In this document: positions 1 to 42,970 of the stretch, piece after piece
Position numbering within the stretch: the first letter of the stretch is position 1
Layout: the number at the start of each line of letters is the position of its first letter
Assembly (NCBI GenBank): GCA_038065795.1
Contig: JBBTQG010000013.1
Span: forward strand, 1-42,970
Direction of reading: 5' to 3'
Origin: Patescibacteria group bacterium
Lineage (GTDB): Bacteria > Patescibacteriota > Minisyncoccia > UBA6257 > HR35
Length of the DNA: 42,970 nt
Made by a program: the position numbers and the translations under genes
The notes under the pieces: generated by a model
Told to the model about the DNA's origin: nothing
The model's database searches: none
Seen by the model: the letters and a program-made list of their open reading frames with translations, nothing else

Positions 1-93
1 AAGTTGACTATTTTATTACATGCGATTATGATTTAATCAAAAGATATAAGGGAGATTTAAAGGTTGTAGCCCTATTAAATTTTTTTCAAGAAT

Positions 94-300
94 ATGGCAA
101 TTATAAAAATAAATAAGAAACCACTTATTCAGACGGCGTTTGAGGTATTGTTGAAAAATTTAGGTCCAAGCAAAACTACAGAATTGTGGCAGGTATTTAC
201 TTTACCGCAAGACAATTATTTAACAGTTAGAAAAAAACTTTTTAACAATAAATCACTTCCTAGTGTTTGGAATGAAGCAAAAAAATTTAATAAAAAATAA
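94..300 (+). CDS. hypothetical small basic protein (68 aa)
   Basis: Complete ATG..TAA ORF in the track; Lys-rich; no motif I can name. Confidence 0.35.
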   Translation: MAIIKINKKPLIQTAFEVLLKNLGPSKTTELWQVFTLPQDNYLTVRKKLFNNKSLPSVWNEAKKFNKK

Positions 301-380
301 TTAAAATAAAAAAATATAAGTCGCAAATATCGTAATTAACAAAATCAAAATTCTTACGAGTAAGTTCTCGTATCGTTTCC

Positions 381-445
381 GCGTGAGTCCGCGTTAAGTC
401 TGCCCGCTTCGGATCGCCGAAGGCGAGGCGAGCGTGAGTCCGCGT
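381..445. repeat. GC-rich island: 14-nt direct repeat GCGTGAGTCCGCGT (381-394, 432-445) bracketing the hairpin CTTCGG-ATCG-CCGAAG (407-422)
   Basis: Read directly; lies between convergent ORFs 94..300(+) and 557..940(-); GC content far above the flanks. Confidence 0.6.
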
Positions 446-556
446 ACATATGAAAATGCAAAAAAACACATCAACAATCCTCGCAGTAATTCTAATCTAA
501 AAACAGCGGCTCTAAGGTGCGGTTTTTAGGTGGTTTGATAAAAATTTCAAATCCGC

Positions 557-940
557 TTATTCTAATATCTCATTTAGGAATTTTTTGATGCCTGTGGTTG
601 ACATTGGGACAAGGTGGATATTTTTTACATTTTGAGACATTAGAAGTCCTGTGTTTTGTTTTTCTATCAATAAAATTTGAATATTAGGCGCTTGAAATTT
701 TTTTGCTAAACTCCAAAAATGCGCTCGTTCTTTTGGGGTTAATTTATTACTTTTTGTTTGCCAGAAAAGATATTTTTTCTTTGCAGGAAAAAAAGTTAAT
801 CCGTCAAAAAGCGCCCAAAAATCTTTGGGCATAAATCTAAGCATTGGTTTTAGCTCTGTCATACAACTTGGATAGCATTTTTTTAAAGTGTCTCTGAATA
901 ATTTTTCAAGTCTTTTACCCTTCCCAACTTTATTAACCAT
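557..940 (-). CDS. hypothetical protein (127 aa); weak PD-(D/E)xK-like pattern only
   Basis: Complete ORF; N-terminal GKGKRLEKLFRDTLKK, then D...FWQTK, loosely resembles Hjc/RecU-type nuclease cores; not diagnostic. Confidence 0.4.
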   Translation of the reverse strand: MVNKVGKGKRLEKLFRDTLKKCYPSCMTELKPMLRFMPKDFWALFDGLTFFPAKKKYLFWQTKSNKLTPKERAHFWSLAKKFQAPNIQILLIEKQNTGLLMSQNVKNIHLVPMSTTGIKKFLNEILE

Positions 941-962
941 AATTTCACGATATAATTATTAA

Positions 963-1628
963 ATGTCCGAAGAGGTAATTATAACAGAAAGTCCGCTTGA
1001 AATAATTTTTCAGTTGTTGGAGAAAAAGCACCTGGATTTTTCAAGTATTAGTTTGGTAAAAATAACAGACGATTTTTTGTATTATATTCAGGAAAAAAAT
1101 ATTGAAACAATTGCGGTTGGCGATTATTTGGAAGCTCTAAGTAAATTACTGCTTTTAAAAATTAATCACATTTTGAAAATAATTGAGCCAGAGCCTGAAA
1201 TAAGAATTAATCTTGAAAGATATAAATTTGTTAGACAGGCGAGAAATAAACTTAAAAATTTGTGGCTCGCTGGTCCTATTATTTTATCATCGCAAAAATT
1301 AACTTCAAAATTAATTTTTATCGCTCCGAAAATAACAATTAACGATTTAATGACTGGATTGAGTTTGTTAATGGAAGAACCAATAGTTGAAGAAAAGGAA
1401 ATTGTGTTGAAGAAAAAGATTCACATAAAAAATGCGCTGAAAATTTTGGAAGAGATTTTAAAAAAAGAAAAAGAAATTGTGCTTCAAGACACATTTAAAG
1501 AAAAAGGTTTTTTGATAGTGATATTTTTGGCGTCGCTTTTGCTTTATGGGGAACAAGCGATACAGATGGAACAAGAGAATATATTTGATAAAATAATAAT
1601 AAGGAGTAATCGCGAATATACGAATTAA
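963..1628 (+). CDS. scpA: segregation and condensation protein A
   Basis: ScpA-type N-terminus SPLEIIFQLLEKKHLDFSSISLVKITDDFLYYI; directly precedes scpB. Confidence 0.8.
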   Translation: MSEEVIITESPLEIIFQLLEKKHLDFSSISLVKITDDFLYYIQEKNIETIAVGDYLEALSKLLLLKINHILKIIEPEPEIRINLERYKFVRQARNKLKNLWLAGPIILSSQKLTSKLIFIAPKITINDLMTGLSLLMEEPIVEEKEIVLKKKIHIKNALKILEEILKKEKEIVLQDTFKEKGFLIVIFLASLLLYGEQAIQMEQENIFDKIIIRSNREYTN

Positions 1629-1673
1629 CGCAAATATACGAATAAGTAAAGGGAGTAATCGCGGATTAAAATA

Positions 1674-2174
1674 ATGAAACAGGAAGTTAATCTATTGGAA
1701 GCAATACTTTTGGCGGCGAGCGCGCCGATTAAAAAGTCAAAATTAGCTAAAATTATTCTAGATTTTGAATTAGTTTTAAATGAGTTGAAAGAATCTTTGT
1801 CGGAGCATGGTATTCAGATTTTTGAGTCAGAAAACGAGATTGAATTAACTACAAGAGAAGAATTTGGCGAACAATTGAAAGAATTTTTCAAATTAGAAAG
1901 TGAGGAGTTATCCACATCATTAGTTGAAGTTTTGTCTATAATATCATATGCGGGACCGATAAGTCGTTCTGGAATTGAAAAAATACGGGGAATTAATTCT
2001 GTATATTCATTAAAAAGACTTTTGATAGTCGGATTAATTGAAAAAGTTTATAATTCACAAAGAAAAAATATAGTTCTTTATAAACCAAGCGGAGAATTTT
2101 TGAAGCATTTGGGAATCACAGCAGTAGAATCATTGCCAAATTATTTTGAATTTCGTAAAAATATAATTGGCTAA
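1674..2174 (+). CDS. scpB: segregation and condensation protein B
   Basis: LEAILLAASAPIKKSKLAKI and GPISRSGIEKIRGINSVYSLKRLLIVGLIE winged-helix pattern typical of ScpB; follows scpA. Confidence 0.8.
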   Translation: MKQEVNLLEAILLAASAPIKKSKLAKIILDFELVLNELKESLSEHGIQIFESENEIELTTREEFGEQLKEFFKLESEELSTSLVEVLSIISYAGPISRSGIEKIRGINSVYSLKRLLIVGLIEKVYNSQRKNIVLYKPSGEFLKHLGITAVESLPNYFEFRKNIIG

Positions 2175-2187
2175 CAAATAAAATAAA

Positions 2188-3075
2188 ATGAAAGAAGGAT
2201 TTTTATCATTATTTATTTTCGCAAATATTTTCAACTGGTTGAATTGGGGCGGAAAATTTGAACAACCAAAATCCGTTCCGAGAAATAAAATTCAAGCGTC
2301 TATTTTTGATGTGAGTAGTTTTAAATTGGTTGCGAAAAAATTACCGATGGAAGTTGCTGAACAAATCACAGCGACAAATGTTTTGGTTAGAGAATTAGGT
2401 AGCGGAGTTGTATATGAAAAGAACGCGCAAGAATCAAAATCAATCGCATCAATTACAAAGTTAATGACAGCTTTGATTTCATATCAAATTTATGAAGAAG
2501 ATGAAAAATTTAAAATTAGCGCAGATGCCATAGAAGTAGAAGGAGAGGCGGGCGGGTTTTTAAGTGGTGAAATTTTTAAAAGAAATGATTTGATAAAAAC
2601 CGCTCTCATTGGTTCTTCAAACGATGCGGCGTTTGCGTTAGCTGAAAAAAATGAACTAGAAAAATTTATACAACTAATGAACTTAAAAGCAAAAGAATTA
2701 AAAATGACAGAAACGCAGTTTGTAGATTCGGTTGGACTTTCAAAATATAATAAATCCTCATTAGATGATTTATATAATTTAGTTGAGTACACATCTCGCA
2801 CGGCGCCAGAAATTTTTAATTTTTCAAAAACCGAAAAATTTTTGTTATCTGGAAAATACAAGCGAACAATAGAAAATTTGGACTATCTAATCCCGCTTTA
2901 TAAGGGTTATATAATAGCTTCAAAAACAGGATTTACTCCTGAAGCTGGCGAGTGTTTAATTTTAGTTTTAAAATTTGAAAAATCCTCGTTTTTGTTTGTG
3001 GGAATTTTAAATTCAAAAAATCGCTTTGAAGACGCCGAAAGACTAATAATTTCATTGAGAGAACTTTATAAATAA
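2188..3075 (+). CDS. D-alanyl-D-alanine carboxypeptidase (S11 penicillin-binding protein)
   Basis: SxxK (SITK), SxN (SSND) and KTG (SKTGFT) motifs in canonical order; N-terminal hydrophobic anchor. Confidence 0.8.
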   Translation: MKEGFLSLFIFANIFNWLNWGGKFEQPKSVPRNKIQASIFDVSSFKLVAKKLPMEVAEQITATNVLVRELGSGVVYEKNAQESKSIASITKLMTALISYQIYEEDEKFKISADAIEVEGEAGGFLSGEIFKRNDLIKTALIGSSNDAAFALAEKNELEKFIQLMNLKAKELKMTETQFVDSVGLSKYNKSSLDDLYNLVEYTSRTAPEIFNFSKTEKFLLSGKYKRTIENLDYLIPLYKGYIIASKTGFTPEAGECLILVLKFEKSSFLFVGILNSKNRFEDAERLIISLRELYK

Positions 3076-3108
3076 AAAAATAAAATGTAGTTTTTAGTGT
3101 TGCAAAAA

Positions 3109-3660
3109 TTATTCTATCAACATTTTTTGGGGGATATTGAGTTTATCAGGAGTTGTTTCACAAAGTTTTTGTAAAATTTTTTCAAATTGTTTTTTTGATT
3201 TATTAAAAAGTTTTAATTCATCTTCTCGGAGTTTTTTTAGGATTATATCCATAGCGGGTTTTCGTTTTTTGCCTTGAATTCCAATTCTTAATCTCCAAAA
3301 ATTCCATGATTTTAAAACTTTTCGCGCCGACTCAACACCTTTATGTCCGGCTGATTTTTTGCCAAAAGAAAATTTGAGCCAAAGAAGTGGCAAGTCGGCT
3401 TCATCATGAACTATCATTATTTCTTCCGGTTTTAATTTTAGCTTTTTTTGAAGTTCTCCTATTGCTTTTCCGCTTTCATTCATAAAAACATTTCCATATC
3501 CGATAAATATTTTACCGAATTTGCCATAAACAGCGTTCTGGGTTTCAAGTGGCTTGTCAATATATTTTGAAATTAAATCTTTGCCAAAATTATGGCGTGT
3601 ATTTTCGTATTCTTTCTCGGGATTTCCAAGCCCAAAAATAAGTTTGATTTTTTTTGGCAT
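3109..3660 (-). CDS. pth: peptidyl-tRNA hydrolase
   Basis: IFGLGNPEKEYENTRHNFG N-terminal signature; 183 aa. Confidence 0.9.
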   Translation of the reverse strand: MPKKIKLIFGLGNPEKEYENTRHNFGKDLISKYIDKPLETQNAVYGKFGKIFIGYGNVFMNESGKAIGELQKKLKLKPEEIMIVHDEADLPLLWLKFSFGKKSAGHKGVESARKVLKSWNFWRLRIGIQGKKRKPAMDIILKKLREDELKLFNKSKKQFEKILQKLCETTPDKLNIPQKMLIE

Positions 3661-3670
3661 TAGTTTTTAT

Positions 3671-3699
3671 TTGATTTTCAGTAAATTTTGCGGTATAAT
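3671..3699 (+). promoter_or_regulatory. sigma70-type promoter candidate TTGATT-17 nt-TATAAT upstream of lepB
   Basis: TTGATT 3671-3676, 17-nt spacer, TATAAT 3694-3699; ATG at 3714. Confidence 0.45.
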
Positions 3700-3713
3700 T
3701 ACACTATATTATA

Positions 3714-4262
3714 ATGCTTAAACTTAAATTTTTGCAATTTTTAGAGGTTGTTTTATTGGTAATTCTTATTGTCCTGCCAGTGCGTTTGTTTCTATTTGAG
3801 CCGTTTTTTGTTTTAGGCGATAGTATGTTGCCGAATTATGAAAATTATGATTATTTAATTATAGAGAAAGTTTCGTATAAATTAAGGAGTCCACAAAGGG
3901 AAGATGTCGTAATTTTTAGACCTCCAGTAAATTTAAGAGCTTATTATATTAAAAGGGTAATAGGTTTGCCGGAAGAAACAATAAAAATTGAAGATGGAAA
4001 AATTTATGTTTTAAATTCTGAATATCCAAAAGGATTTTTAATGAATGAAGCATATCTTCCATTACAATCAACGCCGGGAAATTATGAATTTAAGCTCAAC
4101 AAAGATGAATATTTTGTTTTGGGTGATAACAGAGATGAAAGCTATGATTCTAGAAAATGGGGACCAATACACAAACAACAAATCGCAGGGAGAGTGTTAA
4201 TAAGAGTGATGCCTATGCGTGAAATTGTAAAAATAATTAAAATTGGTTTTGCTCGTCAATAA
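3714..4262 (+). CDS. lepB: signal peptidase I
   Basis: N-terminal TM; S26 motifs GDSMLPN and GDNRDESYDSR. Confidence 0.9.
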   Translation: MLKLKFLQFLEVVLLVILIVLPVRLFLFEPFFVLGDSMLPNYENYDYLIIEKVSYKLRSPQREDVVIFRPPVNLRAYYIKRVIGLPEETIKIEDGKIYVLNSEYPKGFLMNEAYLPLQSTPGNYEFKLNKDEYFVLGDNRDESYDSRKWGPIHKQQIAGRVLIRVMPMREIVKIIKIGFARQ

Positions 4263-4274
4263 TATAAATTCATT

Positions 4275-5537
4275 ATGAAATCAGTAATTCAAACTCCGAG
4301 AGGTATGGTAGATTTGCTTCCTGAAAGCGCCGATTATTTTTTAGCGTTACAGGATGCGATTTTGAAATTGGCTAATTCGTATAATTTTCAATACATAAGA
4401 ACTCCTGTTATTGAAAATGAAAAAGTTTTTACTTCAAGTTTGGGCGAGTCGACTGATGTTGTTGAAAAAGAAATGTATTATTTAAAAGGTTCAGATAAAA
4501 GTGATAAGCTTGTTTTGCGACCAGAAGGAACAGCTGGGGTTATGAGAGCATATTTACAAAATGGGATGCATTCATGGAGCCAACCGGTAAAACTTTTTTA
4601 TATTGGGTCAATGTATAGAAGGGAAAGACCGCAGGCTTTAAGATTAAGAGAGCATTTTCAGTGGGGAGCTGAAATTTTGGGTTCAAAAGAACCGATTTGC
4701 GATGCTCAAGTAATGCAATTAATTGATGGCTTATTTAAAAAGTTTAAGCTTAAAGATTATATTTTTAAATTAAATAGTATTGGTTGCTTGGAGGATAGAA
4801 AAAAATATAAAAAAACTCTTTTGAGATATTACAAATCTTATATAAGAAAAGTCTGTGAAGATTGTAAGCGAAGATATAAAACAAATCCATTAAGGCTATT
4901 GGATTGCAAAAATGAAGTGTGCGTTGAAATTAAACAAAAAGCCCCGACACTTTTAAATCATTTGTGTAAGGAATGCGAATCTCATTTTGGAAAAGTTTTA
5001 GAATATCTTGATGATATGGGAATAACATATGAATTAGACGGAACACTTGTTAGGGGGTTTGATTATTATTCAAGAACGGTTTTTGAAGTGTTTTTTACTG
5101 AAAGAGCGACAGCTGTTGGCGGAGGAGGAAGATATGATTATCTTTCTAAAATGTTAGGAGGACAGGATGTGCCTGCTGTTGGAGTGGCGATTGGCATTGA
5201 AAGATTGATAGAGGTCGTTAAAATGCATCAGGTTAAATTATCTTATTTTAAGAAACCGCAAATATTTTTAGCGCAAGTTAGCGAAGAAGCAAAAAAAGAA
5301 GCCTTGAAGCTTTTTGAAATGCTTATTAAAAATAATCTTCCTGTAAGTGAAGCTTTTGCAAAATCAAGTTTGTCAAGTCAACTGGATTTGGCTGATAAAA
5401 TGGGAGTTAAGTTTACTTTAATAATGGGGCATAAAGAAGTTGGGCAGAAAAATGTGATTGTTAAACATATGCTCACAGGAGACCAGGAAACAATTCCAAC
5501 AGACCAGTTAGTGGAAGAGTTAAAGAGGAGACTATAA
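4275..5537 (+). CDS. hisS: histidine--tRNA ligase
   Basis: Class II HisS motifs LRPEGTAGVMRAY, FQWGAEILG, GGGGRYD; 420 aa. Confidence 0.95.
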   Translation: MKSVIQTPRGMVDLLPESADYFLALQDAILKLANSYNFQYIRTPVIENEKVFTSSLGESTDVVEKEMYYLKGSDKSDKLVLRPEGTAGVMRAYLQNGMHSWSQPVKLFYIGSMYRRERPQALRLREHFQWGAEILGSKEPICDAQVMQLIDGLFKKFKLKDYIFKLNSIGCLEDRKKYKKTLLRYYKSYIRKVCEDCKRRYKTNPLRLLDCKNEVCVEIKQKAPTLLNHLCKECESHFGKVLEYLDDMGITYELDGTLVRGFDYYSRTVFEVFFTERATAVGGGGRYDYLSKMLGGQDVPAVGVAIGIERLIEVVKMHQVKLSYFKKPQIFLAQVSEEAKKEALKLFEMLIKNNLPVSEAFAKSSLSSQLDLADKMGVKFTLIMGHKEVGQKNVIVKHMLTGDQETIPTDQLVEELKRRL

Positions 5538-5540
5538 CGG

Positions 5541-6218
5541 TTATTTAACTATTGTAATAGCTATAATTGTTTTTGCTCCAGCGGTTTTTAAAATTTTTCC
5601 AGCTTCCAAAAGCGTTGCGCCCGTTGTTTTTATATCGTCAATTAAAATTATTTTTTTTGGAGGTTTGTTTTTTGTTTCAAAAACTCCTTCAACATTTTTA
5701 CTCCTCTTTTTTTCTACAAGCGTTCTTTGGGGTTTGTTTATTTTTATTTTTTGAAGAAGCTCAATTACTTCTAAGTTTAGTTCCTCGCCTATTATTTTCG
5801 CTAAAATTTTTGATTGATTAAACCCTCTGCTTAGTTCGTCTTTTTTAGATAATGGAATTGGAACAACGCAAAAATTGTTAAAATTATTTTTTATTGGTTC
5901 TAATTCTTTAGAAATAATTCTGCCAAAATATTTAAAAATTTCAAAAGAACCTCTAAATTTACCCGTTTTTATTAGTTCAGATATTGTTTCATTTTCATAA
6001 TTAGCGAAAGAAATTAATGATTTTATAGATGTTGAGCAACATGCTTTTAAAAAATTTTCAGTATGAGGTCTGCGTCTTTTACATTCTATGCAAAAAATTT
6101 CAAGAGAAAATTCTGTTTCATTAAAACATTGAGCGCAAATATAATCGTTGTCTGTAATTTGAAAACATTTCACGCAAAAAAACGGAGAAAAAATATCTGT
6201 GAAAACTTTTTTAAGCAT
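5541..6218 (-). CDS. comFC: ComF-family phosphoribosyltransferase (competence protein ComFC-like)
   Basis: N-terminal Cys-rich zinc-finger region (CVKC..CAQC..CIEC) plus PRTase motif IILIDDIKTTGATL. Confidence 0.8.
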   Translation of the reverse strand: MLKKVFTDIFSPFFCVKCFQITDNDYICAQCFNETEFSLEIFCIECKRRRPHTENFLKACCSTSIKSLISFANYENETISELIKTGKFRGSFEIFKYFGRIISKELEPIKNNFNNFCVVPIPLSKKDELSRGFNQSKILAKIIGEELNLEVIELLQKIKINKPQRTLVEKKRSKNVEGVFETKNKPPKKIILIDDIKTTGATLLEAGKILKTAGAKTIIAITIVK

Positions 6219-6265
6219 CAGTAGTTAGGTTAATAATTAAAATTAGCATATAATTTTAGCAAGAA

Positions 6266-7309
6266 ATGTTATTTTTTAAAAAAAGAATTTTAGGAATTGA
6301 TTTCGGTTCAAAGTTTGTAAAAATTATTGAATTAGAAAAATCTGGAAGAAATTTAAATTTGGTAAATTATAGCGTTACATCTATTTTATGGGAAGATTCA
6401 TCAAGTTATCCATTGGGGGCAACTCAGCTTTTTGAAGAAAACCTTGCTTCAATTTTAAAAGAAGGAACAAAAGATTTTAAAACCAAAGACGCTATTTTTG
6501 TTTTACCTGCGTCATTTTTATTTTCAACATTTTTTTCTTTGCCAAATATTCCTAAAAAAGCGATACAAGAAACAATTGAATATGAATCCAGAAAATACAT
6601 TCCTTTTGATTCAGATGATATTGAAATTCAGACAAAAATATTTAGTCTCAAAAATCAATATCAACCAGATAAAACAAGAACGGCCGTATTTTTAGTTGGA
6701 ATTCCGAATGGGTTGACAGAAAAACTTAAAACATCCGCGTACATTTCTGGATTGAATTATAAAAAAGGCGAGCCAGAATTTTTTGTATACGAACCGTTTT
6801 TTTATGGCAATTCCGGAGTTTCTGTTTTGGTTCATATGGATTTAAATTATTCATTGATTTATCTTTTTTATAACGGACAGCTTGTTTTTGGTAAAAAATT
6901 AAAATTTAGATTGTATAACTTAATAGATAGTATCTCAAAATTATTAGACACAACTTTTGTAAAAGCTGAAGAATTTTTAGCAGAGAAAAAATTTAATATT
7001 CCAGAAGAAAATAAAGATATAAAAGATGCAGTAAGCGTTCATTTTGGCTCAGTATATAATGAAATTCAAGAAGAAATTAATAATATAGCCGATAAATTTG
7101 GATTTAAAACTGATGGTATTTTTGTAAGCGGGAGCCCAACGGAAATCCCCGGGTTTTTGGAATTTTTTCAAAATTGTTGCGGAAAAATAAAAATTAACGC
7201 TCTTGACCCGTTTTCAAGACTTCAAAATGTTCCAAACAATAGCAATATTTTAAATAAAAGCCCAATTTTTGGCGGCGCTGTTGGGGCGTGTATGAAATAC
7301 CTAAAATAG
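6266..7309 (+). CDS. pilM: type IV pilus assembly protein PilM
   Basis: Actin-like ATPase start ILGIDFGSKFVKIIELEKSG; about 350 aa; heads the pilN/pilO-like genes. Confidence 0.8.
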   Translation: MLFFKKRILGIDFGSKFVKIIELEKSGRNLNLVNYSVTSILWEDSSSYPLGATQLFEENLASILKEGTKDFKTKDAIFVLPASFLFSTFFSLPNIPKKAIQETIEYESRKYIPFDSDDIEIQTKIFSLKNQYQPDKTRTAVFLVGIPNGLTEKLKTSAYISGLNYKKGEPEFFVYEPFFYGNSGVSVLVHMDLNYSLIYLFYNGQLVFGKKLKFRLYNLIDSISKLLDTTFVKAEEFLAEKKFNIPEENKDIKDAVSVHFGSVYNEIQEEINNIADKFGFKTDGIFVSGSPTEIPGFLEFFQNCCGKIKINALDPFSRLQNVPNNSNILNKSPIFGGAVGACMKYLK

Positions 7310-7433
7310 ATTTTAGGCGGTTTTTCAGCATTTTTTGAAGTAGAAACGAAGTATTTTTAAAATTATTTTATATTATAAAATCCCCAAAATGATTTGTTTA
7401 TTTAATTAATCTCGTATAAAATTAATTTATTAG

Positions 7434-7925
7434 ATGAATTACTTACTCAATTTTATACCAAAAAGATTATTAATTTCATTATGTGTAATTCTTTTTATAA
7501 TTTGGGGTTTGAATTATGGTTTGATTTTTTTGAATTCGCGAATAATAGAACAAACTAAAGAAATTCAAAAAAATCAAACACTAGCGATAGAAGATATAAA
7601 AAATAAAATACAAAACGAAAATAGTTATCGCGATTTCGTTCATTTTTTTGCCTTAAAAACACTTTTTGAACAAAAAAAATCAATTACTAACAAAGTTGAT
7701 GAAATATCGCAAATTTTACCAAAAGCATTAAGGGTTAATTCGTTATATTTGTCTAATGTTGATAAATCTTTTGTGGTTAATGGGCAAGTAAATAGCGCCG
7801 AAGAATCTTTTAGGGTTGCTAAATATTTTGACGAATTAAAAGATGTTTCTGGAATAAAAAGAGAACAATCTTTTGGGGTGAATAACAGCGTCTTCATTAA
7901 TATTTCTGGTAAGTTTGTAAAATGA
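7434..7925 (+). CDS. pilN: PilN-like pilus assembly membrane protein
   Basis: Single N-terminal TM then a coiled-coil/alpha-beta region; position between pilM and pilO; ATGA overlap with the next gene. Confidence 0.55.
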   Translation: MNYLLNFIPKRLLISLCVILFIIWGLNYGLIFLNSRIIEQTKEIQKNQTLAIEDIKNKIQNENSYRDFVHFFALKTLFEQKKSITNKVDEISQILPKALRVNSLYLSNVDKSFVVNGQVNSAEESFRVAKYFDELKDVSGIKREQSFGVNNSVFINISGKFVK

Positions 7926-8479
7926 GATTTGCAATAAACATTTTGGTATTAATTCTTTTATTTGAAATTGCGTCCGGAATTTTTTCAGGCATTCTTCCGA
8001 ATTACAGAATACTCTTGACTGAATTAAGCAAAAAGAATAATGAACAACAAAAACTTGAAAAAATTAAAGCCACAAAAGATCTCTTTAACACAATTTCACA
8101 GAGAAGCGAAATAAAAGGATTAGATCTAAGCAGGGATTATTTTGAAATATATTTACCGACAAAGTTTAAAGATTATGAATTAACTGCAATATTATTTCAG
8201 CTTTTAAAGAAAAATGGATTTAGTTTTAAGTCGTTAGATTTCAAGGAAGCGGAAGATATAAAAATTGAAACAATTAATTTACCGCTGATAAAAAAAGTTA
8301 AATTTTCGTTAGTAATTGACGGACAATATAATTCAATTATGAATTTTATTCAGGACTTAGAAAACAATAGCAGAATATTTTATGTTGACAAAATAACATT
8401 AAGTCGCAGTAGTAATGGCGTAAGCGCAAACCTTGAGCTTTCGTCGTTTTATTTAAAACCAATTAAAATATCGCCTTAA
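7922..8479 (+). CDS. pilO: PilO-like pilus assembly membrane protein
   Basis: N-terminal TM, coiled-coil segment, size and position after pilN. Confidence 0.5.
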   Translation: MRFAINILVLILLFEIASGIFSGILPNYRILLTELSKKNNEQQKLEKIKATKDLFNTISQRSEIKGLDLSRDYFEIYLPTKFKDYELTAILFQLLKKNGFSFKSLDFKEAEDIKIETINLPLIKKVKFSLVIDGQYNSIMNFIQDLENNSRIFYVDKITLSRSSNGVSANLELSSFYLKPIKISP

Positions 8480-8492
8480 TTTATAAAATATA

Positions 8493-8792
8493 ATGTCAAT
8501 AATTTTAGAAAAATTTAAAAAATTTAATTTTATAAATGTAATTGCTTTTTTGCTCGGAGTATTTTTGTTTGTTCTTCTTGTGTGGTTAATAATACAGCAA
8601 TTTGGAATTTTTCAGAAACAGACAATTTTTCCGCCAGAAGTTATAGAAATCCAAAGGCAGGTTGGCGTTATGAAAGATTCATCTGTATTAAAAGAATCAA
8701 AAAATCTTGAAAAAATCGTGCCTCCTGCTGAACAAATTAAAATTTTGGAATTAAGTCCCGGAGAAATTGGAAAAAATACTCCGTTTGAATAA
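8493..8792 (+). CDS. small membrane protein of the pilus operon (99 aa)
   Basis: One TM (VIAFLLGVFLFVLLVWLII); sits between pilO and pilB; no nameable family. Confidence 0.4.
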   Translation: MSIILEKFKKFNFINVIAFLLGVFLFVLLVWLIIQQFGIFQKQTIFPPEVIEIQRQVGVMKDSSVLKESKNLEKIVPPAEQIKILELSPGEIGKNTPFE

Positions 8793-8809
8793 ATGAGCTT
8801 ATTTTTATT

Positions 8810-10516
8810 ATGGACATCAGCGCTACACTTCTTGAAAAATTAAAAGAAAAATATCCTGAAGCTGGAGATTGGGAACAAAGAGCAAGAATTTCAAAAATAG
8901 ATTTAGAGGAATATTTGCACAAGACAAGAAAAATAGATATAAATGAATTTCTTGATATAAAAGCCGAAGTATCCCATTATCCAAAAATAATTTTTGGCAA
9001 TAAAAAAATTTCACAAGATATTTTGAATCTTATCCCAGAAAAATCTGCAAAACTTTATCAGATTATAGCTTTTGATAAAAAAGATTCTGAAATTTCAATA
9101 GGAGCTCTTAATCCGCAAAATGCAAACATTGAAGAAATTTTAGGATTTATAAGAAACTCATTAAAATTAGAACCAAAAATTTTTGTAATATCAATAGCTG
9201 ATTATTACAAAGCAATTCGTTATTATAGAAATTTTGGAGATGAATTAAAACAATTTATAGGTGATTTTAGAAAAGGAAAGCCGTTTATTGAAGAAGAATC
9301 GTTGTCTTTTGGAGAGTCAATAACGACAGAAGACGCCCCTGTTATTAAAATCGTGGAGCTTGTTATCAAAGAATCTGTAAATTTTTTTGCTTCGGACATA
9401 CATTTTGAGCCGTTAATAGATAGAATGAGATTGAGATTTAGAATAAACGGCGTTCTGAAAACAATATCATATTTTCCAAAAGATTTACATTACCAAATTA
9501 TTAATAGAATAAAAGTTTTGGCAAAATTAAAACTTGACGAATCAAGAGTTCCGCAAGACGGCAGAATTAGATTAATAATTGAAGGAAGAGAAATTGATTT
9601 AAGAATAGGCATTTTACCGACAATTGAAGGTGAAAAAATTACAATTAGAATTTTAGACCCAGTTATTGGATTAAAGCAACTTTCAGAAATCGGAGTGCCG
9701 GATTATTATTCTAAAAAAATACAAAAAATTAAAGAAAAAGCGTACGGATTGGTTTTAATAACAGGACCAACTGGTTCAGGAAAAACAACAACTCTTTACG
9801 CGCTTCTTCAAGAAATAAACAATGACGATGTAAATGTTATAAGCTTGGAAGACCCAGTTGAATATAGAGTTGACGGGATAAACCAATCCCAAGTTATGCC
9901 TGAAATTGGATATGCGTTTTCAACAGGGTTAAGAGAAATTTTAAGACAAGACCCTGATATCATTTTAGTTGGCGAGATAAGAGATAATGAAACAGCGGAC
10001 TTGGCAATTCATTCAGCTTTGACAGGCCAGCTTGTTTTCGCGACTCTTCATACAAATACTGCGATAAGTTCAATAACAAGGTTAATTGATATTGGAGTTG
10101 CAAGATTTTTATTGTCTCCGACACTTCAATTTTTAATAGCTCAAAGACTTATAAGAAAATTGTGCGAATGTAAAACAGAAACACAAGTTGTCGGAGATTT
10201 AGAACGAATAATTGAAGAAGCGCTGGATATTCTACCAGCTCACATTAAAGAATCCGCGCATTATAAAAAACCATTTACTTCTTTCAGGCAAAATGGTTGT
10301 GAAAAGTGTAATAATAAAGGATTTGTCGGAAGAATAGGATTGTTTGAGTTAATTGAAATAAATGAAGAACTCAGAAAGGGAATAGAAAAAGGAGAATCAG
10401 AAACGGATTTATCAAAATATTTACCAGCGCAGGATTTTGTGAGTTTAAGGCAGGACGGAGTTTTGAAAGCATTGCGAGGTGAAGTTGTATTGGAAGAAGT
10501 AATAAAATCAACATAA
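8810..10516 (+). CDS. pilB: type IV pilus extension ATPase PilB (GspE family)
   Basis: GspE N-domain, Walker A GPTGSGKTTT, ILVGEIRD, His box TGQLVFATLHTN, Cys cluster CECK...CEKC. Confidence 0.9.
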   Translation: MDISATLLEKLKEKYPEAGDWEQRARISKIDLEEYLHKTRKIDINEFLDIKAEVSHYPKIIFGNKKISQDILNLIPEKSAKLYQIIAFDKKDSEISIGALNPQNANIEEILGFIRNSLKLEPKIFVISIADYYKAIRYYRNFGDELKQFIGDFRKGKPFIEEESLSFGESITTEDAPVIKIVELVIKESVNFFASDIHFEPLIDRMRLRFRINGVLKTISYFPKDLHYQIINRIKVLAKLKLDESRVPQDGRIRLIIEGREIDLRIGILPTIEGEKITIRILDPVIGLKQLSEIGVPDYYSKKIQKIKEKAYGLVLITGPTGSGKTTTLYALLQEINNDDVNVISLEDPVEYRVDGINQSQVMPEIGYAFSTGLREILRQDPDIILVGEIRDNETADLAIHSALTGQLVFATLHTNTAISSITRLIDIGVARFLLSPTLQFLIAQRLIRKLCECKTETQVVGDLERIIEEALDILPAHIKESAHYKKPFTSFRQNGCEKCNNKGFVGRIGLFELIEINEELRKGIEKGESETDLSKYLPAQDFVSLRQDGVLKALRGEVVLEEVIKST

Positions 10517-10618
10517 ATAGATTTTAAAATAAATTTGTTATATACTTATTTTAGCTAATAAAATTTTATTTGAAATAATTAACATCGCTCAAATTGTAAG
10601 CGGTGGTTAAATTTAAAA

Positions 10619-11674
10619 ATGGACGAAAGATTAAAAAAGTTATTGCGTTTAACAATTGAAAGAGGCGCGTCTGATTTGCATCTTGTTCCGTCAAGATTTT
10701 CAAGTATTAGAATAAATGGCGAATTAGTTTCATTGTCCGATGAAAAAATTCTTGAACCAAGAGAAGTTGAAATAATAATTTTATCGCTTTTAGATGAAGA
10801 CCAAAAAGTTAAACTTTTAAAATATAAGGATTTGGATTTATCGTTTTCTTTGGATGACAAAGCAAGATTCCGCGCGAATATTTATTTACAGAAAAATGGA
10901 TGGGCGGGGTCTTTTAGGGCAATTTCATCTGAAATCAAATCAGTTGAAGAATTAAATTTACCGCCGATTTTACATGAATTTATTAAAAAGAAACAAGGAT
11001 TAATATTAATAGCTGGTCCTGCTGGATGCGGAAAATCAACAACACTCGCCGCGTTAGTGGATGAAATAAATCATACTCAAGCCCGTCACATCATTACTAT
11101 TGAAGAGCCAGTTGAATATATTTTTTTTCCAGACCAATCTATTGTTACGCAAAGAGAAGTTCCGAATGAAGCTTATTCTTGGCACAGGGCTTTGAAGTCA
11201 GCATTAAGACAAGACCCAGATGTAATAATGATAGGCGAATTAAGAGACCCTGTTTCCATAGCAATAGCTCTAACAGCCGCTGAAACAGGACATTTAGTAT
11301 TAGGAACACTCCATACAAATTCAGCGTCTCAAACAATCGACAGAATTATTGATGCTCTTCCAGATGGTCAAAAAAATCAGGCGAGATTTCAACTTGCTTC
11401 GTCTCTTATCGGTGTAGTTTCGCAAAGACTTGTCCCGAGAATTGCAGGAGGCAGAATTCCAGCATGTGAAATTTTGATAGCAAATCAGGCTGTTAAAAAT
11501 TTAATAAGAGAAAATAAAGTCTATCAAATTGATTTAGTAATTGAAACAAGCTTAGAGCAAGGAATGATTTCTATTGAAAGAAGTTTGGCAACTATGGTTT
11601 CTATGAATGAAATTTCAGAAGAAAATGCATATTTGTTTGCTTTAAGTCAAGAAAGGTTGAAAGGTTTGTTGTAG
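10619..11674 (+). CDS. pilT: twitching-motility retraction ATPase PilT
   Basis: ASDLHL, Walker A GPAGCGKSTT, IMIGELRD, AETGHLVLGTLHTNSA; 351 aa. Confidence 0.9.
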   Translation: MDERLKKLLRLTIERGASDLHLVPSRFSSIRINGELVSLSDEKILEPREVEIIILSLLDEDQKVKLLKYKDLDLSFSLDDKARFRANIYLQKNGWAGSFRAISSEIKSVEELNLPPILHEFIKKKQGLILIAGPAGCGKSTTLAALVDEINHTQARHIITIEEPVEYIFFPDQSIVTQREVPNEAYSWHRALKSALRQDPDVIMIGELRDPVSIAIALTAAETGHLVLGTLHTNSASQTIDRIIDALPDGQKNQARFQLASSLIGVVSQRLVPRIAGGRIPACEILIANQAVKNLIRENKVYQIDLVIETSLEQGMISIERSLATMVSMNEISEENAYLFALSQERLKGLL

Positions 11675-11702
11675 TTAATCAATCCAAAATAAATCAATAA
11701 TA

Positions 11703-12905
11703 ATGAAATTTAATTACAAGTCTTTTGATAAAGACGGAAATTTTAAGGAAGGAACGATTGAGACAGCTTCAAAAGAAAGCGCTGTTATCGCATTGCAAAA
11801 TCAAGGGTTGATTGTTACATTTATATCTCAGGTAGGAACTAATACAAAATTGCCATATTTTGGAAAAATTTCTTTAAAAGATGTAGTATTTTTTACGCGC
11901 GAGCTTCATTTTTTAGTTCAAGCAAGAATTCCGCTTGACGCCGCTGTAAAAACGTTATCCGAGCAAGTCACAAATATAAAATTTAGAAAAGTGCTAGATG
12001 ATATTTATCAAGATGTTGTTGCTGGGATTTCTCTATCAAAAGCTTTGGGGAAACATAGTATTTTTTCAACTTACTACATAAAAATGGTTCAGATAGGAGA
12101 AGTTTCTGGTTCATTGGACGAAGCAACCGAATATTTAGCAACTCATCTTGAAAATCAAAATAAATTTTTGAGCAAATTAATACAAACACTTATTTATCCG
12201 GTAATTGTTTTATGTGTTTTTTTGGCGACAATGATAACTCTATTTGTCACAGTTATTCCAAGAGTAGCAAAAATTTTTACTGAAAATGATATTCCGATGC
12301 CTGTTATTACAAGAGTGTTCAATTCTTTTTCTGGGTTTTTAATACATAATTGGATGTATCTAGTTATATTTTTTACGGCGTTGATTTATTCAGCAATAGG
12401 ATATTTTAAAACACGGGAAGGAAAAATTTTTTTGTTTAATTTTTTGGATAAGATTCCAATCGTCAACGACGCAGTTAAGACAACCTATCTTTTAAGATTT
12501 CTTGAATCTATGAGTTTTTTAATAAAGGGTGGTTTGCCAATTCCTGAATCATTAAATATTGTTGCGACAAGCGTTGATAATCCTGTTTTTGAAGATGCCT
12601 TAAAGACTATAGCTGAAGAAACAAAAAAAGGAAGCCCTGTATCTTCTGCGTTAAAAGCATTTCCGAATATTTTTACTCCATTAGTAATCCAATCTTTTAT
12701 AACCGGTGAAAAAACAGGAAAATTAAGGGAAATTTTATTTTCAATATCAAATTTTTATTTACAGGAATTAGAAGTTAAAACTTCAACTTTATCGGAAAAT
12801 ATTCAGCCAATTTTAATAGTAATTTTAGCCGCTGGATTAGGGTTTTTGGAAGTGTCTCTTTTGGTTCCTATATTAAATCTTACAAAAGCGGTTCAGAGTT
12901 TTTAG
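11703..12905 (+). CDS. pilC: type IV pilus platform protein PilC (GspF family)
   Basis: 400 aa with two GspF-type repeats and three hydrophobic segments; follows pilB/pilT. Confidence 0.85.
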   Translation: MKFNYKSFDKDGNFKEGTIETASKESAVIALQNQGLIVTFISQVGTNTKLPYFGKISLKDVVFFTRELHFLVQARIPLDAAVKTLSEQVTNIKFRKVLDDIYQDVVAGISLSKALGKHSIFSTYYIKMVQIGEVSGSLDEATEYLATHLENQNKFLSKLIQTLIYPVIVLCVFLATMITLFVTVIPRVAKIFTENDIPMPVITRVFNSFSGFLIHNWMYLVIFFTALIYSAIGYFKTREGKIFLFNFLDKIPIVNDAVKTTYLLRFLESMSFLIKGGLPIPESLNIVATSVDNPVFEDALKTIAEETKKGSPVSSALKAFPNIFTPLVIQSFITGEKTGKLREILFSISNFYLQELEVKTSTLSENIQPILIVILAAGLGFLEVSLLVPILNLTKAVQSF

Positions 12906-12909
12906 TTAA

Positions 12910-12945
12910 CCAAACCACACCCGACGGGTGTGGTTTGGGGGTTTT
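12910..12945 (+). terminator. intrinsic terminator after pilC
   Basis: 13-bp perfect stem CCAAACCACACCC/GGGTGTGGTTTGG with loop GAC, followed by GGGTTTT. Confidence 0.6.
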
Positions 12946-12990
12946 CACGGCGCAATCATTTTAAAAATAGAAGTGAAAGGCGAGCAAATG

Positions 12991-12999
12991 TTATCCACA
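12991..12999 (+). promoter_or_regulatory. TTATCCACA box (identical to the DnaA-box consensus), 38 nt upstream of TATAAT 13029-13034, ahead of the major pilin gene
   Basis: Exact 9-mer read in the sequence; one of four intergenic copies at conserved distance from a -10 hexamer. Confidence 0.5.
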
Positions 13000-13145
13000 T
13001 ATTAGATTATAAAAATATAGAATTGTTTTATAATAATAGAAATAAAAATTGTCGAAATGTAATAATGAAAACAATAAGATGTTTTCATTATTGAAAAATA
13101 TTATCATATTTTTCAGCGTTAAATTAACCAGTTTTTTAAAAAACA

Positions 13146-13739
13146 ATGAAAAATAAAGGTTTTACGCTCATAGAACTTGCGGTTGTATTGTTGGTTATTG
13201 GAATTTTGGCTGGCATTGTATTAAAAAATGTTGGTTCTCAGGGCTCTCAGGCAAGAGATACAAGAAGAGTTTCGGATTTACGAAATGTTTCAGTCTATCT
13301 TGCGCAATATCTAAGCAAAACAGGAAGTTTCCCTGATACAACAGATACTGATTGGGTAGGTAGTACGGGCACTTTGGCGGCAGCTTTAGTGGATAAGGGC
13401 GTTATTGCCTCGGATTCAGCTTTGCCAAAACCTCCATCAGGAGCAAGTTATCAATATTACGCTTGTACGGATTCAGGTGATAATACCATATCAATCGCTA
13501 ATCATTTTGTTTTAAGGGTTATTTTGGAAGAAGATGACACTAAAAATGCAAGACTTTATGATAGCGCATATAACGGGAGTACTCTTCCTTGGACTACGGG
13601 AGGTTGTGCCGTTAAAACAGGCGGTAGTGTTATAGGCACTCAAGGTTCGCCGGGTCTTGCTCCTTCTGGATCGACATTAGCATTATCTCAGAATATTTCT
13701 TGCTTAAGTAAATCAAAGGAATATTGTTTAATTCAGTAA
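13146..13739 (+). CDS. major type IV pilin
   Basis: Class III signal MKNKG/FTLIELAVVLLVIGILAGIV with Glu at +5; C-terminal Cys pair CLSKSKEYC; flanked by strong hairpins. Confidence 0.85.
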   Translation: MKNKGFTLIELAVVLLVIGILAGIVLKNVGSQGSQARDTRRVSDLRNVSVYLAQYLSKTGSFPDTTDTDWVGSTGTLAAALVDKGVIASDSALPKPPSGASYQYYACTDSGDNTISIANHFVLRVILEEDDTKNARLYDSAYNGSTLPWTTGGCAVKTGGSVIGTQGSPGLAPSGSTLALSQNISCLSKSKEYCLIQ

Positions 13740-13770
13740 AGCTAATTAATAGAAACAACAACTAATCTAA

Positions 13771-13810
13771 CCCAAAAATTCCCACGCCAGTTGGTGTGGG
13801 AATTTTTGGG
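13771..13810 (+). terminator. long hairpin after the pilin gene (terminator/attenuator candidate)
   Basis: CCCAAAAATTCCCACGCC / GGTGTGGGAATTTTTGGG, about 18 bp, loop AGTT; no clear T-tract follows. Confidence 0.45.
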
Positions 13811-13859
13811 TGTAATGAGTATCGCGTATTTTAATGTGTGTTAAAATTAATTCATAATT

Positions 13860-14705
13860 ATGAATTTAGCGATTTTTTTTATTTTTGGATTGTTTCTCGG
13901 AAGTTTTTTAAATAATGTTGCTCTGCGACTTGAAAATGATGAATCATTTATTTTTTCGCGCTCAAAATGTCCAAAATGTAAAAAAAAGTTAAAGTGGTAT
14001 AATCTAATCCCTTTGTTGAGCTACATAATTCAATTAGGAAAATGCTCAAGTTGTCGTGAAAAAATCTCTATTCGGTATCCGTTGACTGAAATTTTTGCTG
14101 GGATTTTTACATTCGGACTCGCAAAAGTAATATTTACAATATACAATTTCCATTTATTAAGTTCATTTATTATTTTTTTGTATTATCTTTCGTTTATTAG
14201 CGCGTTTTTTGTTCTTGCGTTGATTGATTTTAAAACAAAATATATTAGTGAAAAATTAATTTATTTTATGGTTGCTGTTTGGTTAATTTTTCAGGCGATA
14301 TTTTATTTCGTTCCTGTATTGAAAATAGCGTTTATTGGAGCATGGTCGGAATTTTTTGAGCAATTTTTAAAATTTCCAAATTCTGAATTTATCGGGCAAA
14401 TTTTTACGGCGTTTATTGCCGCTTTACCATTTTTGTTTTTATTTGCGATTACGCTTGGGTGGGGCGTTGGTCTAGGCGATTCAAAAGTTGCTTTTGTAAT
14501 GGGGTTATTTTTTAAACCCGGAGATTTTTTTCTTTCTCTTGTAATGGCAATATTTTTGGGCGGGATAGTAGGCGTTATTATTTTGTTAAAAACGCAAAAA
14601 TTTAAACAAGAGATTCCATATGTGCCATTTTTATTTGCAGGAACTTTGGTGGCTATGTTTTGGGGAGAAATGTTAATAACAAATTATTTTAAAATATTCA
14701 GATGA
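13860..14705 (+). CDS. pilD: prepilin peptidase (A24 family)
   Basis: CPKC...CSSC zinc motif, multi-TM, catalytic-Asp motif GLGDSKV. Confidence 0.85.
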   Translation: MNLAIFFIFGLFLGSFLNNVALRLENDESFIFSRSKCPKCKKKLKWYNLIPLLSYIIQLGKCSSCREKISIRYPLTEIFAGIFTFGLAKVIFTIYNFHLLSSFIIFLYYLSFISAFFVLALIDFKTKYISEKLIYFMVAVWLIFQAIFYFVPVLKIAFIGAWSEFFEQFLKFPNSEFIGQIFTAFIAALPFLFLFAITLGWGVGLGDSKVAFVMGLFFKPGDFFLSLVMAIFLGGIVGVIILLKTQKFKQEIPYVPFLFAGTLVAMFWGEMLITNYFKIFR

Positions 14706-15358
14706 GAAAATTTCACAATGGTTTCACTTTATTAGAAATCGCTGTTTCGTTAATCGTTATGTCTGTTTTATTGACTATTACTTTTAGTTTATTTTCTTTG
14801 AATAAAGATTTTTGGTTATTAAATGAAAAATCTCTTTATTTTGCAAAAAATCTTAATGGCGTTAAAAAACTTTCATTGCAAGGCGCGACATTTTCTGGAA
14901 AAAAAATTTGTGGCGCTGGAATTTTGATTGATAAAAATAAGAATGAATATTTCGGTATCGCTGTTGATATAGGTGATATCAGTACAGGATTGCTCAGTTG
15001 TTCTGGCGTTGATGCAGAATCTTTTGATTTAACAAAAATTAATGATTTAGAAAGTAATCAAAATGTTATAAAAATATCAAAGTTTTTTGATTTCACAACA
15101 GCGCCAGCCAATTTATTAAAAGAAAATTTTGAAAATGTTGTTATTTCTGTTTATCTTAATGAAGAAGATTCCCCGATAAATTTTGAAAAACTTGAAATAA
15201 TTTTTACAAATCCTTACGCAGATCCAAGAGTGTTTGTATCCCCATATACAATATCGTCAGAAATTAATGATTGGAACAAAATAAATTTTGATTTAAAATT
15301 TAAAGATGAGACTTCAAGGCTTACAATCACAAAAACCGGACAAATTTTATTTAAGTAG
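14702..15358 (+). CDS. minor pilin (prepilin-type N-terminal cleavage domain)
   Basis: MRKFHNG/FTLLEIAVSLIV prepilin signal; ATGA overlap with pilD. Confidence 0.75.
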   Translation: MRKFHNGFTLLEIAVSLIVMSVLLTITFSLFSLNKDFWLLNEKSLYFAKNLNGVKKLSLQGATFSGKKICGAGILIDKNKNEYFGIAVDIGDISTGLLSCSGVDAESFDLTKINDLESNQNVIKISKFFDFTTAPANLLKENFENVVISVYLNEEDSPINFEKLEIIFTNPYADPRVFVSPYTISSEINDWNKINFDLKFKDETSRLTITKTGQILFK

Positions 15359-15875
15359 AAGAGCGTTTTCATTAATAGAAGTTACTCTTGCGTTGTCTAT
15401 ATTCGTTATGGGGTTTATGGCGCTTTTTAATATTGTTAATTCATATTCGTATACGCTTAAAACAATAAAAGAAAGAATGACAGCAAATTTTTTAGCGCAA
15501 GAAGGATTAGAATTAGTTCTCGCTAAAAGAAACGCAAATTTCAAATTTCTTAATTCAGGAGGAACCGTAAATTGGATAGATGGACTTGGAGAAAAAATTT
15601 GTATAAACCCCGATCTTTCATTAATTGATTCACCCTGTAGCGATGGAAAATTATATTTAGATTCGGACACTGATGTATTTTCGCATAATCAAACGCCAAC
15701 CTCAAAACAATCAGCTTTCTCCAGAATTATAACAATAGCTAAAATTGACACCAAAGACTTAAATAACACAATTTCAAATGATTACGCTGTTCTTGTTGAA
15801 TCAGAAGTGAAATGGTCGGGAGAACCGATAATATTAAAAATGGTAATGACAAAATGGCACCCAAAATCGCAGTAA
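15306..15875 (+). CDS. minor pilin-like protein
   Basis: ...SRRA/FSLIEVTLALSIFV prepilin-like signal (Ala instead of Gly at -1); only in-frame start is ATG 15306, overlapping the previous gene by 53 nt. Confidence 0.6.
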   Translation: MRLQGLQSQKPDKFYLSRRAFSLIEVTLALSIFVMGFMALFNIVNSYSYTLKTIKERMTANFLAQEGLELVLAKRNANFKFLNSGGTVNWIDGLGEKICINPDLSLIDSPCSDGKLYLDSDTDVFSHNQTPTSKQSAFSRIITIAKIDTKDLNNTISNDYAVLVESEVKWSGEPIILKMVMTKWHPKSQ

Positions 15876-16384
15876 AAAATAAACCAAAAAAAATAGCATC
15901 AAAGGGTTTTACAATACTTGAAGCCGCTGTTTCTATTTTAGTTTTTGCTACTATTATAGGTATAGGTATTACATCATACATAAATCTTTTGAGGGCAAGC
16001 GCGATTTCCAGAAATGTTTATGCGTCTTTGGAAAATCTTTCACTTGGATTGGAAAGAATTTGGAAGGATGTAAAATACGGAAGTTGTTTTATAGCCGTAG
16101 ACGAAGGTCATTCCATACAATTTAAAGATATGAACGGAAAACAAATAGAGCTAAAATTAGATTCAGGAGTTATGAAATATATAAAAGAAAGTTCAGAGTT
16201 TGCGTTAAATGACTCACTTATTGCATTTGTGGAAAATGTGTATTTTATTGTTTCTAGTCAAAATACTTCTGTAACAATGTCAGTACTTGCCAAAATAAAA
16301 TCGAAAGATTTTGAGGCTCCAATTAATTTACAAATATCAGTTGCGCCAATTAACGCGCCGTTTCCATCACAACCATGCGAATAA
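15854..16384 (+). CDS. minor pilin-like protein
   Basis: MAPKIAVKNKPKKIASKG/FTILEAAVSILVF prepilin signal; track ORF begins at 15812, ATG 15854 gives a shorter overlap. Confidence 0.65.
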   Translation: MAPKIAVKNKPKKIASKGFTILEAAVSILVFATIIGIGITSYINLLRASAISRNVYASLENLSLGLERIWKDVKYGSCFIAVDEGHSIQFKDMNGKQIELKLDSGVMKYIKESSEFALNDSLIAFVENVYFIVSSQNTSVTMSVLAKIKSKDFEAPINLQISVAPINAPFPSQPCE

Positions 16385-16737
16385 TAAATCACAAAATTCA
16401 CAAATCCCATCACATACCACCAACCACCAACTACCCATTTAATGGTCAAGTTTATTTAGTTACAGTTTTTGCGTTGATGATAACGGCAATCGTGTTTTTT
16501 GTTATGATAACTCCGATTACAGAGCAAGCAAAAGGAGCCGTGAGTATATCGGATTCAAGCAGGGCGTTAGGAATTGCTGAAAGCGGATTGGAAATAGAGC
16601 TTCTTCGCGCTATCGCTAATCAAATTCCAAAAGAAAATTTATCTGAGTTTAGATATTCATCAAGCACTTTTGAAAAACAAATTGCAATTACTGGAAAAGT
16701 TAGAAATATTGAAAGAACTTTATTTTTTGGGCAATGA
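16375..16737 (+). CDS. PilX-like pilus-associated membrane protein
   Basis: One TM (VYLVTVFALMITAIVFFVMI) followed by SSRALGIAESGLEIEL, resembling the PilX N-terminal motif; last gene of the minor-pilin run. Confidence 0.45.
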   Translation: MRIINHKIHKSHHIPPTTNYPFNGQVYLVTVFALMITAIVFFVMITPITEQAKGAVSISDSSRALGIAESGLEIELLRAIANQIPKENLSEFRYSSSTFEKQIAITGKVRNIERTLFFGQ

Positions 16738-18767
16738 TAAAAAAAGACGCGAAAGAAAGAATTGAAAAGTTAAAAGAATTGATTAATGAATACCGTTATT
16801 CAAGGCATGTTTTGGATAAAGAATTGGTGTCAATAGAAATTGAAGATTCGTTAAAAAAAGAACTCTTTGATTTAGAGCAAGAATTTTCTGAATTTATAAC
16901 TCCGGATTCTCCCACGCAAAGAGTTGGTGGTAAGCCGTTAAAAGAATTTAAAAAAGTCAAACATTCTACTCGGATGCTTTCGTTTAATGACGCATTTTCA
17001 ATAGATGATTTAAAAAATTGGGAAACAAGAAATGAAAAATTGTATGACGGACCAGTTTCAGCTGAATATTTTTGCGAATTAAAAATTGACGGATTAGCCA
17101 TTAAACTTGTTTATGAAAATGGAATTTTAATTACAGCGGCGACAAGAGGAGATGGTTCGGTTGGCGAAGATGTGACTCAAAATATAAAAACTATTGATGC
17201 TATTCCGTTGCGATTGCAAACTACAAAAATTAGCGCGCCAAAAATTTTGGAAGTGCGAGGCGAGGTGTTTATAAATAAATCCGATTTTGAGAAATTAAAT
17301 CAAGAGAGAAAAAAAAGCAATGAATCAGCATTTGCTAATCCAAGAAATGCGGCGGCAGGTTCAATTAGGCAATTGGATTCAAAAATTACGGCAAAAAGAA
17401 AATTAGATTCATTTATTTATAATTTAGCGACTGATTGTGGACAAAAAACTCATAAAGAAGAACATATTATTTTAAAAAAATTAGGATTTAAAACAAATCC
17501 AAATGTAAAATTGTGTAAAAATTTGGAGGAAGTAAGAGAATTTAGAGATTATTGGGAAAAAAATCGTGATAAGTTGCTATTTGAAATTGATGGAGTTGTC
17601 GTTCAAATTAATAATAATGAAGATATTGAAAAATTGGGAGTTGTTGGGAAAGCGCCGAGAGGAGCAATAGCGTTTAAATTTGCTCCAAAAGAAGCGACAA
17701 CAATTATTGAAAATATAAAAATTCAAATAGGAAGAACTGGCACATTGACTCCGGTTGCAGTTTTAAAACCGATTAAAATTGGCGGAGTTACAATTTCTCG
17801 CGCGTCTTTACATAATGAAGACGAGATAAAAAGATTAAATTTAAAAATTGGAGACACTGTTGCTGTTGGTCGGGCTGGAGATGTTATTCCTCAAATTTCA
17901 AAAGTGTTTATAGAATTACGAACAGGAAAAGAAAGAGAATTTAAATTTCCAAAAAATTGTCCGATTTGTAAAAGTTCTGTTTTAAAAACAGGCGCGCGCT
18001 ATAAATGTTTAAATAAAAATTGCTTTGCTTTACAAAAAGAAAAAATATATCACTTTGTTTCAAAATCAGCTTTTGATATTGTTGGATTGGGTCCACAGCT
18101 CATTGATAAATTGATTGAAAACGGGTTAGTTCAAGATGTTGCGGATTTATTTTTGTTAAAAGTTGGTGATTTGAGTGGCATAGAAGGATTAGGAGATTTG
18201 TCTGAAAAAAATTTAATTACAAGCGTTGCAAAAAAGAAAAAAATTATATTACGCAGGTTTATTTATGCTTTGGGAATTTTACATATTGGAGAAGAAAACG
18301 CAAAAATTCTTAACGATTTTTTTCAAACAAGAACAGATGCGAATAGAATTTCAGTCCCTTCTGATTTATGGGGAATTGGTAATTCTGTTTCAAAAGAAAA
18401 ATATGATGAGATTTTTGGATTTGGACCGCAAATTGTTAAAAGTGTTTGTGAATGGTTTCAGGATAAAACAAACGAAGAATTGTTAAAAAAATTAGATAAT
18501 TCGGGAATAAAAATTGAAATAGAACATATCAAAGTTTCAATAATTACAGGAAAAACATTTTGTTTTACAGGCGAACTTGAAAAAATGCCCAGAGAAAAAG
18601 CGCAAGAATTAGTTAGTTCAATGGGCGGAATTTCAAAAGACACAATTACGAAGGATTTAGAATATTTGGTCGTCGGAGAAAATCCCGGTTCAAAATTAGA
18701 GAAGGCGAAACGATTAGGTGTTAAAATAATTAATGAGCAAGAATTTTGGGTATTAATTGAAAGATAA
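16734..18767 (+). CDS. ligA: NAD-dependent DNA ligase
   Basis: Adenylation motif CELKIDGLA, zinc finger CPICKS...C..C, HhH region, C-terminal BRCT (FCFTGEL); 677 aa; ATGA overlap with the upstream gene. Confidence 0.95.
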   Translation: MIKKDAKERIEKLKELINEYRYSRHVLDKELVSIEIEDSLKKELFDLEQEFSEFITPDSPTQRVGGKPLKEFKKVKHSTRMLSFNDAFSIDDLKNWETRNEKLYDGPVSAEYFCELKIDGLAIKLVYENGILITAATRGDGSVGEDVTQNIKTIDAIPLRLQTTKISAPKILEVRGEVFINKSDFEKLNQERKKSNESAFANPRNAAAGSIRQLDSKITAKRKLDSFIYNLATDCGQKTHKEEHIILKKLGFKTNPNVKLCKNLEEVREFRDYWEKNRDKLLFEIDGVVVQINNNEDIEKLGVVGKAPRGAIAFKFAPKEATTIIENIKIQIGRTGTLTPVAVLKPIKIGGVTISRASLHNEDEIKRLNLKIGDTVAVGRAGDVIPQISKVFIELRTGKEREFKFPKNCPICKSSVLKTGARYKCLNKNCFALQKEKIYHFVSKSAFDIVGLGPQLIDKLIENGLVQDVADLFLLKVGDLSGIEGLGDLSEKNLITSVAKKKKIILRRFIYALGILHIGEENAKILNDFFQTRTDANRISVPSDLWGIGNSVSKEKYDEIFGFGPQIVKSVCEWFQDKTNEELLKKLDNSGIKIEIEHIKVSIITGKTFCFTGELEKMPREKAQELVSSMGGISKDTITKDLEYLVVGENPGSKLEKAKRLGVKIINEQEFWVLIER

Positions 18768-18809
18768 ATAACGAGCAAATTCGCTCGCGAATACGCTAGT
18801 TTATTTTGT

Positions 18810-19103
18810 ATGATTAGCAAGGAACAATTACGGCATCTATCAAATTTGGCGAAAATAGAGTTGAATGATAATGAATTGGAAAAATTGCAAAAAGATTTGA
18901 ATGAAATTTTAGTGTATGTTGAGCAGGTTGAAACGATAGCGATAGACGATATTGAAGCTATGAGCTCTGGTCCTTTGCAAGAGATTTTATTGAGAGAGGA
19001 TATTGTTCAAGATAAAGATATTGAAGTAATTAAACAAATCATCTCGGCATTTCCAGAAAAAGAAAACGGATATCTAAAAGTCCCGAAGATATTAAATAAA
19101 TAG
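18810..19103 (+). CDS. gatC: Asp/Glu-tRNA amidotransferase subunit C
   Basis: ISKEQLRHLSNLAKIELNDNELEKLQKDLNEILVYVEQV typical GatC; 97 aa. Confidence 0.8.
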   Translation: MISKEQLRHLSNLAKIELNDNELEKLQKDLNEILVYVEQVETIAIDDIEAMSSGPLQEILLREDIVQDKDIEVIKQIISAFPEKENGYLKVPKILNK

Positions 19104-19172
19104 TTTATTTTGAGTAAAGTTTGTTTACGCTGAGCGTAAGCGATAATAGCTTGCTCCGAGCGTAAGTGAGGA

Positions 19173-19245
19173 GCCCTTGTAGCTTAATCGGAAGAGCAGT
19201 TCCGTCCTAAGGAAAAGGTTCTCCGTTCGAGTCGGAGCAGGGGCA
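19173..19245 (+). tRNA. tRNA-Arg (anticodon CCU)
   Basis: Manual cloverleaf: acceptor GCCCTTG/CAGGGGC, D-loop with GG, anticodon loop GTCCTAA (U33, CCT, A37), T-arm CTCCG-TTCGAGT-CGGAG, discriminator A; no encoded CCA. Confidence 0.8.
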
Positions 19246-19263
19246 CATAGTATTTTTTAAGCC

Positions 19264-20883
19264 ATGCTTTCATTTTTAGAGTTTATTGGGATAAGTTCAA
19301 TAGCCGCGGCTGTTGTTTCTTTAATAACATATATTTTGAAGCAGCCGCAGATTTTAGGATTTCTTGTTTTGGGAGTGTTGATGAGCTCATTTTTTTTAAC
19401 GCAAGTGCCAATAAATTTAATAGAGGACACATCCTTGCTTGGAATAGCGCTTTTACTTTTTTTGATTGGAACTGAACTTAATATATCAAAAATTAAAAAA
19501 ATGGGGAGAGAATCTGCTGTTGTTGGAATTGGTCAAGTTTTAATCACAACAATTCTCGGTTTTTTAATTGCGTCAACGCTCGGTTTTGGCTTGACGGCAT
19601 CGTTAATTCTGGCTCTTGCGTTTTCGTTTAGTTCTACGGTTATTGTTGTAAAATTGATTTCCGATAAAAACGATATAGATTCTCTTTACGGAAGATTGAC
19701 GCTGGGAATTTTATTAATTCAAGATTTAATAGCGATTTTGCTCTTGATTTTATTGGAAGCGAAAAATTTTAATAATTTTATTTCGGCAATTGTATTTTTT
19801 TCTGGACTTTTTATTTTAGGATATTTGTTTTCGCCACGAATTTATAATTATTTCAGAAAAAGTTCAGAGGCGTTATTTTTTTTAAGTCTTGCGTGGGTTT
19901 TTGTATTTATTTTTTCAGCGAAATTTTTTAATTTAGGAGTTGAAATTCCGGCGCTTTTAGCTGGAATTAGCTTAGCGAGTGTTCCGCAGGTACTGGAAAT
20001 TTCAAGACGCATGCGTCCATTAAGAGATTTATTTTTGATTTTTTTCTTTATTAGTCTTGGCTCTCGAATATTTTTTTCAACAGATGTAATTTTGCCAGTT
20101 GCGATTTTTTCAGCATTTGTGTTAATTGGAAAATTGTTGATAATTTATTTTATTTTGAAAATATTAGGATATCAGAACAGAGTCAGTTTTTTTACTGGAA
20201 TTAATTTAGCCCAGATAAGCGAGTTCTCGCTGATTTTAGGAATTTTGTCGGCAAGACTCGGATATATTAATAAAAGCGAACTCGCAATTTTAGGATTGGT
20301 TGGACTTATAACCTTTTTTGCGTCTGCGTATCTAATTACATTTAGCAAAAAGATTTATAATTTTTTGAGAAAATTAAAAACGCAAAAAGAAATAGCTGAT
20401 GAAAGTTTATATGAAAATCATATTGTACTTATAGGTTTTCATAGAATTGGATATATTTTGGCGAATAAATTTAAAAATGATAATTTGTTGATTATAGAAT
20501 TTAATCCAGAGCTTATAAAAGCTTTGGAAAACGAAGGATTTAATTTTATTTACGGAGACATTGTAGATACGGATGTTGTTAAGCGCGCGAATATTGAAAA
20601 AGCAAAATTAGTTATTTCAACGGTGCCACTAGAAGAAGAAAATTTGTTTGTAATTTCAATGGCTAAATCGTATAAAGTTCCTGTAATTGTTACAGCTTTA
20701 AACTCAAAAGACGCGCTTGAATTTTATAAGGCAGGAGCGAACTATGTCATTATCCCCCACTTTCTTGGAGGGGAACATTCATCGGAATTTATCAAAAAAT
20801 TCATAGAAAACCCACAAAATGAAGATATAAAAAATACGCACATAATTGAGATGGAAAAGACCATAAAATTGGGGCATTTTTAA
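19264..20883 (+). CDS. cation:proton antiporter (CPA2/Kef-type) with C-terminal TrkA-N (KTN) domain
   Basis: About 12 hydrophobic segments, then the Rossmann-like HIVLIGFHRIGYILANKF. Confidence 0.8.
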   Translation: MLSFLEFIGISSIAAAVVSLITYILKQPQILGFLVLGVLMSSFFLTQVPINLIEDTSLLGIALLLFLIGTELNISKIKKMGRESAVVGIGQVLITTILGFLIASTLGFGLTASLILALAFSFSSTVIVVKLISDKNDIDSLYGRLTLGILLIQDLIAILLLILLEAKNFNNFISAIVFFSGLFILGYLFSPRIYNYFRKSSEALFFLSLAWVFVFIFSAKFFNLGVEIPALLAGISLASVPQVLEISRRMRPLRDLFLIFFFISLGSRIFFSTDVILPVAIFSAFVLIGKLLIIYFILKILGYQNRVSFFTGINLAQISEFSLILGILSARLGYINKSELAILGLVGLITFFASAYLITFSKKIYNFLRKLKTQKEIADESLYENHIVLIGFHRIGYILANKFKNDNLLIIEFNPELIKALENEGFNFIYGDIVDTDVVKRANIEKAKLVISTVPLEEENLFVISMAKSYKVPVIVTALNSKDALEFYKAGANYVIIPHFLGGEHSSEFIKKFIENPQNEDIKNTHIIEMEKTIKLGHF

Positions 20884-20990
20884 TCGAGCACCAATTGTAA
20901 TATTGAAAAACTAGTGAAAAACGCGCATTATAATTGAAAAAATTTAGGATTGTAATTGTTATTGAAATTATTACAATTGGCGCTCGATTA
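20881..20990. repeat. 110-bp element bounded by 22-bp inverted repeats TAATCGAGCACCAATTGTAATA / TATTACAATTGGCGCTCGATTA (1 mismatch)
   Basis: Arms 20881-20902 and 20969-20990; left arm starts on the TAA stop of the antiporter gene; right arm overlaps the TTATCCACA box. Confidence 0.6.
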
Positions 20991-20996
20991 TCCACA
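20988..20996 (+). promoter_or_regulatory. TTATCCACA box 42 nt upstream of TATAAT 21030-21035
   Basis: Exact 9-mer; lies just upstream of the TTGCAT -35. Confidence 0.5.
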
Positions 20997-21006
20997 TTTT
21001 TAATAC

Positions 21007-21035
21007 TTGCATTATTTTTGAATATGTTTTATAAT
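21007..21035 (+). promoter_or_regulatory. sigma70-type promoter TTGCAT-17 nt-TATAAT
   Basis: TTGCAT 21007-21012, 17-nt spacer, TATAAT 21030-21035; ATG at 21046 implies a very short leader. Confidence 0.6.
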
Positions 21036-21045
21036 AAATAGTATC

Positions 21046-22113
21046 ATGAAGATAAAAGTATACGACGCTATGTCAGATATAGTATCTGATCTAACAGAAC
21101 GGGAAAAAGATGTAATTTTGAGACGATTTGGTTTAGGACAAGAAAAGCAAACCCTTCAAGCAGTGGGCGATATTTATGGTTTGACAAGAGAAAGGGTAAG
21201 ACAGATTCAAGATAAATCAATAGTTGATATAACCCCAAAATTAAGCAAGCATTCTTTTTTGGAAGAGCTTTCAAGAAACGCTCAAAAATCTCTTGGAAAA
21301 ATAAAAATTAAACGAGAAAGAACGCTACTTGATGATCTAGGTAGAATGTATAATCTTTCAGGAGACGATATTAATTATTTAAGATTTTTTTTAATTCTTC
21401 ATAAAAAACTTTCATACAATCCAGAAGATGATAATTTTCACGGGTACTGGGGTGATTCTACTCAAAGAACCAAAACAGCAAATCAAGTGCTAAAAAGGAT
21501 TATAGCGATGCTTTCAAAAAGACCTAGTAAGCTTTGGACATCAAAGGAAATTTTTGAGATTATTGAAGATGAAATAAAGAAAGGTCTTGGTGTAAAAGGA
21601 GATGCCGATGAACTAAAAGATTTTATGAGAATATTGAAAGTGATTGGAAAAAATCCAAGAAATGAATTTGGACTTTTGAATCATCCACATATTTCTCCAA
21701 CTTCATTAGACGATAAAGTTTATTTTGTTTTGGATAGTAAAAATGAACATATGCATTTTACTGAAATTTATGACGCCTTGCAAGAATTGTCTGAAATAGA
21801 AGATGAATTTATAAGTAAAAGATGGAAAAAAGATTATTCAAAGCAATCAATTCAAAATCTTTTGATTATGAATCCAGAATTTGTTTGGGCAGGAAGAGGA
21901 ACATATGCTTTAAAAAAATGGGGAGTTGTAGAAGGAACAATTCAAGATATAATGGCGAATATTGTTAAAAAATATAAAGAAATTGACAGACAGAAATTGA
22001 TGGAAGAATTAGCAAAAGAAAGAAGATTTTCAAAAATAACTTTTGAAGCGTATTTGAGAGATAAATCTCGTTTTTCTATAGCGCCTGACGGGACTATAAG
22101 GCTCGTAAAATAA
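21046..22113 (+). CDS. DNA-binding protein: N-terminal sigma-70 region-4-like HTH plus C-terminal HARE-HTH-like module
   Basis: LTEREKDVILRRFGLGQEKQTLQAVGDIYGLTRERVRQIQDKSI matches region 4.2; MHFTEIYDALQEL...WAGRGTYALKKWG resembles the HARE-HTH of RNAP delta-type proteins. Confidence 0.6.
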   Translation: MKIKVYDAMSDIVSDLTEREKDVILRRFGLGQEKQTLQAVGDIYGLTRERVRQIQDKSIVDITPKLSKHSFLEELSRNAQKSLGKIKIKRERTLLDDLGRMYNLSGDDINYLRFFLILHKKLSYNPEDDNFHGYWGDSTQRTKTANQVLKRIIAMLSKRPSKLWTSKEIFEIIEDEIKKGLGVKGDADELKDFMRILKVIGKNPRNEFGLLNHPHISPTSLDDKVYFVLDSKNEHMHFTEIYDALQELSEIEDEFISKRWKKDYSKQSIQNLLIMNPEFVWAGRGTYALKKWGVVEGTIQDIMANIVKKYKEIDRQKLMEELAKERRFSKITFEAYLRDKSRFSIAPDGTIRLVK

Positions 22114-22215
22114 AGTAAATCAATTATATTTTTAATTGTATTGTTGTATATTTATTGTATAAAAATTTTTAATTCTCTAATATAATTATCTTAATAGTCA
22201 TTTTTGGACATTTAA

Positions 22216-23505
22216 ATGTTTTATATATTAGATTTTTTTAGTTTTTTATTTGGAGCTATTTTTTCAATTTGGTGGATAATTTTACCGATTATGTTGGCGT
22301 GGTTCATTTGGGAAAAGAATTTAACAACAGTGAGAATGAATTTTCTTGGGAAATTGGAGTGGGTTTATATGGAAATTCATATTCCGCCAAATGTAACAAG
22401 AACCCCGAAAGCTATGGAAGAAGTTTTTAATGCTTTGCATGGTGTTCATAGAAAAGGCAATAAGTATATGAGATATGTAGGAGGATTTATACCGCCATAC
22501 TATGTTTTTGAATTAATAGGCAATAATGGAAAATTAAGATTTGTTATAAGATGCTTGAAAGAACACAAAGAATTGGTTAAGACAAGAATTTATTCTCAAT
22601 ATCCAGAGGCAAAAGTTGAAGAGATTGAAGACCCATTAAAAGATTTACCCGAAAAAGTTCCAGAATCTACATATAATATTTTCGGAACAGAGTTGGGTCT
22701 CATAAAAGATTCAGCTTATCCAATAAGAACATATGAAGTTTGGGAAAAATTGCCAGAAGAACAAAGAATTGACCCTATTTCCGCGTTATCAGAAGGAGCA
22801 AGTCAACTCGGCGAAGATGAATGGGTAATAATTCAGATTTTTGGAATGCCTGTGCCGCCGGATTCAGCGGAATGGGGAGACGAATGGGGGACCAAAGGAA
22901 AAAAAATAGTTGATAAATTGGCTGGAAGAAAAGAAGAAGAAAAAGAAAGAAATCCATTTGAAATAATCGGAGAGTTTATAGTGAATTTAATTTTAGCGCC
23001 ATTTAGAACTCCTCAATGGAAAGAAATCAAAAAAGAAGAAAGACAATATCCTACTCAAATGCAGTTTTTAACTCCCGGAGAAAAAGAGGTGCTGGAAGCT
23101 GTTGAAAAAAAATTATCAAAGCCGGGTTTTTGGGGTTGCGCAAGATTTGCTTATATTGCGAGAAAAGGCATATTTAGGGAAAAAATGCCGCAAAATGTAG
23201 GATTACTTTTTGGTTATATGAAAATTTTTAGCGCGCCCCATATGAACAGCTTAGTTAGAATCGCAGACAGCATGACATCAGTTGATTCCCCTGGTTATTT
23301 TATAAAAGAAAGAACATTTTTTAGAAAAAGATTTTTGTATTCATACATTAGGGGTCGGTGGAGAAGCGATTTCAAATTTCATGTTTTGACTTCTGATGAG
23401 ATGGCAACTTTATTTCATATTCCTGTTGAAGTTGTTCCAGCCCCGGGTGTTGAAAGAAGAGTTGTTATTGAAAAAGCTCCGAGCGCGGATATTCCAACAT
23501 TATAA
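22216..23505 (+). CDS. membrane-anchored protein of unknown function (429 aa), partner of the downstream ATPase
   Basis: About 30-residue N-terminal hydrophobic hairpin, large soluble domain, charged EEEKE linker; stop is 2 nt before the ATPase ATG. Confidence 0.6.
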   Translation: MFYILDFFSFLFGAIFSIWWIILPIMLAWFIWEKNLTTVRMNFLGKLEWVYMEIHIPPNVTRTPKAMEEVFNALHGVHRKGNKYMRYVGGFIPPYYVFELIGNNGKLRFVIRCLKEHKELVKTRIYSQYPEAKVEEIEDPLKDLPEKVPESTYNIFGTELGLIKDSAYPIRTYEVWEKLPEEQRIDPISALSEGASQLGEDEWVIIQIFGMPVPPDSAEWGDEWGTKGKKIVDKLAGRKEEEKERNPFEIIGEFIVNLILAPFRTPQWKEIKKEERQYPTQMQFLTPGEKEVLEAVEKKLSKPGFWGCARFAYIARKGIFREKMPQNVGLLFGYMKIFSAPHMNSLVRIADSMTSVDSPGYFIKERTFFRKRFLYSYIRGRWRSDFKFHVLTSDEMATLFHIPVEVVPAPGVERRVVIEKAPSADIPTL

Positions 23506-23507
23506 AA

Positions 23508-25016
23508 ATGTCAGATGTAACTCCAATTGGAACAATTCAGTTTAGGGAGAGAGAAATTAAATTTGGCGTGAAAAGAGATGACCGAAGGAGGCATATGTAT
23601 GTTATTGGTAAAACTGGCTCTGGAAAAACAACTCTTTTGGAAAATTTGATAATCAATGATATTAAAACAAAAGAAGGGATTGGATATATGGACCCGCACG
23701 GAGATAGTGTTAAGAGAATTTTAAAATATATCCCAAAAGAGAGAATTCAGGATGTTATTTATTTTAATCCTGCTGACACAAATCATCCAATATCTTTTAA
23801 CCCGCTTGAAGGAGTGTCTTGGGATTATAGGCATTTAGTCGCGTCAAGTATTTTATCTGTATTTAAAAAAATATGGATTGACGCATGGTCGGCAAGAATG
23901 GAATATATTTTAACCAATACTTTGTTGGCTCTTCTTGAATTTGGAAATTCTTCGTTATTAGATATAAACAGAATGCTCGGAGATGATGAATTCAGAAAAA
24001 ACAGGGTCAAGAGATTAAGAGACCCGGTTATTAAAGCATTTTGGGAACAGGAATTCGCAAAATATCATTTGAATTTTAGAATTGAGGCAATTGCTCCGAT
24101 TCAAAATAAAGTAGGTCAGTTTATTGCGAATCCATTAATAAGAAACATAATCGGTCAGGAAAAATCAAGCCTTGATTTGAGAAAAGTTATGGATGAAAAG
24201 AAAATTTTTCTTGCGAATCTTTCAAAAGGCTTACTCGGAGAAGAAAGCTCTATGCTTTTGGGCGGACTTTTAATTACAACATTTCAGCTTGCGGCAATGT
24301 CAAGAGTGGATGTTGAAGAAGAAGAAAGAAAAGATTTTTATCTGTATATTGATGAGTTTCAAAATTTTTCAACAGAATCATTTGTTGGAATTCTTTCAGA
24401 AGCCAGAAAATATCGTTTAAATCTGATATTAGCGCACCAATACTTAGACCAAGTTATAGAAGAAATTATGAATTCTGTTTTTGGAAATGTCGGAACTTTC
24501 ATAGTTTTCAAAACAGGCTCTATTGACGCCGAAAGATTTGAAAAAGAATACGGAGATGTGTATATTGACGAATTTGTTAATTTGCCAAAATATTACGCAT
24601 ATGTTAAGTTATTGGTTGATGGAATTACATCGCGACCATTTTTAGCTATTACATACCCAAATCCTACAATTCCAGAACAAACTTTTGAAAATGAAATAGT
24701 AAAATATTCCAGATTAAAATATGGAGAAAATATTGATGTCATTGAAACAAGAATCGCGTCGCATTATAGCAAAGATATTCCAGACAGAGAAAGAATTGTT
24801 ATGTATTGTGAAAATTGTCACCAAGAATTTGCGACAAACAAAAATAATCCTTCCAAAGTTTGTCAAGATTGTCAGAGTTTTAAAAAAGATACAGGGTTAT
24901 CTTTGAAAAATATTGCCGAAGATACTTTTATTGAACCAATGAAAAAAGAAAGAAAACCGAAAGAAGAAATTGACCAATTAAAATCTCTAATCAAAAAACT
25001 TCAAAAAGACGACTAA
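23508..25016 (+). CDS. FtsK/HerA/VirD4(TraD)-like P-loop NTPase with C-terminal zinc ribbon and Lys-rich tail
   Basis: Walker A GKTGSGKTT, Walker B FYLYIDEFQNF, ARKYRLNLILAHQYLDQ, CENC...CQDC; no TM of its own. Confidence 0.7.
   Translation: MSDVTPIGTIQFREREIKFGVKRDDRRRHMYVIGKTGSGKTTLLENLIINDIKTKEGIGYMDPHGDSVKRILKYIPKERIQDVIYFNPADTNHPISFNPLEGVSWDYRHLVASSILSVFKKIWIDAWSARMEYILTNTLLALLEFGNSSLLDINRMLGDDEFRKNRVKRLRDPVIKAFWEQEFAKYHLNFRIEAIAPIQNKVGQFIANPLIRNIIGQEKSSLDLRKVMDEKKIFLANLSKGLLGEESSMLLGGLLITTFQLAAMSRVDVEEEERKDFYLYIDEFQNFSTESFVGILSEARKYRLNLILAHQYLDQVIEEIMNSVFGNVGTFIVFKTGSIDAERFEKEYGDVYIDEFVNLPKYYAYVKLLVDGITSRPFLAITYPNPTIPEQTFENEIVKYSRLKYGENIDVIETRIASHYSKDIPDRERIVMYCENCHQEFATNKNNPSKVCQDCQSFKKDTGLSLKNIAEDTFIEPMKKERKPKEEIDQLKSLIKKLQKDD
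24942..25016 (+). repeat. 75-bp direct repeat, copy 1 (3' end of the ATPase gene including the stop)
   Basis: Identical to 25964-26038 by direct comparison. Confidence 0.9.
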
Positions 25017-25048
25017 TTTTTTATTTATTTTAAAAACCGCGTATTTTA

Positions 25049-25057
25049 TGGTATAAT
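25049..25057 (+). promoter_or_regulatory. extended -10 (TGgTATAAT) inside the inserted cassette
   Basis: TG 25049-25050, TATAAT 25052-25057; ATG 25065 is only 7 nt downstream. Confidence 0.4.
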
Positions 25058-25064
25058 TATATAG

Positions 25065-25358
25065 ATGCTTTTTAAAAAGAAAGAAAAAATTCCTGAATTT
25101 TTTAAACCTATTTTATGGTCATATAATTTTGATGATATAAATCCTCGCAAAGACAAAAAGGCGATCATATTAAATAGTATAAATTATGGCGGTTTAAATC
25201 ATTGGCGTTGGATAATGAAATATTATGGTAAAAAGGAAATTAAAAAAAATTTATTAAAAATTCATACAACAGAAATAAGACCAAGAGCGTTAAATTTGGC
25301 ATCAATAATTTTTGGTGTTAAAAATTTTAACTATGCACCAAGAGGTACTAAGCGATAA
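25065..25358 (+). CDS. small protein (97 aa), putative partner/antitoxin of the AbiEii-like nucleotidyltransferase
   Basis: Overlaps the downstream NTase gene; role inferred from context only. Confidence 0.45.
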   Translation: MLFKKKEKIPEFFKPILWSYNFDDINPRKDKKAIILNSINYGGLNHWRWIMKYYGKKEIKKNLLKIHTTEIRPRALNLASIIFGVKNFNYAPRGTKR

Positions 25359-25950
25359 GCAAAAAATAATCTTCTCAAAACTAAATAATTTTAACGATTT
25401 TTATCTTGCTGGCGGCACCGCATTAGCCTTGGAAATAGGTCATAGAATATCTGTTGATTTTGATTTATTTTCAGAAGAATCAATATCAGAAAAATTATTA
25501 ACAAAAGTTAAAAATGTTTTTTCGGGAGAAAATGTTTCTATATCAGTTAATAATTTCGATGAGCTTACTATTTTTATAGATGGGGTTAAAGTCACTTTTT
25601 TAAAGTACCCATTCCCTGTTTTATTTGATTTTATCGATTTTGACGGGGTTAAATTGTTGAATACAAAAGAAATTGCATCTACAAAAGCGTACACTATCGG
25701 CAGAAGGGGAAGTTATAAGGATTATGTAGATTTGTATTTTATATTGTATGAAAACCATATTTTTTTAAATGAAATTTTGGAAATATCTGAAAAAAAATTC
25801 AAAAACGAATTTAATGGACGCTTATTTTTAGAGCAACTTGTTTATTTAGACGATATTGAGGATTTAGATGTAATTTTTTTGAAAAATAAAATAGACAAAA
25901 AAACCATAATAGAATTTTTTGTTAATGAAATCAAAAAAGTTAAAATATAA
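25333..25950 (+). CDS. nucleotidyltransferase, AbiEii/AbiGii toxin-like
   Basis: FYLAGGTALALEIGHRISVDFDLF matches the GGTAL...HR.S.D.D NTase motif of AbiEii-type toxins; track ORF starts at TTG 25312, ATG at 25333. Confidence 0.6.
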   Translation: MHQEVLSDKQKIIFSKLNNFNDFYLAGGTALALEIGHRISVDFDLFSEESISEKLLTKVKNVFSGENVSISVNNFDELTIFIDGVKVTFLKYPFPVLFDFIDFDGVKLLNTKEIASTKAYTIGRRGSYKDYVDLYFILYENHIFLNEILEISEKKFKNEFNGRLFLEQLVYLDDIEDLDVIFLKNKIDKKTIIEFFVNEIKKVKI

Positions 25951-25963
25951 AAATTTTTAATTA

Positions 25964-26038
25964 AAAAAAGAAAGAAAACCGAAAGAAGAAATTGACCAAT
26001 TAAAATCTCTAATCAAAAAACTTCAAAAAGACGACTAA
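25964..26038 (+). repeat. 75-bp direct repeat, copy 2 (non-coding duplicate of the ATPase 3' end)
   Basis: Identical to 24942-25016. Confidence 0.9.
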
Positions 26039-26089
26039 GGCGTAGTTATTTAATTAATTTTGGCTACATTTTTGAGAAGTCTAAAAATA

Positions 26090-26098
26090 TGGTAAAAT
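26090..26098 (+). promoter_or_regulatory. extended -10 (TGgTAAAAT) upstream of efp
   Basis: Read directly; ATG at 26163. Confidence 0.35.
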
Positions 26099-26162
26099 TA
26101 GAGTATTAGGGGCAATTCCGAAAGGGTTGTCTTTAATGTTTTGATTTTTCAAAAAAATAATC

Positions 26163-26729
26163 ATGAAAGCATCGCAAATTAAACAAGGAACAGTCGTTGA
26201 ATTTGAAGGAAAATATTTTAAAGTGTTGAAAGCAAGTCATTCACATATTGGCAGAGGCAAGGCAAATGTTGAAATGCAGATGAAAAATATTTTGACAGGA
26301 CAAAATTTAACAAGAGGATTTAAGGCTGACGAAGATGTAGGAGATATTGAAATTGAAAAAAAACAATTAGAATTCGCTTATAAAAAAAATAACGAGCTAT
26401 ATTTTTTTACTGATGCAAATGATGGGAAAAAAGATAAGTTAACTCTGAATGATACATTAGGAGAGCATTCTTTATTTTTAAAAAAGGGGATTAAAGTTGT
26501 CGGGATTTTTATTGACGACGAGTTTTTATCAGTTGAACTTCCTGTAAAAGAAACATATAAAGTTGTTTCCGCTCCGCCAAATATCAGGGGGAATACGGCT
26601 CAAGGCGGAGGCAAGGTTATTGAAATTGATTCAGGAGCTACATTATCAGTTCCGTTTTTTGTAAAAGAAGGTGATGAGATTGTTGTGAATATTGAAACAG
26701 GAGAATATGTCAGCAGAGCAAATTTTTAA
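26163..26729 (+). CDS. efp: elongation factor P
   Basis: 188 aa; N-terminal IKQGTVVEFEGKYFKVLKASHSHIGRGKANVEMQMKN and three-domain length typical of EF-P. Confidence 0.9.
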   Translation: MKASQIKQGTVVEFEGKYFKVLKASHSHIGRGKANVEMQMKNILTGQNLTRGFKADEDVGDIEIEKKQLEFAYKKNNELYFFTDANDGKKDKLTLNDTLGEHSLFLKKGIKVVGIFIDDEFLSVELPVKETYKVVSAPPNIRGNTAQGGGKVIEIDSGATLSVPFFVKEGDEIVVNIETGEYVSRANF

Positions 26730-26737
26730 TATCAAAT

Positions 26738-26767
26738 GCCGAAAACTTGATTTTCGGCGATGAAAAT
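26738..26767 (+). repeat. GCCGAAAA-loop-TTTTCGGC hairpin followed by GATGAAAAT (member of a recurring family)
   Basis: 8-bp stem 26738-26745/26751-26758, then GATGAAAAT; directly after efp; no T-tract immediately following. Confidence 0.6.
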
Positions 26768-26821
26768 AATTCTTTATTTTTATCTTTTTAATTTGTAATT
26801 AAAATTCTAAGTATAAAAAAA

Positions 26822-26854
26822 TAAAAAAACCGTACAACAAATTGTTGAACGGTT
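26822..26854 (-). terminator. intrinsic terminator candidate for the pentapeptide-repeat gene
   Basis: AACCGTACAACAA/TTGTTGAACGGTT stem (1 mismatch), followed on the minus strand by a T-run. Confidence 0.5.
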
Positions 26855-27234
26855 TACATTCCCTCTTCGTTTTCATAACTATAGTATTCATAATCAGGGT
26901 ATTCTTCATCTATATCTGTGCTTTCGTCAAATATTGCTTCTAATGCATCAGTTTTCCATATTTCCCAATTGTCATATTTTGCGCCTCGAAGATCGGCGCA
27001 ATAGAATCTTGTTTCACCATCAAATCTAGCGTCCCTTATATCTGAATTACGAAGTTGTGCTTCCTCAAGGTTTGTTCCTTCCAGTCGCGTCCCGGAAAAA
27101 TCAATTCCTACAAGATATTCTCTGATTAAATATGCTCCCCGAAGGTCGGGTATAATTCCTGGATGCTCTTTTCGCCATATATTCCACTCTTGCACTCCTC
27201 TAATCAGAATCTTCAGGTGCTCGGGATTAGCCAC
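26854..27234 (-). CDS. pentapeptide-repeat protein (126 aa) with acidic/aromatic C-terminal tail
   Basis: Runs of A(D/N)LxG-type pentapeptides (DLRGAYL, DFSGTRLEGTNLEEAQLRNSDIRDARF, ADLRGAKY); tail DIDEEYPDYEYYSYENEEGM. Confidence 0.75.
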   Translation of the reverse strand: MANPEHLKILIRGVQEWNIWRKEHPGIIPDLRGAYLIREYLVGIDFSGTRLEGTNLEEAQLRNSDIRDARFDGETRFYCADLRGAKYDNWEIWKTDALEAIFDESTDIDEEYPDYEYYSYENEEGM

Positions 27235-27313
27235 TTTAAATCACTCCTTTCTGATAGGTGTACTAATTCAATTATATTGCAAAATAATTTTTCCTGTCAA
27301 ATTGCTAAAATTA

Positions 27314-27322
27314 TGGTATACT
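27314..27322 (+). promoter_or_regulatory. extended -10 (TGgTATACT) upstream of dnaG
   Basis: Read directly; implies a leader of about 80 nt containing the TTGCAT repeats. Confidence 0.35.
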
Positions 27323-27360
27323 TTAACAACAATATATTTTTTACTAATTCTTTTTGAATT

Positions 27361-27400
27361 TTGCATTTTCATTTTGCATTTTGATATTTGCATCTTGAAT
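27361..27400 (+). repeat. three tandem 13-14-nt repeats beginning with TTGCAT (27361, 27374, 27388)
   Basis: TTGCATTTTCATT / TTGCATTTTGATAT / TTGCATCTTGAAT read directly upstream of the dnaG ATG. Confidence 0.7.
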
Positions 27401-27407
27401 TTTTATA

Positions 27408-29069
27408 ATGATTGACGAAATAAAAAACAAAATTGATATAGTTGATTTTGTAAGCTCTTATATTATTCTAAAAGGTTCTGGAAATTATTACAAAGGTTTA
27501 TGCCCGTTTCACAACGAAAAAACCCCGTCTTTTTTTGTTTCACCTGAAAAGCAAATTTTTAAATGTTTTGGTTGCAATGAGTGGGGTTCGGTGATTGATT
27601 TTTTTATGAAAATGGAAAATGTTGATTTTAAGGAAGCTCTTCGAACGCTCGCTGAAAGAGCTGGAATAGAAATAAAAGAATTTTCAGGAGCTATTGCGAA
27701 AGAAAGAAATATTATTTTGGAAATGAATAGAGTTGCCCTGAGATTTTTCAGAAATCAGTTGAAAGAAAATAAATCAGCGCTTGAATATTTGATTAACCGA
27801 GGATTATCTAAGGATATGATTGATTATTTTGAATTGGGATACGCGCCAACGCAAAACGAACTTCGGGATTATTTATTTGCTTTGGGTTATTCTCTTCGCG
27901 ATATGCAGTTTGCCGGATTATTAACATATGGGAAAGAAGATAGATTTCAGCAAAGAATTGTGTATCCTTTTGTTGACCATTATGGAAAAATTATCGGATT
28001 CACTGGTAGAATATATCCTGATAAAAATGATGTTGCAAAATATTTGAATACTCCCGAAACCCAACTTTTTAAAAAATCACAATTTTTATATGGTTTGTAT
28101 TATGCAATCCCGCATATAAAAAGCGAGAAGCAAGTTATTGTGGTTGAGGGACAAATGGATTTTTTGGCTTGTTGGCAAAATGGAATTAAAAATGTTGTTG
28201 CGATTTCAGGGATAGCGTTCACAGATGAGCAATTAAAAATTTTAAAAAGATATACAAAAAAAATTGTTTTTGCGCTTGATGAAGATGAGGCGGGGTTAAT
28301 AGCAACATTAAAATCAACACCTCTTGCTCTCAAATCAGGTTTTGAAATTGAAAAATTAATTTTTTCACACGGCAAAGATTTAGATGAATTTTTGTCGTCC
28401 ATTAAAGATGTCTCCGAGTATAAATTAAAAACTTCGTCTTTGATAGAATATCTTTTTGATTATGGATTGAAAAACTTTGATTTAAAATCAGCGAATGGTA
28501 AAAGAAAATTTTTAGAATTATTATTGCCACAAATTAAGCAGATGGATTTGGTTCAAGTAAGTTATTGGATTTCTAAAATAGTTAAAATAACAGACATTAA
28601 CGAGGGATTGCTTTATAAAGAACTTGAAAAAATACAATTAGTGTCGCAAGCCAGAAATGTAAATGAAAAAATTGACAATAGTTATAAGTCAAAAATTACA
28701 CAAGGAACTGACGATAAATTTTTTGGCGTTATTGAAAAATTACTTGCTGTAATATTGGCGCTTAAAAAAATTGAGTTATTCGATGATTTAAAAGAATATT
28801 TGAATGAAAAAAGCGAATTAGTAGAAAAAATTAAAAATAATGTTATTGATGAGGAAGTGGAAATTTTAAGATTAAGAGCTTCATATGAAGAGGAAATTAA
28901 TCAAAATCTTGAAGATGAGCTCAGATTCCTAGTAAAAGAGCTAAAAAAAGAGTATTTTAAAAGGAAAATTTATGCGTTAAAATATGAGTTGAATATTAAA
29001 AACGATAATGAAGCTGGCAAAATTTTAGAAACAGTCAGGGAGTATACTTCATTATTAAAAGAATTATAG
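27408..29069 (+). CDS. dnaG: DNA primase
   Basis: Zinc finger CPFHNEKTPSFFVSPEKQIFKCFGC; TOPRIM VVEGQMDFL...LDEDEAG. Confidence 0.95.
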   Translation: MIDEIKNKIDIVDFVSSYIILKGSGNYYKGLCPFHNEKTPSFFVSPEKQIFKCFGCNEWGSVIDFFMKMENVDFKEALRTLAERAGIEIKEFSGAIAKERNIILEMNRVALRFFRNQLKENKSALEYLINRGLSKDMIDYFELGYAPTQNELRDYLFALGYSLRDMQFAGLLTYGKEDRFQQRIVYPFVDHYGKIIGFTGRIYPDKNDVAKYLNTPETQLFKKSQFLYGLYYAIPHIKSEKQVIVVEGQMDFLACWQNGIKNVVAISGIAFTDEQLKILKRYTKKIVFALDEDEAGLIATLKSTPLALKSGFEIEKLIFSHGKDLDEFLSSIKDVSEYKLKTSSLIEYLFDYGLKNFDLKSANGKRKFLELLLPQIKQMDLVQVSYWISKIVKITDINEGLLYKELEKIQLVSQARNVNEKIDNSYKSKITQGTDDKFFGVIEKLLAVILALKKIELFDDLKEYLNEKSELVEKIKNNVIDEEVEILRLRASYEEEINQNLEDELRFLVKELKKEYFKRKIYALKYELNIKNDNEAGKILETVREYTSLLKEL

Positions 29070-30287
29070 ATGCCAAAGAAAAATTTACATTCAAAGCAGA
29101 CCAAATTAAAGATAGTAAAAGCAAAGACAAAAATTGTAAGCAAGGGAAAGAAGCTGGTTGGTGCCAAAAAAACAAAAAGCGCTGTGAATAAATCAAAAAT
29201 TACTAAGAAAGGAAAAAAGTTTGATGTTGTGGAGGCAAAAATTCAAGAGTTAGTTCACAGAGGCAAAGTGAGAGGATTTGTAACAGAAGCTGAAATTTTA
29301 CATTATTTTTCAAACATTGAACAGAACATAGAACTTTTGGAGAAAATAGCGGAAAGACTTGAAATTGCCGGAATTGAACTTAAAAGCAGCGGCGAACTTT
29401 GGAATATGAGCGAAGAAGTGTCAGATTCTGGAAAACCGGTAAAATTTAAAATCGGAAATTTAAAAGAGTTTCCGGATAATATTCAAAAATATCTTTTGGA
29501 AATTGGCAAATATCCATTGTTGAAAAAAGAAGAAGAAAGAGAGATTGCAAAAAGATCCACTGAGGGAAATATGGAGGCTAGAGAAAGGTTAATAAAATCA
29601 AATTTGCGACTTGTTGTAAGTATCGCAAAAAGATATTATGCAAAATCAAAGCATCTAAGTTTTTTGGATTTGATTCAAGAAGGTAATACTGGTTTGGCAA
29701 AAGCAGTGGACAGATTTGATTACAAAAGAGGATTTAAATTTTCAACTTACGCAACTTGGTGGATAAGACAAGCGATAACCCGCGCAATGGCAGATTATGC
29801 GAGAACTGTAAGGTTGCCTGTTCATATTATTGAAGAACTTTACAGAATGAATAAAGTTAGGAAGTTGTTGAGCGAAAAACTTGGGCGAGATCCATCCCCA
29901 GAAGAACTTGCGGCTGAATCTGGAATTGCTATTAAAAAAGTTCAAAAACTTTTGAAATTGACGCAAGATGTTACTTCTCTTGAAACACCTATTGGCGAGG
30001 GAGATACAATGCTTGAAGAAATTATAAAAGATGAAGACCAAATTGGACCTGAAAAAGAGGCAAGCTTAGTGATTTTGCGTGAAAAATTGAAGCTAATTAT
30101 TGAAGATTTACCTGAAAGAGAAAGGCAAATAATAAGATTGAGATATGGGTTGGAAGATGGGATTATGCACACACTTGGCGATGTTGGAATTATATTTGGA
30201 ATAACAAGAGAAAGAGTAAGGCAGTTGGAAATAAAAGCGTTAAGCAGACTAAAAAATCATTATATGATTCAGAAGTTGCAGGAGTGA
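29070..30287 (+). CDS. rpoD: RNA polymerase sigma factor RpoD (sigma-70)
   Basis: Regions 2-4: [55 protein letters not shown]; abuts the dnaG stop with no gap. Confidence 0.95.
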
Positions 30288-30291
30288 ATTC

Positions 30292-30498
30292 GTGAGTATA
30301 TTCTCCTCGGTCACCGCAGTCCCCGCCCTCCCCAGCGGAGCGGGTCTGCTCATCTCTCACCCCGCCGACCGAGCTGAAAATTTGAAAAGATGCCGAAAAC
30401 AATTTATTGTTTTCGGCGCTGAAAATTTAGTTTCCAGCTTTACAACTCGGACCAATCTCGGCGGGGCTACGAGGCGTGCCCTCGGAGAATTTATTCGC
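30292..30498 (+). ncRNA. candidate structured RNA (unclassified), GC-rich, starting 5 nt after the rpoD stop
   Basis: 15-position closing helix 30292-30306/30484-30498 (1 mismatch, 2 G-U pairs valid only on the + strand); further helices 30309-30317/30474-30480, 30360-30373/30446-30466; apical 11-bp hairpin 30392-30417. Confidence 0.45.
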
Positions 30499-30622
30499 TA
30501 CTAAAAAATTAAAGAGGATAGAGCTTCTTTGTAAGACTTTTGAATAGCTTTTTTATTCGCATAAAATACAAATATACTTATTTATGAACATATAGGAATA
30601 AAAATAGGTTAAAATAAAAACA

Positions 30623-32155
30623 ATGGCTAATCAAAAATTTCAAAACAGAACTTTATTTTTTGGAGACAATCTTGAGGTTTTAAGAAAGAAAATTCCAGAT
30701 GAGAGCTTCGACTTAATTTATTTAGACCCGCCTTTTAATTCAAATAGGGATTACAATGTGCTTTTTAAGGAAGGGAAAGTTGACAGTCCCGCGCAAATTG
30801 TAGCATTTGAAGATAGCTGGCATTGGACAGAAGAGGCGGATAAAATTTTCAATGAACTGGTTGGAGTAAAAAAATCAGAAACAGAAATTAATGAAACAAT
30901 CTCTAATTTGATGCTTGCATTGGAAAGATTGATTGGCAAAAACGATGTTTTGGCGTATTTGGTAATGATGACCATTCGTTTAATTGAATTAAAACGAATT
31001 CTTAAAAATACAGGAAGCATTTATTTGCATTGTGATCCAACAGCAAGTCATTATTTAAAAATTGTAATGGATGCGGTGTTTGGAAAGAAAAATTTTAGAA
31101 ATGAAATTATATGGCATTATAAAAGATGGACTGCTGCATCTAATCGTTTTCAGCGAATGCACGATATAATATTTTGGTATACAAAGACTGATAAATATAT
31201 CTTTACTAAACCGCTACAGCCTTATTCTAATCCAGAATGGGTAGAAGATACTGTTAGGGGTATTGTTAAGGGGAAATTAGTTCGTTTAAAGAATGAAGCA
31301 GGAGAATATATTAAAAGACAAAAAGAAAATCTTGGGGTTTTAATGCATGATGTTTGGGAAGATATAAATTTTATTCCACCAACATCCAAAGAACGACTTG
31401 GTTATGCCACTCAAAAACCAGAAGCACTATTAGAACGAATAATCAAGGCGTCTTCTAATGAAGGCGATTGGATTTTGGACCCATTTTGCGGTTGCGGAAC
31501 AACAGTTGCAGTTTCTGAAAAATTAAATCGTAAATGGGTTGGAATTGATATAACCACATTGGCAATAAATTTAATAAAACATCGTATTAACGCGCAATTT
31601 AGAGATAAACAATTCAAAATTTTAGTTGATGGATTGCCAAAAGATATATCAGGAGCAAAAGCGTTATTTAAAAAAGATCCGTTTGAATTTGAATACTGGG
31701 CATTAGATTTAGTTAGCGCTATGCCGTCTCAAAGTAAAACAAAAGAAAAAATGCGCGGAGCTGATAAGGGAATCGATGGAATTATTTCTTTTGTAAAAGG
31801 TTCTAATAATGGTGATTTTACATATGGCAGAATTGTTGTTCAGGTGAAAGGCGGCGGCGTTCAAAGAAAAGATATTGCAACATTAAAGGGCGATATTGAA
31901 AGAGAAAAAGCCGATGGCGGATTATTTATAACATTAGAAGAACCGACCAAACCAATGATTGAAGAGGCGGTAAAATCCGGGAAATTTAAAATTCCGCTTA
32001 TCGCTACAGAATTTCCAAAAATTCAAATTTTAACTATAAAGGATTTATTAAGCGGCAAAAAAATAATTTTACCGTTGGGAGCGGAACCGTACTACAAAAA
32101 AGCGAAAAAAGTTGAAATTTATAATTTCAAACCTAATAATCATTTTACATTTTAA
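30623..32155 (+). CDS. beta-class N6A/N4C DNA methyltransferase fused to a C-terminal Mrr-like (PD-(D/E)xK) nuclease domain
   Basis: Motif IV DLIYLDPPFNSN precedes motif I ILDPFCGCGTTVAVSEKL; C-terminus FEYWALDLV...GADKGIDGIISF...IVVQVKGGG matches the Mrr catalytic core. Confidence 0.75.
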   Translation: MANQKFQNRTLFFGDNLEVLRKKIPDESFDLIYLDPPFNSNRDYNVLFKEGKVDSPAQIVAFEDSWHWTEEADKIFNELVGVKKSETEINETISNLMLALERLIGKNDVLAYLVMMTIRLIELKRILKNTGSIYLHCDPTASHYLKIVMDAVFGKKNFRNEIIWHYKRWTAASNRFQRMHDIIFWYTKTDKYIFTKPLQPYSNPEWVEDTVRGIVKGKLVRLKNEAGEYIKRQKENLGVLMHDVWEDINFIPPTSKERLGYATQKPEALLERIIKASSNEGDWILDPFCGCGTTVAVSEKLNRKWVGIDITTLAINLIKHRINAQFRDKQFKILVDGLPKDISGAKALFKKDPFEFEYWALDLVSAMPSQSKTKEKMRGADKGIDGIISFVKGSNNGDFTYGRIVVQVKGGGVQRKDIATLKGDIEREKADGGLFITLEEPTKPMIEEAVKSGKFKIPLIATEFPKIQILTIKDLLSGKKIILPLGAEPYYKKAKKVEIYNFKPNNHFTF

Positions 32156-32213
32156 TTAATGCTGGAAAATAAATTTTCAATGCCCCACGATTTTTATAAT
32201 TTAAATTTATTGT

Positions 32214-33299
32214 ATGCTTTATAGAAAATATCGTCCGAAAAATTTTGGCGAAGTGATTGGACAAGATATTATTATTAAAATTTTAAAAAATTTTTTAAAA
32301 AACGAAGCCCAAATTCCACAAGGATATTTATTTACGGGTCAAAGAGGAACTGGAAAAACAACAACAGCGAGAATTTTTGCGAAAGCTTTGAATTGCTCTG
32401 ATTTTAAGGATGAACCCTGCGATAAATGTAATATTTGCGAGTTAATAAATAAGGGTCATTTTTTAGATTTAGTTGAAATTGATGGCGCTTCAAATAATAG
32501 TGTTGATGATATAAGAAATTTAAAAGAGCACATTGGATTTAAGCCAATGCAAGGAAAATATAAAATTTTTATTATTGATGAAGCCCATATGTTATCTCTT
32601 TCTGCTTTCAACGCGTTTTTAAAAACTCTTGAAGAACCCCCCCGCGGAGTTATTTTTGTTATGGCAACAACCGAGCCTGAAAAAATTCCAGCAACAATTT
32701 TATCAAGAGTTCAGAGGTTTGATTTTAGAAGAGCTACCGTAAAAGATATAGTCAAAACATTAAAACAAATTGCTGAAAATGAAAAAATTAAAATTGATGA
32801 TTTGGCGCTTTATCTAATTGCGGAAGAGTCGCACGGTTCGTTTAGGGATGCTGAAGTCATTTTTGAAAAACTTGCGCTTTATGAAAATAATTCAGGCAAA
32901 ATTACAGAAGAATTGGTTGAAGAATTTTTAGGCAAGTTAAGTAATGGGAAAATTTTAGAGTTTTTGGACTTAGTGTTTGAAAAAAATATAGAAAAAAGTC
33001 TAGATTTTATCAGGGAAATTTATCATCAGGGCTTCGATATTATCATTTTTAATCGCAGTATCGTTAGGTTTTTGCGCGAGCTTTTGATTTTGAAAATTCA
33101 TCCAAATTGGAAAGCGCAACTCGAAAGGGTTTATCCGGAAGAAATTTTGGAAAAAATGATTAATATAGCGGGAAAAATTTCAATTGAAAATCTTAAAAAA
33201 TCTTTAAAAACATTTTATGAAGCTGACAATCTTTTAAAAAGAGAACCTCCGATTTTGACTTTACCAATAGAAATGGCGATAGTTGAATTGACGGTATAA
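32214..33299 (+). CDS. dnaX: DNA polymerase III subunit gamma/tau (short form)
   Basis: YRPKNFGEVIGQ, Walker A GQRGTGKTT, zinc module CDKCNIC, IIDEAHML, SRVQRF. Confidence 0.9.
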   Translation: MLYRKYRPKNFGEVIGQDIIIKILKNFLKNEAQIPQGYLFTGQRGTGKTTTARIFAKALNCSDFKDEPCDKCNICELINKGHFLDLVEIDGASNNSVDDIRNLKEHIGFKPMQGKYKIFIIDEAHMLSLSAFNAFLKTLEEPPRGVIFVMATTEPEKIPATILSRVQRFDFRRATVKDIVKTLKQIAENEKIKIDDLALYLIAEESHGSFRDAEVIFEKLALYENNSGKITEELVEEFLGKLSNGKILEFLDLVFEKNIEKSLDFIREIYHQGFDIIIFNRSIVRFLRELLILKIHPNWKAQLERVYPEEILEKMINIAGKISIENLKKSLKTFYEADNLLKREPPILTLPIEMAIVELTV

Positions 33300-33574
33300 T
33301 CGCAAATAATTTACCCTCAGCCACCGGTTGTCGTCTCGCTCCAGTGGCGAGCCGCAACCTCTTGTCTCGGTCATTCTGTCGAGCCGACTTATTGAATTAT
33401 GATTTACGGCTCGAACCAAGCCAGAAGCCGGAAACTGATTTTTCGGCGTCGAAAATGACAAACCATTTTCGGCATGACCTCCGACAATGCCGAAAAGCCA
33501 AAAAAATTTTTTGACTTTTCGGCGATGAAAATCAGGTTTTCATCTGGCTTCGGACAAATTATTTGCGATTATAC
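33294..33574 (+). ncRNA. candidate structured RNA or MITE-like element bounded by a perfect 19-bp inverted repeat
   Basis: GTATAATCGCAAATAATTT 33294-33312 pairs with 33556-33574; GC-rich core with helices 33335-33351, 33379-33386/33407-33414, 33418-33425/33543-33550, 33466-33475/33487-33496; strand uncertain. Confidence 0.4.
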
Positions 33575-33615
33575 AAATTTTTTTAGAAATAATTGTATAA
33601 TTATATGTAGATAAT

Positions 33616-33687
33616 TGCGGAGTGGTGAAATAGGTATCACGAAGGACTTTGAATCCTTTATTCTAGGTTCGAGCCCTAGCTCCGCAG
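33616..33687 (+). tRNA. tRNA-Gln (anticodon UUG)
   Basis: Manual cloverleaf: acceptor TGCGGAG/CTCCGCA (U1-A72), D-arm GTGA-AATAGGTA-TCAC, anticodon arm AAGGA-CTTTGAA-TCCTT, T-arm CTAGG-TTCGAGC-CCTAG, discriminator G. Confidence 0.85.
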
Positions 33688-33774
33688 ATTTTTTATAAAA
33701 ATTATTTTACAAACTACACCTTTTTAGGCGATTGTCAGTAATGGTTTAGTAAATTATTTTTTAATTGTTTTGTG

Positions 33775-33783
33775 TTATCCACA
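33775..33783 (+). promoter_or_regulatory. TTATCCACA box 39 nt upstream of TATAAT 33814-33819, ahead of the adhesin operon
   Basis: Exact 9-mer in an intergenic region. Confidence 0.45.
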
Positions 33784-33912
33784 AATGCGTTTATTTTTTT
33801 AACAACATTAGCATATAATATTATTAAGATACACATTCTCATTTAGAAAAAACACCGAATTTTATTTGTTAAATTTGGAAGCGAACATAGATTGCTGTTT
33901 CAATTATTGACT

Positions 33913-33949
33913 GCCAAAAAATGATACATCATTTTTTGGCGCTGAAAAC
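33913..33949 (+). repeat. GCCAAAAAATGA-TACA-TCATTTTTTGGC hairpin followed by GCTGAAAAC (variant member of the hairpin family)
   Basis: 12-bp perfect stem 33913-33924/33929-33940; GCTGAAAAC 33941-33949 can also pair with GTTTTCAGC 33970-33978. Confidence 0.55.
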
Positions 33950-34052
33950 CGCGATAGAACTTTTTAGAAGTTTTCAGCTTTTATATCAAAAACAAAAAAA
34001 ATGTGGCAATTGAAGTCGGTTGCCATAAAACACAAAATCAAAAAATTTAAAA

Positions 34053-37000
34053 ATGGATATTCTCTTTTGGAGAGGAACCAATCGTTCTGGTGTTTTTCAA
34101 TCTTTAGTCGTCGTATTAGCACTCTTAATTTTATTTTTGGTATTATTGCCCAAAATATACGCAAAAACAAATAGTAATTATCCTGTTGTATCGGGTTCTG
34201 ATGTAAGCGGAGGCGGAACAGGCGCTTCTTTTACTATCGCTGATATAGATGAATTGAATACTAGTGGTTCACCTCTTATAGAGAGCAAAAATAATTGGCC
34301 AAGTAGTAATCAATATGATGAATCGCGCTATTTAGAATTTGTTTTTTCTCCAAATATTCCTTCTTCTGCAATAATAAAAAATGTTTCTATTATTAATATT
34401 TATCAGCAAATCGACAAAGAAGGAGCAAAATTATCAAAAGCAAAATTAGAAATATTTAGCGGCAACACTCTTGTTAAAAGCAAGGAAATTTCTGTTGATG
34501 CAAATCAAAGCAAATTTGATGTATTAGAATTAAATACACCCGCATTAATCAATGGTTTAAAAATAAAATTTTTAGCGTATTCTGACGGCGTTTTAATAAA
34601 AACAAATTATGATTTTATTGGAGTAACCGTTGAATATCAGCTACCACTAGTTGTTAAAGATAAATCAATAACAACCAATGAAGATGTGGCTACAACTACA
34701 ATACTGACAATAACTGACCCGGAAATGAAACGCGATGGTTCAATAATTTATTCTACAACAACAAATCCATCAAACGGAATAATAACTCTCTCTGGCAACA
34801 AAATCACATACACGCCAAATAAAAATTACAATGGCACAGATTCATTAAAATTTAAAGCAAACGATGGTTCAATAGACAGCAACGAAGCAACAATATCAAT
34901 AACAATTAGCCCAGTAAATAATGCGCCAATATTACAAAATATAACCAGCACATCCACAAACGAACTCACGGAATTCAAATTCACAGCATCGTCAACAGAC
35001 CCTGACGGAGACGCCATAACATACTCATTAACTCCAACGACAACAGGCGCGGTAATAAACGCAAACACAGGCGAATTCAAATGGACGCCAACCGAAGAAC
35101 AAGGTCCAAGCACACACACATTCACAATCACAGTAAAAGACACATCAAACGCAACAACATCTCAATCATTCACAATCACAGTCAACGAAGTAAATTCTGC
35201 CCCAACTGTGCCAAATATAACCCTTGTAACTGATAAAAATATATCAACTACAACAACATTATTAGCAACAGATTCAGACATACCGGCAAACACAATAAAA
35301 TTCGCAACGACATCAAACCCATCAAACGGCACAGCAACTATATCTAATAACAAATTAACTTACACGCCAAACTTTAACTTCATAGGAACAGATATAATCA
35401 CATACAAAGCAAACGATGGAGCAACAAGCTCAAATATCGCAACGATAACCGTAACTGTGAACCAGAAGAATAACTCACCGGTATTACAAAATATAACCAG
35501 CACATCCACAAACGAACTCACGGAATTCAAATTCACAGCATCGTCAACAGACCCTGACGGAGACGCCATAACATACTCATTAACTCCAACGACAACAGGC
35601 GCGGTAATAAACGCAAACACAGGCGAATTCAAATGGACGCCAACCGAAGAACAAGGTCCAAGCACACACACATTCACAATCACAGTAAAAGACACATCAA
35701 ACGCAACAACATCTCAATCATTCACAATCACAGTCAACGAAGTAAATTCTGCCCCAACTGTGCCAAATATAACCCTTGTAACTGATAAAAATATATCAAC
35801 TACAACAACATTATTAGCAACAGATTCAGACATACCGGCAAACACAATAAAATTCGCAACGACATCAAACCCATCAAACGGCACAGCAACTATATCTAAT
35901 AACAAATTAACTTACACGCCAAACTTTAACTTCATAGGAACAGATATAATCACATACAAAGCAAACGATGGAGCAACAAGCTCAAATATCGCAACGATAA
36001 CCGTAACTGTGAACCAGAAGAATGTACCTCCTATAGCGCAAAATATAAACGCTACCACAAGCGAAGAAACATTTGTGGCAATAATACTTAAAGCAACTGA
36101 TTCAGATGTGCCAGCAGATATATTAACCTACTCACTAACTTCAAATCCATCGCACGGCATATTATCTTTAAATAATTCAACTACAATTTATACTCCAGAA
36201 ATAAATTATTATGGAACTGATTCATTTACTTATAAAGCAAATGATGGAACAGGGGATTCTAATATCGCAACAGTAACAATTACAATAAGTAATATTAATG
36301 ATGCGCCGACAACAAATAATAAATCTGTAAACGCAACAGTTGATAATTCTATTATTATAGCAGTACCTGTTTCTGATCCTGACCCAAATAACACATTCAC
36401 GACTTCCGTAGTAAATTCTCCTTCTTTGGGTTCAATTACAGCTATAAATGGGTTGAATATAACTTATAAGCCAACAGGACCAGTTGGAACAGATACATTT
36501 ACATTCAAAGTTAATGACGGAGAATTTGATAGCAATATTGCAACGACAACGGTAACCTTAACGCACGGAGCTACAACTCAAATTATAATTTCAGCTACTC
36601 CAACTATATTAGATGTCGGAAGTTCTAGCGTAATAATGGTTTCAGTTCGTGATAAATTTAATAACATCGTTTCAAGCGATAATTCATCACAAATTGAACT
36701 TCGAGCTGAAGCTGACCGCGCTGATAGAGAAGTTATAATGGATCCTTCATTGCTCACACTTTCAAATGGTATTGCGACAACAACAATAACAAAAAATTCA
36801 TCAGGAGATGTAAAAATAACAGCCGTAAAAGAAGGGTTCAAAAAAGTTCAAACAACAGTGTCATTTATAAAATTTAAAATAAAAAATATTAATCAAACAA
36901 AAATACACGCAAAAGGAGATGATACATATAAAAATGGGTGGCAATGGATTTTAGACATTACAGCTCCATTAAACGAAACGGGCTTATCTATGAAATTCAG

Positions 37001-37295
37001 TGATTGGTTTAATGGCACATCAATTATTCCTATAAGCAGTAATATGCAATTTTATTCTGCGCAATCGTCAAACGCATTTGATGAAAATACCTCTATCGGC
37101 ATATCATCTCCTAACACATATAGTAATATTATGATTCTTAATAAAGACATTGATCCGGCAACCATAGGAAGACAAATACAAATTTATGTTAACGCTAAAA
37201 TTCCAAAAGATAAAAAAGAATTAAGCGGAGAATTTTCTATTTTATATAAAATATTAACCGAAGAATTTTCAGTATTGAAAACATTATTGGAATGA
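34053..37295 (+). CDS. giant surface adhesin with tandem Ig/cadherin-like repeats (1080 aa)
   Basis: N-terminal signal anchor; repeated about 90-aa modules ending in (V/I)N(N/S/D)AP linkers (..YTPN.NY.GTDS..YKANDG..S N.ATITITV); DPDGDAITYSL..NANTGEFKWTP modules; C-terminal invasin-type Ig-like module. Confidence 0.8.
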   Translation: MDILFWRGTNRSGVFQSLVVVLALLILFLVLLPKIYAKTNSNYPVVSGSDVSGGGTGASFTIADIDELNTSGSPLIESKNNWPSSNQYDESRYLEFVFSPNIPSSAIIKNVSIINIYQQIDKEGAKLSKAKLEIFSGNTLVKSKEISVDANQSKFDVLELNTPALINGLKIKFLAYSDGVLIKTNYDFIGVTVEYQLPLVVKDKSITTNEDVATTTILTITDPEMKRDGSIIYSTTTNPSNGIITLSGNKITYTPNKNYNGTDSLKFKANDGSIDSNEATISITISPVNNAPILQNITSTSTNELTEFKFTASSTDPDGDAITYSLTPTTTGAVINANTGEFKWTPTEEQGPSTHTFTITVKDTSNATTSQSFTITVNEVNSAPTVPNITLVTDKNISTTTTLLATDSDIPANTIKFATTSNPSNGTATISNNKLTYTPNFNFIGTDIITYKANDGATSSNIATITVTVNQKNNSPVLQNITSTSTNELTEFKFTASSTDPDGDAITYSLTPTTTGAVINANTGEFKWTPTEEQGPSTHTFTITVKDTSNATTSQSFTITVNEVNSAPTVPNITLVTDKNISTTTTLLATDSDIPANTIKFATTSNPSNGTATISNNKLTYTPNFNFIGTDIITYKANDGATSSNIATITVTVNQKNVPPIAQNINATTSEETFVAIILKATDSDVPADILTYSLTSNPSHGILSLNNSTTIYTPEINYYGTDSFTYKANDGTGDSNIATVTITISNINDAPTTNNKSVNATVDNSIIIAVPVSDPDPNNTFTTSVVNSPSLGSITAINGLNITYKPTGPVGTDTFTFKVNDGEFDSNIATTTVTLTHGATTQIIISATPTILDVGSSSVIMVSVRDKFNNIVSSDNSSQIELRAEADRADREVIMDPSLLTLSNGIATTTITKNSSGDVKITAVKEGFKKVQTTVSFIKFKIKNINQTKIHAKGDDTYKNGWQWILDITAPLNETGLSMKFSDWFNGTSIIPISSNMQFYSAQSSNAFDENTSIGISSPNTYSNIMILNKDIDPATIGRQIQIYVNAKIPKDKKELSGEFSILYKILTEEFSVLKTLLE
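34931..36023 (+). repeat. 552-bp tandem duplication inside the adhesin gene; 541 bp identical in each copy (34931-35471 and 35483-36023)
   Basis: Compared base by base; encodes an identical two-module block of about 180 aa twice. Confidence 0.9.
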
Positions 37296-37933
37296 TAAGT
37301 GATAAGTTTTTGTTAATTATGTTTTTGTTTGGGGCATATATTTTGTATGGTTTTATATTTTTCGCGCGCGCTGAAGTAAATAATTTATCAGAACCAACAA
37401 GTGGAGTTTTTAAGGCTATTTTAATGGCAGAACCTAGTGTAAATCCAGAAGCAGGCGTTTATAGCTCAGCTCAAACTGCGACTTTTTTTCTTCCAAGCGG
37501 AGCCGAGAGAATAAAATATACAACAAACGGCACAGACCCAAGTTGCTCTAATGAAGAAAATATTTATACAAATCCAGTTCCTATAAGTTCATCATTAACA
37601 ATTAAGGCGGTTTCTTGTTATCCAGAAAATTATTCTTCGTCAATCGCGTCTTTTGTTTATACTATTAATATACCATCATCGGGCGGAGGTGGAGGAGGTG
37701 GTTATTATATTTATTCACCTACTCCGGTGGCGACAACAACACAAACATCGTCATCAGCAACAACAAGCTTATCGACTGATATAAACAAAGATAGCAAAAT
37801 TGATATTTTGGATTTTAATTTATTGATGGTAAATTGGGGAAATATAAATTCAGGGAATGTTGCTGATGTAAATAAAGATAACAAAGTCGATTTATTGGAC
37901 TTCAATATGCTTATGGTCTATTGGGCACAATAA
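37292..37933 (+). CDS. secreted dockerin-containing protein with chitobiase/hexosaminidase C-terminal-like domain
   Basis: N-terminal signal/TM; AGVYSSAQTATFFLPSGAERIKYTTNGTDPS...; Gly run and Thr/Ser linker; duplicated Ca-loop dockerin segments DINKDSKIDILDFNLLMVNW and DVNKDNKVDLLDFNMLMVYW; ATGA overlap with the adhesin gene. Confidence 0.7.
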   Translation: MISDKFLLIMFLFGAYILYGFIFFARAEVNNLSEPTSGVFKAILMAEPSVNPEAGVYSSAQTATFFLPSGAERIKYTTNGTDPSCSNEENIYTNPVPISSSLTIKAVSCYPENYSSSIASFVYTINIPSSGGGGGGGYYIYSPTPVATTTQTSSSATTSLSTDINKDSKIDILDFNLLMVNWGNINSGNVADVNKDNKVDLLDFNMLMVYWAQ

Positions 37934-37950
37934 TATTAAGTATCAAAATA

Positions 37951-38778
37951 ATGAAAAAAATAATAATATTATCAGTATCAGTAATAATCTTTTTAATAGT
38001 AATTTCTCCGTTGTATGCATCTTCTGTTTTTTTTTCGCCAAATATTATTTCGTTTCAAGAAAATAAAAATTTTAATGTAAATATTTCAATTGACCCGCAA
38101 AATATAAAAAATTACACGGTTAAATTAGAATTAAAATATCCAGCAGATTTGATTGAAGTTAAATCATTTACTATCGGAAATAATTGGATGCCGTTGATTC
38201 AATCTGGGTATGACGCAATAGATAATATGAATGGGGTGTTAATAAAAACAGGCGGTTATCCCGGCGGATTATCTAAATCTGCGTTGTTTGGAACAATTTT
38301 ATTTCATGCTAAAAAATCTGGGAATGGAATGATTCAAATTGGCGATAACTCGGCTTCACTTGACGCAAATAATCAAAATGTTTTAACAGGAACTCCGCAA
38401 ATAGGGGTAAATATTTTTTCAATAACCAAAAATGTTGAGCAAACTACAGAAGAAGAACAAGTTCGGCCTGACCAAGCTCAGGTTAATATAGATATATCCG
38501 GAGATGAATTTTTTCCAGAAACATCAGAAACATCAGAAAAACCAATAACTAAAAAAATAGATGAAGAAATAGCAACAACTACAACTCAATCTTTTAATCC
38601 AAAACCTTCGCAAAATAGTCTTTTGGCTTTTGCTGAAAAAATATTTAATACAAAAATAATTATTCCAATATACGCAATAATTTTTATAGTGATTGTTTTG
38701 TTTATCGTAATAAATATTAGAAAAAAGCAAAAACACAACAAAGAACAAAGAACAAAGAACTTAGAACTTAGAATTTGA
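37951..38778 (+). CDS. cohesin-domain protein with C-terminal membrane anchor
   Basis: Signal peptide MKKIIILSVSVIIFLIVISPLYA; cohesin-like pattern ISFQENKNFNVNISIDPQNIKNYTVKLELKYPADLIEVKSF...IDNMNGVLIKTGGYPGG...ILFHAKKSGNGMIQI; C-terminal TM IIPIYAIIFIVIVLFIVI plus basic tail; track ORF starts at TTG 37921. Confidence 0.65.
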   Translation: MKKIIILSVSVIIFLIVISPLYASSVFFSPNIISFQENKNFNVNISIDPQNIKNYTVKLELKYPADLIEVKSFTIGNNWMPLIQSGYDAIDNMNGVLIKTGGYPGGLSKSALFGTILFHAKKSGNGMIQIGDNSASLDANNQNVLTGTPQIGVNIFSITKNVEQTTEEEQVRPDQAQVNIDISGDEFFPETSETSEKPITKKIDEEIATTTTQSFNPKPSQNSLLAFAEKIFNTKIIIPIYAIIFIVIVLFIVINIRKKQKHNKEQRTKNLELRI

Positions 38779-38952
38779 ATTTGGAATAAGTAATTCAAGG
38801 TTCCATGCTCTATATCCCGTGTTCTAAATTTTATGGTTTTTAATTTTTAAGCATCGCTAAAAAATGAAAAATAAAATGAAAGATAAAGTTTGGTGTATAT
38901 CTATAAAAAATGGAGAATTTATAAAGTCTATATGCGAGTAGTGGAATTAGGA

Positions 38953-38961
38953 TAATCCACA
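38953..38961 (+). promoter_or_regulatory. TAATCCACA box (1 mismatch to TTATCCACA) 38 nt upstream of TATAAT 38991-38996
   Basis: Read directly; ATG at 39007. Confidence 0.4.
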
Positions 38962-39006
38962 AATATATGTATATTTTTTGGTTTTGTCGTTATAATATTT
39001 ATAATT

Positions 39007-41187
39007 ATGGGCAAAAAGCTCTTTATGCGCTTAAATTCTATTTCAAAATTCACACTTTTTTTGTTGGTGATTTTTTTAATCCCTACTTTTTTTGTTTTTG
39101 CTTCTGATACTGACGGAACAATTGATAATACAAATAAATACGCTTGGGGCAGTAAAATTGGCTGGGTGAATTTTGGAAACTCTAATGGAAATATACATAT
39201 CACAGATTCTCAATTAACTGGTTATGCATGGAGTTCAAATTATGGGTGGATTAATTTAAATCCTTCGCAAAGCGGCGTGAGAAACAATAATAACGGAAAT
39301 CTTTCTGAAAATGCTTGGGCGCAGAATTTAGGATGGATAGATTTTTCAAATGTAATAATTAATTCTTCCGGTCAATTTACAGGATATGCGTCAGGAACTG
39401 TTTCTGGCGTTATTAATTTTGATTGTTCAAATTGTGCCGTTTCAACAGATTGGCGACCATTAAGCGCAAGACCTTCTGCTGATACTGGGGCAGGAGGTGC
39501 TGGTGTGGTTTCAAGCGCTTATAAATATCCGGCGCCACCGTTCAGTATTTTAGTAAATAATGATGATGAATATTCTGTGAGCAATAAAGTAAATCTTAAA
39601 TTGTTCGCTGGGGTTGATGTTGAAAAAATCGCGATTTCAAATTATCTCGATTTTCGAGGAGCTATTCAAGAACCATATGTGTTAAATAAGGAATGGGATT
39701 TATGCACGGGTCGTCCGATTCAAACAGAATGCCCAAATGAAAAAACAACCTATTCTGTTTATGTGAAATTTTATACAAGATGGGGGAGAGAATCCGAAGT
39801 TTTTTCTGACAAAATTATTTTTACAAAAGAGATTGTAAAAAAACCAATAATACAACAAATAACTGAAAAAATCACTAAACCAATCACGAAGAAAGTTTAT
39901 GAAAAAATTCCTGAAATATTAAAACCATTTATACCTGAATTCTTAAAACCAAAGCCACCAGTAGTTTTGAAGCCCATTGAAGAGGTTGTTTTTAAAATAG
40001 CTCCTATTGCTATGAGGGGTAGATGGACTCTTGTTGACCCAAAAGCGTTAGAAAGACTTGTTTTCGCGCCATTGCCAAGAGAGTTAAGAGCTTTGACGCA
40101 AAAAGTACCGAGCTTATACAAAACTTTTTCTGAAGTTGGAGTCACAAGATTTTCTGAGCTTGAAAAAATAAAAACCGCAAAACTTATTTTGCCGGGACTT
40201 ACACAAAATCTTGGATTGCCGACAGTTAGAGTTGAAGCAGGGAAGATTGCAATTCCAGAAGGAATTCCGGTTGCAAAATTATCACAAGACCTTAAAAATA
40301 AAATACCAACCGAATATATTTTTGTAAAAACAGGAGGCGAGTTGATTGATTTTAATACAGTGTTAACACTTAATGAAAAAGGAAAGCCTCAGCAAAAAAT
40401 CGTTACTATCGTGGGTAAGCCGCTACAATTAGTTGTAAAACCAGACCAACCAGTTAAATCTGTAAAAGGATATGTTATTTTTAAGTCCAGAAAATTAGAA
40501 CCTGTTTCTTTTCGCATTCCATTTAAGGCTTTAAATAATTCGGCGCTTTTTGCAAACCCAATTTTTATTGGACCATTTGATAAATCAGTTGAAGTTGAGG
40601 AAAAACTTGTTTTAATGGAATTTGAATATACAGACCCTGACGGAGATGGAATTTATACCGCAGAAATTCCAGCGCCACTGGTTGAAGGCGAATATGAAAT
40701 CATTACTGTTATGGATTATGAAGACCCGTCGCTTGGAATGAAAGAAATTAAACTAATAACTGTTGTTGACCCAGAGGGCTATATATATGAAAAAGATGGA
40801 AATAAGGAAACCCGTATTCCTGGCGCTATTGCTTATATCTATTGGTTGAATCAAGAAACAAAACAATATGAATTATGGAATGCATCAAATTATCAACAAG
40901 AAAATCCACAAACAACAGATGTGAGAGGTGTATATTCATTTATAGTTCCTGAGGGTTTTTATTATTTAAAGGTCGAAGCTCCCGGGTACATGTCATATGA
41001 CGGCAAACCATTTGAAGTAAAAGAAGGAAGCGGAGTGCATATTAATATTGAAATGAAGACTAAGTATTGGTTTGTAAAAGTTGTTGATTGGAAATCATTG
41101 CTGTTAATTGTAATTATTATGATGTTGCTTTATAATTTTTACCGAGATAGGGTTAGGGAGAGGAAATTAATAAATGATAAAAAATAA
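39007..41187 (+). CDS. surface protein with N-terminal (Y)AWxxNxGW(I/V)(N/D)F repeats, Pro/Lys linker, carboxypeptidase-regulatory-like domain and C-terminal TM
   Basis: Signal peptide; repeats YAWGSKIGWVNF, YAWSSNYGWINL, NAWAQNLGWIDF; PEGYIYEKDGNKETRIPGA...VRGVYSFIVPEGFYYLKVEAPGY; TM LLLIVIIMMLLYNF. Confidence 0.65.
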   Translation: MGKKLFMRLNSISKFTLFLLVIFLIPTFFVFASDTDGTIDNTNKYAWGSKIGWVNFGNSNGNIHITDSQLTGYAWSSNYGWINLNPSQSGVRNNNNGNLSENAWAQNLGWIDFSNVIINSSGQFTGYASGTVSGVINFDCSNCAVSTDWRPLSARPSADTGAGGAGVVSSAYKYPAPPFSILVNNDDEYSVSNKVNLKLFAGVDVEKIAISNYLDFRGAIQEPYVLNKEWDLCTGRPIQTECPNEKTTYSVYVKFYTRWGRESEVFSDKIIFTKEIVKKPIIQQITEKITKPITKKVYEKIPEILKPFIPEFLKPKPPVVLKPIEEVVFKIAPIAMRGRWTLVDPKALERLVFAPLPRELRALTQKVPSLYKTFSEVGVTRFSELEKIKTAKLILPGLTQNLGLPTVRVEAGKIAIPEGIPVAKLSQDLKNKIPTEYIFVKTGGELIDFNTVLTLNEKGKPQQKIVTIVGKPLQLVVKPDQPVKSVKGYVIFKSRKLEPVSFRIPFKALNNSALFANPIFIGPFDKSVEVEEKLVLMEFEYTDPDGDGIYTAEIPAPLVEGEYEIITVMDYEDPSLGMKEIKLITVVDPEGYIYEKDGNKETRIPGAIAYIYWLNQETKQYELWNASNYQQENPQTTDVRGVYSFIVPEGFYYLKVEAPGYMSYDGKPFEVKEGSGVHINIEMKTKYWFVKVVDWKSLLLIVIIMMLLYNFYRDRVRERKLINDKK

Positions 41188-41282
41188 CATAATGCTGAAA
41201 TTTCCATTCCATAATTTAATTAAATGGTGGAATTTTAGCGTGAAGCGTTTCAAATCGCTAAGAGCTTCACTATCAAAAAATA

Positions 41283-41648
41283 ATGACTAGACAAGAGGTA
41301 TTAATAGTAATTTTTATTTTAATTTTAATAGTTGGCAATATTTTCTTTGGCGGACAATATTTTAGTATTTCTAATAAAATGACGGCTATAAAAAGAAGCG
41401 CTGAAATTCAAAAAACCAATGAAAAAGCATTAAATTTTGGGAAGCTTTTTATAGATACGGTTTTAAGGTCTGAAAATGAAATTGGTTTTGAGACAAGATT
41501 AAGACTTGAAAATGCTGTTAGGGAAACTGGCAATAAAGAAATTTTGTCTGCGTGGCAAAAATTCATAGATAGCAAAACCGAAGTCGAAGCCCAAAAAAGC
41601 GTAAAAGATTTACTAGAGGTTCTTATTGATAATATCCAGGTGGATTAG
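41283..41648 (+). CDS. hypothetical membrane-anchored protein (121 aa)
   Basis: N-terminal TM VLIVIFILILIVGNIFF; no nameable motif. Confidence 0.45.
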   Translation: MTRQEVLIVIFILILIVGNIFFGGQYFSISNKMTAIKRSAEIQKTNEKALNFGKLFIDTVLRSENEIGFETRLRLENAVRETGNKEILSAWQKFIDSKTEVEAQKSVKDLLEVLIDNIQVD

Positions 41649-41654
41649 TTTCAT

Positions 41655-42467
41655 ATGTTAAAAGGCTGGGCATTATTTTTTATAATCTTTATTTTAATTG
41701 TTATAGGTATAACATTTAGTTTTGTTGTTATTAAAAAAAATGTTAATGTAAATAATGAATCTAAAAAAAATATTGTAGGTGTAAAAGAAGACAAGATAGA
41801 TGAATTACAAATGGAAAAAATAATATTAAATACAGATGACGGGGTTGAAATTGTAGGCGATTATTATCCTGTTGTTGGTAGTAAGTTTGCTGGGATACTT
41901 TTACATATGATGCCCGCAACTAGAAAAAGTTATACAGAAGTTTCAAGGGTTTTGAATGAAGCCGGCTGGAGTGTTCTCTCTATTGATTTAAGAGGTCATG
42001 GCGAAAGTATAAATTCATCAAGGGGTAAATTGAACTACGAAAAATTTACAGATAAAGAACATCAGGGGTCAATTTTTGACATTTCTTCCGCAAGTAATTT
42101 TTTAAAATCAAAAGGTTTTGCAGTTGATAGTCAATTTTTAATTGGAGCAAGTATTGGCGCCAATCTTTCTTTAAAATTTTTAAGCGAAAATAAAGATATT
42201 AAAACAGCAATCTTAATATCGCCAGGATTAAATTACAAAGGAATTTTAACTGAACCGTTAATGAGTAATGAAATTTCAAACAAAGTACTTTTGGTTTCAA
42301 GTACTGGCGATGTTGATTCATATGGGGCGGTTAAGTTGTTAAAAGAAAAATATCAAAATTCAGAGTTAATGATTTTTGCTGGCGAAGGGCACGGTACAGA
42401 TATTTTTAAAAATTATAAAGATTCAACAGACAAGGTTGTTAATTGGTTAAAGGGAAAGTTGATATAG
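41655..42467 (+). CDS. membrane-anchored alpha/beta hydrolase
   Basis: N-terminal TM; DLRGHGES; nucleophile elbow GASIGA; C-terminal GEGHG. Confidence 0.7.
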   Translation: MLKGWALFFIIFILIVIGITFSFVVIKKNVNVNNESKKNIVGVKEDKIDELQMEKIILNTDDGVEIVGDYYPVVGSKFAGILLHMMPATRKSYTEVSRVLNEAGWSVLSIDLRGHGESINSSRGKLNYEKFTDKEHQGSIFDISSASNFLKSKGFAVDSQFLIGASIGANLSLKFLSENKDIKTAILISPGLNYKGILTEPLMSNEISNKVLLVSSTGDVDSYGAVKLLKEKYQNSELMIFAGEGHGTDIFKNYKDSTDKVVNWLKGKLI

Positions 42468-42560
42468 TGCCATTATTTGCGCGAAAAATGATGTGTTTTC
42501 AGCTGATTTTCAATAGGTGAATTTATATATATTTTAAACCAACCAATTTTATAATTTTTA

Positions 42561-42569
42561 TGTTATAAT
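42561..42569 (+). promoter_or_regulatory. extended -10 (TGtTATAAT)
   Basis: Read directly; would give a leader of about 140 nt, partly GC-rich, before ATG 42716. Confidence 0.4.
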
Positions 42570-42715
42570 ATAAGTATTAAAAGGTCGCCTGTCCCGTACC
42601 GAGCTCCAAAGGATGGAGTTTTACCAAAAAGCGTTCTTAACCAATAAGGCAGGCTCTAAAATGGAAAACAAATTTCGAGGTCTGGTTCGGGGGTATATTA
42701 AAAAAAACGAAAACA

Positions 42716-42913
42716 ATGCAAAATAGAGATAGAGACATGAGAGGTGGCGGTTTTGCTCCTCGAAGCTTTAAGCCAAGAGACGGTGAAGTTTGGAGTTGCG
42801 CTAAGTGCAACGGCGAGATTGAATCTTTGCCGTTTGATCCACGACGCAATCCAGACGGTTCTTTGCAGAGCCCTGTTTATCACAGGGATTGTCTGCCTCC
42901 AAGAACCAGATAA
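42716..42913 (+). CDS. small basic zinc-ribbon protein (CxxC...HxxC; resembles the CxxC-x17-CxxC family)
   Basis: RGGGF N-terminus; WSCAKCNGEIESLPFDPRRNPDGSLQSPVYHRDCLPPR; GC content above the local average; followed by a strong hairpin. Confidence 0.55.
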   Translation: MQNRDRDMRGGGFAPRSFKPRDGEVWSCAKCNGEIESLPFDPRRNPDGSLQSPVYHRDCLPPRTR

Positions 42914-42944
42914 ACTATTCTGAATAGATTATCTTCAGGGGGGG

Positions 42945-42970
42945 GGCTCTCCGCCAACTGGCGGAGAGCC
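42945..42970 (+). terminator. GC-rich hairpin GGCTCTCCGCC-AACT-GGCGGAGAGCC (terminator candidate, cut by the window end)
   Basis: 11-bp perfect stem read directly; downstream T-tract cannot be seen. Confidence 0.5.

Follow-up and report, generated by a model that had tools for sequence, protein, structure and literature searches.

Two adjacent Patescibacteria genes are collinear with single-chain plasmid coupling proteins and probably encode a split type IV coupling protein

Introduction

The window, a 42,970-nucleotide stretch of DNA from a Patescibacteria group bacterium, contains a gene for a soluble motor of the type IV coupling protein (T4CP) kind, preceded by genes for a membrane protein and a putative DNA-binding protein. 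The locus raises the question of how such a motor is attached to the membrane and which machine it serves. Relaxase, VirB4 and other T4SS genes were found neither in the window, as the original prediction had stated, nor in the 6-kb flanks of related loci, so that no known conjugative T4SS with cognate VirB genes accompanies the module. Orphan VirD4-type T4CPs have been known in Patescibacteria since Quinonero-Coronel et al. 2025 (PMC12102498). They occur in 2,918 of 3,035 genomes (96%), VirB4 occurs in 2,417 of them (80%), only 148 of the T4CPs are encoded near virB4, and the authors raised the exaptation of T4CP homologues. In the searched sections of that paper and in a full-text literature search, we found no mention of DUF8128, the gene split, the relation to fused monoderm N-domains, or the sigma4/HARE neighbour described here.

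Results

The three open reading frames lie on the same strand, as predicted: gene 1 (21046..22113, 355 amino acids), gene 2 (22216..23505, 429 amino acids) and gene 3 (23508..25016, 502 amino acids). These and all other coordinates refer to the + strand. The stop codon of gene 2 and the start of gene 3 are separated by 2 nucleotides, and the spacing between genes 1 and 2 is 102 nucleotides. A single transcript spanning the three genes is plausible despite this gap, and gene 1 is probably co-transcribed with genes 2 and 3. A candidate promoter, TTGCAT-17-TATAAT (21007..21035), can be read 10 nucleotides 5′ of the ATG of gene 1. Its −10 element TATAAT (21030–21035) is perfect, but the −35 element TTGCAT (21007) matches TTGACA at three of six positions, because of which the site is absent from the list produced by the promoter scan. 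The region contains 31 promoter-like sites against 26.8 ± 4.4 in shuffled sequences, which is no excess. Thus, the predicted elements exist, but their description as near-consensus is too generous for the −35 hexamer and has no statistical support. If this promoter is used, the mRNA of gene 1 would be leaderless or near-leaderless.

Gene 3 is, judged from its sequence, a VirD4/TrwB-type T4CP ATPase corresponding to the C-terminal half of a coupling protein. Its product matches the Pfam families TrwB_AAD_bind (2.4e-8) and T4SS-DNA_transf (4.8e-7), the CD1115 and TraD families of NCBIfam, and PDB entries of TrwB, VirD4 and TraD. The hhalign comparison with TrwB reached 93.8% over 268 columns, whereas among the VirB4 proteins TrwK scored 4.6% and TrsE 74.8% over 115 columns. 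All 38 homologues retain the catalytic residues: G34, G37, G39 and K40 of the Walker A motif GKTGSGKT (residues 34–41, 23607..23630), D282 and E283 of the Walker B motif YLYIDE (residues 278–283, 24339..24356), and Q311 and Q315 of the sensor motif AHQYLDQ (residues 309–315, 24432..24452). The latter two motifs align with TrwB, as does the invariant R300 just upstream of AHQYLDQ, which corresponds to the arginine of the TrwB GRK motif. A zinc ribbon, CxxC-x14-CxxC, is formed by C434xxC437 and C452xxC455 (residues 434–455, 24807..24872), and many homologues carry the family PF23477 zf_Tbcl_2. The residue composition of the C-terminus (24873..25013) defines a lysine-rich, mixed-charge tail, with 11 K, 1 R, 5 E and 6 D among the last 50 residues. 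A hydropathy scan of gene 3 detected no transmembrane segment (maximum KD19 of 1.42). The original prediction of a VirD4/TraD-like ATPase without its own anchor is therefore borne out by the T4CP profile matches and the hydropathy, and GKTGSGKT, YIDEF, AHQYLDQ, the zinc ribbon and the tail are all in place. Coupling proteins lacking transmembrane segments have a precedent in TrsK of pSK41.

The large domain of gene 2, which had been placed outside described families, belongs to Pfam DUF8128 (PF26449), according to the precomputed annotation of an identical protein, and is a homologue of the N-domain found in plasmid T4CPs. The N-terminus contains a 31-residue hydrophobic stretch (residues ~3–33, 22222..22314; Kyte-Doolittle scan) followed by basic residues. 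A hydrophobic segment had been predicted there as a two-helix hairpin; the single stretch is present, but the AlphaFold model (pLDDT 86) shows one continuous helix at residues 2–46. From the positive-inside rule, the topology of gene 2 is expected to be N-out/C-in. The predicted C-terminal motif LTSDEMATLFHIP (residues 391–403, 23386..23424) is among the best-conserved stretches of the protein, with A397 and H401 invariant, and is the equivalent of the ELAxLxHLP motif in fused T4CPs.

By alignment, genes 2 and 3 are collinear with single-chain T4CPs from plasmids of Actinobacteria and Bacillota, and the split point falls in the linker that joins N-domain to ATPase. The DUF8128 profile matched the N-domains of four fused T4CPs end to end (hhalign 99.2%, E 5.5e-20, 338 columns). 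Concatenated genes 2 and 3 aligned with fused T4CPs in BLASTP as one HSP that crosses the junction (query 344–832, E 6e-70). The distance from the conserved ELAxLxHxP motif to Walker A is 68 residues in fused and split forms alike, and the break between the halves lies in a segment with pLDDT <50 in the gene 2 model. The homologue from an Embleya plasmid is a single 812-residue protein comprising a transmembrane segment, the N-domain and the ATPase, encoded between genes for a VirB4-like ATPase and Replic_Relax; Replic_Relax also follows the T4CP gene on Shouchella and B. subtilis plasmids. The proposal that gene 2 provides the membrane anchor in trans is upheld: as far as alignment and profile matches can tell, a T4CP gene has truly been split in two. 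DUF8128, uncharacterised until now, thereby gains an identity as the detached N-terminal half of a T4CP. The families themselves, DUF8128 and T4CP, were already described.

Gene 1 combines a sigma-70 region 4 with tandem winged helices, as predicted. The helix-turn-helix of region 4 (residues 7–62, 21064..21231; recognition helix LTRERVRQI) matches Pfam Sigma70_r4 at residues 14–58 (E 2.4e-13), shares 42% identity with region 4 of the RpoD encoded in the window, and superposes on sigmaA region 4 structures with rmsd of 1.2–2.2 Å (Foldseek). The HARE-HTH-type winged helix (residues ~221–297, 21706..21936) is matched weakly in this protein by NCBIfam RNAP_delt_lowGC (residues 223–297, E 9e-4), but most homologues carry PF05066 HARE-HTH, and the fold is present in the AlphaFold2 model (pLDDT 95.5). 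The secondary structure of the model indicates a further winged helix extending to residue 355, and Foldseek returned, besides sigma region 4, an RPC62/Dcc1-like winged-helix array. Gene 1 lacks sigma regions 1–3 and therefore cannot act as a sigma factor.

The three genes are syntenic in many genomes. The ATPase gene lies directly 3′ of DUF8128 in 64 of 71 species and apart from it in the other seven (for example locus L001), a gene 1 homologue lies directly 5′ of DUF8128 in 65 of 72, and the full order is kept in 53 of 64. The median gap is 44 nucleotides between genes 1 and 2 and 16 nucleotides between genes 2 and 3 (62 species). The secDF genes are found upstream in 53 of 80 loci, of which 54 have at least 4.5 kb of sequence upstream of gene 2; the conserved neighbours across related loci are secD/secF, mnmA and alaS. 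The competence pilus, ComFC, ligA, toxin cassette and restriction-modification-like genes, taken earlier as functional clues, do not form a conserved neighbourhood. The ATPase has a median identity of 53%, compared with 31% in gene 2 and 28% in gene 1, and in some lineages an unrelated 125-residue gene replaces gene 1 (locus L004). DUF8128 comprises 3,858 clusters, the best 150 of which are all standalone proteins of 396–551 residues, and a tblastn search found none on plasmids or phages. The module belongs to the vertically inherited core of Patescibacteria and is not a mobile element or defence island.

The orphan T4CPs described in PMC12102498, including SEML1_0293 of Southlakia epibionticum, almost certainly belong to the same family as gene 3. 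SEML1_0293 has 921 residues with the P-loop domain at 361–795 and adjoins the sigma4/HARE gene SEML1_0294; its length and domain coordinates indicate that it is probably a fused, unsplit form. In Tn-seq of S. epibionticum, SEML1_0294, the counterpart of gene 1, was essential and SEML1_0293 was non-essential. The T4SS of this organism is also essential, and its contrast with the dispensable ATPase counts against a T4SS-linked explanation.

Discussion

Based on these comparisons, a mechanism can be proposed in which genes 2 and 3 probably act as one split T4CP. Gene 2 would contribute a single N-terminal membrane helix and a ~380-residue cytoplasmic α/β domain, ending in the ELAxLxHxP motif followed by a disordered linker. 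The P-loop motor with its all-α insertion, zinc ribbon and basic tail would come from gene 3. The two halves may come together again on the inner side of the membrane, where the ATPase is expected to form a TrwB-like hexamer and ATP hydrolysis would drive a nucleic-acid or protein substrate into a channel in the membrane. The Patescibacteria T4SS encoded elsewhere, which presumably has no T4CP of its own, is the most economical candidate for this channel. An obligatory partnership with the T4SS is argued against by the excess of T4CP homologues over VirB4 among genomes (96% against 80%; PMC12102498).

We regard the chances as even that the three genes do not form one unit. Gene 1 would then work on its own as an essential transcription factor or RNA polymerase-associated protein specific to Patescibacteria, its adjacency would reflect ancestral gene order or simple co-regulation, and genes 2 and 3 would be the whole machine. 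Both of its recognisable modules, sigma region 4 and the delta-type HARE-HTH, are linked to RNA polymerase; its gap to gene 2 is wider than that between genes 2 and 3, both here and in the medians; and it is replaced in the L004 type of locus. However, its adjacency to DUF8128 is retained over very divergent classes, more often than that of most neighbouring core genes, although secDF is also kept. Because its S. epibionticum counterpart is essential and the adjacent ATPase is not, gene 1 is most likely a DNA- or RNA polymerase-binding protein with an essential transcriptional role of its own rather than a dedicated subunit.

T4CPs are typically partnered by small DNA-binding accessory proteins, as in TraM/TraD and TrwA/TrwB. 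This pairing is in line with a rather unlikely alternative, in which the split T4CP was exapted for a T4SS-independent task, for instance importing foreign DNA by way of a different channel or acting on the chromosome of the cell itself, with gene 1 as the DNA-targeting subunit. The sigma-4 helix of gene 1 would read −35-like sequences and its winged helices would dock on the motor. The retained order of genes 1-2-3, which apparently extends to Saccharimonadia, the unusual conservation of the ATPase relative to genes 2 and 1, and the zinc ribbon and basic tail of gene 3 fit such a function, as does the surplus of T4CP homologues (2,918 against 2,417 genomes with VirB4; PMC12102498). Nevertheless, the synteny may be merely the inherited core order secDF-gene 1-gene 2-gene 3, and the essentiality of the gene 1 counterpart but not of the ATPase means that gene 1 must have another job too.

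It is very improbable that genes 2 and 3 constitute a second, divergent VirB4-like ATPase instead of a coupling protein. In Foldseek, the gene 2 model matches TrwK/VirB4 chains best (E 5e-5, probability 1.0, TMq 0.38), but berberine-bridge enzymes score almost equally, and the output does not include the aligned TrwK segment. VirB4 proteins have a similar NxxAxLxxxH-type motif ~54 residues upstream of Walker A, and split VirB4 has a precedent in TrsD/TrsE. However, DUF8128 matched TrwK, TrsE, TrsD and an 11-member VirB4 N-domain profile with E values of only ~0.5, gene 3 fits T4CP models far better than VirB4 models, and the fused relatives adjoin a separate VirB4-like gene. The suggested anti-phage function is hardly credible: gene 3 does have mad8 of the MADS system as its best PADLOC match (E 2.2e-15), and an AbiEii toxin pair and an MTase-Mrr gene lie near the module in the window, but this match stands alone without other MADS components in PADLOC, the AbiE pair and MTase are not conserved neighbours, and the family has a fixed, vertically inherited position beside secDF in most species, a highly conserved ATPase and near-universal occurrence in the phylum (PMC12102498).

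The split T4CP and its neighbour can be compared with several known systems. Gene 1 shares the region 4.1/4.2 sequence, including LTRERVRQI, with RNA polymerase sigma-70 and the HARE-type winged helix with the delta subunit; unlike in sigma-70, region 4 is N-terminal and followed by three winged helices. VirB4 (TrwK) with VirB3 resembles genes 2 and 3 in combining a membrane-associated N-domain with a motor that belongs to the ATPase superfamily of gene 3, and TrsD/TrsE of pSK41/pGO1 provide a precedent for separating the N-domain from the motor; however, a sequence relation between VirB4 N-domains or TrsD and DUF8128 is not detectable, and the motor of gene 3 is of the T4CP type. TrwB of R388, VirD4 and TraD share with gene 3 the Walker A and B motifs, the arginine and the sensor glutamine in the nucleotide-binding domain, and the alignment with TrwB continues through the region of the all-α domain. 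In contrast to gene 3, TrwB carries a ~70-residue N-terminal transmembrane region on the same chain, has no large cytoplasmic N-domain, and is encoded beside its own relaxase and T4SS. The orphan T4CPs of PMC12102498 are, like gene 3, widespread and distant from virB4, and SEML1_0293 differs from the gene 2/gene 3 pair in being apparently unsplit. The closest counterparts are the T4CPs on conjugative or mobilisable plasmids of monoderms, such as those of Embleya sp. NBC_00896 (WP_331738717.1), Shouchella clausii (WP_248290882.1) and B. subtilis (AUS14679.1), which have the same order of parts: transmembrane segment, ~350-residue N-domain, ELAxLxHLP, a linker of ~68–71 residues and VirD4-type ATPase. 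Their ATPases are 26–32% identical to gene 3, and the alignment crosses the split point. They are single polypeptides, plasmid-borne, with Replic_Relax directly 3′ and, in Embleya, the VirB4-like ATPase gene 5′. The Patescibacteria form is split and chromosomal, lacks a relaxase or T4SS neighbour, and has a zinc ribbon, a lysine tail and an upstream sigma4/winged-helix gene.

A soluble VirD4-type motor

The 502-residue ATPase encoded by gene 3 (window positions 23508–25016, + strand) contains the Pfam domain TrwB_AAD_bind (PF10412) in residues 25–350 (E 2.4e-8, 33.7 bits, cut-off 20.5) and matches T4SS-DNA_transf (PF02534; 29.4 bits, cut-off 20.1). Its top NCBIfam matches are the VirD4-like CD1115 family and TraD, and the only PDB sequences matched are those of TrwB and DotL. 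In hhalign comparisons, a profile of 38 gene 3 homologues scored 93.8% over 268 columns against TrwB, 74.8% over 115 columns against the Gram-positive VirB4 protein TrsE, and 4.6%, hardly any match, against TrwK/VirB4. The alignment passes through TrwB residues 118–393, consistent with a putative all-alpha insertion. Gene 3 has the Walker A and B motifs, the arginine, and the sensor glutamine of the VirD4-type P-loop domain of a type IV coupling protein (T4CP). Walker A residues G34...K40, Walker B residues D282/E283, R300, and Q311 are invariant among the 38 homologues, and R300 and Q311 align with the GRK and GLQ residues of TrwB. The protein is devoid of hydrophobic segments (maximum KD19 1.42), in agreement with the original prediction of a soluble VirD4/TraD-like ATPase, and all the sequence motifs quoted for the module in that prediction were found. 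The C-terminus carries a CxxC-x14-CxxC motif followed by a Lys-rich tail. Sequence identity of gene 3 across the phylum is typically 50–65%, and there are more than 8,000 database matches. The nearest relative from outside Patescibacteria is a 395-residue ATPase-only protein with 39% identity, encoded on a Sulfitobacter mediterraneus plasmid (NZ_CP081110.1, 99994–101181; locus L098). It is flanked by a recombinase and transposases and has no N-domain partner, which suggests a fragment acquired horizontally.

Gene 2 as the N-terminal half of a coupling protein

Gene 2 (22216–23505, + strand) encodes 429 residues that have no match whatever in the local Pfam copy. Precomputed annotation assigns PF26449 (DUF8128) to database protein P0001, which is 100% identical to gene 2, and to most homologues; our literature search found no paper mentioning DUF8128. 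Every named homologue is from a Patescibacteria MAG. Several DUF8128 loci belong to MAGs titled Gammaproteobacteria, Bdellovibrionales, Binatia or Bathyarchaeia; most of these are short contigs or automated bins, and the loci probably represent Patescibacteria contigs assigned to the wrong bin and not true occurrences. The DUF8128 profile found 3,858 clusters among 1.84 billion representatives, and the best 150 of these are all standalone proteins of 396–551 residues. The same profile gave nothing meaningful against PDB sequences, and tblastn detected no DUF8128 match on plasmids or phages. Protein P0047, considered as a possible natural fusion, is a chimeric assembly in which about 100 residues of gene 2 are followed by unrelated sequence.

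The AlphaFold model of gene 2, calculated with 40 homologues, is confident (pLDDT 86, pTM 0.81). It contains a long N-terminal helix (residues 2–46), an alpha/beta domain, and a disordered stretch (residues 410–423). Because the hydrophobic run of 31 residues is followed by basic residues and lies in one long model helix, we infer a single-pass, N-out/C-in anchor instead of the two-segment transmembrane hairpin that had been proposed.

Relatives of gene 3 were identified by tblastn on plasmids of Streptomycetaceae, Bacillota, and haloarchaea. The Embleya relative is one 812-residue protein, in which the match to the ATPase starts near residue 397 and the N-terminus contains a transmembrane segment followed by an Arg-rich stretch. 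Its gene is located between those of a VirB4-like ATPase (TraC/AAA_10/P-loop_TraG) and a Replic_Relax protein, and on plasmids of Shouchella clausii and B. subtilis a T4CP-like gene is likewise followed by Replic_Relax. When the gene 2 and gene 3 products were concatenated and compared with these fused proteins by BLASTP, single HSPs crossed the 429|430 junction (Embleya: query 344–832, subject 330–801, 32% identity, E 6e-70), and weaker second HSPs lay within the N-domain. The motif ELA(A/T)LAHLP precedes Walker A by 68 residues in the fused T4CPs (EEMAAIMRLP by 71 in Bacillota), and E395 of gene 2 is likewise 68 residues from G34 of gene 3 in the split pair. The DUF8128 profile matches the N-terminal parts of four fused T4CPs with an hhalign probability of 99.2% (E 5.5e-20, 338 columns), aligning gene 2 residues 30–429 with Embleya residues 58–395; with the three actinobacterial sequences alone, the probability is 95.5% (E 1.5e-8).

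Because of the junction-spanning HSPs, the equal 68-residue spacing, and the N-domain profile match, gene 2 and gene 3 are, as judged from sequence, two halves of one T4CP, cut in a poorly conserved disordered linker. The N-terminal anchor of a T4CP is not on gene 3 and is provided by gene 2, which is homologous to the transmembrane-bearing N-terminal part of the fused T4CPs. The idea of a split architecture with the anchor supplied by the upstream gene is thus right, and the original observation of the module was largely correct.

Comparison with other ATPase families

Foldseek ranks TrwK/VirB4 chains from the R388 T4SS first among the PDB matches to the gene 2 model (E 5e-5, probability 1.0, TMq 0.38; the matched part of TrwK was not reported), and berberine-bridge enzymes rank next with nearly as high scores (E 1.5e-4, TM 0.22). 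Comparison of DUF8128 by hhalign with TrwK, TrsE, TrsD, and an 11-member VirB4 N-domain alignment (A3), for which ten further VirB4 N-domains were retrieved, was non-significant (E about 0.5). Because all profile comparisons gave E of about 0.5, the likeness to VirB4 comes from Foldseek alone, and a VirB4-like N-domain in the gene 2 model is a possible lead and not a finding. Assignment to VirB4, which has a CagE_TrbE_VirB-type N-domain and a VirB4-type motor and lies next to VirB3, was rejected on these profile values, and TIGR00929 (VirB4) covers only the P-loop of gene 3. VirB4 proteins also carry a motif, ISSxNFAxLxSFHNF, that precedes Walker A by about 54 residues. As predicted, we found no VirB4, relaxase or T4SS genes across the 43-kb window, and relaxase or VirB4/T4SS genes were also absent from the conserved neighbours in 80 loci.

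Assignment of gene 3 to HerA was rejected: its DUF87 match (23.6 bits, cut-off 23.2) is limited to residues 7–94, and no NurA-like neighbour is annotated. FtsK/SpoIIIE was rejected as well, since PF01580 reaches 17.8 bits (cut-off 24) through the P-loop only and there is no gamma domain. A replacement of FtsK was also considered; ftsK is mentioned in TM7x papers. The suggested defence function was not borne out, because in PADLOC gene 3 gives only a mad8-like match of 55 bits and matches mad3 through the P-loop only, so that assignment to the MADS defence system failed.

Conservation and genomic context

The genomic context was analysed in 80 DUF8128 loci from different GTDB species. Directly downstream of DUF8128, a gene 3 homologue is present on the same strand in 64 of the 71 loci that could be assessed; gene 1 homologues directly precede DUF8128 in 65/72, and all three genes occur in order in 53/64. 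The gap from gene 2 to gene 3 has a median of 16 nt, and that from gene 1 to gene 2 has a median of 44 nt; no fused gene 2–gene 3 was seen among the 80 loci. Unbiased clustering of flanking ORFs identified SecD/SecF as the direct upstream neighbours in 53 of the 80 loci, and only 54 of these 80 reach 4.5 kb or more upstream of gene 2. MnmA, SecA, EF-P, and AlaRS recur near the module, with secA farther upstream in 13 loci. The position of the module is fixed within the core genome, which is inherited vertically, and the module is not part of an island. Positions 19264–20883 of the window, where most species have secDF, encode a KefB-type Na+/H+ exchanger with a TrkA-N domain. Neither the type IV pilus operon, ligA, and the methyltransferase–Mrr gene, which had been offered as functional context, nor dnaG and rpoD are conserved neighbours.

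At locus L001 (GCA_026004515.1, 393-kb contig), gene 1 and DUF8128 are adjacent with a 4-nt overlap, and FtsH is convergent downstream. The ATPase lies about 100 genes away (locus tags _0290 and _0190); therefore, the gene 2/gene 3 pair can be genomically uncoupled.

The window contains several other features. Overlapping ORFs for DUF6922 (97 residues) and an AbiEii nucleotidyltransferase toxin (212 residues) at 25065–25950 are wedged between the module and efp, have a local GC of 0.25, the window minimum, and are not conserved neighbours in other species. A 510-residue ORF at 30623–32155 joins an N6/N4 DNA methyltransferase to an Mrr-type restriction nuclease domain. A 1080-residue Big_9/cadherin-repeat surface protein at 34053–37295 is followed by a dockerin/CHB_HEX_C protein, and its gene contains a marked composition anomaly at 35001–36000 (GC 0.39, GC skew −0.36, AT skew +0.43). 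Three ORFs of 189, 190, and 120 residues without Pfam matches at the end of the type IV pilus operon (15306–16737) may encode minor pilins or assembly factors.

Gene 1 and its upstream region

Gene 1 (21046–22113, + strand) encodes a 355-residue protein, the AlphaFold model of which is very confident (pLDDT 95.5). Residues 7–62 form sigma region 4 (Pfam E 2.4e-13), with 42% identity to region 4 of RpoD from the same window and the same LTRERVRQ recognition helix. In Foldseek, the N-terminus superposes on sigmaA region 4 at 1.2–2.2 Å, and the rest of the protein matches the tandem winged-helix arrays of RPC62 and Dcc1; Pfam assigns HARE-HTH to most homologues. Gene 1 was rejected as a sigma-70 factor, since only Sigma70_r4 was found, without region 2, and NCBIfam sigma matches are far under cut-offs and cover residues 5–76 only. 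It was also rejected as a degenerate Replic_Relax partner, as it has no similarity to Replic_Relax. We found no paper mentioning HARE-HTH together with Patescibacteria. Proteins combining sigma region 4 with three winged helices are Patescibacteria-enriched, and SEML1_0294 of Southlakia epibionticum is essential according to Tn-seq. It is a 349-residue protein with Sigma70_r4 and HARE-HTH (Wang et al. 2023, PMC10633639). The −35-reading helix of the housekeeping sigma factor is retained in the gene 1 protein, which may therefore act as a competitor or a mimic of sigma region 4. The best reading of gene 1 is that of an essential factor binding RNAP/DNA, with a putative link to the motor.

The window has a GC content of 30–32%, and its + strand carries almost all genes. 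The promoter proposed for the module, TTGCAT-17-TATAAT, was read directly at 21007–21035 (+ strand), but its −35 agrees with the consensus at only 3/6 positions, which is why the promoter scan did not list it, and the region contains 31 promoter-like sites compared with 26.8 ± 4.4 in shuffled sequence, which is no excess. The gene 1 ATG lies 10 nt past the −10; therefore, an mRNA started from this promoter would be essentially leaderless. At 20949–20977, about 30 nt before the candidate −35, there is a perfect 8-bp inverted repeat, ATTGTAAT-13-ATTACAAT. The TTGTAA half-sites of this repeat are similar to a −35 hexamer and might be a candidate site for a sigma-4-type protein, perhaps for autoregulation, and the repeat could also be due to chance in AT-rich DNA. 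A scan of the AT-rich 102-nt spacer between gene 1 and gene 2 detected no terminator-like site and no + strand promoter-like site except a weak one (9/12) running into the gene 2 start. Gene 2 ends with TAA, and gene 3 starts 2 nt beyond.

Proposed role of the split coupling protein

According to Quinonero-Coronel et al. 2025 (PMC12102498), VirD4-type T4CP homologues occur in 2,918 of 3,035 Patescibacteria genomes (about 96%) and VirB4 in 2,417, only 148 of 5,713 Patescibacteria T4CPs are near virB4, and exaptation of these T4CPs is left possible. Genomes of Patescibacteria contain about two T4CP homologues on average. In S. epibionticum, SEML1_0293, directly downstream of SEML1_0294, is a non-essential 921-residue protein with TrwB_AAD_bind at 402–719 and a P-loop domain at 361–795 (PMC10633639). 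It is probably the unsplit form of gene 2 and gene 3, because its length is close to 429 + 502 = 931 and its domains are offset accordingly. At SEML1_0141-0142, this species has a second TraD/TraG-like ATPase (1019 residues, P-loop 381–800), which is essential and follows a hypothetical gene for 139 residues that is essential as well (Wang et al. 2023, Table S1, PMC10633639). The two T4CP homologues may differ in role.

The data show that both halves are homologous to one protein, that the catalytic residues are intact, that there is one membrane helix, that the spacing is operon-like, and that the pair is inherited with the core genome. By analogy to TrwB/VirD4, gene 2 and gene 3 would reassemble non-covalently at the membrane, gene 3 would form a hexameric ring, and ATP would drive the passage of DNA or protein on to a channel. 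The simplest candidate for this channel would be the Patescibacteria T4SS, whose gene cluster is without a recognisable T4CP (PMC10633639). A role independent of the T4SS is conceivable, because the T4CP is more widely spread, is dispensable in co-culture, and is not accompanied by relaxases. In a further reading, the conserved secDF-proximal trio would be a Patescibacteria-specific, T4SS-independent DNA-handling machine, in which an essential sigma-4-like "−35 reader" with three winged helices directs the membrane-tethered, two-piece T4CP motor to specific DNA; we consider this unlikely. If true, the trio could serve DNA import or export at the epibiont–host interface or movement of the cell's own chromosome, and its coupling protein would have been domesticated for core cell biology.

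Patescibacteria account for a large part of bacterial diversity. The reading of gene 2 and gene 3 as a split T4CP assigns an identity, the detached membrane/N-domain half of a VirD4-type ATPase, to some 3,800 DUF8128 clusters, and recasts an "orphan T4CP" as a testable two-subunit machine. The analysis also points to the gene 1 protein, essential in the one genetically tractable species, as a candidate factor for transcription or DNA targeting that is specific to the phylum. The split T4CP does not amount to a new type of system: T4CPs are a known kind of protein, the ATPase family is described in the literature, and the pair is tied to bona fide plasmid coupling proteins. The fused plasmid T4CPs accompany Replic_Relax genes, whereas the pair described here is chromosomal and relaxase-less and lies beside a sigma-4 gene. 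The novelty is in this combination of a split, chromosomal, relaxase-less T4CP with a sigma-4 neighbour.

Follow-up and report, generated by a model that had tools for sequence, protein, structure and literature searches.

A structure-conserved intergenic family downstream of rpoD and dnaX in a narrow clade of Parcubacteria

The window discussed here is the whole stretch of DNA that was analyzed, 42,970 nucleotides of contig JBBTQG010000013.1 (assembly GCA_038065795.1) from a Patescibacteria group bacterium, read on the forward strand. Downstream of dnaX, it contains a palindrome-closed element of 281 bp (33294-33574; hereafter W1), in which the sequence GTATAATCGCAAATAATTT at 33294-33312 is perfectly complementary to positions 33556-33574. 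A sequence-only reading of the same DNA had drawn attention to this 19-bp inverted repeat and to its overlap with the dnaX stop codon, and both observations hold: the repeat is formed by Watson-Crick pairs throughout, with no wobble pairs, and none of 100 shuffles gave two matches to it. Complementarity between the arms reaches 30 nt at 87%, with two mismatches, which is the longest inverted repeat of the window. The dnaX open reading frame ends at 33299, and thus its stop codon (TAA, 33297-33299) lies inside the left arm, in the 5′ strand of the closing helix. In fact, the outer 6 bp of this arm are native dnaX codons that are also present in a relative with a different downstream sequence; the native dnaX end, GGTATAA, is unchanged in L089, which has another sequence downstream. 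On the other side, a tRNA-Gln gene starts at 33615, 40 nt 3′ of W1, as had been described, and its promoter-like sequence, recognized by eye and not listed by a consensus scan, lies downstream of W1.

W1 is strongly self-complementary, in agreement with the earlier description. Its predicted fold has an energy of −124.2 kcal/mol (z = −10.7), a stability that none of 200 shuffles equaled, and the minus strand folds as stably as the plus strand (z = −9.0). To call the element GC-rich is appropriate for its core, with 50-60% GC vs 31.6% in the whole window, but not for an arm of 107 nt (33432-33538). On the plus strand, the structure is closed by a long helix, P1, whose 5′ strand (33294-33316) pairs with 33552-33574. 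This is followed by a 2×2 loop, formed by UC at 33317-18 and UC at 33550-51, and by helix P2, where AGCCAC (33319-24) pairs with CUGGCU (33544-49). Next comes the junction nucleotide C 33325, which makes the motif CACCG together with the preceding and next bases. Hairpin PA (33326-33359) has 34 nt and the loop UCCAGUG (33340-46) and is conserved better than any other part of the locus; the CTCGC/GCGAG complementarity noted previously (33335-39/33347-51) was confirmed. The region from 33360 to 33431 comprises junction strand J2 (33360-65) and hairpin PB, with an outer stem (33367-78/33422-31), an inner stem (33379-86/33407-14), which is the already recognized TCGAGCCG/CGGCTCGA hairpin, an apical loop (33387-33406), and a bulge, ACCAAGC (33415-21). 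The only strain-level SNP in W1, C>T at 33388 (L064), is in this apical loop. The 107-nt arm, whose base helix (33432-42/33528-38) had also been anticipated, precedes the last junction strand, J3 (33539-43), and a run of seven T residues (T7, 33578-33584) starts 3 nt past P1. Pairing of AAGCCAGA (33418-25) with TCTGGCTT (33543-50) had been proposed as well. This complementarity does exist; nevertheless, the comparative data favor P2, as TCTGGCT (33544-49) pairs with AGCCAC (33319-24) in preference to AAGCCAGA.

A search of the 43-kb window with a family model, with filters off, located two diverged copies: W1 and a paralogue, W2, on the plus strand at 30292-30498, 3 kb upstream of W1 and 4 nt past the stop codon of rpoD. 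In W2, P1 is formed by 30292-306/30484-98 and P2 by 30309-14/30476-81, with the UC loops between them, PA lies at 30316-49, and PB (30353-30474) carries the bulge ACCAAUC at 30451-57. Each copy begins at the stop codon of the core gene that precedes it (rpoD, dnaX), or at most 4 nt from it, and has the same orientation as that gene; the two are 56% identical to each other. The related species L072, whose DnaX is 75% identical, has an orthologue of W1 behind dnaX and, after rpoD, a partial copy with only the 5′ half kept (30.7 bits). Three full copies from two species were thus collected, and all four copies share the strand of the gene that precedes them; their downstream neighbors are tRNA-Gln, a methylase-Mrr fusion, or dnaX past a 430-nt spacer. 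The folds of W2 and of the dnaX-linked L072 copy have z-scores of −7.1 and −6.4, respectively. When W1 is compared with the L072 orthologue, a 45-nt block that contains PA (33318-33362) is identical at 40 of its 45 positions, and identity elsewhere is 68% for tRNA-Gln, 76% for dnaX DNA, and 45% for the spacer. The expectation that an RNA gene would appear as a single syntenic copy with covariation is therefore borne out by the syntenic and covarying orthologue, but not by the copy number, as W1 has a paralogue after rpoD.

W1, W2, and the L072 orthologue have in common a long P1, the 2×2 UC/UC loop, a 6-bp P2, and a three-way junction that is tight in all three copies, with 1-6 unpaired nt in each of its strands. 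P1 measures 15-23 bp across the family, and in L072 and W2 it is a homologous helix of changed sequence. P2 (RGYCAC/GUGRCY) and the UC/UC loop are kept in the three copies, the 7-nt bulge of PB, ACCAAKC, is invariant in position, and the inner and outer stems of PB covary fully; the PA loop has the motif UCCRGYGG in each of the four copies. RNAalifold yields one architecture for the three full copies, with 52 pairs, 23 of which show double compensatory changes. As a control for covariation, partners were slid, which lowered the paired cells from 90.1% to 33-46%, and the observed covariation was reached by none of 500 shuffles. Moreover, a model built solely from W1 and the dnaX-linked L072 copy matches W2 over its full length (67.1 bits, E = 6e-14) and also detects the partial copy after rpoD in L072; control loci totaling 463 kb gave no significant match. 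The loop of PA and the bulge of PB could form a candidate pseudoknot, in which GG/CC alone is constant and no pair covaries.

That the stems are preserved by compensatory changes while the neutral DNA of the orthologues is saturated implies selection on the structure in place. The core of about 175 nt belongs to a small, previously undescribed family of intergenic elements, conserved in structure and restricted to a narrow Parcubacteria clade; searches of the literature on structured RNAs of CPR/Parcubacteria and on surveys of GC-rich intergenic regions yielded no description of the motif. It also follows, from covariation and from the model search, that a neutral palindrome or chance structure, which had been contemplated earlier, is already refuted, and its probability is close to nil. 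Low-complexity inverted repeats are frequent in AT-rich genomes, but the z-score of the W1 fold, the absence of the 19-mer pair from all 100 shuffles, and the compensatory changes seen in both an orthologue and a paralogue all contradict this explanation.

The arm at 33432-33538 is lineage-specific, absent from the L072 orthologue, and composed of a dispersed hairpin repeat, in complete and incomplete copies. The sequence TTTTYGGCGNYGAAAAY occurs five times on the plus strand of the window vs 0.1 expected, a number that none of 100 shuffles reached, and hairpin units of the repeat are found at 26736-67, 30390-426, 33486-532, and 33913-49. The first of these units, on the plus strand just past the EF-P gene, is a free-standing copy with the form ATGCCGAAAA-loop-TTTTCGGCGATGAAAAT, and the last, also on the plus strand, is a variant copy, GCCAAAAAA-loop-TTTTTTGGCGCTGAAAAC. 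The unit at 30390-30426 is a module inserted in the apical loop of PB in W2, and the repeat has entered the family at peripheral positions only, the junction in W1 and this loop in W2. The inserted arm, unlike the core, resembles the REP/BIME type, its repeat being a short, imperfect intergenic palindrome that recurs well above chance. W1 is therefore a mosaic, made of the family core and a 107-nt repeat-built arm that was inserted later at a peripheral junction. The sequence-only reading had seen a switch in the competition of three TTTTCGGC copies for a single GCCGAAAA. These copies are indeed present in W1, but all of the competing segments are in the arm; as the arm is missing in L072 and is assembled from a dispersed repeat, the switch is not a conserved feature. 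More generally, competing hairpins in one sequence may be nothing more than a dispersed repeat nested there in several copies.

The family has no counterpart among known RNAs in the searches performed. In Rfam 15 at the gathering threshold, tRNA-Gln is the sole match around W1; at E < 10, W1, W2, and the L072 copy give nothing relevant, and tRNA-Gln and tRNA-Arg are all that the Rfam and ARAGORN searches returned. ARAGORN found no tmRNA, and inspection of both strands by eye found no motifs of SRP helix 8, P4 of RNase P, tmRNA, or 6S RNA, in line with the signatures that the earlier reading had reported as lacking. On the minus strand, a T-arm-like sequence, GGTTCGAGCC, forms no T-arm. Protein coding was also discarded, given that the open reading frames of W2 and of the L072 rpoD copy put the common CACCG in different frames and that a minus-strand open reading frame of W1 meets a TGA in L072. 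Finally, kinship with a hairpin at 20881-20990 had been suggested from TAATCG termini. What is shared is no more than a stop codon and 3 further nt, and the family model does not match this hairpin (8.9 bits, E = 2.5), so the suggestion is not supported.

Synteny, followed through homologues of DnaX and RpoD, revealed one orthologue, that of L072, and relatives with a DnaX identity of 63% or less are without the element; a genome collection scanned with DnaX contained only relatives of 48% identity or less. In the closest relative by protein identity (77% for DnaX, 79% for RpoD), there is no copy after rpoD, and its contigs all end about 0-120 nt past dnaX. In view of this absence and of the half copy in L072, the element is dispensable at the rpoD site. 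The genes dnaG, rpoD, and dnaX adjoin one another in relatives that are more distant, and thus the elements coincide with the split of this block into separate units. A metagenome scan with TCTCGCTCCNNNGGCGAGCCG gave 72 chance matches in GC-rich contigs, in a collection that is without the L072 contig; three patterns gave chance matches or none in a viral collection, and BLASTN against phage and plasmid collections gave no match.

What the core does can be read in several ways. The one we favor, with somewhat less than even confidence, is that W1 combines this core with the later repeat insert and that plus-strand transcription makes the core the 3′-terminal part of the rpoD and dnaX mRNAs. 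Folded in that position into a very stable, compact structure, it would mark where the transcription unit ends. P1 and the T7 run might terminate transcription or stop 3′ exonucleases, P1, with about 20 bp, would be a plausible substrate for RNase III, and PA could be a sequence-specific recognition site for a partner. Judging from its sequence, the T7 run may represent the terminator-like end of a plus-strand transcript; a terminator scan called neither W1 nor W2, and W2 is without an adjacent U-run. As for the strand, thermodynamics give no preference, and the consensus energy is −60.5 on the plus strand vs −59.5 on the minus strand, with mixed results per copy. The UC/UC loop becomes GA/GA on the minus strand, and tandem sheared G-A is a far commoner RNA motif. 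A bolder proposal, which we regard as doubtful, is that the core represents a functional structured RNA of a new class, specific to this Parcubacteria (CPR) clade and retained as a pair of paralogues, one at the 3′ end of rpoD and the other at that of dnaX. The nearly invariant PA hairpin and the conserved loop and bulge would then constitute a specific binding or catalytic center, one option being a module that binds a protein or processes itself and uncouples the expression of the former dnaG-rpoD-dnaX block.

Alternatively, the copies could be independent genes for trans-acting small RNAs, possibly on the minus strand, released, for instance, by RNase III cleavage in P1. The target of such a three-way-junction RNA would be a protein or a second RNA, contacted specifically through PA. 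Although rather unlikely in our estimation, this would agree with the PA-containing block being better conserved than the adjacent tRNA gene and with the kept loop and bulge motifs, which suggest a tertiary fold or binding surface. On the minus strand, moreover, the invariant 2×2 loop is a tandem GA/GA, the minimum free energy is slightly better in three of three copies, and the best promoter-like site of the region (33629-33600, 10 of 12 matches) is just upstream of W1. Nevertheless, by inspection this promoter is not visibly kept in L072 or at W2, and the closest relative has no rpoD-linked copy. In addition, G-U pairs exceed A-C mismatches by 11 to 5 in the plus orientation, on which the structure itself was derived, and the conserved unpaired segments are A/C-rich on the plus strand and G/U-rich on the minus strand. 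A host role is not needed if the elements are non-autonomous mobile or repetitive DNA similar to MITEs, ERIC, or BIMEs, whose palindromic structure serves mobilization or stems from DNA-level processes. At least two copies within 3.3 kb, both intergenic and right after stop codons, would be expected from such DNA, as would a patchy distribution (none after rpoD in the closest relative, a partial copy in L072, none in the next-closest genomes). The second, dispersed repeat nested in both W1 and W2, the perfect 19 bp of P1, the equal folding of both strands, and the contig ends just past dnaX in the closest relative point in the same direction. The details of the copies do not, and we consider this origin unlikely. 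The termini of W1 (GTATAATCGC.../...GCGATTATAC) are unrelated to those of W2 (GTGAGTATATTC.../...GAATTTATTCGC), the two copies are far from near-identical, and inspection found no flanking direct repeat at W1, W2, or the L072 copy; TA/TA at W1 is indistinguishable from the palindrome itself and is missing at the other copies. Without common termini, target-site duplication, or, within the 43-kb window, near-identical copies, the reading of W1 as a simple MITE is not supported. Furthermore, its inverted repeat is not inserted DNA as a whole, as the left arm is partly the native dnaX end, the stems have been maintained by compensatory changes between orthologues, and the phage, plasmid, and viral collections gave no match. 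Thus, of the two possibilities initially raised, structured RNA or MITE, the conserved and covarying structure is upheld, and the simple MITE is not.

A ligand-sensing or self-cleaving RNA, riboswitch-like or a small ribozyme, including the conformational switch of GCCGAAAA, has a very low probability. Conserved nucleotides in loop, bulge, and junction combined with variable peripheral stems are typical of aptamers and small ribozymes, and the patchy, multi-copy pattern resembles that of small self-cleaving ribozymes. The pairing of AAGCCAGA with TCTGGCTT competes with P2 in W1, and a weaker version of it, AAGCUG/UGGCUU, can be read in L072, but W2 is without this alternative to P2, and GCCGAAAA/TTTTCGGC belongs to the insert that the orthologue does not have. 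The genes downstream vary (tRNA-Gln with its promoter-like sequence, a methylase, dnaX) and form no consistent class. Finally, no riboswitch or ribozyme of Rfam appears even at E < 10, and the hammerhead core motifs, CUGANGA and GAAA, are not in the junction.

Several known systems share part of these properties. The ERIC/IRU and BIME elements of enterobacteria are imperfectly palindromic, non-coding intergenic sequences that lie inside transcription units or at their ends and form long stem-loops in the transcript; some have grown through internal insertions, and others are combined with smaller REP-type hairpins into mosaics. W1 and W2 are similarly intergenic palindromes enlarged by insertion and mosaic with a small hairpin repeat. 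By contrast, ERIC and BIME elements are numerous and have a common sequence, whereas here there are two copies in 43 kb with little identity, conserved in structure over sequence, and the W1 family has a branched three-way junction with specific loop and bulge motifs. Should it be a structured repeat, the family and its nested 17-nt hairpin repeat would indicate that reduced genomes still gain and retain mosaic intergenic elements. With MITEs such as the Correia elements of Neisseria, it shares terminal inverted repeats, a non-coding nature, a position beside genes, and possible co-transcription; it differs from them in its diverse termini and copies, the lack of target-site duplication, and a left arm that is partly host-coding.

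Surveys of GC-rich intergenic regions (GC-IGR) exploit GC-rich islands, multi-stem junctions, covariation, and narrow range (PMC6429828, PMC8632094, PMC11109978). Similar to the orphan RNAs obtained in this way, W1 is a GC-rich island in a genome of 31.6% GC, with a covarying multi-stem junction and a narrow range. Unlike them, the W1 family is 3′ and not 5′ of genes, has a paralogue a few kb away, and has no match in Rfam 15; the part of this survey literature that was examined makes no mention of dnaX, rpoD, Parcubacteria, or candidate phyla. The family provides a small RNA candidate amenable to testing, with a minimal size of about 150 nt, a defined consensus structure, and two paralogues beside central replication and transcription genes, and its PA hairpin is under stronger constraint than the adjacent tRNA gene. 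To our knowledge, almost nothing has been described about the non-coding RNAs of CPR bacteria beyond the universal ones, and a functional RNA would offer a handle on the control of gene expression in organisms that are not culturable alone.

We know of only one widespread bacterial RNA, 6S RNA, that often has two paralogues. Comparable size, a long closing stem, and two diverged copies, one of them adjoining rpoD, make the W1 family reminiscent of it, but the predicted tight three-way junction has no large central bubble, and there is no match of the RF00013 type at E < 10; this identity was therefore rejected. With intrinsic terminators and RNase III stems, W1 shares a long and near-perfect basal helix 3′ of a coding region, followed by T7. 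The family is nonetheless much larger and branched, with internal sequence motifs, and its W2 member has no U-run. Ordinary hairpin-plus-T terminators occur elsewhere in the window, and thus a three-way junction of 175 nt far exceeds what termination needs.

The element that follows dnaX (W1, 33294-33574) is closed by the 19-bp perfect inverted repeat reported earlier, in which GTATAATCGCAAATAATTT at 33294-33312 pairs perfectly with 33556-33574; two matches were found in none of 100 shuffles. Allowing two mismatches, the arms reach 30 nt and form the longest inverted repeat of the window. The gene for the clamp-loader subunit, dnaX (32214-33299, 361 aa), ends inside the left arm, which thus overlaps the stop codon, and tRNA-Gln starts 40 nt 3′ of W1, also as described before. 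The core reaches 50-60% GC, compared with 31.6% for the window, and the fold of W1 on the plus strand is predicted at -124.2 kcal/mol (z = -10.7; minus strand, z = -9.0). The hairpins, the three copies of TTTTCGGC and the single GCCGAAAA listed by the sequence-only reading are all present in W1. Its remark that no SRP helix-8, tmRNA or RNase P signature is found there was confirmed with the Rfam 15 covariance models, which gave no family for W1 even at E < 10. The encoded DnaX comprises the ATPase, lid and domain III (domains I-III only) without the tau C-terminal domains, and all close homologues have 358-373 aa.

Judged by homologues of its DnaX and RpoD, the window belongs to Parcubacteria/Patescibacteria. 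Contigs identical to it come from Hainich groundwater assemblies and MAG GCA_964360415.1, and eight contigs of the same population are identical over the 470-nt W1 region except for one SNP (33388 C>T), which is unpaired in the apical loop of hairpin PB (see below). Only two close other species were found: one represented by contig L072 (JGI 3300045950; DnaX 75% identity), the other by the short Logan contigs L089 and L171 (DnaX 77%, RpoD 79%). L072 keeps the order dnaX, element, tRNA-Gln. Its element is only about 150 nt long (fold z = -6.4); all of 33432-33538 is missing, and the remainder matches W1 segment by segment. A 45-nt block, CAGYCACCGGTTRTCGTCTCGCTCCRGYGGCGAGCCGCRACCTCT, is identical at 40 of 45 positions, while identity elsewhere is 68% in tRNA-Gln, 76% in dnaX DNA, 45% in the spacer and 60% over the whole core. 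In addition, a second GC-rich island of the window (W2, 30292-30498), met while tracing the GCCGAAAA motif, begins 4 nt past the stop codon of rpoD and shares the architecture of W1 (z = -7.1).

In W1, W2 and the L072 copy, a closing helix of 15-23 bp (P1) leads to an invariant 2x2 internal loop, UC opposite UC, and then to a 6-bp helix (P2, RGYCAC/GUGRCY) followed by one unpaired C. Hairpin PA, with the loop UCCRGYGG, is joined by a short, pyrimidine-rich junction to hairpin PB, in which about 10 bp form the outer stem and 5-8 bp the inner stem, with a 7-nt bulge (ACCAAKC) on the 3′ side; the strand then returns to P2 and P1. In the inner stem of PB, pairing is kept while the sequence is wholly changed, from UCGAGCCG/CGGCUCGA in W1 to CCCCGC/GCGGGG in L072. 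The bulge region repeats the 5′ strand of P2 (AGCCA), so that an alternative pairing with the P2 3′ strand is possible: 8 bp in W1 (33418-33425/33543-33550) and, in L072 (approximately 2401-2406/2430-2435), 6 bp, two of them G-U. This alternative is absent in W2.

The shared plan was recovered by RNAalifold from the three cores, with 52 pairs, 23 of them showing double compensatory changes. Paired cells make up 90.1%, versus 33-46% after partners are shifted by 1-3 columns, and the observed values of pairing and covariation were reached by none of 500 shuffles. A covariance model built only from W1 (insert removed, apical loop trimmed) and the L072 copy, with W2 left out, matched W2 over its full length (67.1 bits, E = 6e-14). 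The same model indicated a fourth, partial copy directly after rpoD in L072 (30.7 bits), of which only the 5′ half is convincing. With filters off, it found no further copy in the window, where other low scores were simple hairpins matched on both strands, and it gave no significant match over 463 kb of unrelated loci; a metagenome pattern scan for the element returned chance matches only. W1 is therefore not a chance structure, and the elements, of which three complete copies from two species were collected, are filed here as a new family. W2, too, has no match in Rfam.

The stretch missing from L072 (33432-33538) is an arm that closes on itself through 33432-42/33528-38 and is assembled from a hairpin unit, ATGCCGAAAA-loop-TTTTCGGCG(A/C)TGAAAAT, present in complete and incomplete copies. 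The dispersed repeat (consensus GCCRAAAA-loop-TTTTYGGCG(A/C)TGAAAAY) is free-standing after the EF-P gene (26736-26767), lies in the PB apical loop of W2 (30390-30426) and in the W1 arm (33436-33532), and has a variant at 33913-33949. The window contains its 17-nt tail, TTTTYGGCGNYGAAAAY, five times, always on the plus strand, versus 0.1 expected. One further copy is found in a more distant relative (L075:1179-1195), and related hairpins, seen by eye, follow dnaX in the closest relative (L089:1150-1210); related copies are thus present in two other Parcubacteria species, in the latter reversed. The TTTTC of the repeat has two alternative pairing partners, GCCGAAAA upstream and GAAAA downstream. 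Because the copies are nested, the 3:1 imbalance between TTTTCGGC and GCCGAAAA is a by-product, and because the L072 orthologue lacks the arm, the competing hairpins once described as switch-like are not a conserved switch. The repeat is peripheral in both copies, at the junction in W1 and in the apical loop in W2, as expected if the core must stay intact.

It had also been suggested that W1 is a MITE with TAATCG termini, as at 20881-20990. In its simple form, at least, this reading seems mistaken. W1 and W2 have no common termini and are 56% identical, and inspection of the sequences revealed no flanking direct repeats at W1, W2 or the L072 copy. The GGTATAA opening the left arm of W1 is the native end of dnaX, being the same in L089 despite a different downstream sequence, and the common TAATCG consists of a stop codon and the next three bases. 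Kinship of the 20881-20990 hairpin to the family was rejected, as the family model gives it 8.9 bits. That hairpin is a 22-nt inverted repeat, 95% complementary, around AT-rich DNA (z = -5.85), and begins exactly at the TAA of a Na+/H+ exchanger-TrkA gene.

The family has a history of gain and loss. Relatives whose DnaX is about 60-63% identical have dnaG, rpoD and dnaX contiguous, with another gene directly following dnaX; the closest relative has, between rpoD and dnaX, nothing but some 150 nt of AT-rich spacer; and the copy after rpoD in L072 is truncated. Between W2 and dnaX, the window holds a fused N6/N4 DNA methylase-Mrr restriction endonuclease gene (30623-32155), which is split into ORFs of 98 aa and 414 aa in the population variant L064; relatives have at this site a spacer only, or rpoD directly adjoining dnaX. 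In L072, TTTTCAGCCGTGAAATT occurs twice (1040-1130) in the AT-rich spacer preceding dnaX, and the closest relative has a similar GAAAATTCGCTGAAAAT in the corresponding spacer (L171:4240-4270). Ten independent Logan contigs of this relative (L089, L090, L163-L170) all begin 53 nt upstream of dnaX and stop some 0-120 nt beyond it, a pattern that repeats or strain variation could produce by interrupting the assemblies at the element.

Regarding the strand of a putative transcript, the evidence is divided, with genomic context favouring plus. All four copies are in the orientation of the gene that precedes them, a T7 run follows W1, and tRNA-Gln has a promoter-like sequence of its own downstream of W1 (seen by eye, not in the consensus scan). 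G-U pairs also outnumber A-C mismatches (11 versus 5), on a structure itself derived on the plus strand. Three observations favour the minus strand instead: read that way, the invariant UC/UC loop is tandem GA/GA, a motif that commonly stabilises RNA; minimum free energies are slightly lower; and the strongest promoter-like site around W1 lies there. Consensus energies are equal (-60.5 versus -59.5). A family of trans-acting sRNAs, which could come from either strand, is a doubtful but serious alternative.

The best-supported reading, held tentatively, is that of a lineage-restricted, transcribed 3′-end element of rpoD and dnaX mRNAs. A compact, very stable structure would have arisen when the dnaG-rpoD-dnaX block split; P1, joined in W1 by the T7 run, would terminate the transcript or protect it and might be an RNase III site, and PA would be a putative sequence-specific recognition site. 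A purely passive role is opposed by the ordinary hairpin-plus-T terminators in the same window and by the conservation of the loop, bulge and PA, which exceeds what a terminator needs. Conventional 3′ hairpins are indeed used elsewhere in the genome, as seen in a hairpin-plus-TTTT terminator at 12905-12950, after an ORF ending at 12905, and a hairpin with 29-nt arms at 13761-13820, after an ORF ending at 13739. A selfish repeat dependent on its structure is unlikely, and an aptamer or ribozyme highly improbable; on the membership features tested, the elements are not MITEs, riboswitches, 6S RNA or members of any Rfam family. Functionally, they most resemble transcribed intergenic repeats such as ERIC and BIME mosaics, together with the orphan motifs that surveys of AT-rich genomes have recovered from GC-rich intergenic regions (PMC6429828, PMC8632094, PMC11109978); two of these surveys mention no such motif in connection with dnaX, rpoD, Parcubacteria or candidate phyla. 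Another GC-rich island of the window (340-455, up to 61% GC) has a fold z of -2.65 and no Rfam match at the gathering threshold; in it, two copies of CGCGTGAGTCCGCG flank a GC-rich hairpin.

Follow-up and report, generated by a model that had tools for sequence, protein, structure and literature searches.

A likely dedicated, non-cellulosomal cohesin-dockerin pair encoded by adjacent genes of a Patescibacteria bacterium

The analysed window is a stretch of 42,970 nucleotides from a Patescibacteria group bacterium (contig JBBTQG010000013.1), the genome of which has a size of 581 kb and a completeness of 99.6%. Two adjacent genes, preceded by the gene of a secreted repeat adhesin and followed by that of another surface protein (Table 1), had been described in an initial annotation as encoding a dockerin-bearing protein and a membrane-anchored cohesin protein coupled to the adhesin.

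Table 1. Coordinates of the features discussed in the text, numbered from the first nucleotide of the window
Feature	Coordinates	Strand	Size or extent	Basis
Upstream secreted repeat adhesin	34053..37295	+	1080 aa	ORF listing, Pfam, NCBIfam
Domain X, adhesin C-terminus	36801..37283	+	residues 917-1077	BLASTP/HMM matches
Dockerin protein gene	37292..37933	+	213 aa	ORF listing, Pfam, AlphaFold
Dockerin module	37778..37924	+	two repeats	Pfam Dockerin_1
Membrane-anchored cohesin protein gene	37951..38778	+	275 aa	AlphaFold, Foldseek, homologues
Downstream surface protein	39007..41187	+	726 aa, own C-terminal TM helix	

The stop codon of the adhesin gene and the start codon of the dockerin gene overlap as ATGA (ATG at 37292-94 and TGA at 37293-95, respectively), as annotated initially. 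The cohesin start was assigned to ATG 37951 because all homologues begin with MKK, which upholds the start codon considered in the annotation; the spacer from the dockerin stop (37933) to this codon was counted as 17 nt instead of 18 nt. The alternative start in the ORF track, TTG 37921, arises merely from the conserved (N/Y)-W codons close to the end of the dockerin, and the same pseudo-start at -13 nt was seen again in 11 related loci. Scanning for promoters and terminators gave counts no different from those of shuffled controls.

The dockerin protein was found to consist, in order, of a signal peptide (residues 1-27, with a predicted cut between ARA and E), an Ig-like module of the CHB_HEX_C/Fn3_assoc type (residues 52-123), a linker with Gly7 plus Thr and Ser (residues 129-162) and the C-terminal dockerin domain (residues 163-211), an architecture shared by homologues of 200-225 aa. 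The dockerin is composed of two 20-residue repeats with a 9-residue linker between them, namely DINKDSKIDILDFNLLMVNW (residues 163-182, nt 37778-37837) and DVNKDNKVDLLDFNMLMVYW (residues 192-211, nt 37865-37924), each with an EF-hand-type Ca loop of the pattern D-x-N-x-D-x3-D-x2-D followed by a helix of the pattern DFN-x-LM-x-x-W. By direct reading, both loops are complete with five ligand positions each (D163-N165-D167-D171-D174 and D192-N194-D196-D200-D203, respectively). Pfam Dockerin_1 (PF00404) matched the whole protein with 28.1 bits (E 2.3e-6), above its gathering threshold of 22.9 bits, and the isolated C-terminal 67 aa with 36.6 bits (E 5.4e-9), in agreement with the two Ca-binding segments annotated at the end of this gene. 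The AlphaFold model contains a beta-sandwich at residues 49-125 (pLDDT 80-93), a disordered stretch at 132-158 and a helix after each loop (172-180 and 201-211, respectively). The chitobiase/hexosaminidase C-terminal-like domain and the Gly/Thr/Ser linker of the annotation were both recovered, CHB_HEX_C_1 (PF13290) scoring 38.2 bits against a threshold of 22 (E 1.4e-9, residues 52-116) and Fn3_assoc (PF13287) 32.4 bits against 23; the module is present in a single copy genome-wide. Foldseek with the whole protein returned generic Ig-like folds only (E >1e-3) and left the carbohydrate-binding role proposed initially unsupported; as modelled, the CHB_HEX_C module is simply an Ig-like beta-sandwich by fold.

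In the cohesin protein, every element that had been annotated was found in its place: a signal peptide (residues 1-23), a beta-sandwich of about 137 aa (residues 24-160, nt 38020-38430; AlphaFold pLDDT >90), a disordered, acidic, E/T-rich stalk (residues ~161-233), a TM helix (residues 234-256, nt 38650-38718) and the basic tail RKKQKHNKEQRTK (residues 257-275). The sandwich was modelled as a nine-strand jelly-roll superimposable on solved cohesins, and the top 35 PDB matches by Foldseek are all cohesins, with TM-scores (target) of 0.74-0.79. The lowest E value (8.9e-9) was reached with CohA2 of C. acetobutylicum (6kgd, TM 0.74), the C. perfringens cohesin-like modules 2jh2 and 2vo8 gave TM 0.76-0.79, and the OlpC and OlpA cohesins and the non-cellulosomal cohesin 2xdh of A. 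fulgidus were likewise matched; non-cohesin sandwiches, for example the CLIPPER domain 9ifr and YcnI 7me6, appear below these 35.

The direct profile search for a cohesin in this sequence failed, an outcome that the annotation had listed among its refuting conditions and that is outweighed only by the evidence from the family and the fold. Pfam Cohesin (PF00963) had no match in the protein even at E<=1, nor in the whole genome in six frames, and the Pfam and NCBIfam scans of the protein returned only spurious low-complexity or TM matches (RIFIN, for example). When the cohesin family (A1) was used as a profile against the PDB sequences, no cohesin was retrieved, only weak Ig-like N-terminal matches to a phage tail protein V (E ~0.01). 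PF00963 did match 17 of 41 homologues (30-46% identical; E<=0.01, best 2.2e-8), in agreement with the precomputed PF00963 matches and with the NCBI name 'cohesin domain-containing protein' for the homologues. The identification as a putative cohesin is drawn from these family members, in a family of 587 clusters of 50% identity (E<=1e-30), and from the predicted fold, not from a Pfam match of its own.

These results bear on the reading that no plug-and-socket function exists, the dockerin being a mere structural tail with Ca-binding EF-hands and the cohesin a generic Ig-like or jelly-roll spacer. The failure of Pfam Cohesin on this protein and the non-cohesin sandwiches among the lower fold matches would fit it, as would the search of PDB sequences by means of the dockerin profile (A2), in which mostly calmodulin EF-hands were matched (E ~1e-5) and the sole solved dockerin reached, that of C. 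perfringens (2jnk/2ozn), scored about as they did. However, Dockerin_1 exceeds its curated cut-off, the spacing of the repeats is of the dockerin type and unlike that of calmodulin, cohesins occupy the fold ranking before any other sandwich, and the strict pairing of the two genes described below would be left unexplained; this reading was judged improbable.

For the comparison of related genomes, the cassette was defined as a gene ending in a dockerin that lies just upstream of, and co-oriented with, a gene of ~230-280 aa encoding a signal peptide, a cohesin, a linker and a TM helix, and the two genes in the window fit this definition. In 43 of the 44 related loci with upstream DNA, the gene directly preceding that of the cohesin codes for a protein with the same dockerin at its C-terminus and stops at -13 to +51 nt from the start of the cohesin gene; the sole exception (L045) has a cohesin without an adjacent dockerin. 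The same dockerin module was aligned in 40 related loci (alignment A2), and of 41 C-terminal segments compared with Pfam (that from the window plus those from the 40 loci), 40 matched Dockerin_1. In a sample of 401 genomes of the phylum, 49 genomes matched the cohesin profile, and at least 19 of these have a listed dockerin match no more than 1.3 kb upstream in the same orientation. The N-terminal cargo parts are mutually unrelated (S8 subtilase, beta-helix and many Ig-like families). The conserved adjacency lends strong indirect support to the initial proposal that the two modules are partners.

The dockerins of eight loci carry DFV..LMA in both repeats, those elsewhere DFN..LM(V/I). The cohesins of these eight loci make up a single clade with good support (97/93), in which T56 and N143 of the cohesin are replaced; the switching columns lie in the third strand of the model (residues 53-57), in the strand-8 region (135-143) and also in the last strand (150-156), which gives no more than a hint that the dockerin would bind on the 8-3-6-5 sheet, the canonical cohesin face. 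Dockerin signature and cohesin clade thus switch together, as a single evolutionary event that is inseparable from shared descent and was not counted as independent evidence. Because the two repeats are almost the same and have evolved together throughout the family, a dual binding mode, in which either dockerin helix can engage the cohesin, is probable.

It was also considered that both modules are real but bind elsewhere, the dockerin to a host-cell or other surface ligand or to a different protein and the cohesin-like sandwich to something else, the genes being neighbours only as surface proteins of one operon. Many non-cellulosomal dockerins have no known partner. In the 401-genome sample, Pfam dockerins were present in 138 genomes and only 49 matched the cohesin profile. 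The exceptional locus L045 also speaks for separate partners, as does SEML1_0315, an essential protein of Southlakia epibionticum with a dockerin domain: no cohesin-like gene adjoins it in the published gene table, so that its arrangement is a different one, and it was set aside as an experimental precedent. Against such separate partners stand the adjacency in 43 of 44 loci although the cargo part turns over completely, the 1:1 copy number in this genome and the joint switch of dockerin signature and cohesin clade, with its single origin as given above. Separate binding partners were accordingly considered rather unlikely, though less so than a purely structural role of the modules.

The copy numbers were determined genome-wide, as the annotation had suggested for dockerin-bearing proteins. 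In the six-frame search a sole dockerin was detected in the genome (Dockerin_1, 29.3 bits), the cohesin protein was found in a single copy by the family profile, and no second cohesin was detected by this profile or by PF00963. Because the genome has one dockerin and one cohesin, the two form a 1:1 dedicated pair and no cellulosome. A miniature cellulosome displaying polysaccharide-degrading enzymes might be suspected from the CHB_HEX_C module, which is typical of chitobiases and hexosaminidases according to its Pfam description, and from the fact that cohesin-dockerin pairs are best known from cellulosomes. A cellulosome comprises a multi-cohesin scaffoldin and many dockerin-bearing glycoside hydrolases. 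By contrast, no catalytic domain was found by Pfam on the only dockerin protein here, no scaffoldin and no CBM were found in the genome, and the small cargo proteins across the family bear Ig-like modules, not glycoside hydrolases. This possibility was regarded as very remote, and the non-cellulosomal character claimed initially stands.

The upstream adhesin is present and large, as had been noted, but at its actual length the description 'giant' does not hold. It carries seven Big_9/cadherin-like and two He_PIG repeats (Pfam Big_9 at 1.9e-86, Cadherin_4/5 and He_PIG; NCBIfam tandem-95 repeat), and no dockerin, C-terminal TM helix or sortase signal was found in it; a sortase was likewise not found in the genome. 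Its C-terminus is formed by an unnamed domain of ~150-155 aa, here called domain X, which gave nothing credible against Pfam and PDB by sequence. Its identity as a diverged cohesin was rejected (hhalign probability 0.4%). Domain X matches the upstream proteins of six related loci (L042, L031, L047, L040, L035 and L050; BLASTP/HMM, alignment A4) and occurs in large proteins adjoining the cassette in about eight genomes. It is present in one copy in this genome and in four genomes of the 401-genome sample, beside the cassette in three of them. A small cargo protein (130-510 aa) usually comes after a protein of 530 to >2000 aa, with a spacing of -4 to 79 nt, and cargo proteins of >1000 aa bear their own dockerin. 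The coupling to the adhesin gene proposed in the annotation gains some support from domain X beside the cassette and from large proteins that either bear a dockerin or precede a small dockerin protein; the link between the adhesin and the pair is plausible from gene order alone.

The gene of the 726-aa protein lies 228 nt past the cohesin gene and possibly has its own transcript. By tblastn, its residues 30-157 share 61% identity with the L044 dockerin cargo and 43% with that of L030, and residues 175-281 match L028 and L038; its N-terminal aromatic-repeat module is thus dockerin-borne cargo in other genomes. Pfam gave a weak CarboxypepD_reg match alone. The protein is a thematic neighbour, and its membership in the pair is not implied.

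Taken together, the products of the two genes likely form a dedicated, non-cellulosomal cohesin-dockerin pair in a Parcubacteria/Paceibacteria-like Patescibacteria bacterium, the dockerin plugging into the neighbouring cohesin. According to the predicted topology, the cohesin protein would be exported and stay anchored in the cytoplasmic membrane through its C-terminal helix, the basic tail facing the cytoplasm and one cohesin beta-sandwich being displayed outside on a flexible acidic/Thr-rich stalk of ~70 residues. The dockerin protein would be secreted through Sec, and its Ca-loaded two-repeat dockerin would plug non-covalently into the membrane cohesin and thereby tether the Ig-like (CHB_HEX_C) module to the cell surface. 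Signal-peptide cleavage is presumed for both proteins; the 19-residue hydrophobic N-termini could instead be uncleaved anchors, and the complex would then lie in the membrane plane, with no tether for a secreted protein. Across the family, the two genes would act as a cassette with interchangeable dockerin cargo (Ig-like modules, beta-helix proteins, a subtilase and long repeat adhesins), and judging from these sequences the probable role of the pair is to attach surface proteins other than enzymes to the cell.

With less assurance, the small dockerin protein might be an adaptor that holds the 1080-aa adhesin through domain X. As a tentative extension, which we consider possible rather than likely, a three-part relay without sortase would run from domain X of the adhesin to the small Ig-like protein and from there, through the dockerin, to the membrane cohesin, and domain X would be a new docking module specific to Patescibacteria. 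The adhesin would be caught by the Ig-like module or by the conserved mature N-terminus SE(V/I)TG of the small protein, which would serve as an adaptor scaffoldin for non-enzyme cargo. Such a relay would be shortened elsewhere by fusion of the dockerin to the large protein, and in one genome (G256) by a direct fusion between the small protein and a TM helix.

The proposed pair resembles OlpA and OlpC of C. thermocellum (3ul4 and 4dh2), in which one surface-anchored cohesin directly captures a type-I-like two-repeat Ca dockerin, and the OlpA/OlpC cohesins are among the best fold matches of the window cohesin (Foldseek ranks 6, 9 and 19). OlpA and OlpC are anchored to the wall by SLH domains and serve many dockerin-bearing enzymes, dozens of dockerins being encoded in that genome, whereas the cohesin here would be anchored by a C-terminal TM helix and is accompanied by one dockerin with non-enzyme cargo, encoded by the adjacent gene. 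The FIVAR-Doc modules of the C. perfringens glycosidase toxins (2jh2, 2vo8, 2w1n and 2ozn/2jnk) likewise represent cohesin-dockerin interaction outside cellulose degradation and include the best TM-scores to the window cohesin model; they are part of large secreted enzymes and connect these with one another, in contrast to the small dedicated membrane cohesin and the Ig-like cargo described here. The Archaeoglobus fulgidus cohesin 2xdh (Foldseek rank 23) also shows the cohesin fold in a species that lacks a cellulosome, but its architecture, like that of other non-cellulosome modules, differs from that of the window pair. Literature searches on cohesins and dockerins in Patescibacteria, the candidate phyla radiation, Parcubacteria and Saccharibacteria yielded no description of the cassette. 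We know of no conserved two-gene cassette for cohesin- or dockerin-like modules outside cellulosome producers. The survey of such modules by Peer et al. from 2009 predates the Patescibacteria genomes.

Modules of this kind are well known, and the finding draws its value from the variant and its breadth, with no new principle. The pair would employ a TM helix where others use SLH domains or sortase, with interchangeable non-enzyme cargo; the DFN and DFV classes would represent natural orthogonal pairs that could serve as protein-assembly tags, and domain X may be a further docking module. Patescibacteria are ultra-small and host-dependent, and how their surface adhesins, which presumably mediate attachment to host cells, are built and held is largely unexplained. 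For this question, the conserved, minimal and genetically linked pair offers a concrete and easily testable candidate for an anchoring mechanism.

Whether the 275-aa protein is a cohesin was judged according to PF00963 matches in its homologues, an AlphaFold model built on the homologue alignment and Foldseek comparison of that model with the PDB, which together supported that assignment. The direct search spoke against the cohesin-like beta-sandwich claimed in the initial annotation: no cohesin was found in the protein by Pfam or NCBIfam, even at E<=1, and PF00963 gave zero matches to the genome in six frames. Homologues and fold, however, upheld it. Forty-four homologues were obtained (E 1e-21 to 1e-51), some with precomputed PF00963 matches and the NCBI name 'cohesin domain-containing protein', and PF00963 was found in 17 of 41 on a fresh scan (best E 2.2e-8). 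The model was confident at residues 24-160 (pLDDT mostly >90), disordered at about 165-229 and helical at 237-274. The first 35 PDB matches were all cohesins; C. acetobutylicum CohA2 (6kgd, E 8.9e-9, TM 0.74), the C. perfringens cohesin-like modules 2jh2/2vo8 (TM 0.76-0.79), C. cellulolyticum Coh1, C. thermocellum OlpC/OlpA and the A. fulgidus non-cellulosomal cohesin 2xdh were matched. The topology claimed earlier was located in full in the sequence, as a predicted signal peptide (residues 1-23, LYA/S), an acidic, E/T-rich stalk (11 E and 10 T per 74 residues), a C-terminal TM helix (residues 234-256) and a basic tail, RKKQKHNKEQRTK. Among 1.84 billion representatives, the family comprised 587 clusters of 50% identity at E<=1e-30, rising to 3291 when the limit was E<=1e-3; nearly all were 230-280 aa in length.

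Coordinates of the genes of the locus and of domain X, an unnamed domain, in the window and in related loci (L numbers; G and C numbers denote sampled genomes and their contigs)
Feature	Position	Protein	Remarks	Source
Adhesin (repeat protein)	34053..37295	1080 aa	co-oriented with next two genes	ORF
Domain X	36801-37283	adhesin residues 917-1077	about 155 aa	sequence comparison
Dockerin protein	37292..37933	213 aa	same orientation	ORF, Pfam
Cohesin protein	37951..38778	275 aa	same orientation; ATG start, 17-nt spacer after dockerin gene	
Neighbouring protein	39007..41187	726 aa	TM-anchored; 228-nt gap after cohesin gene	
Domain X, L042	2708-3181			
Domain X, L047	3795-4256			
Domain X, L040	4820-5275			
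Domain X, L035	4438-4908			
Domain X, L031	5577-6005			
Domain X, L050	2286-2771			
Domain X, L057	G241:C21 4267-4767			
Domain X, L056	G256:C14 794-1192			

For the start of the cohesin gene, the alternative TTG 37921 was ruled out in favour of ATG 37951, because all cohesin homologues begin with MKK and the TTG, which is out of frame with the dockerin gene and overlaps it by 13 nt, derives from conserved (N/Y)-W codons (AAT/TAT TGG) of the last dockerin helix. The same -13 nt pseudo-start was present in 11 other related loci. Such a TTG is thus a systematic start-site trap, which gene callers may choose.

In the dockerin protein, the two segments noted earlier were placed at residues 163-182 and 192-211, each with the complete Ca-ligand pattern D-x-N-x-D-x3-D-x2-D followed by DFN-x-LM-x-x-W. 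Dockerin_1 was matched by Pfam above its cut-off (28.1 bits against 22.9, residues 162-209), and at 36.6 bits (E 5.4e-9) with the C-terminal 67 residues alone. The chitobiase/hexosaminidase C-terminal-like domain was likewise recovered as CHB_HEX_C_1 (38.2 bits, cut-off 22, residues 52-116), together with Fn3_assoc (32.4 bits). In an AlphaFold model made with 14 homologues as input, the N-terminal helix corresponded to a signal peptide ending ARA/E, a beta-sandwich occupied residues 49-125 (pLDDT 80-93), the annotated Gly7/Thr/Ser linker (132-158) was disordered, and helices 172-180 and 201-211 lay at the places expected for a dockerin. Since Foldseek with the whole model returned nothing beyond generic Ig-like sandwiches, with E values above 1e-3, the fold gave no support for a carbohydrate-binding role. 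The same three-part architecture was found in 200-225-aa proteins of other metagenomes. As a separate observation, a predicted mature N-terminus (A)SE(V/I/T)TG-x-L/I-x-TG is conserved in small dockerin proteins whose Ig-like/Fn3-like modules differ (P0047-P0053, L057 1999-2655 and L055 848-1498), and the dockerin protein of the window departs from it: AEVNNLSEPTSG.

Adjacency of the two genes was determined in 44 genome loci with cohesin relatives and three metagenome contigs, by a script that found the co-oriented ORF ending beside the cohesin start. A C-terminal double dockerin repeat was immediately apparent in 40 of the 44 loci with upstream DNA, and was present too in two with the junction masked by N (L032, L036) and in one for which the wrong ORF had first been chosen (L033), so that a dockerin adjoins the cohesin in 43 of 44; L045, without an adjacent dockerin, was the sole exception. 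C-terminal segments were extracted from the window and 40 loci, and 40 of these 41 were matched by Dockerin_1 (best 6.9e-11). The remainder of these proteins, here termed cargo, was not conserved between loci: among the large ones were a beta-helix protein of 1294 aa and an S8 subtilase of 1807 aa, which bears Ig-like repeats, and small ones carried varied Ig-like families (Big_2/3/4/5, SpaA_2, MBG, HYR), or CHB_HEX_C in four. A direct functional tie is the best explanation, because the dockerin stays beside the cohesin despite cargo turnover. The genome contains exactly one dockerin and one cohesin of this family. Among 401 evenly sampled genomes of the phylum, 49 were matched by the cohesin profile (six at E<1e-30) and 138 by Dockerin_1, most of the latter having one or two copies. 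Of these 49 genomes, at least 19 had a dockerin <=1.3 kb upstream of the cohesin on the same strand (among the 150 of 285 dockerin matches listed). The order dockerin, then cohesin, is accordingly a general one in the phylum; it applies to more remote cohesin subfamilies too, and some of these have tandem cohesin pairs. That the two proteins are partners, with predicted dockerin-cohesin binding, was supported indirectly, as far as computation allows.

Dockerins from 39 loci were aligned for class comparison. Eight loci had DFV-x-LMA instead of DFN-x-LM(V/I), with both repeats changed in seven, and their cohesins formed one supported clade (97/93). The cohesin columns that best tracked this switch were T56 to A/V and N143 to S/T, in the third strand and the strand-8 region of the model, respectively; in type I complexes, these two strands belong to the dockerin-binding 8-3-6-5 sheet. 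Because last-strand columns (residues 150-156) track the switch as well and a single evolutionary event underlies the entire pattern, the co-divergence is compatible with partnership, not proof of it. The concerted change of both repeats fits a dual binding mode, which type I dockerins of C. thermocellum and C. cellulolyticum are known to have; 2vn5/2vn6 were among the Foldseek matches of the cohesin model. DFN-x-LM[VI] and DFV-x-LMA may be natural orthogonal specificity classes.

By module identity, the pair is a type-I-like cohesin-dockerin pair. A cellulosome was rejected, as enzyme, CBM and scaffoldin are missing beside the one cohesin and one dockerin, and the non-cellulosomal character proposed initially agreed with this single pair and its enzyme-free cargo. 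In its predicted working, the closest likeness is to the C. thermocellum single-cohesin anchoring proteins OlpA/OlpC, which have SLH domains, whereas the cohesin of the window has a TM helix and a dedicated, genetically linked partner; the non-cellulosomal C. perfringens pairs are also similar. Such a cassette in Patescibacteria was not found described by literature searches. The nearest item is an essential dockerin-domain protein of Southlakia epibionticum (PMC10633639), for which no cohesin-like neighbour appears in the gene table of that paper. A non-cellulosomal surface-display device, with predicted binding, was supported to the extent that computation allows.

The adhesin, dockerin and cohesin genes are tightly packed in one orientation, and the dockerin-gene ATG on the adhesin stop (ATGA) was confirmed in the sequence. 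The G+C content of the region (about 31-36%) equals that of the remainder of the window, the assembly of which the window is one contig (581 kb, 56 contigs) is rated 99.6% complete, and relatives of the proteins of the window are almost exclusively from Patescibacteria. Cassette members also occurred in MAGs labelled Candidatus Zapsychrus, Omnitrophota (L029), Gammaproteobacteria (L030) and Planctomycetota (L021), on short contigs of 2.5-6.4 kb; these labels are probably binning errors, not transfers.

In the adhesin, seven Big_9/cadherin-like repeats were recognised along with two He_PIG domains; the protein is devoid of a dockerin, a C-terminal TM helix and a sorting signal, and no sortase turned up in the genome. 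Across loci, a protein of 530 to >2000 aa usually lay in front of small cargo (130-510 aa), with a spacing of -4 to 79 nt, and cargo >1000 aa carried the dockerin on the same protein with no large upstream neighbour, which is a pattern of fusion/fission. At the adhesin C-terminus lies domain X (motif TF-x-NGW-x-W-x-F-x-IT-x-P...QIQ...GSYST-x-YGI-x-SE), which had zero matches to Pfam and PDB sequences; kinship with the cohesin family was considered and rejected, the two being unrelated. Domain X lies at the N-terminus of the large protein upstream in L042, L031, L047, L040 and L035 and at the C-terminus of that in L050, and the other domains of these proteins differ wholly from one another. It is single-copy in the genome of the window and present in four of the 401 sampled genomes. 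In three (G000, G283, which is L050, and G241) it directly precedes a small dockerin protein and the cohesin. In G256 it is followed by a small protein with signal peptide, repeats, a linker rich in Gly and a TM helix of its own, and then by a sortase-like gene; there the tether seems to consist of a single protein. Domain X was seen solely in these two settings, and a domain-X protein precedes each of the four CHB_HEX_C-type cargo proteins (window, L040, L042, L047). The coupling of the pair to the adhesin gene claimed earlier gains some support from the size pattern and the recurrence of domain X. From gene order, it is possible, though less likely than not, that the small dockerin protein acts as an adaptor, which would hold the large adhesin via domain X and plug its dockerin into the membrane cohesin. 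The analysis adds domain X, a candidate for a third docking element, along with the near-constant adjacency under cargo turnover, the 1:1 copy number and the two putative dockerin/cohesin specificity classes.

The N-terminal aromatic-repeat module of the 726-aa neighbour (residues 30-157) shares 61% identity with the N-terminal part of the L044 dockerin cargo and 43% with that of L030, and residues 175-281 of the neighbour match portions of L028 and L038. According to the L044 and L030 matches, the same surface modules are TM-anchored in the window and dockerin-anchored elsewhere. This fits the view of the dockerin-cohesin joint as one among several interchangeable ways to hold surface modules.
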